Origin: Candidatus Fervidifonticultor secundus
GTDB lineage: Bacteria > Sysuimicrobiota > Sysuimicrobiia > Sysuimicrobiales > Humicultoraceae
NCBI GenBank assembly: GCA_031459385.1
Contig: JAVKIP010000003.1
Coordinates: 32,001 to 96,000, forward strand
DNA length: 64,000 nucleotides
Direction of reading: 5' to 3'
Shown: in pieces, positions 1 to 64,000 of the stretch
Numbering within the stretch: the stretch's first letter is position 1
Layout: each line of letters starts with the position of its first letter
Made by a program: the position numbers and the translations under genes
The notes under the pieces: generated by a model
What the model saw: only the letters and a program-made list of their open reading frames with translations
Told to the model about the DNA's origin: nothing
Databases searched by the model: none

Positions 1-475
1 GCAGCAGGTCGGGTCGGTGGAGGATGGCGCAGCCCATCGCCAGGCGCTGCCGCCAGCCGCCGGAGAGCGTGGAGACCAAGTCCCGCTCGCGGCCGCGCAG
101 CCCCGCCATCGCGATCCAGTCGTGCACCTTGCGGCGGCGCGTGGCGGGGTCCAGCCCGTACACGCGCGCGTAGAACTCCAGCTGCTCGACGACGGTCAGG
201 TCGCCGTAGAGGCTGGCGCGCTGGCTCATGTAGCCGATGCGGGGGCGGAGGCGCTCGGGCTCACGCGCGGGGTCGAGCCCCAGCACCCGGACCTCTCCCT
301 CCGAGCGGTCCAGAATGCCGCACAGCATGCGGATCGTCGTGGACTTGCCCGCGCCGTTCGGGCCCAGGAACCCGAAGACCTCGCCCCGCCGGATCTCCAG
401 GTCGATGTGGTCCACGGCCACGAAGGCACCGAAGCGCCGCGTCAGCCCCCTGGCCGCGACGGCTGGCTCGCTCAC
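1..475 (-). CDS. ABC transporter ATP-binding protein (3' end outside the window)
   Basis: GTG at 475 overlaps the upstream TGA. The frame reads SEPAVAARGLTRRFGAF...GFLGPNGAGKST (Walker A). It is missing from the ORF track because it runs off the edge. Confidence 0.9.
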   Translation of the reverse strand, partial: MSEPAVAARGLTRRFGAFVAVDHIDLEIRRGEVFGFLGPNGAGKSTTIRMLCGILDRSEGEVRVLGLDPAREPERLRPRIGYMSQRASLYGDLTVVEQLEFYARVYGLDPATRRRKVHDWIAMAGLRGRERDLVSTLSGGWRQRLAMGCAILHRPDLL

Positions 476-1464
476 GGGCGACCTCCTGCCTGCGCGGGCG
501 CGCCAGCCAGCAGCGCGATGAAGACGTCCTCCAGCGACGGCGTCGCGCGTTCCACCGCCGCAACGGTGACGCCCTGCGCCTCCAGCGCCGCCCGCACCCG
601 CGGCGCGGCGGTGGAGGCGTCGGGCACGGCGAGGTGCAGCGCGTCGCCGAAGATGCTGCCCGTGCGCACCTCGGGCAGCGCGCGGGCTGCGGCCAGCGCC
701 CGGCGCCGCGGCTCGGCCCGGACCTCCAGGATCTCGCAGGGGACCTGGGCCTTCATGGCGGCCGGCGTGTCGACCCCCAGCAGCCGGCCGCCGTACATGA
801 AGCCGATGCGCGTGCACCGATCGGCTTCATCCATGTACGGCGTCGCCACCAGCACGGTCGTGCCCCGCCGGTTCAGGTCGTAGAGCAGCCCCCAGAACTC
901 GCGGCGCGACACCGGGTCCACGCCGGTGGTCGGCTCGTCGAGCAGCAAGAGTTCGGGTTCGTGCAGCAGCGCGCAGGCCAGCGCCAGTTTCTGCCGCATG
1001 CCGCCCGACAGGTGCTCGGCCAGCGTGCGGGCGAACGGTTCCAGGCGCGCGAAGGCCAGCAGGCGCTGGAAGCGGTCAGCCATGGCGCGGGGCGGCACCT
1101 GGTAGGCCTCGGCGAAGAAGCGCAGGTTCTCGATGACGCTGAGGTCGCGGTAGAGCGCGAACGTCTGGGGCATGTACCCCAGGCGCTGCCGCACCGCTTC
1201 AGGCTCCGCGGCCAGGTCCACGCCGTCGATCCGGACCCGCCCCGCGGTCGGATCGAGCACGCCGGCCAGCATGCGGACCAGCGTGGTCTTGCCGGCGCCG
1301 TCAGGTCCGACCAGACCGAACACCTCCCCCTGCGTCACCTGCAGATCCAGGCCCTCGACGGCCGTGGTCGTGCCGAAGACGCGGGTGAGCCCGGCGGCCT
1401 CGATGGCCGGCGGCCCGCTGGACGGCGCACGGGGTCGGCCGGGGACCAGGGGCGCAGAGGTCAC
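472..1464 (-). CDS. ABC transporter ATP-binding protein (ABC-2/drug efflux type)
   Basis: Walker A GPDGAGKTT, signature LSGGMRQK, Walker B LLLLDEPT. Confidence 0.95.
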   Translation of the reverse strand: MTSAPLVPGRPRAPSSGPPAIEAAGLTRVFGTTTAVEGLDLQVTQGEVFGLVGPDGAGKTTLVRMLAGVLDPTAGRVRIDGVDLAAEPEAVRQRLGYMPQTFALYRDLSVIENLRFFAEAYQVPPRAMADRFQRLLAFARLEPFARTLAEHLSGGMRQKLALACALLHEPELLLLDEPTTGVDPVSRREFWGLLYDLNRRGTTVLVATPYMDEADRCTRIGFMYGGRLLGVDTPAAMKAQVPCEILEVRAEPRRRALAAARALPEVRTGSIFGDALHLAVPDASTAAPRVRAALEAQGVTVAAVERATPSLEDVFIALLAGAPAQAGGRP

Positions 1465-1491
1465 GAGGTGCGCCGCGGGCGCCGCCGCGCC

Positions 1492-2811
1492 CTACGGCAG
1501 CGGAGCCAGGGCGATCCGGGCATCGGCAGGCATCCCCGGCTTCAGCAGCCCCGCGGGGTTCTCCAGCGTGATGCGCACGCCGAAGACGAGCTTCACGCGT
1601 TCCTCTCGGGTCTGCACGTTGCGGGGCGTGAACTCTGCCTGGTCGGCGATCTCGGACACGGTTCCGGCGAACGGCCGCCCGGGGAACGCGTCCACGAAGA
1701 CCTGAGCTGGAGCCCCGGGCCGCAGGCGGCCCAGCTGCGCCTCGGGCACGAAGACGCGCAGCCAGACGCGGCGCAGGTCGGCCACCGACAGCAGCGATGT
1801 CCCCGCGGCCACGACCTCGCCCGGCTCCACGGCCCGCGCCAGCACCACGCCGTCGATGGGCGAGCGGAGCACGGCGTTGGCGCGCAGCGCCCGGGTATAG
1901 CGCAGAGCGGCCTCCGCGCTGGTGACGGCCGCCTGCGCGGCCGCCACTTCCTGCTGGCGCTGCGCGACCAGATCCCGGCCGCTGCGGGCCCCGGCGGCCG
2001 CGGCCGCGGCCTGCGCCTGCCGCGCCTGGGCGATCGCGACATCCTGGCGGCGGATCGCGATCTGCCGGCGGATCGCCTCGGCCAGTGCCAGGGCCGCCCG
2101 CGCCTGTTCGACCTGCTGCGCTGCGACAGCCTCCTGCGCGGCGGCGGCCTGCTCCTGGGCCGCGAGCGCCTCGACCGTCGCGCGGGCCGCGTCTGTGGCC
2201 TGCGCCGCGACCGCGCCCTCGCGGAAGAGCGCCTGCGCGCGGGCGAGGTCTCCCCGGCCCTTCTCCAGATTCGCGCGCACGGCCTCCCGGGTGGCGCGCG
2301 CCGCCGCCTGCGCCGCCTCGGCGGCGGCTACCGCGGCCCGCGCCTGGGCCACCTGCTGCCGGGCCTGATCCTCCTGCAGGCGCAGCGCCTCGCTGGCCTG
2401 CGGCACCTGCGCCGCCGCCGCCTGCGCGGCTGCTTCCGCCTGGGCCAGCGCTGCGGCGGCCTGCGTACGCTGGGCGCGCAGCGCCGCCTGCGCCTGCGCG
2501 AGCCGCGTGCGAGCCGCGGCGACGCCTGCGTCGGCCTGGGCGACCTGCGCGTCGAGTTCGGCGGCGTCGAAGCGCACCAGCACCTGGCCGGCACGCACGC
2601 GGTCGCCGGCATCCACCAGGACCTCGGACACGCGGCCAGCGATCTTGCCCGCGATCTGGACCTGCGTGGCCTCGATCGTCCCCGACCCCTCCACGTACGG
2701 CGCATGGGCCGCGCGCCGGTCCTCCAGCGCCCGGCTGCCGGTGTAGACGGCCGCCGCGGCCAGGAGCGCCACGGACACGATCGGCATGCGACGGTGTCCT
2801 GCGCGGATCAT
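1492..2811 (-). CDS. HlyD-family membrane fusion/periplasmic adaptor protein
   Basis: N-terminal hydrophobic anchor, GTIEA..IAGKIAGRV, long Ala/Gln coiled coil, LRSPIDG and AEFTPRNVQT. Start placed at ATG 2811, just after the tolC-like stop. Confidence 0.92.
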   Translation of the reverse strand: MIRAGHRRMPIVSVALLAAAAVYTGSRALEDRRAAHAPYVEGSGTIEATQVQIAGKIAGRVSEVLVDAGDRVRAGQVLVRFDAAELDAQVAQADAGVAAARTRLAQAQAALRAQRTQAAAALAQAEAAAQAAAAQVPQASEALRLQEDQARQQVAQARAAVAAAEAAQAAARATREAVRANLEKGRGDLARAQALFREGAVAAQATDAARATVEALAAQEQAAAAQEAVAAQQVEQARAALALAEAIRRQIAIRRQDVAIAQARQAQAAAAAAGARSGRDLVAQRQQEVAAAQAAVTSAEAALRYTRALRANAVLRSPIDGVVLARAVEPGEVVAAGTSLLSVADLRRVWLRVFVPEAQLGRLRPGAPAQVFVDAFPGRPFAGTVSEIADQAEFTPRNVQTREERVKLVFGVRITLENPAGLLKPGMPADARIALAPLP

Positions 2812-2819
2812 GCCCGTCT

Positions 2820-4193
2820 CTACTCCACCGGGCCGCCGACGGCGCGCTCCAGCTGCGCCCGTGCCATGTTGACGTTGAACAGCGCCTGGATGCGGCTCGC
2901 CTCGGCCTGTGAGAGCGCCGCCTGGGCCGTGATGACCTCGAGGTTGGTCGACACACCGGCGGCGAACCGGACATTGGCGATGCGCAGCCCCTCCTGCCCC
3001 TGCTGCACGCCGACGTCGGCCGCCGCCAGTTCCTCCATGGCCGCCGCCAGGGTCAACAGCGCGCGGCGCACGTCGAGCTCGATGCCCTGCCGCAGCTGCA
3101 CTTCGGCGGCCTGCAGTTGCGCCACGCGCGCCTCGGCTTCGCGGATGCGCTGCGCGGTCAAGCCGCCGTCGAACAGGGGCACCGTCGCGGCCAGCGTCAG
3201 GCTCCATCCGAGCACCGCTGCCGACGACCCGAGCCCTGCGCTGGTGGCGTTCCCCCACGTGGGCCCGCCGGAGAGGACCAGCGCCGGGCGTGCGCCAGCG
3301 CGGGCCACTTCGATGGCGGCGGTGGCCGCCGCGATGCGCGCGCGGTGTTCGGCCAGCTCGGGACGCGCGTCCAGGGCGCGGCGCAGCAGGACGGCGAGGT
3401 CGGTGCGCACGGCGGCGAAGGTCATGCGCTCCCCGGGCTGCAGCGGCGCGTCCATGGGCTGGCCCACGAGGGCCGCCAGCGCGTGCTGCGCCAGGGCCAG
3501 CGCGTTGCGCGCGCGGATGAGGCCCTGGCGCGCGCTGGCGACGTTCACCTCGGCCTGGACCTCGTCGAAGCGCGGCGAGGTGCCGGCCGCCACACGCGCG
3601 CGGGCCACGCGCAGGTTCTCCTCGGCGGCGGCCAGCGTCCGCTGCGCGCCCTCGACCCCCGCCTGGGCCAGGAGGACCTGGTAGTAGGCCTGCCTGGCGT
3701 CCAGGATCAGCTGCTGCTTGGCGCGCTCGAGGGCCGCCTCGGCGCCCTGGAGGTTGGCGCGCGCCAGGGCCACCTGCGCCTCGATGCGGCCACCGGTGTG
3801 CAGCGGGTACTGGAACGTGAGCGCGGTCGTGTAGAGGTCGGGGGTGGGCGGCGGCAGCGGAATGGTGATCGGCGTGGACACGCCGGGCACGGTGCCGCCC
3901 GGGATCACGATGGCGCCGCCCTCCCGGTCGTTGATGCGGGTGTACGACCCGGTCAGCACCAGCGTGCCGCTCCGAAGGGCTTCGGCCTGGGCCAGCTGCG
4001 TGCGGGCCACCGTGACCTCGAACGCTGCCGCGCGCAGGGCCGGGCTGTGCTGCGCGGCCAGCGTCAAGACCTCGGCCAGCGTGATCGGCCGGGCGACCTG
4101 CGCCCGCACTCCCGGCGACGGGATCAGCACCGCGGCCAGCAGCACTGCGACACCCGCGGGCCCGATCCCCCGCGCGGCGCGACGTGGCATCAT
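2820..4193 (-). CDS. TolC-family outer membrane efflux protein
   Basis: Signal peptide and two OEP-like repeats (QYPLHTGGR, VPLFDGG, RFAAGVSTNLEV). Confidence 0.9.
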   Translation of the reverse strand: MMPRRAARGIGPAGVAVLLAAVLIPSPGVRAQVARPITLAEVLTLAAQHSPALRAAAFEVTVARTQLAQAEALRSGTLVLTGSYTRINDREGGAIVIPGGTVPGVSTPITIPLPPPTPDLYTTALTFQYPLHTGGRIEAQVALARANLQGAEAALERAKQQLILDARQAYYQVLLAQAGVEGAQRTLAAAEENLRVARARVAAGTSPRFDEVQAEVNVASARQGLIRARNALALAQHALAALVGQPMDAPLQPGERMTFAAVRTDLAVLLRRALDARPELAEHRARIAAATAAIEVARAGARPALVLSGGPTWGNATSAGLGSSAAVLGWSLTLAATVPLFDGGLTAQRIREAEARVAQLQAAEVQLRQGIELDVRRALLTLAAAMEELAAADVGVQQGQEGLRIANVRFAAGVSTNLEVITAQAALSQAEASRIQALFNVNMARAQLERAVGGPVE

Positions 4194-4882
4194 CGGCGTG
4201 ACCTCCTCCCAGACGTGGTGACCCCGCCCGCCAGCCGCCTCTGCGGGGCCAGCACGCCGTAGAGGAACAGCCGGGCGACCTCCCGCGCCAGGAGGCTGTC
4301 GTCGTGCGGCAGCAGCCGGCGGCCGAGCAGGACCTCGCTCAAGGCCAGCATGCCCAGCATCGCCGGGAACGCCCGCGCGGCGATCGCCGGTGAGAACCCG
4401 GCGCGGTAGAGGCCCCGTGCCTGGCCGGCGCGCAGGTGCGGCTCCAGCAGCCCCGCCACCGCAGTGGGCATCAGGCGCATGTAGGCCTCACGGGCGCGAG
4501 GACTGAGGTACGGCAGGGCCGAGAAGAACACCTTGAGGAACCGCACGTGCGCCCGCACCCGGTCCAGGATGACCCGCCCGGCGCGGGTGAGCACGCGTTC
4601 GGCCGCGACGGCGTCGTGCGCCTCGGGCAGCCGGGTCGCCAGATCGTCGAGGACCGCGCCGGCCAGGTGCCGCGGGATGCCGATGAGCAACTCTTCCTTG
4701 CTGTGGAAGTAGTTGTAGATCGTGCCTTCAGCTACGCCAGCGTCGCGCGCGATGGCCTCGATGGTGGCGGCGGCGTACCCTCGCGCTGCGAAGACGCGCG
4801 CCGCGGCGTCCAGGATCTGCCGCCGGCGTTCCTCGGACAGCGCGGCCCGGCCGGTGGCCGTCAGGCGCGGCATCGCCGGCAC
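4190..4882 (-). CDS. TetR/AcrR family transcriptional regulator
   Basis: N-terminal HTH: ILDAAARVFAARGY..TIEAIARDAGVAEGTIYNYFHSKEEL. Confidence 0.95.
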   Translation of the reverse strand: MPAMPRLTATGRAALSEERRRQILDAAARVFAARGYAAATIEAIARDAGVAEGTIYNYFHSKEELLIGIPRHLAGAVLDDLATRLPEAHDAVAAERVLTRAGRVILDRVRAHVRFLKVFFSALPYLSPRAREAYMRLMPTAVAGLLEPHLRAGQARGLYRAGFSPAIAARAFPAMLGMLALSEVLLGRRLLPHDDSLLAREVARLFLYGVLAPQRRLAGGVTTSGRRSRR

Positions 4883-4888
4883 CGATCG

Positions 4889-4908
4889 ATGAATGAGTAC
4901 TCACTCAT
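4889..4908. promoter_or_regulatory. Palindromic TetR-type operator ATGAATGAGTACTCACTCAT
   Basis: 20-bp AT-rich palindrome with one mismatched pair, lying between the promoter and the TetR start. Confidence 0.8.
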
Positions 4909-4922
4909 AATGGGCGATCCAT

Positions 4923-4951
4923 AGAATACCGCCGGGAGGTCGGGCTGTCAA
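4923..4951 (-). promoter_or_regulatory. Sigma70 promoter of the TetR-efflux operon
   Basis: TTGACA (4951-4946), 17 bp spacer, TATTCT (4928-4923). Confidence 0.8.
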
Positions 4952-4966
4952 CGGGCGGGGCCGGGC

Positions 4967-5569
4967 TCAGCGCCAGCGCGCCAGGCCGGGGTCGTGGGCC
5001 AGCATCCAGGCCTCGTTGAACCGCCAGGGTGACAGCGCCTCGGGCCGTACGACGACCCGGGTGCTGGTCCAGACCACCTCTTCCCGCGGCTGTGGCCGGC
5101 CGTCGGGCAGGTGGCGCCACGTGAGATCGCGGACGAGGAACCAGACGAAGTGCAGGTAGGACGACGCCACCACCTCGCAGACGTCCATGACCCCGGCGTC
5201 GAACACGCCCACCGGCGACTCGCCGTACGGGTCGGTGCGGTCCAGGAGCAGCACGTAGGGGTTGCCCGCGCCGTCGTTCCCCACCTCCACGAACTCCTGG
5301 GCCCACCCCAGCGGTCCCCAGTAGGCGCGCGCCTGGCGCGTCGCGAACACCAGATCCAGCGCCGACTGCACCGGGGGCACGCCGTGCAGCGGATCGGTGA
5401 TCAGGAAGCCGCCGTTGAACGTGGTGAGCACCGTCCGCATCGACCGCGGCAGCCGCACGCCCAGCTCGCGCTCGGCGCGCCGGATGTCGCGGTCGGCCGC
5501 CGGGGGGTTCAGCCGTACCACGCCCGGGCCGAAATACCCCAGTTCAGCCCAGATCTCATCCAGGGTCAA
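4967..5569 (-). CDS. SMI1/KNR4 (SUKH) family protein
   Basis: LNPPAADRDIRRAERELGVRLPRSMRTVLTTFNGG and VGNDGAGNPY motifs. TTG start overlaps the purR stop. Confidence 0.85.
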   Translation of the reverse strand: MTLDEIWAELGYFGPGVVRLNPPAADRDIRRAERELGVRLPRSMRTVLTTFNGGFLITDPLHGVPPVQSALDLVFATRQARAYWGPLGWAQEFVEVGNDGAGNPYVLLLDRTDPYGESPVGVFDAGVMDVCEVVASSYLHFVWFLVRDLTWRHLPDGRPQPREEVVWTSTRVVVRPEALSPWRFNEAWMLAHDPGLARWR

Positions 5570-6555
5570 AGCCGCTCCCCTGCGCTGCGCCCCGCGCCCT
5601 CAAGGTAGGCGCGGATCCACCGGCTCGGGTGCACGACGGCGTCACCCGAAGGTCCCGCTCCGGCATAGGTGACGAGCGCCAGGTAGCGCTCGACCAGCTT
5701 CTCGGCGGGCTGCTCCGCTTCTACTAATACCCCAATGCCGGCGACTTCAGCCCGGAACTCGCGCATGAGGTCGTAGACGCCCCGCGCGGTGCCCCCGCCG
5801 CGGAGGAAGTCGTCGATGAACAGCACCCGGGCGCCCGGGGGCACGGCGCGCAGGGGCAGGGTCATGGACTGCACCAGGCGCGAGGAGCCCGAGACGTAGT
5901 TGACGCTGACCGACGGGCCCTCGGTCACCCGGCCGTCGCGCCGCGCGGTGAGCAGGGGCACGTGGAACGCCCGCGCGGTCATCAGCGCCAACGGAATGCC
6001 CTTCACCTCCATGGTCAGGACGGCGTCGGGCCGGGTGTCTGCGAAGAGCGTGGCGAAGACCTCGCCGAGGTCGGCCACGAGCCAGGGCAGCGCCAGCAGG
6101 TCGCTGGTGTAGAGGAAGCCGCCCGGCAGCACGCGGCCGGGCTCCCGCAGGCGCGCGCAGAGCTCTTCCACCAGCGCGCCGACCTGGGCGGGTGTGCGGG
6201 CCGGCGTGTACCGCACGCCGCCCGCCGCGCCGGGCAGCGTCTCCACGCGCCCCAGCCCGAAGCGCTCGCAGGCGCCCCGCAGGAACCCCAGGTCCTCGCT
6301 GATGGTCGAGCGCGCGGCACCCAACAGGTCGGCGAAGGTCGCGAGCGGGATCAGGCGGTGCGGCGCCCGGAGCAGCGCGTGGGCGATGACGACCATGCGC
6401 TCGCCCCGCCGCAGCCGGCCGCGCCGGACCTCACCGCTCCCGTGCGGCTCCCCGCGGCGCTGTCCCCTCGTGCCCCGCGCGGGCCCGGCGCCAGCCGGCG
6501 GCCCGTCGCCGGACTCGCCACCACGCGATCGTCCGGGTCCGCGCGCGGCAGCCAC
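5566..6555 (-). CDS. purR: Pur operon repressor, Bacillus type (wHTH plus PRT domain)
   Basis: ARSTISEDL, GAAGGVRY, LPGGFLY, SVNYVSGS and the PRPP loop VLFIDDFLRGGGT. The start is uncertain because of a low-complexity N-terminal extension. Confidence 0.92.
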   Translation of the reverse strand: MAAARGPGRSRGGESGDGPPAGAGPARGTRGQRRGEPHGSGEVRRGRLRRGERMVVIAHALLRAPHRLIPLATFADLLGAARSTISEDLGFLRGACERFGLGRVETLPGAAGGVRYTPARTPAQVGALVEELCARLREPGRVLPGGFLYTSDLLALPWLVADLGEVFATLFADTRPDAVLTMEVKGIPLALMTARAFHVPLLTARRDGRVTEGPSVSVNYVSGSSRLVQSMTLPLRAVPPGARVLFIDDFLRGGGTARGVYDLMREFRAEVAGIGVLVEAEQPAEKLVERYLALVTYAGAGPSGDAVVHPSRWIRAYLEGAGRSAGERL

Positions 6556-6556
6556 C

Positions 6557-7321
6557 TCAGGCTCCCCCCGGGCGGTCGCCTTCCAGCGCGCCCCGGAGCA
6601 GGGCCAGGTTCTCGGGACGCCCGGCGTCCACGTCCAGCGCCAGCGCCGGGTCGTCGACGATCACGGCCCGCGCCCGGAGGCCGGTGACGTCCCGGGCGCG
6701 GGCCTCCATCTCGGCGATCGACAGCGCGCCCGAGGCGAACTTGAGCACCGTGGACCACCCGAACAGCTGCGCGAGCAACCAGGGCTTCTTGCGCGCCGCC
6801 ATCATCCGCTCGACGAATCCCCGCGCCCGCTCCAGGGCCGACGGGTCGAACAGCAGCACGCTTCCACCCGTGAAGACGCCGTCGGCTACGCGGACGTACG
6901 TCTTGCGCGCGCCGGGGAAGCGCTGCTCCACTGCCTGTCGGGGCACGATGGGGTAGAACAGGCTGTAGTCGCCTTCGCACTGCGAGAGGAACCGGCCAAG
7001 CGCCTCGCTGGTGAGCAGCGGCAGGTCCGCGGCGATCGCCAGCACCGCGGTGGCACCAGGCAGCGCCCGGACGCCAGCGGTTACGTTGTCCATCATCCCG
7101 GCGCCCTGGGCGACGACGTCCACGCCGTCTCCCAGCAGGTCGCGCAGGGCCGCCACAGGCCCGACCACGACCACGCGGTCGATCGCCGGACAGCCGCGCG
7201 CTGCCTCAAGTGCGCGCTCAACCAGCGTGATCCCGCCCAGGCGCAGGAACGCCTTGTTCGGGAGCCCGGGGGCCAGTCGCGGCTCCGGCGGTCCGCCGGC
7301 GAGAATAACCGCCGGCGGCAC
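6557..7321 (-). CDS. MobA-like NTP-transferase domain protein, uncharacterised
   Basis: AVILAGG...NKAFL motif, ADLPLL, LALDVD. Confidence 0.8.
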   Translation of the reverse strand: MPPAVILAGGPPEPRLAPGLPNKAFLRLGGITLVERALEAARGCPAIDRVVVVGPVAALRDLLGDGVDVVAQGAGMMDNVTAGVRALPGATAVLAIAADLPLLTSEALGRFLSQCEGDYSLFYPIVPRQAVEQRFPGARKTYVRVADGVFTGGSVLLFDPSALERARGFVERMMAARKKPWLLAQLFGWSTVLKFASGALSIAEMEARARDVTGLRARAVIVDDPALALDVDAGRPENLALLRGALEGDRPGGA

Positions 7322-7359
7322 TCACTCCACCCCGGTGCCGGCGGCGGGCGGCGGCACGC

Positions 7360-8226
7360 CTATCGCTCCTCCGCGAACGTCCTGGTGACGAAGACGTCCA
7401 CGTCAGGGACCGCCGCGAGGTCGTCGGCGACCCGGCGGGCCGCGGCCTCGTTGGCCATCAGGCCGACCACGGTGGGGCCGGTGCCGGTCATGCAGGCGCC
7501 GTAGGCCTCGCCCCGCAGGATGCGCTGCTTCACCTCGGCCACGACAGGATACCGCGCGGCGATGAACTCCTCAAAGACGTTGCCCATGAGCCTCCCCACC
7601 GCGGGCACGTCGCCGCGCCGCACCGCGTCCGCGAGCGCAGGGATGTCCGGGCGCCGGGCGACCTCTGTCGGCTGGAAGTGCCGGTAGGCCCATTCGGTCA
7701 GGATTGGGATGCGGGGGCGGGCCAGCACGACCCACGTCGTGGGCAACGCCGGCAGGGGGTGGACGCGTTCCCCGCGGCCGCGGGCCAGGGCCGAGCCGCC
7801 CTCGAGGAAGAAGGGCACATCCGACCCGAGCTTCGCAGCTGCCGCCCGCAGCTCCCTGCTGTCGAGGCGCAGCTTCCACATCTGCGCCAGGCCCATCAGC
7901 GTTACGGCGGCATCGGCGCTCCCGCCGCCCAGGCCCGCGGCGGTCGGGATCTGCTTGCGCAGGTGAATCTCTACCGGCCGCGCGACGCCGTACTGCTCGC
8001 GCAGCAGCTGCGCAGCCCGGAACACCATGTTGGCCGTGCCCTCGGGCACCGGCTCGCCCTCGGCGACGACCTGGATGGCATCCCCGGCCTCCCGCAGGAC
8101 GACGACGTCGTAGAGCCCCACGGTATGGAGCACCGCTTCCACCTCGTGGTACCCGTCGTCTCGCTTGTGCAGGACGTTCAGGCCCAGGTTGACCTTGGCA
8201 TAGGCGTTGAGACGGAGCTCTTTCAC
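7360..8226 (-). CDS. ispE: 4-diphosphocytidyl-2-C-methyl-D-erythritol kinase
   Basis: AYAKVNLGL, RDDGYHE, KQIPTAAGLGGGSADAA, GSDVPFF. Confidence 0.96.
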   Translation of the reverse strand: MKELRLNAYAKVNLGLNVLHKRDDGYHEVEAVLHTVGLYDVVVLREAGDAIQVVAEGEPVPEGTANMVFRAAQLLREQYGVARPVEIHLRKQIPTAAGLGGGSADAAVTLMGLAQMWKLRLDSRELRAAAAKLGSDVPFFLEGGSALARGRGERVHPLPALPTTWVVLARPRIPILTEWAYRHFQPTEVARRPDIPALADAVRRGDVPAVGRLMGNVFEEFIAARYPVVAEVKQRILRGEAYGACMTGTGPTVVGLMANEAAARRVADDLAAVPDVDVFVTRTFAEER

Positions 8227-8301
8227 GCAGGCTGCCTCCCCAAGGGATCCGGCGGCCCTAACTCCTTAGGGATCGGGACCGACAAGTCCTCTTGCGGTTC
8301 G

Positions 8302-8330
8302 TTGCGCCCGCCCGGGGGTTCCCGTAAGAT
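8302..8330 (+). promoter_or_regulatory. Sigma70 promoter for the LCP gene, probably giving a leaderless mRNA
   Basis: TTGCGC, 17 bp spacer, TAAGAT, then 7 nt to the GTG at 8338. Confidence 0.6.
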
Positions 8331-8337
8331 AAGGGCC

Positions 8338-9675
8338 GTGACGGCAGCCCCGCACCTGCCTCCCCTGTCCCCGGCCGATCCCCTCCCCGAGAGCGGCGTG
8401 CCTGCCCCAGGCGTTCCGGGGGCGGATCACGGGGCCCATGGGCGCCCGCGCCGCCCGTGGGTCCGGTGGCTGCTGTGGGGCACTCCTGCGCTGATCGTGA
8501 TCGTCGGCGGGCTGCTGGCAGGCCTCTACCTGTACCTCGTGGGTCAGGTGGCGGTGCGCGAGGTGACGGTGCGGCGGCCGCGCGTCCCCGCGTTCGCCTG
8601 GCCCCTGCGGCTCGTCGATCGCGTCAACGTCCTCGTCATCGGGACCGACATCACCCTGGACAACCGGCGACGTGTCCTGAACGTGGCGCGCGCCGACGCG
8701 CTGGCGCTCGTGACCTTCGACCCGGAGCGCGGCCGCATCGGTGTCCTCTCGATTCCCCGCGACACCCGCGCGGTGATCCCCGGCCACGGGGAGGCCAAGA
8801 TCAACGCCTCGTACGCCTATGGCGCGGCCGGGCTGACCATCCGTACGGTCGAGCAGCTGCTCGGCGTGCGCATCCCCTACTACGTCAAGCTGGGTCCGGA
8901 CTCGTTCGCCAGGATCATCGACGCGCTGGGCGGGGTCGAGGTCGAGGTGGAGAGGGACTTGAAGTACACCGACTCGTGGGCCGGCTACACCATCGACCTC
9001 CGCAAGGGCCGACAGCGCCTCACGGGCGAGCAGGCCACGGGCTACATCCGTTTCCGCCACGACGCCCTGGGGGACATCGGGCGTGTGGAGCGCCAGCATC
9101 GTCTGCTCGGGGCCCTGCTAGCGCAGCTCAAACAGCCGTCGACGCTGCTGGCGGCGCCCCGTCTGCTGCGGGCCGTGAGCGCGCACACGGACACGAACCT
9201 GCGCCCGGCCGAGTTGATGGCGCTCGGCGTCTTCGCCCTGCGCGTGCGCGACCACCCGCTGCAGGTGCACACGCTGCCCGGGACCTTCGCGCCCCTGTAC
9301 TGGGAGCCCGACCGCGCCCGGGTGCGCGCGCTCGTCGCCGACCTCTTCTACGGCGTCACCCTGGAGGAGGTGGCGGCGGTCCGCGTGGAAGTGCTGAACG
9401 CCAGCGGCACCACCAGGCTGGCCCGGCGCGTGGCCGAGCGCCTGGCGGGGCTGGGGGTCACCAGGATCCGCGTGGATCGCAGCCCCCGTCCTGCGGATGT
9501 CACCACGATCATCGACCGGACCGGGCGCCGCGGGCTCGTCCAGATGGTGGCGACGGCCCTGGGGGGAGCGGCGGTCCGCCGCGAGGCGCCCGCAGGCGAG
9601 CCTTCGATGACGATCGTCCTGGCCAGGGACGCAGCCCGCGTCCTCTCCGCCACGCCGTTTCGACGGACCGACTGA
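8338..9675 (+). CDS. LCP (LytR-CpsA-Psr) family protein with a C-terminal LytR_C domain
   Basis: TM helix, VNVLVIGTD, LSIPRDT, KINASY, YIRFRHD..GDIGRVERQ and VEVLNASG. Confidence 0.92.
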   Translation: MTAAPHLPPLSPADPLPESGVPAPGVPGADHGAHGRPRRPWVRWLLWGTPALIVIVGGLLAGLYLYLVGQVAVREVTVRRPRVPAFAWPLRLVDRVNVLVIGTDITLDNRRRVLNVARADALALVTFDPERGRIGVLSIPRDTRAVIPGHGEAKINASYAYGAAGLTIRTVEQLLGVRIPYYVKLGPDSFARIIDALGGVEVEVERDLKYTDSWAGYTIDLRKGRQRLTGEQATGYIRFRHDALGDIGRVERQHRLLGALLAQLKQPSTLLAAPRLLRAVSAHTDTNLRPAELMALGVFALRVRDHPLQVHTLPGTFAPLYWEPDRARVRALVADLFYGVTLEEVAAVRVEVLNASGTTRLARRVAERLAGLGVTRIRVDRSPRPADVTTIIDRTGRRGLVQMVATALGGAAVRREAPAGEPSMTIVLARDAARVLSATPFRRTD

Positions 9676-9767
9676 CCGGGGGCGACCGCACGCGCCGGGT
9701 TGACGCGCGCAGCGGCCGGACGGCACGCCGGTCGGCACGCTGTGCGACACGGCGGGCCGCACAAAAT

Positions 9768-9852
9768 GTCAGCGGCCGCCGCAACCGAGTTAGGCCGGGT
9801 CGCTCCCGAGGGAGTACCTCACTCCCACCTCAGCCGCCAGCAGACCGCTGAC
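9768..9852 (-). ncRNA. Candidate ~85-nt structured small RNA of unknown family
   Basis: 5' GUCAGCGGUC pairs with 3' GGCCGCUGAC. There is an inner 9-bp stem and two terminal hairpins, an AUUUU follows, and the RNA starts 7 nt after its own promoter. Confidence 0.6.
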
Positions 9853-9859
9853 GAGTTTC

Positions 9860-9888
9860 ACCCTATCACGGGACCTTCGGGCCGTCAA
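9860..9888 (-). promoter_or_regulatory. Sigma70 promoter with extended -10 driving the candidate sRNA
   Basis: TTGACG (9888-9883), 17 bp spacer ending in TGa, then TAGGGT (9865-9860). Confidence 0.65.
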
Positions 9889-11132
9889 TCCGAAACGGTC
9901 GTTCCCCTCCTGTGGATCGTGTGGACAGGTGGCGCCACCTGACGCACGAGCGCCGCGAGCCGCGCGATCCCGGCGCGAATCGCGTCCTCGGACGAGTAGG
10001 AGAAGTTCAGGCGCAGCGTGTTGCGGCCGCTGCCGTCGGCAAAGAACGCCTGGCCGGGGACGTACATCACGCCGGCATCCACCGCCGCGCGCAGCATCGC
10101 CCCGGCGTCGAGCCCCTCGGGCAGCCGCACCCAGAGGAACAGCCCGCCGTCCGGGCGCGTCCAGCTCACGCCTGCCGGCATCTCCTGCGTCAGCGCCTCC
10201 AGCATCACGTCGCGCTTGCGCCGGTACAGCGCCACCGTCGCAGGGAGACGTCGCAGCAGATCGCCCCGCCGCAGGAGCGCCGCTGCGATCGCCTGGGTGA
10301 GGGACGGGCTGCAGAGATCCATGGCCTGCTTGACAGTGACGCAGTGGGCCACGACCGGCTCAGGGGCGGCGATCCACCCGATGCGCAGGCCCGGCGCCAG
10401 CGTCTTGCTGAACGTGGACAGGTAGAGCGTGCGGGCCTCGCCGTCCAGTGCCGCGATGGGCGGAGGCGCGGTACCGGCGAACCGCAGCTCCCGGTAGGGG
10501 TTGTCCTCCACCACCAGGGCGCCAAACTCGCGGGCCAGGGCCAGCAGCTGCTCGCGCCGTGCGCGGCTCCAGGTGACCCCGGAGGGGTTCTGGAAGTCCG
10601 GCACCGCATACAGCAGTTTGATCCGGCGCCCCGCGCCCCGCAGGCGGTGCAGGGTCTCGGCCAGGCGGTCCACAGCGATGCCCTCGTCGTCCTGCGGGAC
10701 GCCCACCAGGTCGGCGCCGTAGGCGCGGAAGGCCTGCAGGCCGCCGAGGTAGGACGGCAGCTCCACCACCACGACATCGCCCGGATCCAGGAACACCTTG
10801 CCCACCAGATCCAGCGCCTGCTGGGACGATGTCGTGACCAGGACGTGCTCGCGGGTCAGGTGCAGCCCGTCCTTGGCCATCCAGGTCACGAGCTGGTCGC
10901 GCAGCACCGGGTCGCCCTCGGTGGGCCCGTACTGCAGGCAGAGCGCGGCCTCCGAGCCCAGGATCTCCTGCGTCACCTCCGCGATCTCGGCCACCGGGAA
11001 TGTGGACGGGTCGGGGAACCCGCCCGCGAAGGAGATGACGTCGCGCTGCCGGGACACCTTGAGCAGCTCGCGGATCAGCGAGCGTTCGGCCGTGCGGGTC
11101 AGGCGGGCAAAGAGTGCCTGGTAGTCGATCAT
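9885..11132 (-). CDS. PLP-dependent class I aminotransferase (LysN/ARO8-like)
   Basis: ISFAGGFPDP, PDFQNPSG, EDNPY, STFSKTLAPGLRIG (PLP lysine) and LRLNFS. Start placed at MIDYQ. Confidence 0.92.
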   Translation of the reverse strand: MIDYQALFARLTRTAERSLIRELLKVSRQRDVISFAGGFPDPSTFPVAEIAEVTQEILGSEAALCLQYGPTEGDPVLRDQLVTWMAKDGLHLTREHVLVTTSSQQALDLVGKVFLDPGDVVVVELPSYLGGLQAFRAYGADLVGVPQDDEGIAVDRLAETLHRLRGAGRRIKLLYAVPDFQNPSGVTWSRARREQLLALAREFGALVVEDNPYRELRFAGTAPPPIAALDGEARTLYLSTFSKTLAPGLRIGWIAAPEPVVAHCVTVKQAMDLCSPSLTQAIAAALLRRGDLLRRLPATVALYRRKRDVMLEALTQEMPAGVSWTRPDGGLFLWVRLPEGLDAGAMLRAAVDAGVMYVPGQAFFADGSGRNTLRLNFSYSSEDAIRAGIARLAALVRQVAPPVHTIHRRGTTVSD

Positions 11133-11178
11133 CGTGCCCTCCCGGGATGCTCCCCCGGGGTCTTCCCTGCCGGCGGCG

Positions 11179-12054
11179 TCATTCCCTGTCCCTGGCATCG
11201 GCCAGGCGCGCGAACTCCTCGACCGAGAGCGTCTCGCCGCGCCGCCGCGGGTCGATGTCCGCCCGCGCGCACCAGGCCACCACATCCGCGGCGGTCAGGC
11301 GCCGCTCGCCGACCTGCCGCAGCGCGGCCCGCAACATCTTGCGCCGCTGCGCGAACGCGGCCCGGGCCACAGCCACGACATCTGCGAGACGGTCGGGGGA
11401 CCGGATCGGCTGCGGGCGCACGTCCAGGCGGACGACCGCCGAGCGCACGCGCGGCGCCGGGTAGAAAGCGGTCCGCGGCACCCGTGCCACCAGCGCCGCA
11501 CGCGCGTACGCGTGCACGAGCACCGTCAGCAGACCGTAGGCGGGCTGGCCGGGCGCTGCCAGCAGGCGGTCGGCCACCTCCTCCTGCACCATCACCACCA
11601 GCCGGCGCCCCGTGCCGGTTTCGAGCAGGCGGACCAGCAGCGGCGACGCAATCGAGTAGGGCAGGTTGGCGACCACCGCCGTGGGCGCCCACGGCAGCCC
11701 GATCCAGGGCAGGGCCAGGGCGTCGCCGTGCACGACGTGCACCCGCGGCTCCCGCGCACAGACCGCTCGCAGCACCGACACCAGCCGCGGATCCACCTCG
11801 ACGGTGATCACGCGCGCGCCGGTGCGGGCCAGCGCCGTGGTCAGCGTGCCGATGCCGCCGCCGATCTCCAGGACGACGTCGTCGGGGTCCAGGCCTGCAG
11901 CCGCCACGATCCGGTCGAGGAGCCGCCGGCTGACCAGGAGGTGCTGGCCACGCGCGGGCCGCAGCCGCAGGCCGAACGTGCGCAGCACCGTGGCGGCGCC
12001 GGCGCGGCTGGCGAGGTCGAGGTCAGGAGGGAGCGCCGGGGCGCCGGCGGTCAA
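11179..12054 (-). CDS. rsmA: 16S rRNA m6,2A1518/1519 dimethyltransferase
   Basis: GQHLL, VLEIGGGIGTLT, VVANLPYSI, MVQEEVADRL, AFAQRRKML, RRGETLS. Confidence 0.95.
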   Translation of the reverse strand: MTAGAPALPPDLDLASRAGAATVLRTFGLRLRPARGQHLLVSRRLLDRIVAAAGLDPDDVVLEIGGGIGTLTTALARTGARVITVEVDPRLVSVLRAVCAREPRVHVVHGDALALPWIGLPWAPTAVVANLPYSIASPLLVRLLETGTGRRLVVMVQEEVADRLLAAPGQPAYGLLTVLVHAYARAALVARVPRTAFYPAPRVRSAVVRLDVRPQPIRSPDRLADVVAVARAAFAQRRKMLRAALRQVGERRLTAADVVAWCARADIDPRRRGETLSVEEFARLADARDRE

Positions 12055-13067
12055 CGCGACGCGCGGGATGGGGCAGGGGTGGACAGGATGTAGACGCGCA
12101 CCGGTCGCCGGCCGAACCGGATCGCCTCACGGGCCGTGTTGAACCCCAGGTCGATGCGGTGCCCCTTGATGGCGCCGCCGGTATCGCCGGCGATGGCGAC
12201 GCCGTACCCCTCGATGTAGAGCCGCGCCCCCAGGGGGATCACGCGGGGATCCACGGCGACGACCCCATAGCCGGCGCGCATGCCCGTCGCGGTGACATCG
12301 TCCACTCCCCACCCGGTCCACGGTGCGTATCCCGTGGCTTCCATGTGGAGGATCTCCTTGCCCGCGAACTCCCCGCGCGAGGCGACCATCCGCCGGGTGC
12401 CGACGTGCACGATCCGGGCGTGCGGGGGCTGGACCAGCACGTGCCCCACGTCGCGCCGGCCGATGACGACGCCGTCGGCAAGGGTCACGGCCACGCGCCG
12501 CAGGCGCAGCCCGGGCCGGCCGGGCTGCACGACGCGCATCAGCCCCCGCGGCAGCCCGTCGTCGGGACGCAGCACGCGTCCCGGGCGCACCCGCTCCACC
12601 TCCTCGACGATGCGGGTCTCGATGCGGACGACACGGACCAGAGCGCCTGGGACCAGGGCGACGTCCCGAGCAGGGAAGACCCGATCACCAGGCCGGACCA
12701 CCAGCCCGCCGGGGCGCTCGGCGAGGAGTTCGTCCACGGTCTCCGCCGCGCTCAGCACGCGGTACTGCGTCCGGCCGACCGCGACGGTCACGGGGACGGC
12801 GCGCCGCACGCGAAGCGTCGTGCCCGAAGCCACGGGCGTCGCGCGCGGAGGCCGCACGCGGTCGTGCGGCCCGAGCCGTACGCCGGCGTCGGTCAGCACC
12901 TCGTCCACCGTGGCCCGCCAGGTCAGGATCACGCGGGAGGTGGCGTCGGTGACGACGACGACGGCCTTGTAGGCGTCCGTCAGGGCTGCCGTGCTGATGG
13001 CGGTGACGAGCGTGGAGAGCACCCATACCAGCCCGAGGCGCCGTGCGGAAGCGCTCAAGCCTCTCAC
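12051..13067 (-). CDS. YabE/RpfB-like cell wall protein (DUF348 repeats, G5, 3D domain)
   Basis: TVDEVL..AGVRLGPHDRV repeats, G5-like segment, and 3D motif VAVDPRVIPLG..AGDTGGAIKGHRIDL. Confidence 0.88.
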   Translation of the reverse strand: MRGLSASARRLGLVWVLSTLVTAISTAALTDAYKAVVVVTDATSRVILTWRATVDEVLTDAGVRLGPHDRVRPPRATPVASGTTLRVRRAVPVTVAVGRTQYRVLSAAETVDELLAERPGGLVVRPGDRVFPARDVALVPGALVRVVRIETRIVEEVERVRPGRVLRPDDGLPRGLMRVVQPGRPGLRLRRVAVTLADGVVIGRRDVGHVLVQPPHARIVHVGTRRMVASRGEFAGKEILHMEATGYAPWTGWGVDDVTATGMRAGYGVVAVDPRVIPLGARLYIEGYGVAIAGDTGGAIKGHRIDLGFNTAREAIRFGRRPVRVYILSTPAPSRASR

Positions 13068-13214
13068 CTCCGATCGGGCTGCCTGTCAGGGTCGGCCGGG
13101 CCGTGGGAGTGCGCCCGCCCGCGCACCGCCAGCCGGCGCGCAGCAGCAACACGGCGCGCCGCTGCGATCTCCCGCTGTGCATGAATGCGTCACTGAGATG
13201 CGGAGACTACGACC

Positions 13215-13243
13215 AGTATAGGAACTCGTGGGGCGACCCGCAA
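13215..13243 (-). promoter_or_regulatory. Sigma70 promoter for the 3D protein-rsmA operon
   Basis: TTGCGG, 17 bp spacer, TATACT. Confidence 0.7.
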
Positions 13244-13270
13244 GGGACGCCGGGGCCGTCACCGCACCAG

Positions 13271-13681
13271 CTACTGTCCGCGGTCTTCCACCAGTTCCAC
13301 CAGCACGCCGTGCAGGTCGCGGGGATGGAGGAAGGCCACGCGCATCCCGTGGGCGCCCGGTCGGGGCGCCCCATCCACCAGTGCCAGACCTGCCGCGCGT
13401 GCCCGGGCCAGGGCCGCCGCCACATCGGGCACCGCGAACGCCAGGTGATGCAGACCCTCACCCCGGCGCGCGATGAAGCGCGCCACGGGCCCACGGCCGT
13501 CCAGCGGCTGCAGCAACTCCAGCAGGACGGTGCCGGCGGGCACGAAGAGCACGGCGACCGCATCGTGCTCCAGGTGTTCGGGGGCGCCGGGCTGCAAACC
13601 CAGCGTCTCGCGATAGAAGCGCGCCGCCGCCTCGAGGTCCCGCACGGCGATGCCGACGTGGTGCAGCCGCATGGCCGTCAC
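13271..13681 (-). CDS. mce: Methylmalonyl-CoA epimerase (VOC family)
   Basis: LHHVGIAV, LELLQP, RGEGLHHLAF, AFLHP..GVLVELVE. GTG at 13681 overlaps the meaB stop; ATG 13672 is an alternative start. Confidence 0.92.
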   Translation of the reverse strand: MTAMRLHHVGIAVRDLEAAARFYRETLGLQPGAPEHLEHDAVAVLFVPAGTVLLELLQPLDGRGPVARFIARRGEGLHHLAFAVPDVAAALARARAAGLALVDGAPRPGAHGMRVAFLHPRDLHGVLVELVEDRGQ

Positions 13682-14628
13682 CGGGACGCGCCGGCCTGCA
13701 GCAGCCGGTCGGCCGCGGCATGCGGGTCGAGTTCCCCGGTGGCTACGCGGGCGGCCAGGTCCTCGAGCAGCGCGGCGGTGGCGTGCAGCACCCGCGCGCG
13801 CAGTCGCGCTTCGGCGATGCGCAGGATCTCGCGCTGCCAGTGCGCCCGTCGCCGGGCCTGCAGCGCGCCGGTGCGCTCCAGGTGCGCCCGGTGCTCGCTC
13901 AGCGCGGCCAGCACGGCCCCCACGCCTTCGCCGGTCGTGGCCACGGTCGTGAGCACCGGCGGGCGCCAGCCCGCAGCGGGCAGCAGGTGCACGACCAGCT
14001 GCAGGTCGCTCACGAGCCGGCTGGCCTCGGGCCGGTCGGCCTTGTTCACGACGAACAGGTCGGCGATCTCCATGACGCCCGCCTTCAGCGTCTGGATGGC
14101 GTCGCCCATGCCGGGGGCGGCCACCACCACCACGGTGTCGCATGCGGACACGACGTCCACCTCGGCCTGGCCGGTGCCGACCGTCTCCACGAGGATCGTG
14201 GTCGCGCCCCACGCGTCCAGGATCGCCACGGCATCGCCGGTGGCCGGCGCCAGCCCCCCGAGGCTCCCCCGCGTCGCCATGGAGCGCACGAACACCTCGG
14301 GATCCGTGCTGTGATCCATCATGCGAATCCGGTCGCCGAGCAGCGCGCCGCCGGTGAAGGGGCTCGTGGGATCGATGGCGACCACCGCAACCCGCTGGCC
14401 GGCCTGCCGCAGGCCGCGGATCGCGGCGTTCACCAGGGTGCTCTTGCCCGATCCGGGCGGGCCGGTGACGCCGACGACGTGGGCGCGGCCCGTGTGGGGA
14501 TGCAGCGCAGCCCGGGCGTCCCGCGCCGTCGCGCCGTCGTTCTCTACCAGCGAGATGAGCCGCGCGGCGGCCTGGGCCGACCCGGCCAGCACGGCGTCGG
14601 CGAGCCGGCGGGCGACCTCGGCGCTCAC
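13678..14628 (-). CDS. meaB: Methylmalonyl-CoA mutase-associated GTPase
   Basis: [39 protein letters not shown]. Confidence 0.95.
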
Positions 14629-16217
14629 ACCACCACGGGCGGTCGGTACGTGGAGAAGACGCCCCGCAGCGCGTCGCAGATCTCGCCCACCGTCGCGTAC
14701 GCCTCCACGGCGTCGAGGATGTAGGGCACGAGGTTATCGCGCCCGCGCGCCGCCTCGCCCAGGCGGCGCAGCGTGCGCGCGACGGCGCCGCCGTCGCGCC
14801 CGGCGCGCACCTGTCGGAGCCGCGCCTGCTGGCGCGCCACCACCTGCGGGTCGACGCGCAGCGTCTCCACCCGGGCCGGCGTGGCGCTCTGGAACCGGTT
14901 GACCCCGACCACCACCTTGTCCCCGCGCTCGATGGCCTGCGCCTCGCGGAAGGCGCTCTCGGCGATCTCGCGCTGGATCAGGCCCGCCTCGACCGCCCGG
15001 AGCACGCCGCCTGCGGCCTCCACCTGCTGGATGCGCTCGCGGGCCCGGCGTTCGATCTCGTCGGTGAGACGCTCGATGAAGTACGCGCCGGCCAGAGGGT
15101 CGGCGGTGGCGGCTGCGTCGGTCTCGTAGGCGATGATCTGCTGCGTGCGCAGGGCCAGCAGCGCGGCGTCCTCGGTGGGCAGGCCCAGGGCTTCGTCGCG
15201 GGCGTTGGTGTGCAGCGACTGCGTGCCGCCCAGCACCGCTGCCAGCGCCTGGAGCGTGACGCGCACGACGTTGTTGTCGGGCTGCTGGGCCGTGAGCGCC
15301 GCGCCGGCAGTCTGCGTGTGGAACCGCAGCATCGCCGCCCGCGGCTCGGACGGGGCAAACCGCTCACGCACCAGCCGGGCCCACAGGCGCCGCGCCGCGC
15401 GGAACTTCGCCACCTCCTCGAGCACCGGCATCTGGGCCGCGAAGAAGAACGACAGCCGGGGGCCGATCTCGTCGACGCCCAGGCCGGCGTCCACCGCGGC
15501 CTGCAGGTAGGTCAGCCCGTTGGCCAGCGTGAACGCCACCTCCTGCACGGCGGTGGCACCGGCCTCCCGGATGTGGTATCCGCTGACGCTGATCGGGTTC
15601 CATCGGGGCAGGTGCCGCGCGCAGTAGGCGCAGAGATCGGTGACCAGGCGCAGGGACGGGCCCGGCGGATAGATGTAGGTGCCGCGGGCGATGTACTCCT
15701 TGAGGATGTCATTCTGCGTCGTCCCGTCGATGCGGTCGCCGGGCACGCCCTGCTTGCGCGCCACGGCCACGTACATCGCCAGCAGGATCGCCGCGGTGGC
15801 GTTGATGGTCATGGAGGTCGAGACGCGATCGAGCGGGATGCCGTCCAGCAGGACCTCCATGTCGGCCAGCGAGTCGATGGCGACGCCGACCTTCCCCACC
15901 TCGGGCTCGGCCAGGGGATGATCGGAGTCGTAGCCCATCTGCGTCGGGAGGTCGAACGCAATCGACAGGCCCGTCTGGCCCTGAGCCAGCAGATACCGGT
16001 AGCGCCGGTTGGACTCCTCGGCCGTGCCGTAGCCGGCGTACTGCCGCATCGTCCACAGCCGGCCACGGTACATCGTGGGGTAGATCCCCCGCGTGAAGGG
16101 AAACTGTCCGGGCGCACCCAGGTCGCGCGCGTAGTCCACGCGCACGTCGTCGGGGCCGTAGACCACGGCCAGGGGCATCCCGTCGGTGGTAGTCACCTGG
16201 CGCGTGTCCTGGCTCAT
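14625..16217 (-). CDS. Methylmalonyl-CoA mutase, substrate-binding (alpha) subunit without a B12 domain
   Basis: [56 protein letters not shown]. No DXHXXG motif. Confidence 0.93.
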
Positions 16218-16744
16218 ACGCCCCCACCGGGGTGGGCGCCGCTCGCGTGCAGCACGACCAGCACCTGCGCGCCGGCGACCTCCTGGCCGGGTCGCACGCG
16301 CACCTCGCCGACCCGTCCGGCCGCAGGTGCCGGCACCTCCATCTGCATCTTCATGGCTTCGACGACGGCCACCGCCTGGCCCGCCGTCACTGCCTGACCC
16401 GGCGCGACGGGCACGGCCACCACCAGTCCCGGCATCGGCGCGTGCACCTCCACGGCCCGGGCGCTGGCCGCCGCCGCCGCCCGCCGCGACGGCACCGGCA
16501 GCGCGCGCCGCACCGTCAGGTCCGCGCGCGCCGGGCCCACGGTGACGCGCAGCCCTTCCTGGTGGGGGCGGATCCGGACAGCCCACCGCTGGCCATCGGC
16601 CTCCAGGCGCCACCACTCGGCGCCTGCCAGCCGGTGGAGCCGCACGTGCCGGCGGGTCTCGCCCCACGCCACGACCAGCGCGTCCGCGTCCTCGCCCACC
16701 GCCACCCTGTGGAGCCGGCCTGCCAGTGCGACCTCCACGATCAC
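16214..16744 (-). CDS. Biotin carboxyl carrier protein of acyl-CoA carboxylase
   Basis: APMPG and the EAMKM biotinylation motif. GTG overlaps the upstream stop. Confidence 0.9.
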
Positions 16745-18207
16745 CGCAGCGCCTCCTCGCGCGCGGCGGCGACCCAGCGCAAGCCCGCACCATCCGCCGG
16801 CAGCAGCGGCGCGGTCAGCTGTCGGTAGAACCACGCGGCTGCGGCCAGCACGGCCACGTCGTCGATCTCCCCGGCGCCCCATGTCTCGGCGAACCGCACG
16901 TCGTAGGTGCCGGCCTGGAACACGGGTTGCTCGAGCGCCCACAGGTGGAAGGGGATCGTCACATCGACGCCCGAGATGTAGTACTCCGACAGCGCGCGGC
17001 GCATGCGGGCCAGCGCCACCTCGCGGCGCGGCCCCCAGGCAATGACCTTGGAGAGCAGCGGATCGTAGTGGCGCGAGACCCGCTGGCCGACCCACAGCCC
17101 ACTGTCCACGCGGATGCCCGGACCGGCCGGCTCCACGAGACCGTCGATCACGCCCAGCGACGGCAGGAACTGCGCATGCGGGTCCTCGGCGCTGATGCGG
17201 CACTCCAGCGCCGCGCCCTGCCAGGCGACGTCTTCCTGCCGCAGATCCAGGGGCCAGCCTGCGGCGAGCTGGATCTGCCAGGCGACCAGGTCGCATCCGG
17301 TCACCACTTCGGTGACGGGATGCTCCACCTGCAGGCGGGCGTTAACCTCGATGAAGTAGAACTGGTCGCCGTCGAGGAGGAACTCCATGGTGCCGGCCCC
17401 GCGATAGCCCAGGGCGCGCGCCACCGCCACCGCTGCCTCGCCCAGGGCCGCGCGCGTCGCCGGCCGCAGCCCCGGCGCCGGCGCCTCCTCGATCAGCTTC
17501 TGGTGCCGCCGCTGCACCGAGCACGCGCGCTCGCCCAGGTGCACGACGCGGCCCGCGGCATCGGCCAGCACCTGGACCTCGACGTGGCGGGGCGCTTCCA
17601 GCCATCGCTCCAGGTAGACCCGGGGGTCGCCGAACGCGGCCTGTGCCTCGCCGCGGGCCAGCCGCAGCGCCGCGGGCAGCTCGTCCGGCGCCCCGACATG
17701 GTGAATGCCCTTGCCGCCGCCGCCGCCCACGGCCTTGATGAGCAGGGGGAACCCCAGGCGCGCGGCCTCGCCCGCGGCCTCCTCGTCGGTCACCGGCCCG
17801 GTGCCCGGGAGCACCGGGACGCCGGCCGCCGCGGCCGCGGCGCGCGCCGCGGCCTTGTCGCCGCAGCGGGCCAGCACCTCCGACGGCGGGCCGATGAAGG
17901 TCAGCCCGGCGGCCTCGCAGGCAGCCGCGAAGGCCGGGTTCTCGGCCAGGAACCCGTAGCCCGGATGCACCGCGTCGGCGCCGTGGCGGCACGCGAGGTC
18001 AACGAGCAGCGGCAGGTTGAGGTAGCTCTCGGCCGGCGCGTCGCCGGGCAGCGGCAGCGCGGCATCCGCCATCCGCACGTGCGGGGCGCCGGCGTCCACC
18101 GGCGCGTAGACCGCCACCGGCGCCACGCCCAGGTCGCGGCACGCCCGGACGATCCGCACCGCGATCTCCCCTCGATTGGCGATCAGTAGGCGGCGAACCG
18201 GCCGCAT
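16741..18207 (-). CDS. Biotin carboxylase subunit of acyl/propionyl-CoA carboxylase
   Basis: [54 protein letters not shown]. Confidence 0.95.
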
Positions 18208-18217
18208 CCCGATCCGC

Positions 18218-18736
18218 TCACGCGTCGTCCTGCTCGTCCTCGTCCTCTTCGTCGGTGGAGCGGGGACGGTCCGGCCGGTACACCAGCGAGTAGCGCGCGA
18301 TCTGAAACCCGCAGGCTTCCCAGAAGCGCAGGCCGCGCAGGTTGCCGGCCACGACGCCCGACTGGATCTCATCGGCCCCATGGCTCTTCAGCCAGTCGAT
18401 GACGGCCTGGGCCAGCTTCCGGCCCAGGCCCTCGCGGCGGTACTCGGGATAGACGAAGAACTCCCCGATCTGCCCCACGGTGCGCGATTGGTCCGCCCAG
18501 TGCTTGGCCAGCACGGCCACGACGAAGCCCACCTTGCGCCCGTTGTCGACGCCCCACCAGATGAACCGCCGCGCGGGGTCGGCAAAGAGCACCTGCAGGT
18601 AGCGGTCGAGCCAGGCGTCAGGCGGTGGCTCACCCATGATCTCCTCGCGGTAGCGCCGCAGCCAGTCGCGAAAGCGGGCGTCGCCGGCAAAGACGGGTTC
18701 GAGCTTCATGGGCACGAGAGTCCGCACGGAATTCAC
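18218..18736 (-). CDS. GNAT family N-acetyltransferase with an acidic C-terminal tail
   Basis: Motif A FFVYPEYRREGLGRKL and N..GLRFWEACGF. The start could instead be ATG 18709. Confidence 0.88.
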   Translation of the reverse strand: MNSVRTLVPMKLEPVFAGDARFRDWLRRYREEIMGEPPPDAWLDRYLQVLFADPARRFIWWGVDNGRKVGFVVAVLAKHWADQSRTVGQIGEFFVYPEYRREGLGRKLAQAVIDWLKSHGADEIQSGVVAGNLRGLRFWEACGFQIARYSLVYRPDRPRSTDEEDEDEQDDA

Positions 18737-18852
18737 CGCAGAGATTCCACCTGTCCCGGGCGGATTCCTGGCTCGGCGGCCGCCGGGTCAGGCACCGCCG
18801 CCACGACCGGCCGATCCCGGTCGGCCCGCTGGTGCCACCATGGCCGTTCTCC

Positions 18853-20400
18853 CTACAGCGGGATGTTGCCGTGCTTGCGGCGGGGAACGCTCACGCGCTT
18901 GCGGTGCAGGACCTCCAGTGCCGCGACCAGCCGGCGGCGCGTCTCACGCGGGGGGATCACATCGTCGATGTAGCCACGGGCGGCCGCCACGTAGGGGGTG
19001 GCGAACTGCGCCCGGTATTCGGCGACCAGCTCGCGACGCCGGACCTCGGGATCGGGAGCCTCGGCCAGCTCCTTGCGGAAGATGATGTCGATGGCGCCTT
19101 CCGGCCCCATCACGGCGATCTCGGCCGTGGGCCAGGCCAGGTTCAGGTCGCCGCGAATGTGCTTGCTGGACATGACGTCGTAGGCGCCGCCGTAGGCTTT
19201 GCGGGTCACGACGGTCAGCTTGGGCACCGTGGCCTCGCAGTAGGCGTAGAGCAGCTTGGCGCCGTGGCGGATGATGCCCCCGTGCTCCTGCGCTACGCCC
19301 GGCAGGAACCCCGGCACGTCCACGAACGTGACCAGCGGCAGGTTGAACGCGTCGCAGAACCGGACGAACCGGGCGCCCTTGACCGACGCGTCGATGTCGA
19401 GCACGCCGGCCAGCACCGCCGGCTGCTGCGCCAGCACGCCCACCGGCCGGCCCGCGAGCCGCGCGAAGCCGCACAGCAGGTTGCGGGCGAATCCCGCGTG
19501 AACCTCCAGGAAGTCGCCGTCGTCGACGATGCGCCCGATCACCTCGTGCATGTCGTAGGGCTTCGTGGGATCCTCGGGCACCAGGGCATCCAGCGCCGGA
19601 TCGGCCCGCGCGGGATCGTCCGTGGGCGGCCGCCGCGGAGGTTCGTCCAGGTTGTTCGACGGCAGGTAGCCCAGCAGCCGGCGGATCAGGGCGAGGCACG
19701 CCTCGTCGTCGGCCGCGACGAAGTGGGCGATGCCGCTGCGCTCGGCGTGCACATCAGCGCCGCCCAGCGCTTCGAACGACACCTCCTCACGGGTCACCGC
19801 CTTCACCACCTGGGGGCCGGTCACGAACATGTACGACGTGCCTCGCACCATGACGACGAAGTCGGTGATCGCCGGCGAGTAGACGGCGCCCCCGGCGCAC
19901 GGTCCCATGATGGCCGAAATCTGCGGGATCACGCCGCTCGCCTGCGTATTCCGCCAGAAGATCTCGGCGTAGCCGCCGAGGCTCATCACGCCCTCCTGGA
20001 TCCGCGCGCCCCCGGAATCGTTCAGCCCGATGATCGGCGTGCCGGTGCGCAGGGCCAGGTCCATGACCTTGCAGATCTTCTCGGCGTGCGCCTCGCCCAG
20101 CGAGCCTCCCAGCACCGTGAAGTCCTGCGAGAAGACGTGCACCGGTCTGCCGTCGATCGTCCCCCACCCGGTGACGACGCCGTCGGCCGGAGCGTCGACG
20201 CGGTCGAGCCCGAAGTCGCGGTTGCGCGGAGCGGCGAAAGGGTCGAGCTCGATGAACGAGCCGGGGTCCAGGAGCGCGTCCAGACGCTCGCGCGCGGTGA
20301 GCTTCCCGGCCTCGTGCTGCCGGCGGACCCGCTCGGGCCCGCCCATGGCCAGGACCCGCTGGCGGCGACGGCGCAGGTCATCCAGGCGGTCGTCAGGCAC
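18853..20400 (-). CDS. pccB: Acyl-CoA (propionyl-CoA) carboxylase carboxyltransferase subunit
   Basis: [49 protein letters not shown], and the RKHGNIPL end. Confidence 0.93.
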
Positions 20401-20420
20401 GACGCCGCGGCGGAAGCCGG

Positions 20421-21653
20421 CTAGGCCGTGACGTCGGGATCCGGGGGCAGCGGCCCGTGGGGCCGGATCGCAATGATCCCGTGCTTGAAAAGCAGCTCCT
20501 GCACGCCGTTGACCTCGACGATCAGGCTGTACGTGCCGTACTCCCGGACGATCGCCGACGGGAGCTCGTAGCCGTCGCGGCAGCGGATGTGGACCGGCGC
20601 GGCCGAGAGCACCAGCCGCCGGTAGAAGGCGTCCTCGACGGACAGCTTGCCGACGGCGGACCTGCCTGGCGTGGGCCCGTCGGTCCGTGCCTCCTCGCGC
20701 ATCACGGTGGGTGCACCTCCCTGGCGTTCAGGACGGATCTCGCGCATGTCCCTGACGACGTCTTCCGCCACGGGCTCAGGCGGCGCCGCGGGCGGCGCAG
20801 CCTGCACCCGCTCGCCAGCGCCCACCTGGTCGGCGGGCGGCTCCGCCCCCAGCGTGACCGCAGTGGCCCAGGTGGCCGCAGTCTCCGCGGCGTCAGGCGA
20901 CGCCGCGGCGGGCCTTCCGGCGGCGAGCGCGGGCCCCCGGATCAAGCGCTCGTAGTGCTGGCGCAACCCCTCGACCTGCCGCCGGCGGTCGGGCCGGAGG
21001 GGCTGGGCCGGCCGCGCGCGCTGCGGCTTGCGGGCCGCGTCGATGACCGCCGCCACCACCGCCTCGGCCTCGCTGGCATCCACGGTCTCGGCGCCCACGT
21101 GGAGGAGCGTCCCGCGGTGGGAGGCCAGCGACACCGCTGCCAGCGCCACCGTGACGCCGGCGAACGCCGTCAGGGTGAGGCCCTCCAGCGCGGGCCGGAA
21201 TCCGCCGCGCTCAGCCAGGGGCCGCAGCGCCTCCACTGTGGCCAGGGCGACGGTGCGCAACCGGTGCATCTGCCCGGGCGGCGCCTGCGCGGAACCCGCG
21301 ACGGTCTTCTGCGCGCCCTCGCGCTCGTAGCGCAGCTCGACGACAGCCCGCGCCAGGGTTTCGGTCAGGGTCTCCTCGAGCCGGACGAGCTGGCAGGGGG
21401 GGATCACCTCGGGCGTGGGCTGCGGCTCGAGGTGCGCGATCTGCACCCGCCACCCGTCCACGGGCAGCCCGTACTGGCTGATCAGTGCCGAGGTGATGGC
21501 GCGCCGGATCGCCCCGTCGTCGCGGGTCGACTCTGTGGTGACGTAGATACGCTCGATCTCGCCGCCCTCATTGGCCACCACCCGAGCGGCGGCGACGGCC
21601 TCCAGCCGCTCCAGGAACGTCTCGATCTCGTCGGCGAACACCTCACGGGGCAC
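20421..21653 (-). CDS. Multidomain protein with uncharacterised N-terminal domains and a C-terminal Hfq/Sm-like domain
   Basis: GTG at 21653 with a GGGGAG RBS. The C-terminal VEDAFY..PVHI...DG...[12 protein letters not shown] aligns by eye to Hfq LQDPFL..PVSI..NG...VYKHAISTVVP. Confidence 0.75.
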
Positions 21654-21724
21654 CGGCGACTCCCCACTGCTGCCCTCAACGGTTTCCGTTACCTTCTGCG
21701 GTGCACAGACGTCTCCTGCCCGGC

Positions 21725-24315
<2,591 letters not shown>

Positions 24316-24320
24316 CTACC

Positions 24321-24605
24321 CTACCATGCCGCCGCGCCCCCGGCCATGGCAGGGATGATGGAGACCTCCGCGCGCTGGTCCAGCGGGGTGTGCAGGCCCT
24401 GCAGCGTACGCACGTCCTGCTCGTTCACGAAGACGTTCACGAAGTGGTGGAGCTGGCCGTCCCCGTTCACCAGCCGCTCGCGCAACCCCGGGAAGCGGCG
24501 CTCGAGTTCGTCGATGGCCTCCGCCAGCGTCAGCGCCTCCACCGTGACCACCCGTGCGCCGTTCGTGTAGCGGCGCATGGGTGAGGGAATGCGAATCGTC
24601 GCCAC
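24321..24605 (-). CDS. MoaD/ThiS/CysO-type ubiquitin-like sulfur carrier with an AAAW extension after GG
   Basis: GAGGAGGA RBS. Sequence reads IRIPSPMRRYTNG...FVNVFVNEQDVR...IIPAMAGG-AAAW. Confidence 0.9.
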   Translation of the reverse strand: MATIRIPSPMRRYTNGARVVTVEALTLAEAIDELERRFPGLRERLVNGDGQLHHFVNVFVNEQDVRTLQGLHTPLDQRAEVSIIPAMAGGAAAW

Positions 24606-24616
24606 CGTCGTCCTCC

Positions 24617-25843
24617 TCACGAGACCCTGGCCAGCACCGCGTCTTCGAACGCCCGCAGCGACGGCCGCACGCGCACAGGCGCCGCCACCGCGTCGGCCAG
24701 GTGGTCTGCGGTCTTCAGCCCCATGCCCGTGATGAACGCCACCGTGACGCCCGCGGGATCCAGGGCGCCGCCTGCGGCCAGCTTCTTGAGCACCGCGATC
24801 GTCACCCCGCCGGCGGTCTCGGTGAAGATCCCCTCGCACTCGGCCAGCAGGCGGATGCCGTCGACGATCTCCTCATCGGTGGCGTCGTCGATGCGGCCGC
24901 CGCTGGCTCCCACCGCGGCGATGGCGTACCGCCCGTCGGCCGGCGTGCCGATGGCCAGCGACTGCGCGATCGTACGGGGCCTGACGGGGGTGATGGCCCC
25001 GCCCCGTTTGAACGCCGTGCTGACCGGCGCGCACCCTGCCGGCTGCGCGCCGTGCACGCGCGTCGTCGCGGCGGCGACCAGGCCCACCGCGGCCAGTTCC
25101 TGGAAGCCGCGGTGGATCTTGACCAGCAGGTTGCCCGACGCGACGGGCACCACCACGTCAGCGGGCACCTGCCATCCGAGTTGCTCGGCCACCTCGAAGG
25201 CCAGGGTCTTCCCGCCCTCGCTGTAGTACGGCCGCATGTTGACGTTGAGGAAGGCCCAGTGGTGCTCCTCGCCGATCTCGGCGCAGAGCCGGTTGACGTC
25301 GTCGTAGCTGCCCTCGACCTCGACCACGGTCGGCCCGTAGATGGCCGAGGCCAGCACCTTGCCGCGCTCCAGGCCGGCGGGGATGAAGACGTAGGCGCGC
25401 ATGCCGGCGCGGGCCGCGTGGGCAGCCACCGAGTTGGCCAGGTTGCCGGTAGAGGCGCAGGCGAGCACGTGGTAGCCGAACCGGCGCGCCGCCGCCGTCC
25501 CGATGGACACCGACCGGTCCTTGAACGACCAGGTGGGGTTGGTGGAATCGTTCTTGATGTACAGGCGCTGCAGCCCCAGGCGCTCGCCCAGCCGGGGCGC
25601 CGGCACCAGCGGCGTGCACCCCGGGGAGAGGTCTGCGGCCGGATCGCAGGGCACCGGCAGGAGATCGGCGTAGCGCCAGATCGACCGGGGTCCGGCCTCG
25701 ATCCGCTGCCGCAGCGGCAGACGGCGCAGCGTCTCCAGGTCGTACACCGGTTCCAGCGGGCCCAGACAGCGCTCGCACACGTACACCGGCCCGGCCGGCA
25801 CCTCCGCGTCGCACTCGCGACACCGCAGCCGATCGACTGCCAT
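24617..25843 (-). CDS. Threonine synthase-like PLP enzyme, probably an O-phosphohomoserine sulfhydrylase (MetM-like)
   Basis: N-terminal CxxC...CxxC, NPTWSFKDR, ASTGN, NVNMRPYYSEGGKT. Flanked by a sulfur carrier gene and under a SAM riboswitch. Confidence 0.85.
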   Translation of the reverse strand: MAVDRLRCRECDAEVPAGPVYVCERCLGPLEPVYDLETLRRLPLRQRIEAGPRSIWRYADLLPVPCDPAADLSPGCTPLVPAPRLGERLGLQRLYIKNDSTNPTWSFKDRSVSIGTAAARRFGYHVLACASTGNLANSVAAHAARAGMRAYVFIPAGLERGKVLASAIYGPTVVEVEGSYDDVNRLCAEIGEEHHWAFLNVNMRPYYSEGGKTLAFEVAEQLGWQVPADVVVPVASGNLLVKIHRGFQELAAVGLVAAATTRVHGAQPAGCAPVSTAFKRGGAITPVRPRTIAQSLAIGTPADGRYAIAAVGASGGRIDDATDEEIVDGIRLLAECEGIFTETAGGVTIAVLKKLAAGGALDPAGVTVAFITGMGLKTADHLADAVAAPVRVRPSLRAFEDAVLARVS

Positions 25844-25875
25844 CTCTCTCCTCCCCCGCCCGGTGTTCCCGGCGG

Positions 25876-26775
25876 TCAGGTCGCCAGGGCTCCCCGGGGT
25901 TCGATGCGTGTCTCGATCGCACGGCTGTGCACGCCCACCGCGGCGAAGGCAGCCACCATGGCGGCGCCCACCGCGCCCGCAGCCTCCGGTGGCGCCAGCG
26001 CCGCCACCGTGGGCCCGGAGCCGCTCAACACCGCGCCGTAGGCACCCGCGGCCTCGGCAGCGCCCACTACGGCCTCGAAGCCCGGTACCAGCGACGCCCG
26101 GTACGGCTGGTGGAGCCGGTCGCGCAGCGCGCCCCGCAGGGCCCCGGCCTGACCCGTGGCCAGCGCGGCGACCACCAGCGCCACCTGCGCCAGGTTGAAC
26201 ACGGCATCCGCGCGCTCGACCTGGGCCGGCAGCACGCGTCGCGCCGCCGCGGTCTCCACCTCCAGCGCCGGCACCGCCAGTACCACGGCCACCGGGAGTG
26301 CCGGGACGATCCGCGCCCACCGCAGTGCCGTCCCGTCGCGGGCCACGATCACGACGCCGCCGAAGAGCGCCGCCGCCACGTTGTCCGGATGGCCTTCCAG
26401 GTCCGTGGCCAATCGCAGCAGCCTCTCGGCGTCCAGGGCGTCGCCCAGCAGCCGGTGCGCGGCCACGAGCCCCCCGACGATGGCCGCAGCGCTACTCCCC
26501 AGGCCGCTGCGCAGGGGAATCGGCGAGCGCGCCCGCAGGGCGAAGGCGCCCTGCCAGCCGGTGGCGGCAGCGGCCACCTGCGCGCTGCGGTAGATCAGGT
26601 TCGAGACGTCCTGTGGGACGTCGACGCCCGCGACCTCGACAGAGGGCGTCGGCGCTGCGGCCAGCGTGACCTCGGCAAACAGGCCAACCGCCGCCCCCAG
26701 GCAGTCGAACCCCGGCCCGAGGTTGGCGACGGTTGCCGGCACCTGCACAGTGACCTGGTCGAGCGCGACGGCCAC
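25876..26775 (-). CDS. thrB: Homoserine kinase
   Basis: PATVANLGPGFD, GLGSSAAA, EGHPDNVAAA, DRLHQPYR, SGSGPT. Confidence 0.95.
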   Translation of the reverse strand: MAVALDQVTVQVPATVANLGPGFDCLGAAVGLFAEVTLAAAPTPSVEVAGVDVPQDVSNLIYRSAQVAAAATGWQGAFALRARSPIPLRSGLGSSAAAIVGGLVAAHRLLGDALDAERLLRLATDLEGHPDNVAAALFGGVVIVARDGTALRWARIVPALPVAVVLAVPALEVETAAARRVLPAQVERADAVFNLAQVALVVAALATGQAGALRGALRDRLHQPYRASLVPGFEAVVGAAEAAGAYGAVLSGSGPTVAALAPPEAAGAVGAAMVAAFAAVGVHSRAIETRIEPRGALAT

Positions 26776-26794
26776 GCCCCATCTCTCCCGCACA

Positions 26795-26834
26795 TAACAA
26801 GAAACCCCTCCACTTCCTGCGCCGGGAGGGGTTC
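26795..26834 (-). terminator. Intrinsic terminator forming the SAM-I expression platform
   Basis: GAACCCCUCC/GGAGGGGUUUC stem followed by UUGUUAU, directly 3' of the aptamer. Confidence 0.75.
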
Positions 26835-26838
26835 TACC

Positions 26839-26943
26839 CTCTTATCCGCCGGAACTGGGTTCCGCGGGGCTTGGCACCTTACCGCCCATGCGGCAGGTTG
26901 CCGGGGGTCATCGGGCCCGTCCCTCACCCACTCTTGATAAGAG
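26839..26943 (-). promoter_or_regulatory. SAM-I (S-box) riboswitch
   Basis: CUCUUAUCAAGAG..GAGGGACGGGCCCGAUGACCCCCGGCAACC..GGUGCCAA..GAUAAGAG. P1 (CUCUUAUC/GAUAAGAG) and the conserved core are present. Confidence 0.96.
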
Positions 26944-26964
26944 AAACGTATGCAGTTGAGAGTC

Positions 26965-26993
26965 AACCTAGCATAGCGTGGCGCACGCGTCAA
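26965..26993 (-). promoter_or_regulatory. Sigma70 promoter with extended -10 upstream of the SAM riboswitch
   Basis: TTGACG, 17 bp spacer ending in TGc, then TAGGTT. Confidence 0.7.
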
Positions 26994-27073
26994 CCCCTTG
27001 CGCGCGGTCGGCGCGGCCGGCGAAGGCTCCCGCGGCTACGTCCCGCTCGCCATCCCCCAGGGCAGAGGGGCGC

Positions 27074-28471
27074 CTACGGCAAAGCGACGAGCTTGCCTGG
27101 GTTCATGATGTTGTGTGGGTCGAGGGTCTGCTTGAGGGCGCGCATCACTTCCAGGGTCTCGCCGTGCTCCCTGGCCATGTACGGCAGCTTGCCGATGCCC
27201 ACGCCGTGCTCGCCGGTGCAGGTGCCGCCCAGGGCCAGGGCCCGCAGGACCATGCGCTCGTTGAGGCGTTTCACTTCCGCCATCTCCGCCGGGTCGTCCG
27301 GATTCACCAGGAACACCAGGTGGAAGTTCCCGTCGCCGACGTGGCCCACCAGCGCCACCGGCACGGGCGAGGCTGCCAGGTCCCGCTTCGTCTCCACGAT
27401 GCACTCGGCCAGGCGCGAGATCGGCACGCAGACGTCGGTCGTGAGCCCGCTGGCCCCCGGCCGCAGCGCCAGCGCGGCCCAGTAGGCGTCGTGCCGCGCC
27501 TTCCACAGCCGCGCCCGCTGGTCGGCGTCGGTGGCCCATCGAAACGCCTGGCCGCCGTGCTGGAGGGCGATCTCCTTGACCATGTCGGCCTGCTCGGCCA
27601 CGCTGCGCTGGCTCGGCCCGTGAAACTCCAGGAACAGCGTGGGCGCCACGGGACAGTCGAGCCCCGCGTGGCGGTTGCAGGCGGCCATCTGCACCTCGTC
27701 CAGGAGTTCGATGCGGGCCACCGGGATGCCCAGCTGCACCGTGGTGATGACGGTGTCCACGGCTCCGGCGATCGCCTCGAAAGCACACGTCGCGGCCGCC
27801 ACCGCCTCAGGCACCCCGTGCAACCTGACCGTGACCTCGGTGATGACGCCCAGGGTCCCCTCCGAGCCCACGAAGAGCCGGGTCAGGTCGTAGCCCGCGG
27901 CCGACTTGCGCGCGCGCGTGCCAGTGCGGATCACGCGCCCGTCGGCGAGCACCACCGTGAGGCCCAGCACGTTCTCCCGCATGGTGCCGTAGCGCACCGC
28001 GGTGGTCCCCGACGCGCGCGTGGCGGCCATGCCGCCCAGGGTGGCGTCGGCCCCCGGGTCCACGGAGAAGAACAGGCCGAGCCCGCGCAGGTGGCGGTTC
28101 AGCTGCCGGTGCGTGACCCCCGCCTCGACGGTGGCGTCCAGATCCTCGGGGCTGACCCGCAGGATGCGGTTCATCTGGGAGAGGTCGATGCAGATGCCGC
28201 CCTGCGTGGCGGCCACGTGGCCCTCGAGCGACGTGCCGGCGCCGAAGGGGATGACCGGCGCGCCCGCGCGGGCGCACACCTCGACGATCGCCCGCACGTC
28301 GTCGGTGGAGTGCGGGAACGCCACCGCGTCCGGCGGGTGCGGCGGGAGGTACGTCTCTCCGCGGCTGTGGTGCTCGCGCACCGCCGTGGCGGTCGAGAGG
28401 CGGTCGCCGAGCAGCGCCCGGAGCTCGGCGATCACCCGCTCGGCGGCGTAGGGGCGCGGCACCACGCTCAT
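27074..28471 (-). CDS. FAD-linked oxidase (D-lactate dehydrogenase/GlcD family)
   Basis: FGAGTSLEG, DPGADATLGGM, LFVGSEGTLG, GHVGDGNFH, GEHGVG, DPHNIMNPGK. Confidence 0.92.
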   Translation of the reverse strand: MSVVPRPYAAERVIAELRALLGDRLSTATAVREHHSRGETYLPPHPPDAVAFPHSTDDVRAIVEVCARAGAPVIPFGAGTSLEGHVAATQGGICIDLSQMNRILRVSPEDLDATVEAGVTHRQLNRHLRGLGLFFSVDPGADATLGGMAATRASGTTAVRYGTMRENVLGLTVVLADGRVIRTGTRARKSAAGYDLTRLFVGSEGTLGVITEVTVRLHGVPEAVAAATCAFEAIAGAVDTVITTVQLGIPVARIELLDEVQMAACNRHAGLDCPVAPTLFLEFHGPSQRSVAEQADMVKEIALQHGGQAFRWATDADQRARLWKARHDAYWAALALRPGASGLTTDVCVPISRLAECIVETKRDLAASPVPVALVGHVGDGNFHLVFLVNPDDPAEMAEVKRLNERMVLRALALGGTCTGEHGVGIGKLPYMAREHGETLEVMRALKQTLDPHNIMNPGKLVALP

Positions 28472-28563
28472 GGCATGTCGCTGTCCACGATCGCGCCGCC
28501 CGGGCCAGCGGCCCGGAACGTCAGATTCCCATCCCACACCGTTCGAATATGCTCTCGTGGCAT
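28468..28563 (-). pseudogene. 31-aa mini-ORF, possibly a truncated OsmC-like gene or leader peptide
   Basis: MPREHIRTVWDGNLTFRAAGPGGAIVDSDMP*, with a purine-rich RBS. Its TGA overlaps the oxidase ATG. Confidence 0.35.
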
Positions 28564-28787
28564 GTCCTGCCCCCCGCCGTCATCTCAGCGTCTCACGCCA
28601 GGGACCGCACGCGCCGCGCCGGCTCCAGACCTCGTCGTGACCTCGCGCGTCGTGCGCCACGGCACCGTGCATCCGTTCTCCACATCCGCGAAGACCTCCC
28701 CCGTGCACACCGCGCACGCTCTCCCGACGTCCGGGCGCCGGCCACCCAGGGCGCCTGTCGGGGCAGATCGATCCAGGCGGGGCCTGC

Positions 28788-28816
28788 TTGAGGCCCTCTC
28801 GCCGCAGTGCTAGACT
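28788..28816 (+). promoter_or_regulatory. Sigma70 promoter for lgt
   Basis: TTGAGG, 17 bp spacer ending in TGc, then TAGACT, 10 nt before the GTG. Confidence 0.6.
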
Positions 28817-28826
28817 TGGGCCCGCT

Positions 28827-29555
28827 GTGGATCCCGTGCTGGTGCAGCTCGGTCCCGTCGCGATCCGCTGGTACGGCGTGATGCTGGCCACGACGATCGT
28901 GCTGAGCCTGCTGGTCGCGTACCGCATCGGCCCTCGTCTGGGCGTGCCGGCCGCCGTGCTCGACCGCACCGCCACGGCGGCAGTGCTCGTCATGTTCGTC
29001 GGGGCGCGCCTGGGATACGTGGTCTCCCATCCCAGCCAGTTCCTCCCGGCCCTCTGGGAGATCGTGCGGATCGACCGGGGCGGGCTCTCGTCGCACGGCG
29101 CCATCGCCGCGGGCCTGCTCTACGCCGCCTGGGCCGCCCGGCGCACGGGCGTCTCGCTCTGGCAGTTTGCCGATACGTTCGGCTGGGCGATCCCCATCGG
29201 CAACATCTTCGTCCGCTTCGGCAACTTCATGAACGGCGAGCTCTACGGCGACCCCACGGGGCTCCCCTGGGGTGTCGTCTTTCCGACGATGCCCGACGCC
29301 CCTCGCCATCCGCTGCAGATCTACGAGATGCTCCTGGCGGTCGTCGTCCTGCTCCGGGCGCGCACGGTCGCCGCCCGCCCGCGATTCCCGGGGGAGGTGT
29401 TCTGGAGCATCGTGGTGCCGACCTCGGTGGGGCGGCTGGTGTTCGACGCGCTGCGCAGCGAGATGCGGGCCCTGGGCCCGCTGACGCTGGGCCAGCTCCC
29501 GGCCCTGGTGCTCATCGGCTGGGGGCTGTGGGACCTGCGCCGCCAGCGGCGGTAG
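28827..29555 (+). CDS. lgt: Prolipoprotein diacylglyceryl transferase
   Basis: DPVLVQLGPVAIRWYG, GARLGYV, GGLSSHG, RFGNFMNGELYG, HPLQIYE. Confidence 0.93.
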   Translation: MDPVLVQLGPVAIRWYGVMLATTIVLSLLVAYRIGPRLGVPAAVLDRTATAAVLVMFVGARLGYVVSHPSQFLPALWEIVRIDRGGLSSHGAIAAGLLYAAWAARRTGVSLWQFADTFGWAIPIGNIFVRFGNFMNGELYGDPTGLPWGVVFPTMPDAPRHPLQIYEMLLAVVVLLRARTVAARPRFPGEVFWSIVVPTSVGRLVFDALRSEMRALGPLTLGQLPALVLIGWGLWDLRRQRR

Positions 29556-29613
29556 CGCCGGCGCTGGCAGCGACGGCGGCAACCGCAGCGTTTACCGCGA
29601 CGGGGAGACCAGG

Positions 29614-30522
29614 ATGAACGTCCGCATCGGCGCTGCGCCCATCAGCTGGGGCATCTGTGAGATCCCGGGGTGGGGACCGCAACTGCACTACGACCGCGTG
29701 CTGGACGAGATGCAGCTGGCCGGGTACGCCGGCACGGAGCTGGGCCCTTGGGGGTTCCTCCCGACCGATCCCGACGTGCTGGCTGCGGCGCTGGCCCGCC
29801 GGAGCCTGTCGCTGGCGGCGGCCTTCGTGCCGCTCCCGCTCAAGGACCCGTCGGCCTACGCCGAGTGCGAGAAAGGCGTGCGCGAGACGGCCGCACTGCT
29901 GCAGCGCCTGGGCGCCGGTGACATCCTGCTGGCCGACGCGGGCGACGAGACCCGCCGGAAAATCGCAGGGCGCCCGGAGGAGACCCGCGCGCACGGGTTG
30001 CAGCCCCGCGAGTGGCCGGGCTACGCCGCCCGGGTGGAGCGGCTGGCGCAGATCTGCCGGTTCGACTACGGGCTGGTGCCGTCCTTCCACCCGCACGCCG
30101 GCACGTTCATCGAACACCCCGACGAGATCCGCACGCTGCTCGAGCGCTGCGACCCGCACCTGGTGAAGTTCTGCCTGGATACCGGGCACGTAGCGTTCGG
30201 CGGGGGCGATCCAGTGGCGATCGCCAGTGCACATGCGCCGCGACTGGGGTACGTGCACCTCAAGGACATCGACCTGCCCAGGTTGCGGACCCTGCTGGTC
30301 GCGGGGAAGGACTACGTCGCCGCGGCTCAGCGGGACGTGTTCGTCGAACTGGGCCATGGGTCCCTGGACCTGCGGGCGCTCGTCGAGACGCTGCGCACCG
30401 CAGGCTACACGGGCTGGATCGTCATTGAGCAGGATCGCGTGGTGCAGGCTGACACCGACACCCTGGGCCGTGCCCGGCGCAACCTGGCCGCTCTCCGGGC
30501 GTTGCTGGAGGCTGCGTGCTAG
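29614..30522 (+). CDS. Sugar phosphate isomerase/epimerase, TIM barrel (IolE-like)
   Basis: APISWG, GYAGTELG, FHPHAGT, CLDTGH, YVHLKD, GWIVIEQD. Confidence 0.85.
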   Translation: MNVRIGAAPISWGICEIPGWGPQLHYDRVLDEMQLAGYAGTELGPWGFLPTDPDVLAAALARRSLSLAAAFVPLPLKDPSAYAECEKGVRETAALLQRLGAGDILLADAGDETRRKIAGRPEETRAHGLQPREWPGYAARVERLAQICRFDYGLVPSFHPHAGTFIEHPDEIRTLLERCDPHLVKFCLDTGHVAFGGGDPVAIASAHAPRLGYVHLKDIDLPRLRTLLVAGKDYVAAAQRDVFVELGHGSLDLRALVETLRTAGYTGWIVIEQDRVVQADTDTLGRARRNLAALRALLEAAC

Positions 30523-31970
30523 CGCCCGGCCCCCAGCGCGCTCACCTGCTGCGCGAAGCCGACAAGGGCCCCCGGCAGGACGCCCACCTGAACGATGGTC
30601 AGGACCGCCAGCGCCAGGACCGCGGTCACCAGCGGACTGCGGTGCAGGCGCACGGCGGCGGGCGGCTCGCCCGCGTACATCACGTACGCGACCCGCAGGT
30701 AGTAGTAGACCGAGATCACGCTGGTCAGCACCCCCACCAGCGCCAGACCCAGGCCCAGCCGCCCGCCGCCCTCGATGGCCGCGGCGAACACGCCCAGCTT
30801 GGCGACGAATCCCCCAGACGGGGGCAGCCCGGCCAGCGAGACCATGCACACCGCGGTGGCGAAGGCCAGCAGCGGCGCCCGGGCGGCCAGGCCAGCGTAG
30901 TCGTCGATGCGGTCGGCCTCGCGCCCGGCGCGCTCCAGCCCCGCGGCCACGGCGAACGCGCCGAGGGTCATCGCGGCGTAGACCGCCAGGTAGCCCACGA
31001 CCGCCGCGGTGGCCGCCGCGGTGCCCGTCGCGACGCCGATCAGCAGGTACCCCGTGTGCGAGATGCTGGAGTAGGCCAGCAGGCGCTTGTAGTTCGTCTG
31101 CGCCAGCGCGGCCAGGTTCGCCACCGCCATGGTGACGATCGCCAGCGCCCCCGCCAGCGGGCGCCACTGGTCGGCGAGCGGCGCCAGCGTCAGCGGGAAG
31201 ACGCGCAGCAGCGCCGCAAACGCGCCCACCTTGGCGATCACGGACATGAATGCCGCGGCCGGCAGCGGCGCGCCCTCGTAGGCATCCGGTGCCCAGGTGT
31301 GAAAGGGCACCGCGGCGGCTTTGAAGCCCAGGCCGATGGCCACCAGGCCCATGCCGGCGGCAGCCGCAGGGTCGAGGGGACGCTGGGCCAGCGCCGCGGC
31401 CAGCTCGGGCAGGCGCGTCGTCTGGCCGACCCCGTAGAGCAGCGCCACACCGAAGAGCAGGAACGCGCTGGCGAACGCGCCCAGGAGGAAGTACTTCATG
31501 CCGGCCTCCTGGGAGCGTGGCAGGCTGCGGTGCCAGGCGGCCAGAACGTACAGCGGGATCGACAGCGTCTCCAGCGCCAGGAACAGCAGGAGCAGATCGC
31601 GGCTGGCGGCCATCAGCATCGCGCCCGCCGTCGCCACCAGCACCAGCACGTAGTATTCGCCCCGCTCGAGCCCGGCCCGCCGCAGGTAGTCCGGCGCCAC
31701 CGCCAGGCCGAACGCGCCCACCGCCGCGGCGATGGCCTGGGCCGTGCGCGTGAGCCCGTCGCGCACGTACATGCCGGCGAACCCGGCGCCGTCGGGCGTC
31801 ACGGCGGCCGCCCACCCGGCCCACACCGCGCCGGCGATGCCGGCCGCCACGAGCCAGCCGCGTCGCGACGGCGGCATCCACAGGTCCGCGAGCAGCAGGA
31901 CCAGCGCCGCGCTCAGGACGATCAGCTCTGGCGCCAGCAGCTCGAGGGCCACCGGCGGCGGGGAGATCAT
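30519..31970 (-). CDS. nuoN: NADH-quinone oxidoreductase subunit N
   Basis: SQEAGMKYFLLG, FKAAAVPFHTWAPDAYEGAP, KRLLAYSSISH, YYYLRV. Confidence 0.94.
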   Translation of the reverse strand: MISPPPVALELLAPELIVLSAALVLLLADLWMPPSRRGWLVAAGIAGAVWAGWAAAVTPDGAGFAGMYVRDGLTRTAQAIAAAVGAFGLAVAPDYLRRAGLERGEYYVLVLVATAGAMLMAASRDLLLLFLALETLSIPLYVLAAWHRSLPRSQEAGMKYFLLGAFASAFLLFGVALLYGVGQTTRLPELAAALAQRPLDPAAAAGMGLVAIGLGFKAAAVPFHTWAPDAYEGAPLPAAAFMSVIAKVGAFAALLRVFPLTLAPLADQWRPLAGALAIVTMAVANLAALAQTNYKRLLAYSSISHTGYLLIGVATGTAAATAAVVGYLAVYAAMTLGAFAVAAGLERAGREADRIDDYAGLAARAPLLAFATAVCMVSLAGLPPSGGFVAKLGVFAAAIEGGGRLGLGLALVGVLTSVISVYYYLRVAYVMYAGEPPAAVRLHRSPLVTAVLALAVLTIVQVGVLPGALVGFAQQVSALGAGR

Positions 31971-33535
31971 CGCCTGCGCTCCGCGGGGGCTGGCGCTGCA
32001 GGCGCGCGGCGCTCGACGGCCACAGGCGCGCGGCGCTCGACGGGCGCGGGTCGCTGAAGAGCCACCGGCGCCGACACCCGCTGGAGGGCGGCAGCCGCCG
32101 CCGCCTCGGACCGGTCCAGCAGCACACGCGGGGAGAGGCCGATGAGGAAGATCAGCACCACCAGCGGCGCGAACACCGCGACTTCGCGCGCGCTCAGATC
32201 TGCCAGCCGCTCGCGGTGCGCGGCCTGCACGGGGCCGTGCATCACCCGCTGGTAGGCCCAGAGCAGGTAGACGGCAGAGAGGATCACCCCGCCCGCAGCC
32301 AGCGCCGCCCACCACCGCGAAGCGCGGAAGGCGCCCAGCAGGATCAGGAACTCGCCGGCGAAGCCGTTGGTGCCCGGCAGCGCCGCCGACGACAGCATGA
32401 CGATGGTGAACACCGCGGCGAAGCGCGGCATCAGCGCCGCGACACCGCCGTAGGCGGCGATCTGCCGCGTGTGGGTGCGCTCGTACAGCACCCCCACGAT
32501 GAGGAACAGGGCACCGGTGCTGATGCCGTGGTTGACCATCTGGAGGAGGCTGCCCTGCAGGCCCTGCACGTTGAGGGCAGCGATGCCCAGCATCACGAAC
32601 CCCAGGTGGCTCACGCTGGAGAAGGCCACCAGCCGCTTGAGGTCGGACTGCGCCCACGACACCGCCGCGCCGTAGAGGATGCCGACGATGGCCAGTGCCG
32701 CGATCAGCGGGGCGGCCCCGGCCAGCGCCTGGGGGAACAGCGCAGGGCCGAACCGGACGAAGCCGTAGGTACCCATTTTGAGCAGCACGGCGGCCAGGAT
32801 GACGCTGCCGGCGGTGGGCGCCTCGGTGTGCGCATCCGGCAGCCAGGTGTGCAGGGGCCAGACGGGCACTTTGACCGCGAAGGCCAGGGCGAACGCCGCG
32901 AACAGCCACGCCTGGACGCCGGGGTCCAGGCGCACCGTCGCCAGGCGCTCGAGGTCGAAACTGCGGGCGCCCAGCTGCCCGGAGGCGACCACGTGGAGAG
33001 CCAGGATCGCCACTAGCATCAGCACGCTGGCGGCCATCGTATAAAGGAAGAACTTCAGCGCGGCGTACCGGCGGTGTTCGCTGCCCCACAGGCCGATCAA
33101 GAACGCCATGGGGATCAGCACGGCCTCCCAGAAGACGTAGAAGAGAATCAGATCGAGGCTCAGGAACGTCCCGAGCACTGCGGTCTCCAGCCCCAGCATC
33201 GCCACCGTGAACGCCTTCACGCGCTCGGTGACGGCGCTCCAGGCGCCGAGCAGGGCCACCGGGAAGACCACCGCCACCAGCCCCGCCAGCAGCAGCGAGA
33301 TCCCGTCGATGCCCACGGCGTAGCCGATGCCGAGCTGGGGCACCCAGGGCACCCGCTCGACGAGCTGCAGCCCGCCGGACGACGCGTCGAACGCGCCCCA
33401 GACCGCCGCGAAGACGGCCAGCGTCGCCAGGCTCGCAGCGAGGCCGGTCCATCGGACGAGATCCTCGCGGTCGCGCGGCAGCAGGGCCACCACCGCGGCG
33501 CCGGCCAGGGGCAGGAAGATCAACCAGGACAGCAC
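31967..33535 (-). CDS. nuoM: NADH-quinone oxidoreductase subunit M
   Basis: GIDGIS, FYVFWE, PLHTWLPDAHTEAPT, LKMGTYG. Confidence 0.95.
   Translation of the reverse strand: MLSWLIFLPLAGAAVVALLPRDREDLVRWTGLAASLATLAVFAAVWGAFDASSGGLQLVERVPWVPQLGIGYAVGIDGISLLLAGLVAVVFPVALLGAWSAVTERVKAFTVAMLGLETAVLGTFLSLDLILFYVFWEAVLIPMAFLIGLWGSEHRRYAALKFFLYTMAASVLMLVAILALHVVASGQLGARSFDLERLATVRLDPGVQAWLFAAFALAFAVKVPVWPLHTWLPDAHTEAPTAGSVILAAVLLKMGTYGFVRFGPALFPQALAGAAPLIAALAIVGILYGAAVSWAQSDLKRLVAFSSVSHLGFVMLGIAALNVQGLQGSLLQMVNHGISTGALFLIVGVLYERTHTRQIAAYGGVAALMPRFAAVFTIVMLSSAALPGTNGFAGEFLILLGAFRASRWWAALAAGGVILSAVYLLWAYQRVMHGPVQAAHRERLADLSAREVAVFAPLVVLIFLIGLSPRVLLDRSEAAAAAALQRVSAPVALQRPAPVERRAPVAVERRAPAAPAPAERRR
31999..32043. 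repeat. 21-bp direct repeat with 24-bp period in the nuoM 3' end
   Basis: caggcgcgcggcgctcgacgg occurs at 31999 and 32023 and encodes VERRAP twice. Confidence 0.7.
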
Positions 33536-33539
33536 GCCG

Positions 33540-35405
<1,866 letters not shown>

Positions 35406-35408
35406 GGG

Positions 35409-35711
35409 CTACCCGCGCAGGAGGTCCACGTCGTCGATATCGACGGTGGCGCGGGCGCGGAAGATGTTGACGATGAGGGCCAGGCCCACCACCACCTCGA
35501 CGGCCGCCACCACCAGCACGAAGAAGACCACCACTTGGCCATCGGGCGCGCCGTGCTGGCGCGCGAAGGTCACGAACGCCAGGTTGACCGCGTTCAGCAT
35601 GACCTCCACGCTCATGAAGATGATGAGGGCGTTGCGCCGCACCAGCACCCCCGCCGCGCCCAGCACGAAGAGCGCCGCGCTCAGCGCCAGGTAGGCGCCG
35701 GCAGGGACCAT
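35409..35711 (-). CDS. nuoK: NADH-quinone oxidoreductase subunit K
   Basis: [30 protein letters not shown]. Confidence 0.95.
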
Positions 35712-35714
35712 TGC

Positions 35715-36335
35715 TCAGCGCGCCTCCTCGGACGGCACTGCCGTCTGGTGGGTCTCGGCGGCCGGCGCACGCGGCCCCCACGCCTGGCCGCCCGGCGTAT
35801 CGTGCGCGCCCCGGGACGGCCCCGGGAGGGCGTCGTCGGAGGGCTCGCCCGTCCGCCGACCCAGCACCGCCGCGGCCACGATGCCCACCAGGAGGATCAC
35901 CGACGCCAGCTCGAAGGGCAGCAGGTAGGTCACGAAGAGTGCCTCCCCCACCTGCTGGGCGGTGCCGAACGCCTCGGGGGGCGGCCCGAACGTCCCGGCC
36001 GCCGCCAGGACCGCGCCCAGCAGCACCCCCAGGTAGAGGGCCGCCATCAGGATGGCGGCGCGGCGCTGGCGCGGCAGCTTCTCGGTCGGGCCCTCGCCGG
36101 ACCGCGCGTGCAGCAGCATGATAACGAAGAGGAACAGCACCACCACGGCGCCGGCGTAGATGATGACCTGCACCATGGCGATGAACTGCGCGGCCAGCAG
36201 CAGGTAGGTGACGGCCAGCGAGGCCAGCACCAGCAGCAGGGCCAGCGCGCTGTGCACCGGCGCGCGCGCGGCGATGACGCCCACGGCGCCGGCCAGCGCC
36301 GTGGCGGCCGCGGCCAGGAAGACCGCCCACTCCAC
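35715..36335 (-). CDS. nuoJ: NADH-quinone oxidoreductase subunit J
   Basis: PVHSAL, QVIIYAGAVVVLFLFVIMLL, YLLPFELAS. Confidence 0.95.
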   Translation of the reverse strand: MEWAVFLAAAATALAGAVGVIAARAPVHSALALLLVLASLAVTYLLLAAQFIAMVQVIIYAGAVVVLFLFVIMLLHARSGEGPTEKLPRQRRAAILMAALYLGVLLGAVLAAAGTFGPPPEAFGTAQQVGEALFVTYLLPFELASVILLVGIVAAAVLGRRTGEPSDDALPGPSRGAHDTPGGQAWGPRAPAAETHQTAVPSEEAR

Positions 36336-36336
36336 G

Positions 36337-36810
36337 CTAGACGTCCCTCCGCGGATCGCGCCCCGAGGCGCCGGGATAGGGCTCGGTGAGCATGGGCTTG
36401 GTGTAGATCATCGCCTCCCGCGAGGAGCTGGCGAGCTCGTACTCGTGGCCCAGCACGATGGCACCCGTCGGGCAGGCCTCCTCGCAGAAGCCGCAGAAGA
36501 TGCAGCGCAGCATGTTGATCTGGAACTCTTCGGCGTAGCGTTCCCCCTTGCTCACCTGGCGCTCCGGGGTGTTCTCGGCGGCCCTGACGTAGATCGCCTG
36601 GGAGGGACAGACGATCACGCACAGCTCGCAGCCCACGCACCGCTCGAGCCCGTCGGCGTAGCGGGTGAGCCAGTGACGGCCCTTGAATCGCGTCTCGACG
36701 CGCGTCTTCTCGTCGGGATACTGGATCGTGACCGGGCGGCGCAGGGCATACCGGCCCGTGACCAGCAGGCCCCGAACCAGGGCCACCGTTTGCCGCAGCA
36801 GCCCCGCCAC
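36337..36810 (-). CDS. nuoI: NADH-quinone oxidoreductase subunit I
   Basis: TIQYPDE and two CxxCxxCxxxCP motifs. Confidence 0.96.
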   Translation of the reverse strand: MAGLLRQTVALVRGLLVTGRYALRRPVTIQYPDEKTRVETRFKGRHWLTRYADGLERCVGCELCVIVCPSQAIYVRAAENTPERQVSKGERYAEEFQINMLRCIFCGFCEEACPTGAIVLGHEYELASSSREAMIYTKPMLTEPYPGASGRDPRRDV

Positions 36811-36814
36811 CCGG

Positions 36815-37801
36815 CTAGCCTCCCCGGAGGGCCACGACGGCAGCCGTGACTACCACGTTGGCCAGCCCCACGGGCACCAGCACCTTCCACCCCAGGGCCA
36901 TGAGCTGGTCGTGCCGGACCCGCGGCATCGTCGCCCGCAGCCAGATGAACAGCGCCACAAAGCCGAAGGTCTTCAGCACCACCCACACCGGCCCGGGCAG
37001 CAGCGGTCCCTGCCACCCGCCGAAGAAGAGCGTGGTGGCCAGCAGGCTCATGGTCACGATGCCGATGTACTCGCCGATGTAGAACATCGCGAACTTGAAG
37101 CCGCCGTACTCGGTCTGGAACCCGGCGATCAGCTCCTGCTCGGCCTCGGGCAGATCGAACGGCGCGCGGTTCGTCTCGGCCACGGCGCCGATCAGGAAGA
37201 GCAGGAACCCGACCGGCTGCACGGCCACGAACCAGACCCGCGCCTGGGCCCGGACGATCTCCACCAGGCTCAGCGAGCCCGCCGTCAGCACCACCGCCAC
37301 TACCGCCAGGCCGATGGCCAGCTCGTAGCTGATGAGCTGGGCGCTGGAGCGCAGGCTCCCCAGCAGCGCATATTTGTTGTTCACGGACCAGCCGCCCAGG
37401 ATGATGCCGTAGACGCCGATCGACGACGCCGCCAGCACCAGCAGGACTCCCACGTTGACGTCGGCCAGGTAGAGCGGGATGCGCGCGCCGAACACCGTGA
37501 TCTCTGGCCCCAGGGGGAGCACCGCGTACACGAACAGCGCGGCGACCATGGAGATCGCCGGCGCGACCCAGTAGACCAGCACGTCGGCGCCGGCGGGCAT
37601 GAAGCTCTCCTTGAAGAGGAGCTTGATGCCGTCGGCCAGCGGTTGGAGCAGGCCGAACGGCCCCACGCGGTTCGGCCCGTAGCGCAACTGGAACCTGGCC
37701 AGCAGGCGGCGCTCAAGGAGCGTCATGTACGCGCACGCCGTCAGCAGCACGACCAGCAGCACGATGCTCTTGGCCGCCGCGGCCAGCACCGCGCCCGTCA
37801 C
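36815..37801 (-). CDS. nuoH: NADH-quinone oxidoreductase subunit H
   Basis: GPNRVGPFGLLQPLADGIKL, AETNRAPFDLPEAEQEL. Confidence 0.96.
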   Translation of the reverse strand: MTGAVLAAAAKSIVLLVVLLTACAYMTLLERRLLARFQLRYGPNRVGPFGLLQPLADGIKLLFKESFMPAGADVLVYWVAPAISMVAALFVYAVLPLGPEITVFGARIPLYLADVNVGVLLVLAASSIGVYGIILGGWSVNNKYALLGSLRSSAQLISYELAIGLAVVAVVLTAGSLSLVEIVRAQARVWFVAVQPVGFLLFLIGAVAETNRAPFDLPEAEQELIAGFQTEYGGFKFAMFYIGEYIGIVTMSLLATTLFFGGWQGPLLPGPVWVVLKTFGFVALFIWLRATMPRVRHDQLMALGWKVLVPVGLANVVVTAAVVALRGG

Positions 37802-37844
37802 CGCCGGCCCTCCTGCCCGGGCCTCCCGTGCCCACCGGGCCGGG

Positions 37845-40286
37845 TCATGCGTCCCCTCCGGGGATGGCCGCCGGCACCAACGCCCGCACTGTGGCGCGGG
37901 CGACGATCTCGGGCCAGCGCACGAGGTGGTGGATCGGCAGGCCCTCGGCCCGGCGCGGGACCAGCACCTGCCCGGCTGGCGTCTCGTCGCTCACGCGGGC
38001 CTGCAGGACCACGGCGCCAGCGGCCGTGGCCACCTGAACGAGCGCGCCGTCGGCGATCTCCAGGCGCGCCGCGTCGTCGGGGTGGACGACGCACTGCGGC
38101 GGCCCGGCCAGTTCGGCCACACCCGGGCAGCGCGCCGTCATCGTCCCCCGGGTGAACAGCGCGTCCACCGGCAGCACGGTCAGCCGGTCGCCGTCGGACC
38201 CGGCCGCAGCGGCCGTCTCCGGCGCCGCGGGCAGCGCCACAGGCACCCGCACCGGCCCCACCGGGCTGGCGGCCTCGAGCGCGAGCCCGGGGAGCCGCCG
38301 GCGCATCAGCGCCAGCAGCTCGTCGGCCGTGCCAGGCGCCAGGGTGGCGCCCAGGCGATCGGCCAGGCGCATGAAGATCTCGGCGTCGGCTCGTGCCTGG
38401 CCGGGACCGGCCACCGCCGCGCGCAGCGGCAGCAGCCGCCCCTCCAGGTTCATGACCGTGCCGTCCTTTTCCGGTAGCACCAGCGCCGGCAGCACCACGT
38501 CTGCGCTCTCCGCTGTCGGCGACAGGAACGCTTCGTGCACCACGACGAAGCCCGCGCCCGCGCGGGCCGCCGGCCACGCTGTCGCATCCGCCGCGTCGGT
38601 GGCCGGGTCGGCACCCGCGACGTACAGCACGTCCACCTCGCCCGCCGCGGCGCGCTGCAGAATCTGCGGCGCGGTCCAGCCGCCCTCGCCCGGCAGCAGG
38701 CCGAGGCGCTGCGCGCCGATGTCGTTGCCGCGGCCGCGCATGACGTGCACCAGCCCGCCGACGCGCGCGGCCAGGTCGGCAGCAGCGCGCAGGATCGAAC
38801 GGCCGGGCGGCCCGTCCAGCGCCACGCGACCCACGAAGACGTGCACCTGCCCTCCCGCGGCCACGGCCCCCCCAGCCCCGACCAGCGCCGGGGCCGCCCC
38901 GTCGTGATCTTGCCCCGTGGCCGGCCCGGGCGGCCGGCCGTCCTTTGCGGCCGAGGTCGCAGCGCGCAAGTCCATGACCGCCTGCGCCAGGCGGTCGTAG
39001 GGCCGCACGATCGTCCAGTGCGCCCAGCGGGCGACCTCCGGCCGCCTCACATGGAGCAAGATCAACCGTGCGCCACGGTCGAGCGCCTGCTTGAGGCGCA
39101 GCCATAGCACCGGGTACTCCTCGGTCAGGTCGCAGCCGATGAGCACGAAGACGTCCCCGCGGCCGATCTCCTCGATGGGCGCGCGGAGCCCCCAGGCGAC
39201 CTCCAGGCTCGGGCTCCCCGCCGGGACGTCGGTCCGATGGTCGAGGTGCGGCGTGCCCACCACGTCCCGGAAGAGCGTCGCCGCCAGCACGATGTCCTCG
39301 TTGGCCAGGCGCCGTCCGCCGAGAAACGCCACCCGCTGCGGCCCGCGGGCGCGCGCGGTGGCCAGGCGCGCGCCCACGAGATCGAGGGCCTCGGCCCAAG
39401 TGGCCTCCTCGAGCCGCCCGTGGCGTCTGATGAGCGGCACCCGCAGGCGGTCGGGCGAGGCCACGTAGTCGTGGCCGAAGAACCCCAGGTCGCACAGCCA
39501 GATGTCGTTGATCGCGGCGGACTCGCGGGCGCGGGTGCGCACCACCTGGCCGTCGCGCACGTCCAGCCAGACCGCACAGCCGAGCCCGCACAGCGTGCAG
39601 GTCGAAGCCACGGGCCGGCTATCCCATGGCCGCGCGCGGAACCGGTAGGTGCGGCTGGTCAGGGCGCCGACGGGACAGATGGCGATGGTGTTCCCGATGA
39701 ACCTGGAGTCGACCGGCAGGGCAAGCGGCGTGTTGATCTCGCTGGTGAAGCCGCGGGCGAAGCCTTTCAGCGCATGATCGCCGGCGACGATTTCACCGAA
39801 CCGGACGCACCGCCAGCACAGGATGCAGCGCTCGCGGTCGAGCATCAGCACCGGGCCCAGGGCGACCGGCTTGGCGAAGTCCCGCTTGGCCTCGACGAAC
39901 CGGCTGCGGCCGGGCCCGAAGCGGAGCGTCTGATCCTGGAGCGGACACTCGCCGCCCTTGTCGCAGATCGGGCAGTCGAGCGGGTGGTTGATCAATAGGA
40001 ACTCGAGGATGGCTTCCTGCCCCGCCCGCACCTCCGCCGACTGCGTGTCCACCACCATGCCCTCGGCCGCCGGCAACGTGCACGCGGTCTGCAGTTTCGG
40101 CATCTTCTCGACCTTCACCAGGCACATGCGGCAGGCGCCCAGCGGCGGCATCCGGTCGTGGTAACAGAAGATGGGGATCTCGCTGCCCGCGGCGCGGGCG
40201 GCGTGGTAGACTGTGGTGCCCTTGGGCACGGTGACGGTCCGGCCGTCGATCGTGAGGGTGACGACCTCGGGCGGGCTAGTGGCCAT
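37845..40286 (-). CDS. nuoG: NADH-quinone oxidoreductase subunit G
   Basis: GACRMCLV, HPLDCPICDKGGECPLQ, RCILCWRC and the N7-type CTLCGLGC. Start placed at MATSPP. Confidence 0.94.
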   Translation of the reverse strand: MATSPPEVVTLTIDGRTVTVPKGTTVYHAARAAGSEIPIFCYHDRMPPLGACRMCLVKVEKMPKLQTACTLPAAEGMVVDTQSAEVRAGQEAILEFLLINHPLDCPICDKGGECPLQDQTLRFGPGRSRFVEAKRDFAKPVALGPVLMLDRERCILCWRCVRFGEIVAGDHALKGFARGFTSEINTPLALPVDSRFIGNTIAICPVGALTSRTYRFRARPWDSRPVASTCTLCGLGCAVWLDVRDGQVVRTRARESAAINDIWLCDLGFFGHDYVASPDRLRVPLIRRHGRLEEATWAEALDLVGARLATARARGPQRVAFLGGRRLANEDIVLAATLFRDVVGTPHLDHRTDVPAGSPSLEVAWGLRAPIEEIGRGDVFVLIGCDLTEEYPVLWLRLKQALDRGARLILLHVRRPEVARWAHWTIVRPYDRLAQAVMDLRAATSAAKDGRPPGPATGQDHDGAAPALVGAGGAVAAGGQVHVFVGRVALDGPPGRSILRAAADLAARVGGLVHVMRGRGNDIGAQRLGLLPGEGGWTAPQILQRAAAGEVDVLYVAGADPATDAADATAWPAARAGAGFVVVHEAFLSPTAESADVVLPALVLPEKDGTVMNLEGRLLPLRAAVAGPGQARADAEIFMRLADRLGATLAPGTADELLALMRRRLPGLALEAASPVGPVRVPVALPAAPETAAAAGSDGDRLTVLPVDALFTRGTMTARCPGVAELAGPPQCVVHPDDAARLEIADGALVQVATAAGAVVLQARVSDETPAGQVLVPRRAEGLPIHHLVRWPEIVARATVRALVPAAIPGGDA

Positions 40287-41565
40287 GCGCGGCTCCTGCG
40301 GCGCCGCCCGACGTCGGCGCGCCGGGGGCGCCGGCCCGGGCGATGTGGCGCTCGTACCCATGGCGGAAATGGCGCAGGGACGCCACCAGGCTCGGCGGCA
40401 CGCTCTCCCCCAGGGGGCAGAAGCAGGTGCCGGTCATGCCCCGGGCGATGCTCTCCAGCAGTGCCAGATCCTCGGGGCGGCCGCGCCCGTGGAGGATCCG
40501 GTCGAACACTTGCGTGATCCACACCGTCCCCTCGCGGCAGGGCGTGCACTTGCCGCACGACTCGTCGCGGTAGAACTCGACGATGCGGGCCAGCACCTCG
40601 ACCATGTCGGCCGAATCGTCGATGACGATCACGGCCGCCGAGCCCAGCATCGAGCCCACCGCGCGCAGGCTGTCGTAGTCCATGGCCACGTCCAGGTGTT
40701 CCTCGGTCAGCAGCATCGACGACGACCCGCCCGGGAATGCCGCCTGGAAGCGCCGGCCGGGTCGCAGCCCGCCCGCGTGCTCGAAGATTATCTCGCGCAG
40801 CGGGGTACCCAGGGGCAGCTCGTAGACTCCGGGCAGGGTCACGTGGCCGCTCACCGAGAACAGCGCCGGGGGGCCCAGCTCCCGGTAGCGCTCGGGGCCC
40901 AGCGCGAGGACCGCGGGCACGTGGCAGAGCGTCTCGACGTTGTTCACCAGGGTCGGCATCTGGTAGAGTCCCGCCTGCGCCGGAAACGGCGGCCGCAGCC
41001 GCGGCAGCGCGCGCCGGCCCTCCAGCGACTCGAGCAGGGCCGACTCCTCGCCCGCGATGTAGGCCCCCGCCCCGGTGTGGACCACGATCTCCACGGTGTG
41101 CTCGCCGCCGAAGACCCTCCTGCCGATGAACCCGGCGGCCCGGGCCTGCGCCACGGCCTGCTCCAGCAGGCGGCGGGCGCGGTGGAACTCACGCCGCAGA
41201 TAGATGTACGCCTTCTGGGCGCCCACGGTCACGGCCGCGATGATGATGCCCTCCAGCAGCAGGTGGGGGCAGCCCTCCAGGAGCGTGCGGTCCTTGAACG
41301 TGCCCGGCTCGCCCTCGTCGGCGTTGACCACGACGTACTTCACCGGCGCGCTGCGGGGGATGAACTTCCACTTCTGGCCGGTGGGGAACCCCGCGCCGCC
41401 CTTGCCCCGCAGCCCCGACTGCACCAGCAGGTCGATCACCGACTCCGGCGGCAGCTCGCCGGTCGCCACGCGCCGCGCCGCCTCGTACCCGCCGGCGCGG
41501 CGGTAGGCCGCCAGGTCGTGCACCCCGCCGTTTCGCGTCCACCTCAGCAGGATCGACTCACGCAT
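40276..41565 (-). CDS. nuoF: NADH-quinone oxidoreductase subunit F
   Basis: SGLRGKGGAGFPTG, NADEGEPGTFKDR, ESCGKCTPCREG. Confidence 0.96.
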   Translation of the reverse strand: MRESILLRWTRNGGVHDLAAYRRAGGYEAARRVATGELPPESVIDLLVQSGLRGKGGAGFPTGQKWKFIPRSAPVKYVVVNADEGEPGTFKDRTLLEGCPHLLLEGIIIAAVTVGAQKAYIYLRREFHRARRLLEQAVAQARAAGFIGRRVFGGEHTVEIVVHTGAGAYIAGEESALLESLEGRRALPRLRPPFPAQAGLYQMPTLVNNVETLCHVPAVLALGPERYRELGPPALFSVSGHVTLPGVYELPLGTPLREIIFEHAGGLRPGRRFQAAFPGGSSSMLLTEEHLDVAMDYDSLRAVGSMLGSAAVIVIDDSADMVEVLARIVEFYRDESCGKCTPCREGTVWITQVFDRILHGRGRPEDLALLESIARGMTGTCFCPLGESVPPSLVASLRHFRHGYERHIARAGAPGAPTSGGAAGAAHGH

Positions 41566-41574
41566 CGCCAGACC

Positions 41575-42087
41575 TCACGGATACCGGGCCAGGAGTTCGT
41601 CCACGGCTGCGGGCCCCACCCGCGGCCACCGGTCCTCGTCGATGAGGACGACCGGCGCCTCCTCGCACGCCGCCAGGCACTCGGCTGCCCGCCACGTGAA
41701 GCGGCCGTCGGGGGTGGTGCCGCCCGGGCCGACGCCCAGGCGCTCGTGCAGCCGCCGCACCACCGCGCTGCAGCCAGCCAGCATGCACGAGACGTTGGTG
41801 CACACCTGGATGACGTGCCGGCCGACCGGCTCGAGGTAGAACAGATGGTAGAACGAGGCGACCGACGCGACCTCGGCCAGCGGCAGGTCCAGGGCCGCCG
41901 CGACGCCGTCGAGCGCTTCGGGCGGGAGCCACCCGTACTCGGCCTGGGCGACGAAGAGCGCGGGCAGCAGCGCGGACTGCCGGTGCTCGTAGCGGGCGGC
42001 CAGCCGTCGGATCTCCCGCCGGGCAGCCTCGCTCAGCGGCCGCCCGCCGGCGCGCGGCGCGCCCGCCGGCAGCCGCGCCGCGCTCAT
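41575..42087 (-). CDS. nuoE: NADH-quinone oxidoreductase subunit E
   Basis: VASFY and the 2Fe-2S ligands in VCTNVSC and ECLAAC. Confidence 0.93.
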   Translation of the reverse strand: MSAARLPAGAPRAGGRPLSEAARREIRRLAARYEHRQSALLPALFVAQAEYGWLPPEALDGVAAALDLPLAEVASVASFYHLFYLEPVGRHVIQVCTNVSCMLAGCSAVVRRLHERLGVGPGGTTPDGRFTWRAAECLAACEEAPVVLIDEDRWPRVGPAAVDELLARYP

Positions 42088-43262
42088 CGGTCCACGTCCC
42101 CCAGCACCGGGTCCACGGTGGCGATGACCACCACGATGTCGGCCATGGAGTGGCCCCGCAGCAGCACCGGCAGCGCCTGGAGGTTGTTGAACGACGCCGA
42201 GCGCACCCGCACCCGCGCCGGCCGGTTGCTGCCGTCGCTGACCAGGTAGTAGCCCTTCTCGCCGCGCGGCGACTCCACCGCGTGGTACACTTCGCCCGCC
42301 GGCGGGTGCAGGCCCTCGCTCACCAGCTTGAACTGGTGGATCACCGCCTCCATGCTCGACACCAGTTCCCCGCGCGGCGGCAGGGCGACCTTGCGGTCGT
42401 CGACGATCCAGGGCCCGTCGGGCAGCCGGTCGAGCGCCTGGAGGATGATGCGGCGCGACTGCCGCATCTCCTCCATCCGCAGCCGGTACCGCTCGAACGA
42501 ATCGCCGCTGGTGCCCACCGGGACGTCGAACGCGTACTGCTCGTAGCCACTGTACGGGAACGCCTTGCGGACGTCGTAGGGGACGCCCGACCCCCGCAGC
42601 AGCGGGCCCGTGCAGCCGAAGCGCACCGCATCCTCCGCCGACAGCACTCCTATGCCCTCGGTGCGCCTGCGCCAGATCAGGTTGTCGGTCAGCATCGCCT
42701 CGAGGTCGTCCAGGTGCCTGGGCAGGGCAGCCAGGAACCGGCGCACGCGGGGGACGAAGCCCTCCGGCAGGTCCCACGCCAGGCCGCCGATGCGCATGTA
42801 GCCGTGCATCATCCGCTGGCCGGAGACCATCTCGAAGATGTCCAGGATGTCTTCCCGCGCCTGGAAGCAGTAGAAGAAGCCGCTGGTGACGTTGAGCTCC
42901 AGCACGCTGGTCCCCAACCACACCAGGTGGCTGGCGATGCGCGACAGCTCCATGAGGATCACGCGGGCCACCTGCGCGCGCTCGGGCGGGGTGAGGTCCA
43001 TCAGCTTCTCCACCGCCAGCACGTAGGCACACTCCTCGATGAACGTCGCCAGGTACTCGATGCGCGCCGGGAAGACGATGTTCTGGTGATAGGTACGATG
43101 CTCCATCGTCTTCTCGAACCCGGTGTGGAGGTAGCCGATCACCGGCCGGCAGCCCACGATGGCCTCGCCCTCGAGGTCGAGCAGCACCCGCAGCACCCCG
43201 TGGGTCGCCGGGTGCTGCGGCCCCACGTTGATCGTCAGCGCCTGGGTCCGGAGTTCTGTCAC
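42084..43262 (-). CDS. nuoD: NADH-quinone oxidoreductase subunit D
   Basis: NVGPQHPATHGVLR, GYLHTGFEK, ESPRGE, and the DPVLGDVDR end. Confidence 0.96.
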   Translation of the reverse strand: MTELRTQALTINVGPQHPATHGVLRVLLDLEGEAIVGCRPVIGYLHTGFEKTMEHRTYHQNIVFPARIEYLATFIEECAYVLAVEKLMDLTPPERAQVARVILMELSRIASHLVWLGTSVLELNVTSGFFYCFQAREDILDIFEMVSGQRMMHGYMRIGGLAWDLPEGFVPRVRRFLAALPRHLDDLEAMLTDNLIWRRRTEGIGVLSAEDAVRFGCTGPLLRGSGVPYDVRKAFPYSGYEQYAFDVPVGTSGDSFERYRLRMEEMRQSRRIILQALDRLPDGPWIVDDRKVALPPRGELVSSMEAVIHQFKLVSEGLHPPAGEVYHAVESPRGEKGYYLVSDGSNRPARVRVRSASFNNLQALPVLLRGHSMADIVVVIATVDPVLGDVDR

Positions 43263-43327
43263 GCCTCGCTCACCCACCCGTGTCCCTCCGTGCCCGCCCT
43301 GCGGGTGCCCGGGACACACCCGCGACG

Positions 43328-43852
43328 CTAGCGCCGCGGCGGCGATGTCGGAATGATCTGGCTGGGGACGTTCGGGACGTGCCCGATGAACTCCACCGGC
43401 TCCTCGGTCAGCGGGAAGTCCTTGCGCAGCGGGTGCCCCTCCCAGTCGTCCGGCAGCAGGATCCGCGAGAGGTTCGGGTGGCCCTCGAAGCGGATCCCGA
43501 ACAGATCGTAGACTTCACGCTCCAGCCAGTCGGCGCCGGGCCACAGCCCGGTAACGCTGCCGATCACCGGGCGGTCGGCCGGCAGGCGTGCCTTCACGCG
43601 CAGGCGCACCGGTGGCTGCAGGCCTGTCAGCAGGTAGACGACCTCGAACCGCGGCTCCGTCGGATGCCGGTCGACCGCCGTCAGGTCGGTGAGCATCCAG
43701 GGTCCACCGGGCGCGGCGCGCACCGCTTCCAGCGCCTCGCGCACCCGGTCCGCGGGCACGACCACCGTGACCTCGCCCCGGAACTCGACGCGCTCGAGGG
43801 CACCGTCGCCCAGGTGCGCCTGCACCCGGGCCACCAGCGCCTGGGGCTCCAT
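43328..43852 (-). CDS. nuoC: NADH-quinone oxidoreductase subunit C
   Basis: [31 protein letters not shown]. Confidence 0.95.
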
Positions 43853-44346
43853 CAGCGGCGGCCTCCGCCGGCGGCGATCTTCTCGCGAAGCTTGAGCACG
43901 CCGTAGAGCAGGGCTTCGGGGCGCGGCGGGCACCCGGCGACGTAGACATCGACGGGGACGATCTTGTCGACGCCCTGGACCAGCGCGTAGTTGTTGAAGA
44001 CGCCCCCGCACGAGGCGCAGTCGCCCATGGCGATGACCCACTTCGGCTCCAGCATCTGGTCGTAGATGTGCCGCAGGACGGGCGCCATCTTCTGCGAGAC
44101 GCGGCCCGAGACGATCAGCAGATCGGCCTGGCGGGGGGAGGCGCGGAACACCTCGCTGCCGAAACGGGCGATGTCGAAGCGTGCGGCGGTGCTGGCCATC
44201 ATCTCGATCGCGCAGCACGCCAGCCCGAACTGCGCGGGCCAGATGCTGCCCGAGCGCGCCCACGCCACCATCTTCTCCACGGTGGTGGTCAGCAGACGCC
44301 GCTCGAACGCGCGAGCCTCGGCGGACTCGCGCGCGGTCACTGCCAT
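43852..44346 (-). CDS. nuoB: NADH-quinone oxidoreductase subunit B
   Basis: [29 protein letters not shown]. Confidence 0.96.
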
Positions 44347-44699
44347 TCCAGGGCCTGCCGCTTCCAGGCGTAGAGGAGCCCGATGCCCAGCACGCCGACG
44401 AACACCAGCATCTCCACCAGCCCGAAGGTCCCCAGCCGCCGGAAGACCACCGCCCACGGGAACAGGAAGACGATCTCGAGGTCGAAGAGGATGAACAGCA
44501 TGGCGATCACGTAGTAGCGGATCGGCACGCGTTCCCGTGAGGTCCCCATGGCCCACATGCCCGATTCGTAGGCCTCGACCTTCGGCGGCGTGGGCCGGCT
44601 GCCGCCCAGGAGGGCGTGGGCGGCGAGCAACGCGCCCGTGAGGCCCACGACCAACACCAGATGCACCAGAATGGGGAGGTAGTCGACCAGCACCGTCAT
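44337..44699 (-). CDS. nuoA: NADH-quinone oxidoreductase subunit A
   Basis: [18 protein letters not shown], and the ALEW end. Confidence 0.94.
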
Positions 44700-44811
44700 C
44701 GTCGGCCCGAAGCCTCGTCCCGACTGCGTCGCAGGCCATCCCTCATCATCGCAGAGTTCCCAGGGAGCGTCAACACGCACGCCAGGACGGCGCGCGCCGG
44801 CGCGCGGGCGT

Positions 44812-45984
44812 TCACCGGCCGCGCGCGGCCACGGCTCGCACCGATGCCAGGACGCGTGGCAGGATCTCGAGCACCGCGTCCACGTCCGCCTCGGTGCTCC
44901 AGCGGCCGAGCGAGAACCGCAGGGTGCCCGCCGCGTAGGCCTCGGGCACGCCCAGCGCCGCGATGACGTGCGAGGGTTCCAGGCTGCCCGAGGTGCACGC
45001 CGAGCCCGACGAGGCGGCGATCCCCTCCAGGTCGAGGGCCAGCAGCAGCGACTCGCTGTCGGCGTCGGCGAAGGAGACGTTCACGATGCCAGGCAGCCGC
45101 CGGGTGGGGTGGCCGTTGAGCCGGGCGCCCGGGAGCGCGGCGAGGCCGGCCGCCAGACGGTCGCGCAGCGCGCCGATCCGCGCCGCCTCTTGCGCCATCT
45201 CGGCCTGCGCCAGGGTCGCCGCCACGCCGAACCCCACGATCGCCGGCGTGTTCTCGGTGCCGCCGCGGCGCCCGCGCTCCTGGCTGCCGCCGTGGAGCAG
45301 GGGCGTCAGCGTCACGCCGCTGCGGATGTAGAGGGCGCCGATGCCCTTGGGCCCGTACCGCTTGTGCGCCGACAGCGAGAGCAGGTCGATCCCCAGGGCC
45401 CGCACGTCGATCGGCACGATGCCGGCGCTCTGGGTCGCGTCGGTGTGGCAAAGGACGCCCGCCTCGCGGGCGATAGCCGCCACCTCCGCGACCGGCCCCA
45501 GCGTGCCGATCTCGTTGTTGCCGTGCATGATCGAGATCAGCACCGTCTCGGGCCGCAGCGCCCGGCGGACGTCGGCCGGATCCACCAGGCCGTGCCCGTC
45601 CACCGGCAGGATCGTGACGGCCACGCCCCGCTCGGCCAGCCAGCGGCACGGCTCGAGTACCGCGTGGTGCTCCGTCGCCGCGGTGATGACGTGCGCCGCT
45701 CCCCGAGGGCTGGCCCAGACGGCGCCCAGGATCGCGGCGTTGTTGGCTTCCGTGGCCCCGGAAGTGAAGACGATCTCGCCGGGCCGGGCGCCGATCAGGC
45801 GGGCCACCGCCGCGCGGGCTTCGTCGACGGCGGCCCGCGCGGCCTGGCCGAACTGGTGCACGCTTCCGGCATTGCCGAACCGCTGGCTGAAGTACGGTTG
45901 CATGGCCGCCACGACCCGGGGATCGGTGGGCGTGGTGGCCGCGTAGTCGAGGTAGCCCCTGGCTGGCGGGTGCACCGACGTCAT
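44812..45984 (-). CDS. iscS: Cysteine desulfurase (IscS/NifS group I)
   Basis: YLDYAATTP, FTSGATEANN, SAHK (PLP lysine) and the catalytic SSGSACTS. Confidence 0.9.
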   Translation of the reverse strand: MTSVHPPARGYLDYAATTPTDPRVVAAMQPYFSQRFGNAGSVHQFGQAARAAVDEARAAVARLIGARPGEIVFTSGATEANNAAILGAVWASPRGAAHVITAATEHHAVLEPCRWLAERGVAVTILPVDGHGLVDPADVRRALRPETVLISIMHGNNEIGTLGPVAEVAAIAREAGVLCHTDATQSAGIVPIDVRALGIDLLSLSAHKRYGPKGIGALYIRSGVTLTPLLHGGSQERGRRGGTENTPAIVGFGVAATLAQAEMAQEAARIGALRDRLAAGLAALPGARLNGHPTRRLPGIVNVSFADADSESLLLALDLEGIAASSGSACTSGSLEPSHVIAALGVPEAYAAGTLRFSLGRWSTEADVDAVLEILPRVLASVRAVAARGR

Positions 45985-46057
45985 CCTGGTCAGAGTATAG
46001 CGCACGGGCCTTCCGGCAGAGCAGCCCGCACGCGCGGGACCGGGCGCCGGGCCGGGG

Positions 46058-46567
46058 CTAGGGCGCCGGCACCACGCCCAGATCGTCCAGGTAGCCCAGG
46101 ACCTCGTCCGGCCGCTGGATGTCGTGCCCCATCTGGAGGAACCGGACCGGTCCCACGCTGGCGTGGATCGCGTCCAGGTGGATACGCCGGTCGTCCACGT
46201 AGAGGATCTCCTCCGGGCGCAGGGCGAGACCACGGCCGGCGAGCTCGCCCACGAGCGCGGCCACCATCCGCTCCTTGTGCGGGTGCGGTTCGACCTTCCT
46301 CAGGTCGAAGTACGGCTCAAGCCCCAGCAGCGCGAAGATCTGGGCCACCGGCTCCGGCCGGTTCCAGGAGGCGGCCGCCACCACCAGCTTCCGCGCCCGG
46401 AGGCCCGCCAGCAGCCGGCGCACGCCCGGGTACAGCGCGACGCGGACTCCGTCCTGGTCGCGCACCGCATCGTCGCCGTCCCGCTCGAAGGGCAGCCGCA
46501 GCGCGGTGACGTTGGCGTGGTTCCACAGGGTCAGATCGCAGTCGAGGATCACCAGCCGGACAGCCAC
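46058..46567 (-). CDS. Magnesium-dependent phosphatase-1 (MDP-1, HAD IIIC) family
   Basis: LVILDCDLTLW, ASWN, YVDDR. GGAGG RBS before the GTG at 46567. Confidence 0.85.
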   Translation of the reverse strand: MAVRLVILDCDLTLWNHANVTALRLPFERDGDDAVRDQDGVRVALYPGVRRLLAGLRARKLVVAAASWNRPEPVAQIFALLGLEPYFDLRKVEPHPHKERMVAALVGELAGRGLALRPEEILYVDDRRIHLDAIHASVGPVRFLQMGHDIQRPDEVLGYLDDLGVVPAP

Positions 46568-46640
46568 GACGACCTCCATCCTCTCCGACCCCCGCACGCC
46601 GCCCCGTGGCCGCCCCTCCCCCGCCCGCAGCCGGCGCAGC

Positions 46641-47246
46641 TCATGGCTCGTTGGCGGCTGGCGGTGGGGCGGCCTCGGCCACCCTGCCCTCCAGGACGTC
46701 CAGCAGGTTCCGGATGATGCGCGCCGTGAGCCCCCAGACGGTCCAGCGGCCGCAGTTGTAGTAGAGCAGGTCCACGACCCGGCCTGCGCGCACCACGCGC
46801 TCCGCGCGCACGCGGCCGGGTTCCTGGAAGATCGCCAGGGGCAGGGTCACGATCTCGTCGATCTCGTTCGGGTTGGGTCGAAGCCGGTTCGGCGGCGGGA
46901 TGGCGCCGACGAACGGCGTCACGGCGAACCCGGACACGACCGTCTCGACTTCATCCAGCCGACCCAGGATCTCCACGGTGGATGGCTCGAGGCCGATCTC
47001 TTCATAGGTTTCCCGCAGGGCGGTCTCGCGCAGCGACGCATCCCCGGGCTCCTCCCCGCCTCCCGGGAAGGAGATCTGTCCCTTGTGGTGCTCGACCGTT
47101 TCCGTCCGCTTCGTCAGGAGCAGGTACGTGGTGCCGTCCCGCTCGAACACCGGCACGAGCACGGCCGCCCGGCGCCAGGAGTGGGAGGGCAGGTCTTGCG
47201 GGCGATGCGCCCGTAGCTGCTCCCGCAGACGGGCCAGCAGGCTCAC
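46641..47246 (-). CDS. Nudix hydrolase, CoA pyrophosphatase (NudL/PCD1) family
   Basis: AAVLVP, the UPF0035 motif LLTKR...HKGQISFPGG, Nudix box TALRETYEEIGL, VWGLTA. Confidence 0.9.
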   Translation of the reverse strand: MSLLARLREQLRAHRPQDLPSHSWRRAAVLVPVFERDGTTYLLLTKRTETVEHHKGQISFPGGGEEPGDASLRETALRETYEEIGLEPSTVEILGRLDEVETVVSGFAVTPFVGAIPPPNRLRPNPNEIDEIVTLPLAIFQEPGRVRAERVVRAGRVVDLLYYNCGRWTVWGLTARIIRNLLDVLEGRVAEAAPPPAANEP

Positions 47247-47323
47247 GTGCTCGTGTTGGCTGCCAGCCCCCCGCAGTCCTTCCAGGTCGGGTGCCCGATC
47301 GAACCGGGCTGGGCCTGGTCCTC

Positions 47324-47370
47324 ATACAAAATGTTGCGAAAATTGTCGAAGAAACCACTAGATCTAGGAA
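47324..47370. promoter_or_regulatory. Tandem NrdR boxes upstream of thyX
   Basis: atacaaaatgttgcga (47324) and ccactagatctaggaa (47355) match acaCwAtATaTwGtgt and start 31 bp apart. Confidence 0.75.
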
Positions 47371-47422
47371 GGAATTCCGGCTCGGATGCGGAATACGTGC
47401 AGGCGACCCCGGGGGGAAGGCC

Positions 47423-48931
47423 ATGATACCACAGTTCGCCTCCATCGACGGCTCTCCATCGCTGCGCCACCGCGACATATACCTCCTCAGCCCCAGGCTC
47501 CTTCCCCCCGAGGTCATAGCCGTGGCCTTCGCCAAAACCTCCCGGAGCCCCAAACCCTTCCGGGAGATCGCGGCGGAGCTCACCGAGGAGTCATCGAGCG
47601 CGTTTCACGAGAAGTGGGTGCTGGGGTACGGCCACGGCTCGGTCGCGGAGCACGCCGTCCTCCACCTGGCCCTGGAGAACCTCTCGCGCCTGGCCATCGA
47701 GTGCCTGGAGAGCAACCGGCTCTGCTCCTATACGGAGAAGTCCACCCGCTACCAGATCTTCGACGCATTCTACGTCCCGCCGGCCGTCGCGGCCTCGGCC
47801 CACGCTGCGCTGTACCTCCAGACGTGCCAGCGCCTGTTCGAGACCTACCGGGCCAGCCTGGAGCCGGTGCGGCGCGTCATCGAGGCCCAATCCCCCCGGC
47901 AGGCGGAGGAGACCGACCGGGCCTACGCCGCGCGGATCCGCTCCAGGTACATCGACGTCTGCCGGTTCCTCCTGCCCTGCGCCACCCTGGCCAACGTGGG
48001 CATGACCGCCAACGCCCGGGCCCTGGAGCACGCCATCACCAAGATGCTCTCGCATCCCCTGGAAGAGGTACGGGCGATCGGCGCCGAGGTCAAGGCGGTG
48101 GCCTGCACGGAGGTGCCCACGCTGGTCAAGTACGCCGATCCCAATCCCTACCTGATCGAGACTGCGACGGCCCTGGCCGCCGTGGCCGAGGGCGAACCTG
48201 CCGACAGCGACCCCTTCGACGGCGTCGCCGCGCCCGGCGTCCGGCTGGTGCACTACGACCGCGACGCGGAGATCCGCGTCGCGGCGGCCTGCCTGTACCG
48301 CTACGGCCGGTCGTCCTACCAGCGGGCGTGGGCGCGGGCCGCGGCCATGCCGCCGCAGCAGCGCGCGGCGATCATCGAAGAAGCGCTGCGGCGGCTGCAG
48401 CGACATGACGCCCCGATCCGGGAACTCGAGCACGTGACCTACACCTTCGACATCGTCTGCGACCAGGGCGCCTACTTCGACCTGAAGCGCCACCGCATGA
48501 TGACCCAGAGCCCCCAGGCGCCCACGGTCGATCTGGGCTACGCGGTCCCTCGCGCCATCGCCGCCGCCAGCCTGGAGGGGGCATTCCGCGCGGCGCTCGA
48601 CCAGGCCACCGAGGCCTACCACCGGATCGCCCGCGACCTGCCCCACGAGGCCGCCTACCTGGTCACGAACGCCCACAACCGGCGCTTCCTGGCCACCATG
48701 AACCTGCGCGAGCTGTACAGCGTGGTCCCGCTGCGGGCGCGGGAGAGCGGACACTTCTCGTACCGGCGCATCGCGCTCCAGCTCTACGAGGCGGTCCGTG
48801 CGGTGCACCCCGGGCTGGTGGGACACGTGCGGTTCGGCTACGCGCCCCCGGCGGCGGCCGACCTCGAGGCCCAGTTCTTCACCGACGTGGCAGCCCGGCC
48901 GGGTGCCGTACCGGCGTTCCCCGTGGGCTGA
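47423..48931 (+). CDS. thyX: FAD-dependent thymidylate synthase, tandem-domain form
   Basis: GYGHGSVAEH, SYTEKSTRY, RFLLP in domain 1; RELEH, DLKRHRMMTQ, MNLREL in domain 2. Confidence 0.88.
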   Translation: MIPQFASIDGSPSLRHRDIYLLSPRLLPPEVIAVAFAKTSRSPKPFREIAAELTEESSSAFHEKWVLGYGHGSVAEHAVLHLALENLSRLAIECLESNRLCSYTEKSTRYQIFDAFYVPPAVAASAHAALYLQTCQRLFETYRASLEPVRRVIEAQSPRQAEETDRAYAARIRSRYIDVCRFLLPCATLANVGMTANARALEHAITKMLSHPLEEVRAIGAEVKAVACTEVPTLVKYADPNPYLIETATALAAVAEGEPADSDPFDGVAAPGVRLVHYDRDAEIRVAAACLYRYGRSSYQRAWARAAAMPPQQRAAIIEEALRRLQRHDAPIRELEHVTYTFDIVCDQGAYFDLKRHRMMTQSPQAPTVDLGYAVPRAIAAASLEGAFRAALDQATEAYHRIARDLPHEAAYLVTNAHNRRFLATMNLRELYSVVPLRARESGHFSYRRIALQLYEAVRAVHPGLVGHVRFGYAPPAAADLEAQFFTDVAARPGAVPAFPVG

Positions 48932-48961
48932 CCCTCAGGGAGCCGCCTCAGGCGTCGGGGA

Positions 48962-49288
48962 TCATCCGGCCGCAGCCGGGGCCAGGACGTAAGCCAGGGT
49001 GAGTTGCTCCTTGTTGCCGTGGAAGCGGTGCGGCAGCCCTGCGGGCACGAAGATCACGGAACCCGGCGCCACGGGCGCATCGCGGTCGTCCAGCCGGATC
49101 AGCCCGTGGCCCCCCACGCAGGCGTAGACCTCGTCCTGCTGGTGCGTGCCCTGCAGGTCCAGGCCGCCGGGGAGGACGCGGAGGACGCCCACGACCAGGT
49201 CCGGTCGGGTCAGCAGCCGCTGGAACTGCTGGGCCGGGCCCTCCATCGCGGCTGCGACCTGAAAGGCGTCCCAGACCTGTCCGTCCAT
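48962..49288 (-). CDS. Cupin domain protein
   Basis: HQQDEVY...G.G and PGSVIFVPAGLPHRF motifs. AGGAGGAG RBS. Confidence 0.85.
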   Translation of the reverse strand: MDGQVWDAFQVAAAMEGPAQQFQRLLTRPDLVVGVLRVLPGGLDLQGTHQQDEVYACVGGHGLIRLDDRDAPVAPGSVIFVPAGLPHRFHGNKEQLTLAYVLAPAAAG

Positions 49289-49419
49289 GGCGGGCTCCTC
49301 CTGCGTGGGGCGTCCGGCCGTGAATTCTGGCGGGCGTGGGGCGGCCCCTGCCGGCCGCAGGGATCACCGGGGTTGCCCGGAACATTCCCTGACGACCAGA
49401 CCACGCTGCGAGGTGAGGC

Positions 49420-50340
49420 ATGCGGTTCGTCACGTACGAGGCGCGGGGCGCCGCGCACCTGGGGATGCTGGAGGGGGACTACGTCTTCGCCTTCGCGCCC
49501 CTGGCGCGCCTGGCCGCCCGCACGGGCCCGCGCGCCGGCCCGCGGGCCGAGGTCCCGGACGATCTGGTGGGCTTCATCGAGCGCGGCTCGCTGGCGCAGG
49601 CCCGGGCGGCCCTGGCGCTGGGCCGACGGCTCCTCAGGGAGGGCAGGGCGCGGGACCTGGTAATGCCCCTGGCCCGCGCGCGGCTGCTCGCGCCGATCCC
49701 GCGGCCGCGCAAGAACATCTTCTGCATGGGGCGCAACTACGCCGAACACGCGAAGGAGAGCGGCAGCGAGGTCCCTCCCGTCCCCGTGTTCTTCACCAAG
49801 CCGCCCACGGCGGTGGTCGGGCCCAACGCGCCGGTGATCCACCACCGCGTGACCGAGCAGCTCGACTACGAGGTCGAGCTCACTGTCGTGATCGGCCGGC
49901 GCGGCCGCGACATCCCGGTCGAGCGGGCGCTGGACTACGTCTTCGGGTATACGATCATGAACGACATCACCGCGCGCGACCTCCAGCGCCGCCACCTGCA
50001 GTGGTTCAAGGGCAAGTCCCTGGACACGTTCGCGCCGCTGGGCCCCGTGGTGGTCCACCGGTCGCTGATCCCCGACCCCCAGCACCTGCGCCTGCGGTTG
50101 CGCGTCAACGGCGAGGAGCGCCAGCACGCCTCGACCCGCAGCATGGTCTTCTCGGTGGCGCGGTTGATCTCGGCGCTCTCGGCCGGCATGACGCTCGAGC
50201 CGGGGGACCTGCTGGCCACCGGTACGCCCGAGGGGGTGGCGATGGGCCGCACCCCGCCACCCTGGCTGAAGCCGGGTGACGTCGTGGAGGCCGAGATCGA
50301 GGGGATCGGCGTCCTGCGGAACCCGATCGTCGCGCCCTGA
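49420..50340 (+). CDS. Fumarylacetoacetate hydrolase family protein
   Basis: CMGRNYAEH, FTK, LDYEVEL, NDITARDLQ, GKSLDTF, TGTPEGV. Confidence 0.93.
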   Translation: MRFVTYEARGAAHLGMLEGDYVFAFAPLARLAARTGPRAGPRAEVPDDLVGFIERGSLAQARAALALGRRLLREGRARDLVMPLARARLLAPIPRPRKNIFCMGRNYAEHAKESGSEVPPVPVFFTKPPTAVVGPNAPVIHHRVTEQLDYEVELTVVIGRRGRDIPVERALDYVFGYTIMNDITARDLQRRHLQWFKGKSLDTFAPLGPVVVHRSLIPDPQHLRLRLRVNGEERQHASTRSMVFSVARLISALSAGMTLEPGDLLATGTPEGVAMGRTPPPWLKPGDVVEAEIEGIGVLRNPIVAP

Positions 50341-50445
50341 CCCGACGGCGGCGTGACACGTTCGATACATGGGTACGGTAGGAACAGGCCTGCCGGCCCG
50401 CGCCCGGGCGGCGCGGGCGGCCATCGCCATCGACGGAGGGAGCGT

Positions 50446-50874
50446 ATGAGGTCCAGGCTCGTGTGGATCGTGCTGCTGGCTGGTGTGGTGACGCTGGGGG
50501 CGCCGGCGCGCACCCCGGCCCAGACGCGGTCGCCCAAGGTCTACGAGATCACGATGACCTCGTTCAGGTTCGAGCCCGACCAGATCCGCGTCACCGAGGG
50601 CGATACGGTCGTCCTGCGGCTGCGCAACGCGGATACCGAGCGGCGCTTCGCCCACGACATCGCCTCGCGCTACTTCGTCGGCGTGCCCCTCACCGTGCGC
50701 GGCACCGCCCGCCTGGGCGAGGAGGAAGGACGCAGGTTCGTCCGGCTCGACTTCGGCCAGAGCGCAGAGGTGGAGTTCGTGGCCCAGAACCCGGGCTCGT
50801 ACGCCTTCATCTGCAGCGTCTTCATCCATTCGTGGGCGGGCATGACGGGCGCGCTGTTCGTGGAGCGGCGATAG
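50446..50874 (+). CDS. Secreted cupredoxin (type-1 Cu, Met axial ligand)
   Basis: Signal peptide, FRFEPDQIRV..GDTV, AHD, and YAFICSVFIHSWAGMTG. Confidence 0.85.
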   Translation: MRSRLVWIVLLAGVVTLGAPARTPAQTRSPKVYEITMTSFRFEPDQIRVTEGDTVVLRLRNADTERRFAHDIASRYFVGVPLTVRGTARLGEEEGRRFVRLDFGQSAEVEFVAQNPGSYAFICSVFIHSWAGMTGALFVERR

Positions 50875-50935
50875 GCATCCGCCGACAGCCGTCCCGCCAG
50901 GCCGCGGGAGACGCGCCTGCACAGGAGGAGGAGCC

Positions 50936-51312
50936 ATGCACGCACGGGCCCCGCGCAGACCCTCACAAAGCGTACCATCGAGGTGGTGATGACCTCGTAC
51001 AAGTACGAGCCGAACCAGCTCCGCCTGGTAGACGGCGAGATCGTCGTGCTCCGCCTGCGGAACGCCGACGCCTTCGGCCGGACGCACAACTTCGCCTCCG
51101 CGTTCCTCGTGAACATCCCGCTGGTGGTGCGGGGCGACGGCCTGGAGGGCACCAGTGAAGGGCGCAGGTTCGTCTCGGTGGAGGCCGGAAAGACGGCCGA
51201 GGTGGAGTTTACCGTCCGGGGTCGGGGGTCGTACGCGTTCCTGTGCACGCTCTTCGACCACGCGTTCCGGGGACAGACGGGCATCCTGATCGTCCAGGCC
51301 CCCCCGCCCTGA
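50936..51312 (+). pseudogene. Second cupredoxin (Gln axial ligand), with its start out of frame and no signal peptide h-region
   Basis: The strong AGGAGGAGGAG RBS and ATG 50936 are out of frame with the cupredoxin body (50983..51312: THNF, CTLFDHAFRGQTG). An intact short form from GTG 50983 cannot be excluded. Confidence 0.6.
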
Positions 51313-51346
51313 CCGGCCTGTGCGCTGGCAGCCCGCTGGCCGCGCG

Positions 51347-51733
51347 CTACCCGTCCAGGTCGCGGGCGTAGCGGATGAGCAGGGGGCGGTCGCGGCTCGC
51401 CCGCCCGGCGCACAGCCTGCGGCGCCCGCGCACAATCTCGAACTGCACGCCCTGCACGTGGCGCAGCACGTGGAAGATGGCGCCGGCGGCCAGCTGGACT
51501 TCCGCCTGCAGGAGCTCACGGGTGAACGCCGCGCCGTTGGTCGGCTTGAAGGTGGCCGACTCCCACACCAGGTCCACGGCGCGCCCGTCCTCGATCATCC
51601 GGCTGCTGTGCACGGTCCCCTTGCCCAGGATGTTCTCGGCCAGGGTGCGGGCGATGGTCGCCTGCTCGTCGCCACGCGCCGCGGCGGCGGCGAGCAGCGC
51701 GAGGACCGTGGCAGCCACGAGGAAACGAGCCAT
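51347..51733 (-). CDS. Hypothetical secreted protein
   Basis: Signal peptide MARFLVAATVLALLAAAAARG followed by a globular-looking 128-aa sequence. Confidence 0.65.
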   Translation of the reverse strand: MARFLVAATVLALLAAAAARGDEQATIARTLAENILGKGTVHSSRMIEDGRAVDLVWESATFKPTNGAAFTRELLQAEVQLAAGAIFHVLRHVQGVQFEIVRGRRRLCAGRASRDRPLLIRYARDLDG

Positions 51734-51895
51734 AGCCCGGCATTCGCCGTGCGACCGGGGGCTCCTGCTGTCGGGCCGGCCGCCCGGGGCGCCGCGCCGC
51801 CGGCTGATGGTGGGGAGGGAACGTGGGCGCAACGTGGTAGTGTTCAGGCGATCCTGCTCCGGTGTCGTACCAGTTGGACGGGAGGAGGGAGCGCG

Positions 51896-53491
51896 GTGAA
51901 GACAGGGATCCGTACGGGACTCGCGCTGGTCCTGGTGGCCGGCCTGCTGGCCCTGCAGCAGGTGCAGGCTACGGCCCAGGCGATCCCCCGGCAGTTGCGC
52001 GTGGCCATCGGGATCGACGCCGACCGGCTCGATCCGGCAGAGCAGACCACCACCACGATCGCCAACGTCGTCGACTACATGTTCGAGACGCTGGTGGACC
52101 TGCACCCGGTCAAGAACGAGATCGTCCCGCGGCTGGCCACCCGCTGGCAGGTCTCGCGCGACGGGCTGACGTACACGTTCACGCTGCGCCGCGGGGTGAC
52201 GTTCCACGACGGGACGCCGTTCAACGCCCAGGCGGTGAAGTTCACGCTGGAGCGGCTGCAGGACCCGCGGATCGCGGTGGCCCTGCGGTTCCTCGTGACC
52301 CCGATCAAGAGCGTGGAGACGCCCAGCGACGATACGGTGCGCGTGACGCTCACCAAGGTCACGCCGACGTTCCTGGCCGACCTGACCACCACGCAGTTCG
52401 CCGTCGTCTCACCCGCGGCCGTGCAGCGCGCGGGCGACCGGTGGCGGGCCGCGCCGACAGGCGGGGGGACCGGGCCGTACATCTTCAAGGAGTGGCGGCG
52501 GGGCGACTCGATCCTGCTGGAGCGCAACCCCACCTACTGGGGCAAGAAGCCGATCTTCGACGAGATCCTCTTCCGCGTGGTCCCCGACGCGGGCACGCGC
52601 CTGACGCAGGTGCTGGCGGGCGACGTGCACCAGGCGATGTTGCCGCCGGCGCCCGACGTCAAGGGCCTGCGCCGCAACCCCCGCGTGACCGTGGTCGAGG
52701 CCCCCAGCGACCGGGTCATCTTCATCGTGCTGAACACCCAGTGGGGGCCGTTCAAGGACGTGCGGGTCCGCCAGGCGATGAACTACGCCGTCAACAAGAA
52801 AGCGATCCTGGCCAGCGTGCTGTTCGACCTGGGCACGGTCGTGGACGGGCCGTGCCCGTCCATGATGTTCGGGTACTCCAAGGTCCAGGACGGTGGCTGG
52901 CCGTTCAACCCCATCAGGGCCAAGCAGCTCCTGGCCGAGGCGGGCTACAGGGACGGGTTCGAGGTCAACTTCTTCTCGCCCACGGGCCGCTACATCCAGG
53001 ACTTCCAGTTCGCGCAGGCGATCGCATCCCAGCTGCGCAACGTCAACGTCCGCGCCACCGTCAGCACCATGGACTGGCCGTCGTACGTGGCCATGATCCA
53101 GACGCCGCTGGAGCGCACGCGGGTGCAGATGATCGTGCTGGGCTGGGCCTGGCCGGTCCTGGACTGCGACGGCGTGCTGTACGGGCAGTTCCACTCGTCC
53201 AACCACCCGCCCCGGGGCCTGGCGCCGGCCTACTACAGCAACCCGAAAGTGGACCAGCTCCTGGACCAGGAGCGCCAGGAGGCCAACGTCGAGCGGCGGA
53301 AGGCGATCATGAAGGAGGCGCAGGAGATCATCTGGAACGACGCGCCGTGGATCTGGCTGTGGAGCCAGAAGTGGTACGTCATCACCGCCAAGAACCTGGA
53401 GGGCGTCCGCATCCACCCCATCGAGAAGTGGACGGCGCTCTGCGAGGGTGGCGAGCCGCAGGTCTCGCACCACTGTGTGACCTGGAAGTGA
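51896..53491 (+). CDS. Peptide/nickel ABC transporter substrate-binding protein (SBP family 5)
   Basis: LATRWQVSRDGLTYTFTLRRGVTFHDGTPFNAQAVKF, GTGPY, VRQAMNYA. GGAGG RBS. Confidence 0.93.
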   Translation: MKTGIRTGLALVLVAGLLALQQVQATAQAIPRQLRVAIGIDADRLDPAEQTTTTIANVVDYMFETLVDLHPVKNEIVPRLATRWQVSRDGLTYTFTLRRGVTFHDGTPFNAQAVKFTLERLQDPRIAVALRFLVTPIKSVETPSDDTVRVTLTKVTPTFLADLTTTQFAVVSPAAVQRAGDRWRAAPTGGGTGPYIFKEWRRGDSILLERNPTYWGKKPIFDEILFRVVPDAGTRLTQVLAGDVHQAMLPPAPDVKGLRRNPRVTVVEAPSDRVIFIVLNTQWGPFKDVRVRQAMNYAVNKKAILASVLFDLGTVVDGPCPSMMFGYSKVQDGGWPFNPIRAKQLLAEAGYRDGFEVNFFSPTGRYIQDFQFAQAIASQLRNVNVRATVSTMDWPSYVAMIQTPLERTRVQMIVLGWAWPVLDCDGVLYGQFHSSNHPPRGLAPAYYSNPKVDQLLDQERQEANVERRKAIMKEAQEIIWNDAPWIWLWSQKWYVITAKNLEGVRIHPIEKWTALCEGGEPQVSHHCVTWK

Positions 53492-53558
53492 GGATCGCCC
53501 GGGGGACGGCACCCGACGGCCGTCCCCCGGCACCCTGCCTCCGCCCGCGTTCTCCTCG

Positions 53559-54479
53559 ATGGGGAGCTACCTGCTCCGTCGCCTCGGCCTGGCCGTCCCG
53601 ACACTCATCGGCGTCACGGTCATCGTCTTCGCCCTCATCCGCCTGATCCCGGGGGACCCGGCCCGGCTCATCCTGGGACTGCAGGCCTCGGAGGACGAGG
53701 TGCAGCGACTGCGCCTCGAGCTGGGGCTGGACAGACCGCTGTACGTCCAGTACGCGCGCTTCCTGGCCCGACTGGCCCGCGGCGACCTCGGGCAGTCGGC
53801 CGTGACCCGCGAGCCCGTCATCGACGAGATCGGCAGCCGGCTGCCGGCAACGGTCCAGCTGGCGGTCTCGAGCATCGTGGTGGCCACCCTGGTGGGGATG
53901 GCCGCGGGGATCCTCTCGGCCACCCGGCAGTACGCCGCCGCGGACTACCTGGTGATGACCGTGGCCCTGTTCGGCGTCTCGCTGCCGGTCTTCTGGCTGG
54001 GCCTGATGCTGATGCTGCTGTTCTCCGTCTACCTCAACTGGCTGCCGGCGGGCGGCTACGGCACGCCCGCGCACCTCGTGCTGCCCACTGTGGCGCTGGC
54101 GGCGTTCTCCATCGCCATCATCGCCCGCATGACCCGCAGCAGCCTGCTGGAGGTGTTCAACCAGGACTACATCCGCACCGCCCGCGCCAAAGGGCTGCAC
54201 GGCCGGGTGGTGATCCTCCGCCACGCGCTGAGAAACGCGCTGATCCCGGTGATCACGGTGATTGGCCTGCAGTTCGGGGCGCTGCTGGGCGGGGCCATCC
54301 TCACCGAGACCGTGTTTGCCTGGCCGGGCATGGGGCGCCTGCTGGTCACCGCCATCACGTCCCGCGACTACGCGGTGATCCAGGGCGTGGTGCTGATCTT
54401 CGCCGGGCTGTTCACCCTGGTGAACCTGGTCGTGGATGTCCTCTACGCCTATGTCGACCCGCGCATCCACTACGGTTAG
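53559..54479 (+). CDS. Peptide ABC transporter permease (DppB/OppB family)
   Basis: IPGDPA, GLDRPLYVQY, DYIRTARAKGL, HALRNA. Confidence 0.94.
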   Translation: MGSYLLRRLGLAVPTLIGVTVIVFALIRLIPGDPARLILGLQASEDEVQRLRLELGLDRPLYVQYARFLARLARGDLGQSAVTREPVIDEIGSRLPATVQLAVSSIVVATLVGMAAGILSATRQYAAADYLVMTVALFGVSLPVFWLGLMLMLLFSVYLNWLPAGGYGTPAHLVLPTVALAAFSIAIIARMTRSSLLEVFNQDYIRTARAKGLHGRVVILRHALRNALIPVITVIGLQFGALLGGAILTETVFAWPGMGRLLVTAITSRDYAVIQGVVLIFAGLFTLVNLVVDVLYAYVDPRIHYG

Positions 54480-54495
54480 GTGGCTCCCAGAAGCC

Positions 54496-55344
54496 GTGGA
54501 GGTGCGCGCGCGGCCCGGCGTCTGGCGCCGGCTGCGCCGGCACCGGACCGCCGTCGTGGGCCTGGCGGTCCTGGCGCTGTTCCTGGTCAGCTCGCTCCTG
54601 GCCCCCCTGCTCTTCACCGAAGATCCGACCGAGGCGAACTTCGAGCGGGTGCTGCAGCCGCCGTCGCGGGCGCACCTGCTGGGCACCGACAACCTGGGCC
54701 GCGACCTGCTGGCCCGCGTCATCTACGGCGCGCGGGTCTCGTTCCTGATCGGCCTGCTGGCGGTCAGCCTGAGCGCGGCGCTCGGGGTCCCGGTGGGGCT
54801 CGTCTCGGGCTACTACGGCGGCGGCGTCGACATCGCCATCCAGCGCCTGGTGGACCTGATGCTGGCGTTCCCGGGCTTCCTGCTGGCCCTGACCCTGATC
54901 GCGGTGCTGGGCGTCGGTGTCCCCAACGTGGTGGTGGCGGTCGGGCTGGCGACGGCGCCCGTCTACATCCGGCTGGTCCGCGGGGTGGCGCTCTCGATCC
55001 GCACCCAGGTGTACGTCGAGGCGGCCCACGCGCTGGGGGCCTCGGCACCGCGCATCCTCCGGCGGCACGTGCTGCCCAACTGCCTGCCCCCGGTGATCGT
55101 GCAGTCGACGCTCCAGCTGGGCACGGCCATCCTGACGGCTGCGGGCCTGGGCTTCCTGGGTCTGGGCGTCAAGCCCCCGACGCCCGAGTGGGGTACGATG
55201 CTGGGCGAAGGCCAGACTTACCTCTTCTCGTCCTGGTACATGGCGACGTTCCCGGGCCTAGCCATCTTCCTGGCGGTGATGGCGTTCAACCTGCTGGGCG
55301 ACGGGTTGCGCGACGCGCTCGACCCCCGCATGCAGCTCCCCTGA
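54496..55344 (+). CDS. Peptide ABC transporter permease (DppC/OppC family)
   Basis: HLLGTDNLGRD, YVEAAHALGAS, PEWG, GDGLRDALDP. The start is uncertain. Confidence 0.92.
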   Translation: MEVRARPGVWRRLRRHRTAVVGLAVLALFLVSSLLAPLLFTEDPTEANFERVLQPPSRAHLLGTDNLGRDLLARVIYGARVSFLIGLLAVSLSAALGVPVGLVSGYYGGGVDIAIQRLVDLMLAFPGFLLALTLIAVLGVGVPNVVVAVGLATAPVYIRLVRGVALSIRTQVYVEAAHALGASAPRILRRHVLPNCLPPVIVQSTLQLGTAILTAAGLGFLGLGVKPPTPEWGTMLGEGQTYLFSSWYMATFPGLAIFLAVMAFNLLGDGLRDALDPRMQLP

Positions 55345-55356
55345 GCCGATGCGGTC

Positions 55357-55989
55357 ATGGCCGCGAACGCGCCGACGGACGCCGAGATCCCCTCGCTCTC
55401 CTCGATTCTCGAGGGAGCGCTGACCCGGGCCGGGCCCCATCCCCTGCGACTGGGCGACCTGCTCGACGAGACCGCCGAGCGCGGCTTCGGGCTGCTGATG
55501 CTCCTGCTGGGACTGCCCATGCTGATTCCGGTGCTGCCGCCCGGGTCGTCGACCGTCGTGGGCCCCATCTACGCCGTGTTCGCGATCCAGATGCTGCGGG
55601 GCAGCGGCCGGCCCTGGCTGCCCCGGTCGCTGCAGAACCGTACGCTGTCGCCCCGGGCGGTCCAGCTCCTCCGGGACCGCGGGCTGCCCATGATCCGCGC
55701 CATCGAACGGTGGTCGCGGCCGCGCGGCTTCTGGCCGGGCGAGCGGGTCGGTGTGCGCATCGTGGCGGTGGCGATGCTGTTCATGGGCCTGATCCTGCTG
55801 GGTCCGTTTCCGTTCCTGAACACCCCGCCGGCAGTGGCGGTGATGCTGCTGGGGGTAGCCCTGCTCAACCGGGACGTGGTGTTCCTGCTGGCCGGGCTGG
55901 CGGTGGCCGCGGTCTCGGTGGGCATCCTGCTGGTGACCGTCGGCCTGCTGGTGAGCCTGTTGGCGTTCCTGCGGGCGGTGCTCCCCTGA
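55357..55989 (+). CDS. ExoD-family exopolysaccharide synthesis membrane protein
   Basis: LGDLLD..ERGFGLLMLLLGLP, GRPWLP, NTPPA...RD motifs. Confidence 0.85.
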   Translation: MAANAPTDAEIPSLSSILEGALTRAGPHPLRLGDLLDETAERGFGLLMLLLGLPMLIPVLPPGSSTVVGPIYAVFAIQMLRGSGRPWLPRSLQNRTLSPRAVQLLRDRGLPMIRAIERWSRPRGFWPGERVGVRIVAVAMLFMGLILLGPFPFLNTPPAVAVMLLGVALLNRDVVFLLAGLAVAAVSVGILLVTVGLLVSLLAFLRAVLP

Positions 55990-55998
55990 TCCGCACGC

Positions 55999-56976
55999 TC
56001 ACGCGTGCAGCTCGAGCACGTCGCGGTCGCGCAGCACGTGGTCCCGGCCGACCATCTGGCCGTCGTACTCGCCCTGCCGCCACAGCCGCGCGTAGCGCAG
56101 GTGCTCGGCGAAGTCCTTGTGCACGGCCGCCGCGGCGTCCTGCACCGTCGTGCCCGCCGGCAGGATGAAGGGCACGTCCAGGTCGGGTTTCCCACCGGGC
56201 TTCTTGCTGTAGACGCGGATCTTGCCCAGCAGGCGGAACATCTCGCGCCGCAGTTCGCTCAGGTTGACGTCCTGCTCCGCGGAGACGGGCAGCACCGGCA
56301 GGCGCCCGCCGTAGAACTCCTTGAAGATCTCCAGCGCGTCGCGGGCGCCGGGCGCGTCCAGCTTGGCCGCGACGAACAGCCCCGGGGTCTGCCGTGGGCC
56401 GCGGGACGCCTCCGGGGGGATGATCTCGACGCCGCCGGCCGCCAGGAGGGCCAGCACCTGCTCGGTGGACGACAGGAGGTCCGGGTCGGCCAGGTCGACG
56501 ACGACCAGCGCGCCGTCGGCGCCGCGGATCAGCGCGTACAGCCAGCCCTCGGCCACTTCGGGGCTCACCGGCGGCAGGTCCACGAGCTGGATCGGCACGT
56601 CCTCGAACGCCGCCATGCCGGCCAGCGGCACCCGCGTCGTGAAGGGATAATCAGCGATCTCTGGTGAGGCGTTCGTGAGCGCCGCCAGGAGCGACGACTT
56701 CCCCGCATTCGGGCCGCCCACGAGCGCGATCTGACCGGCGCCTTCGCGGTCGACGTGGTAGAAGGGCCGGGCGCGCGCGGCCCCGCGGCGCCGCTGCGTC
56801 TCCTGGCGCAGCCTGGCGATGCGGCGCTTGAGATCGGCCTGCATCTTCTCGGTCCCCTTGTGCTTGGGGATCACGGCCAGCATCTCTTCCAGCGCCGCGA
56901 GCTTGGCCTGGGGCGTGGTGGCCGCTTTGAACTTCCGGTCAGCGGCCAGGTACTCTGGCGTCAGGTTCGCAGGCAT
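55999..56976 (-). CDS. DRG/OBG-family GTPase with a C-terminal TGS domain
   Basis: MPANLTPEY, PKHKGTEK, GGPNAGKSS, ADYPFTT, and the TGS segment RVYSK..HKDF..DRDVLELH. Confidence 0.9.
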   Translation of the reverse strand: MPANLTPEYLAADRKFKAATTPQAKLAALEEMLAVIPKHKGTEKMQADLKRRIARLRQETQRRRGAARARPFYHVDREGAGQIALVGGPNAGKSSLLAALTNASPEIADYPFTTRVPLAGMAAFEDVPIQLVDLPPVSPEVAEGWLYALIRGADGALVVVDLADPDLLSSTEQVLALLAAGGVEIIPPEASRGPRQTPGLFVAAKLDAPGARDALEIFKEFYGGRLPVLPVSAEQDVNLSELRREMFRLLGKIRVYSKKPGGKPDLDVPFILPAGTTVQDAAAAVHKDFAEHLRYARLWRQGEYDGQMVGRDHVLRDRDVLELHA

Positions 56977-57065
56977 AGCGCTGGTTGTTATTGTAGCAAG
57001 CCCGGGAACCCTCACGCGCCGCCGGCCGTTCTCTGGCCGGAGATCCTGCCCATGGAGGTGTCTGC

Positions 57066-57767
57066 ATGCGCACGCTATCGCTCGCTCTGCTGGTGATGGT
57101 GGTCGCCGTCCCCGCCGGGGCTCAGGCACCGGACGTGCGGCCGCCGGACGGCGGCCGGAATCAAATCGTCGCCACAGGCACCGGCCGCCTCGAGGTCGCC
57201 CCCGACCAGGCCACGCTGACGATGGGCGCGCAGGTCCAGCGGCCCACAGCGGCCGAGGCCCTGGCCGAGGCCGGGCGCGTCGCTGCCCAGGTGCGGGCGG
57301 GCTGGCAACAGCTGGGCATCCGGACCGAGGCGATGCGCACTGCGATCCTGGACGTGCAGCCGGTGTTCGGCCAGAGCCGGAACGGCGCCCCGCCGCGCAT
57401 GACCGGGTACCAGGCCACGGCTCTGCTCGCCCTCACCGTGGACCAGCTGGCGCTCCTGGGCCGCGCCATCGACGCCGGGATGACAGCGGGCGCGAACGTG
57501 CTGCACGGCCTGACCTTCGGCGTGCGCGACGCCTCCCGGGCCCGGCGTGACGCTCTGGCCGCGGCTGTGCGCGACGCGCGCGAGCGGGCCGAGGCCATGG
57601 CGCAGGCCGCGGGCCTGCGGATCCGCGGCGTCGAGCGGATCGTGGAAGCCGAGGCAGTGGTCGTGACGCGCGAGGTCAGGCTGCGGGCGGCCGCGGCGCC
57701 GGCAGTGCCGGTCGAGCCCGGCCTCGTGACCGTCACGGCGCAGGTGACGGTGGTCTTCTCCTACTGA
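57066..57767 (+). CDS. SIMPL (DUF541, YggE-like) domain protein
   Basis: Signal peptide, GTGRLEVAPDQA, AGAN..GLTF, A..DARERAEAMA, VEPG. Confidence 0.88.
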   Translation: MRTLSLALLVMVVAVPAGAQAPDVRPPDGGRNQIVATGTGRLEVAPDQATLTMGAQVQRPTAAEALAEAGRVAAQVRAGWQQLGIRTEAMRTAILDVQPVFGQSRNGAPPRMTGYQATALLALTVDQLALLGRAIDAGMTAGANVLHGLTFGVRDASRARRDALAAAVRDARERAEAMAQAAGLRIRGVERIVEAEAVVVTREVRLRAAAAPAVPVEPGLVTVTAQVTVVFSY

Positions 57768-57899
57768 ACCGTCCGGCGGGCCGGGGCCAGCGCGGACGCG
57801 ACGCGGCCACCCGTCCGGGCGTGTAGACGCCCGGCGACCGCCGCGGGTACGATGAAAGCGAACCCGTCGCCACGCTGTCGAACCCGATCGAGGAGGTGC

Positions 57900-59417
57900 A
57901 TGGTGAACGTCACGTACGCAGGCCGCAGTGCCGTCCTCCTGGCCCTGGTCGTGGTCCTGGCCGGCGCGGGCCTCGCGCCCGCCGGGCCCGCCGCCCCGCC
58001 GGGGACGCTGCGCATCGCCTACCCGCAGCGGGCGGTCTCCCTCGACGCCCACGGCCCGGCGGCCGCCGAGCGCATCTCGATCATCATCGGCCGCCATCTC
58101 TACGACACCCTGGTGACGTGGGACCCCAAGGCCAAGCAGTTCCAGCCAGCGTTGGCCGAGCGCTGGCGGAGCGTGGATCCCACCACGTGGGAGTTCCAGC
58201 TGCGCCGCGGCGTGCGGTTCCACGACGGCAGCGAGTTCACCTCCGCCGCCGTGAAGACGTCGCTGGAGCGCGTGGTGGCCCTGCGCGGGCCGCTCACGCC
58301 GCTGTTCGCGCCTGTGGCGGCCGTGGACACCCCCGACCCGTACCGCGTCGTGGTCCGGACGCAGACGCCCATGGGCACGCTGCTGTCCAACCTGACGATG
58401 CTCTACATCGTGCCGGCGGGGACGCCGCCGACCCCTGCGTTCGCCGAGAAACCGGTCGGCACCGGCCCGTTCCGGTTCGTGGAGTTCGTGCGCGATACGC
58501 GCGTGGTGCTGGAGGCCAATCCCACCTACTGGCGGCGCGGGATCCCGAAGCTGCAGCGGCTGGTCTTCGTGGACATCCCCGAGCTCTCGGCGCGTGTGAC
58601 GGCACTGGAGACCGGCGAGATCGACATGACCGTCCAGCTCACCCCGGAGGAGATCAAGCGCCTGCGCGGCAATCCCCAGATCAAGATCGAGATCGGCCCG
58701 ACTTACTACACGCGCTTCCTGTGGATCAACCCCACGCGCAGGCCGTTCGATCACCTCAAGGTCCGCCAGGCCCTCCAGCACGCGCTGAACATCCCGGCGA
58801 TCACCAGTTCGCTGCTGGCCGGCATTGCCAAACCCGCGCGGGGCCCGATCGCAGCCAACGTGCTGTGCGCGGTGGAGTTCCCGCCGCGCGCCTTCAACAC
58901 GCCGCTGGCCCGCCGGCTGCTGACCGAGGCCGGCTACCCCGGGGGGTTCGAGACTGAACTGAAGTGGAACGACGCGCTACCCAAAGAGCGGGAGGTCGCC
59001 GACGCCATCGTGGGACAGCTGGCTCTGGTGGGTATCCGCGTGAAGAACACGCTGCAGCCGCGCGCCATCTGGCTGGATGATCTGCTCAAGCTCAACTGGG
59101 AGCTGAACCTGCTGGGCACGGGCGCCGTGACCGGCGATGCCGACTACACTCTGGGGCGCCTGTACCACTCGCGGGCCAGGCGGACCGGCTACGCCAACCC
59201 GGAGGTCGACCGGCTGCTGGAGCAGGCCGCTGCCACGGTGGACCTCAACCGGCGGTGCGAGATGTACAGGCGGGTGCAAGAGATCCTCTGGACCGAGGGG
59301 CCGGCGGTGTTCCTCTTCGAGGCGCTGGAGAGCTACGCATACCGCACCCGCGTCCAGGGCTTCACGCTGCCGCCCAGCGAGATCTTCGAGCTGTCGGAGG
59401 TCACCGTCTCGCCCTGA
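57900..59417 (+). CDS. Peptide/nickel ABC transporter substrate-binding protein (SBP family 5)
   Basis: PALAERW..TTWEFQLRRGVRFHDG, GTGPF, KVRQAL. AGGAGGT RBS. Confidence 0.92.
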   Translation: MVNVTYAGRSAVLLALVVVLAGAGLAPAGPAAPPGTLRIAYPQRAVSLDAHGPAAAERISIIIGRHLYDTLVTWDPKAKQFQPALAERWRSVDPTTWEFQLRRGVRFHDGSEFTSAAVKTSLERVVALRGPLTPLFAPVAAVDTPDPYRVVVRTQTPMGTLLSNLTMLYIVPAGTPPTPAFAEKPVGTGPFRFVEFVRDTRVVLEANPTYWRRGIPKLQRLVFVDIPELSARVTALETGEIDMTVQLTPEEIKRLRGNPQIKIEIGPTYYTRFLWINPTRRPFDHLKVRQALQHALNIPAITSSLLAGIAKPARGPIAANVLCAVEFPPRAFNTPLARRLLTEAGYPGGFETELKWNDALPKEREVADAIVGQLALVGIRVKNTLQPRAIWLDDLLKLNWELNLLGTGAVTGDADYTLGRLYHSRARRTGYANPEVDRLLEQAAATVDLNRRCEMYRRVQEILWTEGPAVFLFEALESYAYRTRVQGFTLPPSEIFELSEVTVSP

Positions 59418-59474
59418 TCCCGGCGTGGGAGAGGCGGCGGCCTCGTGGGTGCCGCCTCCCCCACCGCGCGCCGC

Positions 59475-60395
59475 ATGGGCCCCTATCTGCTGCGCCGGCT
59501 CCTGGCCGCGACGCTCGTCGTCTGGGGCGTCCTGACCGTCATCTTCCTCGTCGTCCGGGTGATCCCCGGGGACCCGGCCGCGGTGCTGCTCGGGACGTTC
59601 GCGACCGCCGACCTGGTAGCCGAGCAGCGCGCGAAGATGGGGCTCGACCGGCCGCTGCCCGTGCAGTACTTCCTCTTCCTGCGGCAGGCCATCGCGGGCG
59701 ACTGGGGCCGGTCCTACCACGAGGGCCGCGAGGCGTTCGCCATGGTGCTGGAGCGCCTGCCTGCCACGCTGGAACTGGCCGTCGCGGCCATCGTGCTCAC
59801 TACCGTGGTCAGCTTCGCGCTGGGATCGGTCGCCGCCCGCAGGGCGCAGTCAGCCGTCGACCGCGCCATCGGCCTGGTCTCCCTGGTCGGCCAGGCGGTG
59901 CCGAACTTCTGGCTGGGCCTGGTGTTCATCATCGTCTTCGCCCGGATGCTCCACTGGCTGCCCTCGTTCGGGCGCGGTACGATCTGGCACCTGGTGCTGC
60001 CTACGGTGACGCTCTCGGTGCAGCTGATGGGCGTCATGACCCGGCTGATCCGGGCCGGGCTGCTGGAGACGCTGGGCCAGGAGTACGTGCGGACCGCGCG
60101 CGCCAAGGGGCTGGCGGAGGCGGCGGTGCTGGCCCGCCACGTCTACCGCAACATGCTCATCCCGGTGGTGACGATGCTGGGCCTGCAGCTGGGCGCCCTG
60201 CTGGGCGGCGTGGTGGTGCTGGAGACGGTCTTCGCCTGGCCGGGCCTGGGCCGGCTCATCGTCACCGCCATCAACAACCGCGACTACCCGGTGGTGCAGG
60301 CCGCGGTGACGTTTGCCGCGCTCGCGGTGGTGGCGCTCAACGTCCTGGTCGACCTGACCTACGCGTACCTCGATCCGCGCATCCGCTACACGTGA
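59475..60395 (+). CDS. Peptide ABC transporter permease (DppB family)
   Basis: IPGDPA, GLDRPLPVQY, EYVRTARAKGL, DPRIRY. Confidence 0.93.
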   Translation: MGPYLLRRLLAATLVVWGVLTVIFLVVRVIPGDPAAVLLGTFATADLVAEQRAKMGLDRPLPVQYFLFLRQAIAGDWGRSYHEGREAFAMVLERLPATLELAVAAIVLTTVVSFALGSVAARRAQSAVDRAIGLVSLVGQAVPNFWLGLVFIIVFARMLHWLPSFGRGTIWHLVLPTVTLSVQLMGVMTRLIRAGLLETLGQEYVRTARAKGLAEAAVLARHVYRNMLIPVVTMLGLQLGALLGGVVVLETVFAWPGLGRLIVTAINNRDYPVVQAAVTFAALAVVALNVLVDLTYAYLDPRIRYT

Positions 60396-61369
60396 CGCCC
60401 TCCCGTCCCCAGCGCCAGCCCGACCCGGGCGCCGCCCCGCCGGCCGCGCCCGGCAGCAGCGCGCCTGCGCGGGCCGCTCGGCGGCGGGCGGCCGATGCCG
60501 ACGCGCGCGAGGCCCGCCGGCCCCGCCGCCGGCTGTGGACGACCCGCAAGGGACGGCGCATGGCCCTCACCGGCGCGCTACTGCTCGCGACCGCGGTGGC
60601 GGGCCTGGCGGGCCCGGCCGTCGTGCCCTACGACCCGCTCGCCCTGCGCCTGGACGCGCGGCTGCTGCCGCCCGGCGCCCGGCTGCCCGAGGGCGGCATC
60701 GCCTGGTTCGGCACCGACCAGCTGGGGCGCGACCTGTTCGGGCAGGTGGTGCACGGCGCCCGGGTGTCGATGCTGGTCGCCCTCAGCACCGTCGGCATCG
60801 CGGGCGTCGTCGGCACGGCGCTCGGCCTCCTGGCGGGCTACGCCGGCGGGAAGACCGACATGGTGGTGATGGGCCTGGTCGACGTGCAGCTGGCGATCCC
60901 GCCCCTGCTGCTGGCCATCTTGATGGCAGCGATGCTGGGCCCGTCGGTACCCAACGTCATCCTGACCCTGTCGGTGATTCGGTGGGCCGTCTTCGCCCGC
61001 CTGGCCCGCGGCTCGACCCTGGCCCTGCGCGAGAAGGAGTTCGTGGAAGCCGCCCGGGCGTTGGGCGCCAGCCACGCGCGCATCATGGGCCGCCACCTGC
61101 TCGTGAACATCCTGACGCCGCTGGTGATCCTGGCCACGCTGCAGATCGCGCTGCAGATGCTGGCCGAGGCTGCCCTCTCGTTCCTGGGCCTGGGGATTCC
61201 CCACCCCCTGCCGTCGTGGGGCGTGACGATCAGCCAGGGCCGCGACTACCTCCAGAACGCCTGGTGGATCGCGACGATCCCCGGCGGCGTCATGACGCTG
61301 GCGGTGCTGGCTGCGGGCGCGTTCGGCGACGCGCTGCGGGACTACCTGGACCCGCGCTTCGGGTACTGA
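60392..61369 (+). CDS. Peptide ABC transporter permease (DppC family)
   Basis: GTDQLGRD, EFVEAARALGAS, PSWG, GDALRDYLDP. GTGA overlap with the upstream stop. Confidence 0.92.
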   Translation: MTPSRPQRQPDPGAAPPAAPGSSAPARAARRRAADADAREARRPRRRLWTTRKGRRMALTGALLLATAVAGLAGPAVVPYDPLALRLDARLLPPGARLPEGGIAWFGTDQLGRDLFGQVVHGARVSMLVALSTVGIAGVVGTALGLLAGYAGGKTDMVVMGLVDVQLAIPPLLLAILMAAMLGPSVPNVILTLSVIRWAVFARLARGSTLALREKEFVEAARALGASHARIMGRHLLVNILTPLVILATLQIALQMLAEAALSFLGLGIPHPLPSWGVTISQGRDYLQNAWWIATIPGGVMTLAVLAAGAFGDALRDYLDPRFGY

Positions 61370-61419
61370 GGGCCGCCCTGTCGGCCTGGCACGCCCGGCC
61401 CTGCGTTGCCGGCTCCCGG

Positions 61420-62586
61420 CTACCGGCCCAGCGCCCGCGCCATCCGCTCCAGGATCTCGTCCAGCAGCGCCGGCGTCGTGGCGAAGTTGAGCCGCACGCA
61501 CGACGGGGGCCCGTTGAACTCGGCGCCGTCGCTGAGCGCGACGCGCCCCTGCGCCAGGAAGAACGCCGCCGCAGGCTGCGGCAGGCCCAGCGCGCGGCAG
61601 TCGAGCCACGACATGTAGGTCCCCTCGGGCGGGCGGTGGCGGACCTCCGGGAGCCGCCCCCGCACGAACTGCGCCACGGTCCTGCGGTTCGCGTCGAGCT
61701 GGCGGAGGACGGCCTCCAGCCACGGCCCGCCCTCCCGCCACGCCGCGGCGGTGGCCCGCAGCCCGAGCACGCTGGGCGTCCCGCGCATGCGCGGGGGCAG
61801 GGCCTCGAAGCGCGCCCGCAGCGCCGGGGTGCCGAAGACCGCCACCGCGCAGCGCACGCCGGCGATGTTGAACGCCTTGGTTGCCGAGAGGAGGGTGATC
61901 GTCCGGGCGGCGACATCCCCGCCCAGCGAGGCAAACGGGATGTGGCGCACCCCCGGGTAGACGACGTCCATCCAGATCTCGTCGGCGACGACCACCAGGT
62001 CGTGCGCCAGGACCACCGCAGCGATGGCCTCGAGCTCGTCGCGGTGGAAGACGCGACCCGAGGGGTTGTGCGGGTTGCAAAGCAGCAGGAGCCTGACGCG
62101 CGGGTCTGCGGCCAGCCGGCGCAGGCCGTCCGGGTCCACGGCAGCCTCGCCGCAGGGGTCGCGCAGCGGGTTGTCCACGAGCCGCCGCCCCAGCGCCGCC
62201 ACGCTCGAGAGGAACGGCGGGTAGATGGGGCTCTGGACGATGACACCGTCGCCCGGCTCGGTGAAGGCGTAGATGGCCAGGTAGAGGCCCTGGATCACGT
62301 CGGTCAGGACCGCCATGCTGTCGGCGGCCGGGGTCCAGCCGTGGCGGGCCGCCAGCCAGGCGGCCGCCGCACAGAACACGTCGTGCGCGTCCTCGGGCCG
62401 CTCGTAGCCCAGCGCCGAGCGCTCGGCGCTCCACCGCAACACGTCGCGCACCGGCTCGGGCGCGGGGAAGTCCATGTCCGCCACCCAGGCCGGCAGCACG
62501 TCGTCGCCGTACCTGGTCCATTTGTGGCCGCGCCGCTCCCGGCAGTCAGCCTCGGTTGCCCCTACGCAGGGATCGATCCCCAGCAT
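61420..62586 (-). CDS. PatB/MalY-family PLP C-S lyase (cystathionine beta-lyase-like)
   Basis: KW..Y..DVLPAWVADMDF, LCNPHNPSG, ADEIW, SATKAFNIAG, GTYMSWLD, VRLNFAT. Confidence 0.9.
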   Translation of the reverse strand: MLGIDPCVGATEADCRERRGHKWTRYGDDVLPAWVADMDFPAPEPVRDVLRWSAERSALGYERPEDAHDVFCAAAAWLAARHGWTPAADSMAVLTDVIQGLYLAIYAFTEPGDGVIVQSPIYPPFLSSVAALGRRLVDNPLRDPCGEAAVDPDGLRRLAADPRVRLLLLCNPHNPSGRVFHRDELEAIAAVVLAHDLVVVADEIWMDVVYPGVRHIPFASLGGDVAARTITLLSATKAFNIAGVRCAVAVFGTPALRARFEALPPRMRGTPSVLGLRATAAAWREGGPWLEAVLRQLDANRRTVAQFVRGRLPEVRHRPPEGTYMSWLDCRALGLPQPAAAFFLAQGRVALSDGAEFNGPPSCVRLNFATTPALLDEILERMARALGR

Positions 62587-62739
62587 CTCGCCTCCTCGTG
62601 GCTGGTTCCCTGTCACCTTCGACGCGTCCCGGCGGTGCTTCCTCGTGCGGCGCGGGCAGCTGGAGGGACGGGCTGTGCACCCCCGGCCCTGCTGTGGTGA
62701 AATGAGAGGGCACGACAGCTGCCGGAGGAGCACGTGCTC

Positions 62740-64000
62740 ATGGACACCGAACGCCTGGCGTGGACCGTTCCCGTGATCGCCGCCCCCGACGTGCTGGTCG
62801 TGGGCGGCGGGTCAGCCGGGATCGCCGCGGCGGCCGCGGCGGCCCGCACCGGCGCCCGCACGCTGCTGGTGGAGCGCTACGGCTTTCTCGGGGGTACCTC
62901 CACCGCAGCGCTGGTGGGCCCGTTCATGACCTCGTACACCACCGAGGGCCACCAGCCCGTGGTGGGCGGCATCTTCCGCGAGGTCGTCGACCGCATGATC
63001 GCCCTCGGGGGCGCCGTGGATCCGGGCGAGGTGCGCGAGGCCGGCTGGTGGGGCGCCTACATCACGATGGGCCACGCCCACGTCACGCCGTTCCACCCCG
63101 AGGCCCTGAAGCTGGCGGCCCAGGAACTGCTGGTGGAGGTCGGCGTCGACCTTCTCTTCCACACCACGTTCGTGGACACGCTGCGCGACGACCGCCGCGT
63201 GCGCGGCGTGGTGGTGGTGACCAAGGCGGGCCTCGGGGTCATCCGCGCGCAGGTTGTCATCGACTGCTCGGCCGACGGCGACGTCGCCGCGGCGGCCGGT
63301 GCCGAGTACATGAAGGGCCGCCCTGAGGACGGACGCATGCAGCCGGCCACGATGTTCTTCCGGCTGGGCGGGGTCGACGACGCGGCGGTGGCGGCGTGGA
63401 TCGAGGAGCATGAACGCCTGCACCCCGGCGAGCGCATGTACGAGTGCGTCGTCCAGGCGGCCAAGGCCCGGGGCGAGTGGACCCTGCCCCGCGAGTACCT
63501 GAACTTCTACCGCGAGCCCGAACCCGGCGTCTGGCGGGTGAACGTGACCCGCGTGCTCGGCGTCGACGGCACCGATCCCCGCAGCCTGACCCAGGGAGAG
63601 CTCGAGGGGCGCCGGCAGGCCTGGTGGCTGGTGCAGTTCATCCGGCGGTCGTGCCGGGGCTTCGAGGACGCGCGCCTGCTTGAGATGGGCACGCAGCTCG
63701 GCGTGCGCGAGACGCGCCGGATCGTGGGCGAGTATGTGCTCACCGGCGAAGACGTGCGTGAGGGCCGCCGCTTCCCCGACGCCATCGCCCGCGGCTCCTA
63801 CCTGATCGACATCCACGACCCCACAGGCACCCGCACGCGGCTCGAGCAGGTGCAGGCGCCGTTCTACGACATCCCCTACCGCGCGCTGGTGCCGAAGGCC
63901 ACAGAGCAGCTCCTGGTGGCGGGGCGCTGCATCTCGGTGGACCACATCGCCTTCGGGTCCACGCGTGTCATCCCCACCTGCTACGCCACCGGGCAGGCGG
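62740..64000 (+). CDS. FAD-dependent oxidoreductase (3' end outside the window)
   Basis: DVLVVGGGSAGIAAAAAAARTGARTLLVER, IDCSADGD, GVRETRRIVG, IPYRALVP, AGRCIS. Missing from the ORF track because it has no stop in the window. Confidence 0.9.
   Translation, partial: MDTERLAWTVPVIAAPDVLVVGGGSAGIAAAAAAARTGARTLLVERYGFLGGTSTAALVGPFMTSYTTEGHQPVVGGIFREVVDRMIALGGAVDPGEVREAGWWGAYITMGHAHVTPFHPEALKLAAQELLVEVGVDLLFHTTFVDTLRDDRRVRGVVVVTKAGLGVIRAQVVIDCSADGDVAAAAGAEYMKGRPEDGRMQPATMFFRLGGVDDAAVAAWIEEHERLHPGERMYECVVQAAKARGEWTLPREYLNFYREPEPGVWRVNVTRVLGVDGTDPRSLTQGELEGRRQAWWLVQFIRRSCRGFEDARLLEMGTQLGVRETRRIVGEYVLTGEDVREGRRFPDAIARGSYLIDIHDPTGTRTRLEQVQAPFYDIPYRALVPKATEQLLVAGRCISVDHIAFGSTRVIPTCYATGQA

Follow-up and report, generated by a model that had tools for sequence, protein, structure and literature searches.

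Hfq has, to our knowledge, been studied almost solely as a small stand-alone ring, at most with a disordered C-terminal tail. What is to be made of a 410-codon gene of Candidatus Fervidifonticultor secundus in which the initial annotation saw an Hfq/Sm domain at the far C-terminus, preceded by a Pro/Ala linker and two globular domains, and for which it proposed a hexameric RNA chaperone or scaffold controlled by N-terminal sensor domains? The locus raises the following questions, which were addressed in the window (the whole 64,000-nucleotide stretch that was analysed, to which all positions refer): is the C-terminal domain truly Hfq, is the fusion genuine, and what might the parts of such a protein do?

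The initial annotation gave the reading frame and both of its ends correctly (Table 1). GC3 is 0.73-1.00 in a single frame over all 410 codons and drops to 0.59 in the same-frame extension upstream of 21653, so the GTG at that position is taken to be the start; this start point is common to 42 of 42 aligned homologues, the first residues being MPREVFAEEIE. The TAG stop codon is 20421-20423, and the 20 nt measured from it to the start of pccB on the same strand equals the distance previously claimed. The gene for the Germane-domain protein (gerM) ends 71 nt upstream of the long hfq gene. In 60 genome loci gerM is upstream of long hfq in 52 cases, and pccB follows it in 51. A scan of 20300-22300 revealed no promoter-like site, and a terminator-like hairpin from the same scan falls within the gerM coding region and was taken as chance. 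One RNA run (X4) gave a single exact 180-nt contig at 21618-21797, with the Hfq part uncovered; the run also contained two pieces of 18-25 nt that come from another record.

Table 1. Positions in the window of the long hfq gene, its parts and its neighbours
Feature	Position	Strand	Basis
Long Hfq CDS, 410 aa, GTG start, TAG stop	20421..21653	-	ORF/translation, GC3, gene ends, homologues
D1, residues 1-76, alpha-beta-beta-alpha-beta, ferredoxin-like, charge about -5	21426..21653	-	AF2, VIA
D2, residues 84-212, two beta-beta-beta-alpha units, LeuA-regulatory-like	21018..21404	-	VIA, Foldseek
Conserved basic helix, residues 220-240 (DRRxQxExLRxHYERLIR)	20934..20996	-	Alignment, models
Disordered acidic Ala/Pro/Glu/Gly linker, residues 241-303	20745..20933	-	pLDDT < 50, composition
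Linear motif E-I-R-P-E-R-x-G-G-A, residues 305-314	20712..20741	-	Family alignment
Candidate internal translation start	20700..20720	-	Sequence, family codons, background counts
Hfq/Sm domain, residues 337-400, N-terminal helix and five strands, Sm2 motif FKH	20454..20645	-	Pfam, NCBIfam, structure
Short Pro-rich C-terminal tail, residues 401-410	20424..20453	-	Family alignment
pccB-like carboxyltransferase, downstream neighbour	18853..20400	-	PF01039, E 3e-203
Germane (GerM) domain protein with N-terminal hydrophobic segment, upstream neighbour	21725..22252	-	PF10646, E 7.5e-21

Is the C-terminal domain truly Hfq? Against the Hfq profiles the outcome is divided: PF17209 matches over profile positions 3-62 of 64 with an E value of 2.1e-5, yet the score of the present copy, 24.5 bits, is below the 27-bit curated cut-off, and with TIGR02383 it scores 23.9 bits against a curated cut-off of 61.7. 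When the family profile was searched against all PDB sequences, 36 of the 37 matches were Hfq (top match 4y91, E 9.7e-8), and hhalign of the family against canonical Hfq gave a probability of 90.5% (E 1.4e-6). The Sm fold expected for this part of the protein is predicted with pLDDT 92-97 (helix 339-350, strands 353-398). Foldseek matches the Sm domain to Hfq structures with TM 0.83-0.90 by target and rmsd 1.1-2.3 Å, and VIA aligns 66 of 66 residues with 4y91 at Z 11.8 and rmsd 1.5 Å, its Z values being 11.2-11.8 for bacterial Hfq versus 8-9 for eukaryotic and archaeal Lsm proteins. PF17209, the PDB profile search, hhalign, Foldseek and VIA agree that, by sequence and model, the C-terminal ~65 residues are a true Hfq-homologous Sm domain and not a chance likeness, as had been proposed from inspection by eye. 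Several annotation pipelines already name orthologues 'Hfq'.

Two genes might nevertheless have been fused at the linker by an error of assembly or gene calling, since the region is GC-rich, long spurious ORFs occur, and metagenome assemblies are the sole source of the sequences. Against such an error, the same unbroken frame is present in 60 genome loci from many separate assemblies and studies, and 98 protein clusters (267-473 aa) share this build, although the family sequences share kinship, so that these counts are not counts of independent events. GC3 is continuous through the gene, a 3009-nt contig of run X1 spans the long hfq gene without a difference, and contigs of a relative from a different study (X6) span most of it. 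The 60 loci and their conserved synteny therefore make an artefact practically negligible as an explanation; the fusion is genuine and conserved. It recurs in related genomes across CSP1-3/Sysuimicrobiota, and the host is a member of this phylum rather than of the Firmicutes.

The phylum appears to have no other Hfq. Among 94 phylum genomes, 69 have a PF17209 match, almost all within long frames, and an orthologue scores above the Pfam cut-off in 43. The initial annotation had raised the possibility of a canonical hfq elsewhere; a PF17209 search found no other credible Hfq in the genome that holds the window, which is 97.6% complete. A second match there, of 14.7 bits over 30 positions, was rejected because it falls within the 417-aa ORF of an HtrA-like protease. 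The single stand-alone canonical Hfq among the 94 genomes, an 80-aa protein of genome G055, was read as part of a foreign contig because its sequence is of proteobacterial type and that genome is 3% contaminated. Five short proteins of 72-135 aa with the present Hfq signature were found in a search for short stand-alone Hfq that relied on shared words, and they are probably fragments, since all are on contigs of only 1.1-1.7 kb. As judged from these sequence searches, the long Hfq is the only Hfq of this whole uncultured phylum and is a form specific to it.

Which of the RNA-handling surfaces of Hfq are retained? E. coli residue numbers are taken to be the numbering of the aligned canonical Hfq minus one. 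The hhalign alignment with canonical Hfq reproduces the residue map of the initial annotation: D9, F11, G29, an aromatic residue at 42 and [F/Y]KH are kept, and Q8, Y25 and K31 are changed to E, R and E, respectively. The proximal uridine pocket of Hfq is formed by Q8, F/Y42, K56 and H57. In 42 aligned sequences K390 (K56) and H391 (H57) are invariant, Y375 (Y42) is kept in 39 and F389 (F55) in 41; Glu is invariant at the Q8 position, and Thr takes the place of Q41. The arginine rim patch R16, R17 and R19 is required for RNA annealing in E. coli-type Hfq. Across the family, rim positions R16, R17, R19 and K47 are V, L/A/T, A/G and E (V348, L349, A351 and E380 in the present copy), and R345 and R346 sit one helical turn ahead of the lost rim arginines. 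On the distal face I30 is also replaced, so that Y25/I30/K31 read R, Y and E, with an invariant Cys at 26, and there is a one-residue insertion relative to canonical Hfq in the loop past strand 2; the ten-residue distal-face stretch is the most conserved run of the entire protein. Conservation in the family extends to the beta4-beta5 segment, which in Hfq forms the ring interface, and the median net charge of the Sm domain is 0. The picture of a partly kept proximal pocket and a remodelled distal face is thus borne out by the family alignment and hhalign, though the remodelled face is highly conserved.

With Glu at Q8, Thr at Q41, the rim lost and a charge of 0, RNA binding could be weak or different in kind. 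The same invariant Glu, the replacement of the rim arginines and K47, the neutral charge and the score of the present copy below the Pfam cut-off would also suit a Sm domain that has no chaperone role and is a mere ring platform for the display of six N-terminal modules. However, K56 and H57 never vary and Y42 and F55 hardly do, the exceptional conservation of the distal-face stretch suggests that the ring itself has a specific ligand, and a conserved start for the Sm domain alone (below) makes little sense for a platform, which we consider quite improbable. In the explanation that we prefer, the Sm domain would form an Hfq-type ring that binds RNA through the partly conserved proximal pocket (Y42, K56, H57), and the arginine rim and ARN-type distal face would have been replaced by a different, strongly conserved surface. 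Because rim and distal face are replaced in this way, the long Hfq is probably not a classical sRNA-mRNA matchmaker.

Ahead of the Sm domain, the basic helix spans residues 223-238/239 in both structure models and has a median net charge of +3.5. The linker that follows it was correctly described as Pro/Ala-rich (A 19%, P 18%, E 11%, G 11%); across the family it is between 18 and 126 aa long, and its median net charge is -8. It may shield RNA-binding surfaces, like the acidic C-terminal tail of E. coli Hfq. Five residues of the linear motif (I306, R307, P308, E309 and A314) are the same in all 42 aligned sequences. The DNA at the end of the linker has the appearance of a second translation start as follows: GGAGG at 20716-20720 precedes an in-frame GTG at 20703-20705 (Val317, spacing 10) and an ATG at 20700-20702 (Met318), from which a 93-94-aa Hfq would be made. 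GGAGG with an in-frame ATG, GTG or TTG at 4-10 nt is found in 37 of 58 unique genes and a 4-nt core at the site in 11 more, and the other 10 have no Shine-Dalgarno-plus-start at the site, yet keep IRPE and GGA as protein. Local GC3 at the site is 0.57 versus 0.85 gene-wide, and in the family codon table the Gly-Gly codons are GGA GGT while adjoining synonymous sites vary. The same combination occurs at 26 of 23111 other codons of long hfq genes, 13 of 26823 pccB codons and 16 of 17008 ligA codons, a background of 0.5-1.1 per 1000 codons. Two 92-aa database proteins are called from the Met of the candidate start.

Could the long protein nonetheless be the only product, with the GGAGG and low GC3 marking a pause of translation from one domain to the next, or being no more than the way a conserved peptide motif is encoded? 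Conservation of IRPE and GGA as amino acids even in the 10 genes that lack the Shine-Dalgarno-like core would agree with this, and the one contig of the RNA run lies away from the site; but it accounts poorly for a Gly-Gly encoded as GGA GGT beside variable synonymous sites in a gene of such high GC3, for an in-frame start at the proper distance in 37 genes, and for the rarity of the combination elsewhere in long hfq, pccB and ligA. We think this single-product reading possible but on the unlikely side. The conserved GGAGG, the in-frame start and the low GC3 point to a second isoform, and the long hfq gene probably also makes a ~93-aa Hfq-only protein from the internal Shine-Dalgarno sequence and start at the linker end. 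With two isoforms, the number of N-terminal modules could differ from ring to ring.

The two globular N-terminal domains of the initial annotation are modelled by AF2 at pLDDT 89. VIA relates D1 to the C-terminal subdomains of adenylate-forming enzymes, the C-terminal domains of CDF transporters and BolA-like proteins (Z 7-9.2). D2 is matched to the LeuA-regulatory fold with a Foldseek probability of 1.00, and by VIA to the LiCMS regulatory domain 3f6g (Z 8.8-8.9, 109 of 115 residues aligned) and to M. tuberculosis LeuA 3fig (110 aligned, rmsd 2.6-2.7) with a Z of 9.5, which is only slightly above the 7-8 that is usual for unexplained models. Pfam gave no family for residues 1-234 at E values up to 10, PF08502 included, and NCBIfam no match over threshold on the N-terminus. 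With the stand-alone homologues described below, Pfam gave no family for 15, NCBIfam gave one weak isopropylmalate-synthase match (E 2e-4) among 60, and a search of their profile against PDB sequences gave nothing significant, with two chance-level matches. The modelled LeuA likeness is one of fold only, with no match at the level of sequence family. ESM Atlas feature scores were 0.88-0.89, below the 0.9 bar; its structural rows (TM 0.54-0.60, one cluster auto-named LeuA allosteric domain) are leads only. D1 has a median charge of -5 and D2 is neutral, and R24, R50, R69, R91, R131 and R133 are invariant in the module.

A D2 homodimer interface is predicted at residues 157-173, 184-190 and 205. 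The dimer model has an ipSAE of 0.50 (median of 3 runs) versus 0.00 for the best of 3 controls, and in calibration 20 of 30 solved homodimers, but 1 of 23 monomers, attained the ipSAE mark. The runs have at least 63% of contacts in common with partner pLDDT of at least 81, and the nearly invariant G187 is on the two-fold axis of the model. These values are model confidence obtained with a custom alignment, a prediction and not a measurement, and as such they support dimerisation of the D1-D2 module, which would occur through the second beta-beta-beta-alpha unit of D2.

The N-terminal module also exists on its own, in line with the earlier remark that it resembles an uncharacterised hypothetical family. 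An hmmsearch with the profile of the fused N-termini found 2241 clusters (defined at 50% identity) at E <= 1e-3, of which 852 reach E <= 1e-10; they are mostly 197-265 aa long and align at about positions 8-213, and stand-alone members, proteins of ~215 aa, have E values down to 3e-32 over positions 7-212. The stand-alone proteins are labelled 'hypothetical protein' in Bacillota, Thermoanaerobacterales and other MAGs (the query of the metagenome scan was an alignment of the 12 closer rows). The fused modules are a single, long-branched clade (SH-aLRT 99). Of 73 metagenome loci of stand-alone members, 44 have a same-strand HD_5/HD-GYP gene downstream, and 2 others have a truncated gene with MASE9 only; hpf is directly upstream in 20 of 60 loci, pheT accounts for 8 of the 39 further upstream ORFs tested, and hfq was within 5 kb in 0 of 80 loci. 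The own genome carries a stand-alone paralogue between hpf and secA, and of 11 loci of this paralogue in the phylum, 7 have hpf upstream and 9 have secA downstream. The MASE9/HD-GYP and hpf neighbourhood is limited to the stand-alone members; the fused gene is flanked by gerM and pccB. A literature search found nothing that connects hpf with HD-GYP.

The modelled likeness in fold to the allosteric domain of LeuA and citramalate synthase (Z 9.5 and 8.9), together with the HD-GYP link of the stand-alone relatives, makes the proposed role of the N-terminus as a sensor plausible by model and analogy. The adjacency of relatives to hpf and pheT, and the paralogue between hpf and secA, might instead indicate an RNA- or ribosome-binding unit (dsRBD- or uS5-like, with a KH/BolA-like D1) in a multivalent ribonucleoprotein scaffold, perhaps one of ribosome hibernation. 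The six invariant arginines would suit such a unit, and Foldseek finds the tandem dsRBD proteins TRBP, Loqs, NF90 and R2D2 at probability 0.35-0.94, but with TM of at most 0.22. Residues 151-211 do superimpose on the uS5 N-terminal domain (Z 6.7-7.4, rmsd 1.5-2.0 Å, 53-54 aligned), but these matches are within the chance range and D2 in its entirety fits LeuA/LiCMS better, over 109-110 residues; an acidic D1 and a neutral D2 would moreover be unusual for RNA binding. We judge an RNA- or ribosome-binding module unlikely.

The best explanation, which we hold with moderate confidence, is a phylum-specific Hfq that combines a Sm ring with a dimeric regulatory module, an acidic linker and a short isoform. 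The module would have a regulatory role, possibly with a ligand of its own, and would pair subunits or cross-link them. A bolder version, in our opinion a long shot, is an Hfq gated by a second messenger: D1-D2 would bind c-di-GMP or a related nucleotide at the dimer interface, rings would mix long and short subunits, the nucleotide level and isoform ratio would together set the module count per ring and whether rings are shielded, paired or cross-linked to give larger RNA-protein assemblies, and the stand-alone family would be a new and widespread class of nucleotide-signal receptors that act on translation. Taken as a whole, the interpretation given in the initial annotation is partly supported. 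In a widespread uncultured phylum the sole Hfq carries, on a long tether, a folded module that resembles a regulator and is probably dimeric. If the preferred explanation is true, this would be a natural RNA chaperone under direct allosteric or stoichiometric control. The fused gene also offers a first functional handle on an unnamed family of more than 2000 clusters that lies, in many bacteria, beside HD-GYP phosphodiesterase and ribosome-hibernation genes.

How does this protein compare with known systems? A literature search found no description of an Hfq that has a folded module ahead of the Sm core or is made from an internal start, and Hfq is absent from the main text of the CSP1-3 papers. 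It is like canonical Hfq (T. maritima 4y91; C. crescentus 6gwk; L. monocytogenes 4nl2; E. coli 1hk9) in its Sm fold (Z 11-12, rmsd 1.0-1.5 Å), in its equal core length and in being the sole Hfq homologue of its genome, but canonical Hfq has 70-110 aa with the core near the N-terminus, whereas here the core is C-terminal in 410 aa. D2 resembles the allosteric domain of LeuA (3fig/1sr9) and Leptospira LiCMS (3f6g) in its duplicated beta-beta-beta-alpha unit and predicted two-fold homodimer, and the amino-acid effector of LeuA binds at the dimer interface; unlike LeuA, D2 has no PF08502 match and no synthase barrel, and a ferredoxin-like D1 is ahead of it. The stand-alone ~215-aa family is homologous over D1 and D2, but has other neighbours and no Hfq part. 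In ClpB, IF2 and CheA, in-frame internal starts give long and short isoforms; the predicted internal Shine-Dalgarno sequence and start would likewise give full-length and N-terminally shortened products able to co-assemble.

E. coli and Caulobacter Hfq have an acidic, disordered and regulatory C-terminal domain (PMC5606850, PMC6561178). Relative to these tailed Hfq proteins, the long Hfq likewise has an acidic disordered segment beside the Sm core that could rival RNA for basic surfaces, but its segment is N-terminal and tethers a folded module, and the basic rim bound by the E. coli tail is absent. In cyanobacterial comFB-hfq operons the gene of a c-di-NMP receptor lies beside hfq (PMC12448109). 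The present case is a fusion and not an operon, and the ComFB fold is unrelated; in both cases there is a genetic link between Hfq and proteins of cyclic-dinucleotide signalling, which here goes by way of the relatives' gene neighbourhood alone.

The C-terminus of the 410-aa protein is Hfq. The profile PF17209 matches its last 79 residues over profile positions 3-62 of 64 (E 2.1e-5) with 24.5 bits, just below the 27-bit cut-off, and TIGR02383 matches the C-terminal part with 23.9 bits. When the family profile (42 members) was compared with all PDB sequences, 36 of the 37 proteins found were Hfq (best T. maritima 4y91, E 9.7e-8), and hhalign of the family against canonical Hfq gave a probability of 90.5%. 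The AlphaFold model has pLDDT 92-97 across the Sm domain and superposes on Hfq structures with TM 0.83-0.90, depending on the target; VIA gave Z 11.2-11.8 for bacterial Hfq versus Z 8-9 for eukaryotic and archaeal Lsm proteins. These values bear out the fused Hfq/Sm domain that the initial annotation had read from the sequence. Its 410-aa gene ending 20 bp before pccB stands as well: GC3 is 0.73-1.00 in a single frame along the whole gene and 0.59 in the same-frame extension 5' of the GTG at 21653, this start is common to 42/42 aligned homologues, and the pccB-like carboxyltransferase gene (PF01039) begins 20 nt past the stop.

The fusion is genuine and characteristic of a phylum. A word-based search found 98 clusters of 267-473 aa that match the long Hfq over its full length, and a species-level genome collection contains 60 long-hfq loci, titled CSP1-3, Candidatus Fervidifonticultor, Geohabitans, Calidihabitans, Thermofontivivens, "ANGP1" and some MAGs labelled Armatimonadota or Bacillota. 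The Germane-domain gene gerM lies upstream at 52/60 of these loci and pccB downstream at 51/60, several of the misses being contig ends. With the architecture shared by 98 clusters and by 60 loci in tight synteny, a misassembly joining two genes at the linker, which had been named as an alternative, does not account for the fusion. Among 94 phylum genomes (two of them, G024 and G016, flagged as unpublished), PF17209 matches in 69 and exceeds its cut-off in 43, nearly always inside frames of ~365-900 aa; the N-terminal profile matches in 80, and with a fused-type score (at least 214 bits, counted from result rows) in 73. Neither the N-terminal module nor the Hfq part was matched in families f5 (0/12 genomes) and f7 (0/1). 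These thirteen same-order genomes (G080-G091 and G093), many of them 94-100% complete, are without long Hfq, stand-alone module or any Hfq match, which suggests loss or later origin of both genes.

The PF17209 search found no further Hfq in the window's own genome (97.6% complete), its second match there (14.7 bits) lying inside an HtrA-like protease. The 94 genomes contain a single stand-alone canonical Hfq, in G055 (80 aa, 103.9 bits); its sequence is typical of Proteobacteria, and it most likely comes from a contaminant contig. Only five short proteins with the Sm signature of the long Hfq were found in the search, all on contigs of 1.1-1.7 kb.

Positions of the long Hfq, its parts and the neighbouring or related features (window coordinates unless prefixed)
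Feature	Position	Strand	Remark
Long hfq	20421-21653	-	410 codons, one gene
D1	residues 1-76		alpha-beta-beta-alpha-beta; both models
D2	residues 84-212		two beta-beta-beta-alpha units; both models
Basic helix	residues 223-238		both models
Disordered stretch			~95 residues; both models
GGAGG at linker end	20716-20720		codons GGA GGT of Gly312-Gly313
Invariant Cys	20580-20582		codon 358
Metatranscriptome contig (run X4)	21618-21797		exact, 180 nt
G5/DUF348/3D-domain gene	12051-13067	-	adjoins ksgA
Small ORF	24321-24600	-	C-terminus ...AMAGGAAAW
PALP gene	24617-26320	-	adjoins the small ORF
Own stand-alone paralogue	G000:C3:68920-69567 (= L079:6906-7544)	+	~215 aa
Long-form hpf	L079:6281-6865		flanks paralogue
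secA	L079:7660-10299		flanks paralogue
Canonical Hfq of G055 (C156)	L063:1465-1707	-	probable contaminant contig

Which of the residues that define Hfq are retained was mapped by hhalign of the family against canonical Hfq, in E. coli numbering, which we take to be one lower than that of the L063 canonical Hfq. D9, F11 and G29 are kept, F42 is Tyr, and Y55-K56-H57 reads F-K-H with K and H invariant; Q8 is an invariant Glu and Q41 a Thr, the rim residues R16, R17, R19 and K47 are V, L, A and E, and the distal residues Y25, N28, I30 and K31 are R, D, Y and E. This map and the conserved distal stretch agree with the residue reading of the initial annotation (D9, F11, G29, an aromatic at 42 and Y/F-K-H kept; Q8, Y25 and K31 changed), which did not include the loss of the arginine rim. 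Conservation across the entire long protein peaks in [10 protein letters not shown], the stretch corresponding to the distal face of Hfq. This stretch contains a Cys, invariant in 42/42 sequences, at the strand 2 position of the Sm domain that corresponds to L26 of E. coli Hfq; the residue may have a redox, metal-binding or purely structural role. The arginine rim is required for RNA annealing in E. coli Hfq; the long Hfq lacks it and so probably does not anneal RNA in the E. coli manner. The Sm domain would form a ring whose proximal face has an RNA site and whose opposite face is a conserved surface specific to the lineage; alternatively, the ring may serve only as a platform.

The two N-terminal domains have the same anatomy in the whole-protein model (pLDDT 79) and in that of residues 1-240 (pLDDT 89). 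D2 resembles two allosteric domains, that of LeuA from M. tuberculosis with Z 9.5 over 110 aligned residues and that of citramalate synthase from Leptospira with Z 8.8-8.9 over 109 of 115, and Foldseek supports this with probability 1.00; D1 resembles common ferredoxin-like modules (Z 7-9). A rival reading gives the module an RNA- or ribosome-binding role; the second D2 unit alone resembles the uS5 N-terminal domain (Z about 7), and tandem dsRBD proteins are in the Foldseek list for the module with low TM. Because none of these likenesses is supported by sequence families (Pfam, NCBIfam, stand-alone profile against PDB sequences) and the Z values only modestly exceed those usual for unexplained models, the modelled folds indicate resemblance rather than family membership. 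When two copies of residues 1-215 were modelled together from our own alignment, ipSAE was 0.50 (runs 0.50, 0.54 and 0.48), versus 0.00 for the best of three controls, with at least 63% of contacts in common between runs and partner pLDDT of at least 81; in calibration, the mark was reached by 20/30 solved homodimers and 1/23 proteins solved as single chains. The second unit of D2 supplies the predicted interface (residues 157-173, 184-190 and 205), which is symmetric and has the nearly invariant G187 on its axis; the Gly matching this residue is the sole invariant column of the stand-alone alignment. The model thus supports, and does not prove, a D1-D2 homodimer.

The likeness of these domains to an uncharacterised hypothetical family, also proposed initially, was confirmed. 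A profile of 28 fused N-termini searched against 1.84 billion representatives found 2241 clusters at E <= 1e-3 (852 at E <= 1e-10); below the fused proteins these are proteins of ~197-265 aa that cover positions ~8-213, belong to no Pfam family and, where they carry a name, are listed as "hypothetical protein" in MAGs of Bacillota or Thermoanaerobacterales. One paralogue of this kind is encoded between hpf and secA in the window's own genome; of 11 phylum loci, 7 have hpf immediately upstream and 9 have secA downstream. At the 80 metagenome loci examined (L090-L169), the gene is immediately preceded by hpf in 20 of the 60 with at least 700 nt of upstream sequence, and pheT was identified in 8/39 further upstream ORFs tested (9 short ORFs of 48 candidates were left out). 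In 44/73 loci the next gene downstream, on the same strand, codes for a phosphohydrolase of HD_5 (HD-GYP) type that often carries a MASE9 membrane domain, and in two more a truncated ORF with MASE9 only takes this place; within 5 kb of the 80 loci there is no hfq. MASE9-HD-GYP proteins are c-di-GMP phosphodiesterases that have a membrane sensor, according to bioRxiv 10.1101/2021.11.05.467447. The own genome has 5 HD_5 and 7 GGDEF matches. The unnamed ~215-aa family and the MASE9/HD-GYP gene make up a conserved pair, and the family is a candidate for a new component in the signalling of cyclic nucleotides or ribosome hibernation. In a tree of 69 rows (28 fused, 11 phylum stand-alone and every second row, 30 of 60, of the stand-alone alignment) the fused modules form one long-stemmed clade (SH-aLRT 99) apart from the phylum's stand-alone clade (SH-aLRT 100), which fits one fusion event followed by divergence.

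Between the module and the Sm domain lies a linker of 18 to 126 residues across the family, rich in A/P/E/G (median net charge -8), that ends in an invariant I-R-P-E and then G-G-A. In the window gene an in-frame GTG follows the GGAGG of the glycine codons by 10 nt and an ATG by 13 nt. GGAGG with an in-frame ATG/GTG/TTG 4-10 nt downstream is present at this site in 37/58 unique family genes and a 4-nt core in 11 more; the 10 with neither are all of one sub-clade. Elsewhere in the family genes this combination was counted 26 times in 23111 codons; pccB has 13 cases in 26823 codons and ligA 16 in 17008. As the sequences are kin, all of these counts, those at the site included, overstate independence. 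Median GC3 of the 14 motif codons is 0.57 versus 0.85 for whole genes, and nearby synonymous sites vary freely. The site could instead be a pause site rather than a start; two 92-aa database proteins are called from exactly the Met of this candidate start. The simplest reading of the sequences is that a ribosome-binding site is under selection at the nucleotide level, a reading that predicts an Hfq-only product of 93-94 aa beside the 410-aa one.

The gene order around long hfq is thrB, thrC-like, ligA, gerM, long hfq, pccB, GNAT, biotin carboxylase, methylmalonyl-CoA mutase and MeaB, so the label "propionyl-CoA/B12 cluster" was correct. The metatranscriptome contig covers the gerM-like gene's 3' end and the 71-nt gap and reaches 36 nt into long hfq; it is compatible with co-transcription and proves nothing, because the library may contain DNA. 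Downstream of the mutase-MeaB genes, the G5/DUF348/3D-domain protein has the architecture of a resuscitation-promoting-factor-like cell-wall enzyme. The small ORF, with no Pfam match at E 1e-5, resembles a ThiS/MoaD-type sulfur carrier with a short extension past Gly-Gly, and the threonine-synthase-like PALP protein has CxxC...CxxC motifs at its N-terminus.

Annotation pipelines had already detected the Hfq domain in orthologues, labelling some of the 98 clusters "RNA chaperone Hfq" or "sRNA-binding regulator protein Hfq". Our literature search turned up no description of Hfq carrying a folded N-terminal module or having an internal start, and the main text of two CSP1-3 papers does not mention Hfq. 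Domain identities, conservation, phyletic pattern and neighbourhoods are the solid part of the analysis. Beyond them, the N-terminal modules may pair via D2 and respond to or recruit some factor, the acidic tether may shield the ring, and a short isoform would dilute the modules in mixed rings. Because the stand-alone relatives are linked to HD-GYP and hpf, a nucleotide second messenger and translation control are the leading guesses. In cyanobacteria there is a parallel: hfq often shares an operon with comFB, the gene of the c-di-NMP receptor (PMC12448109).
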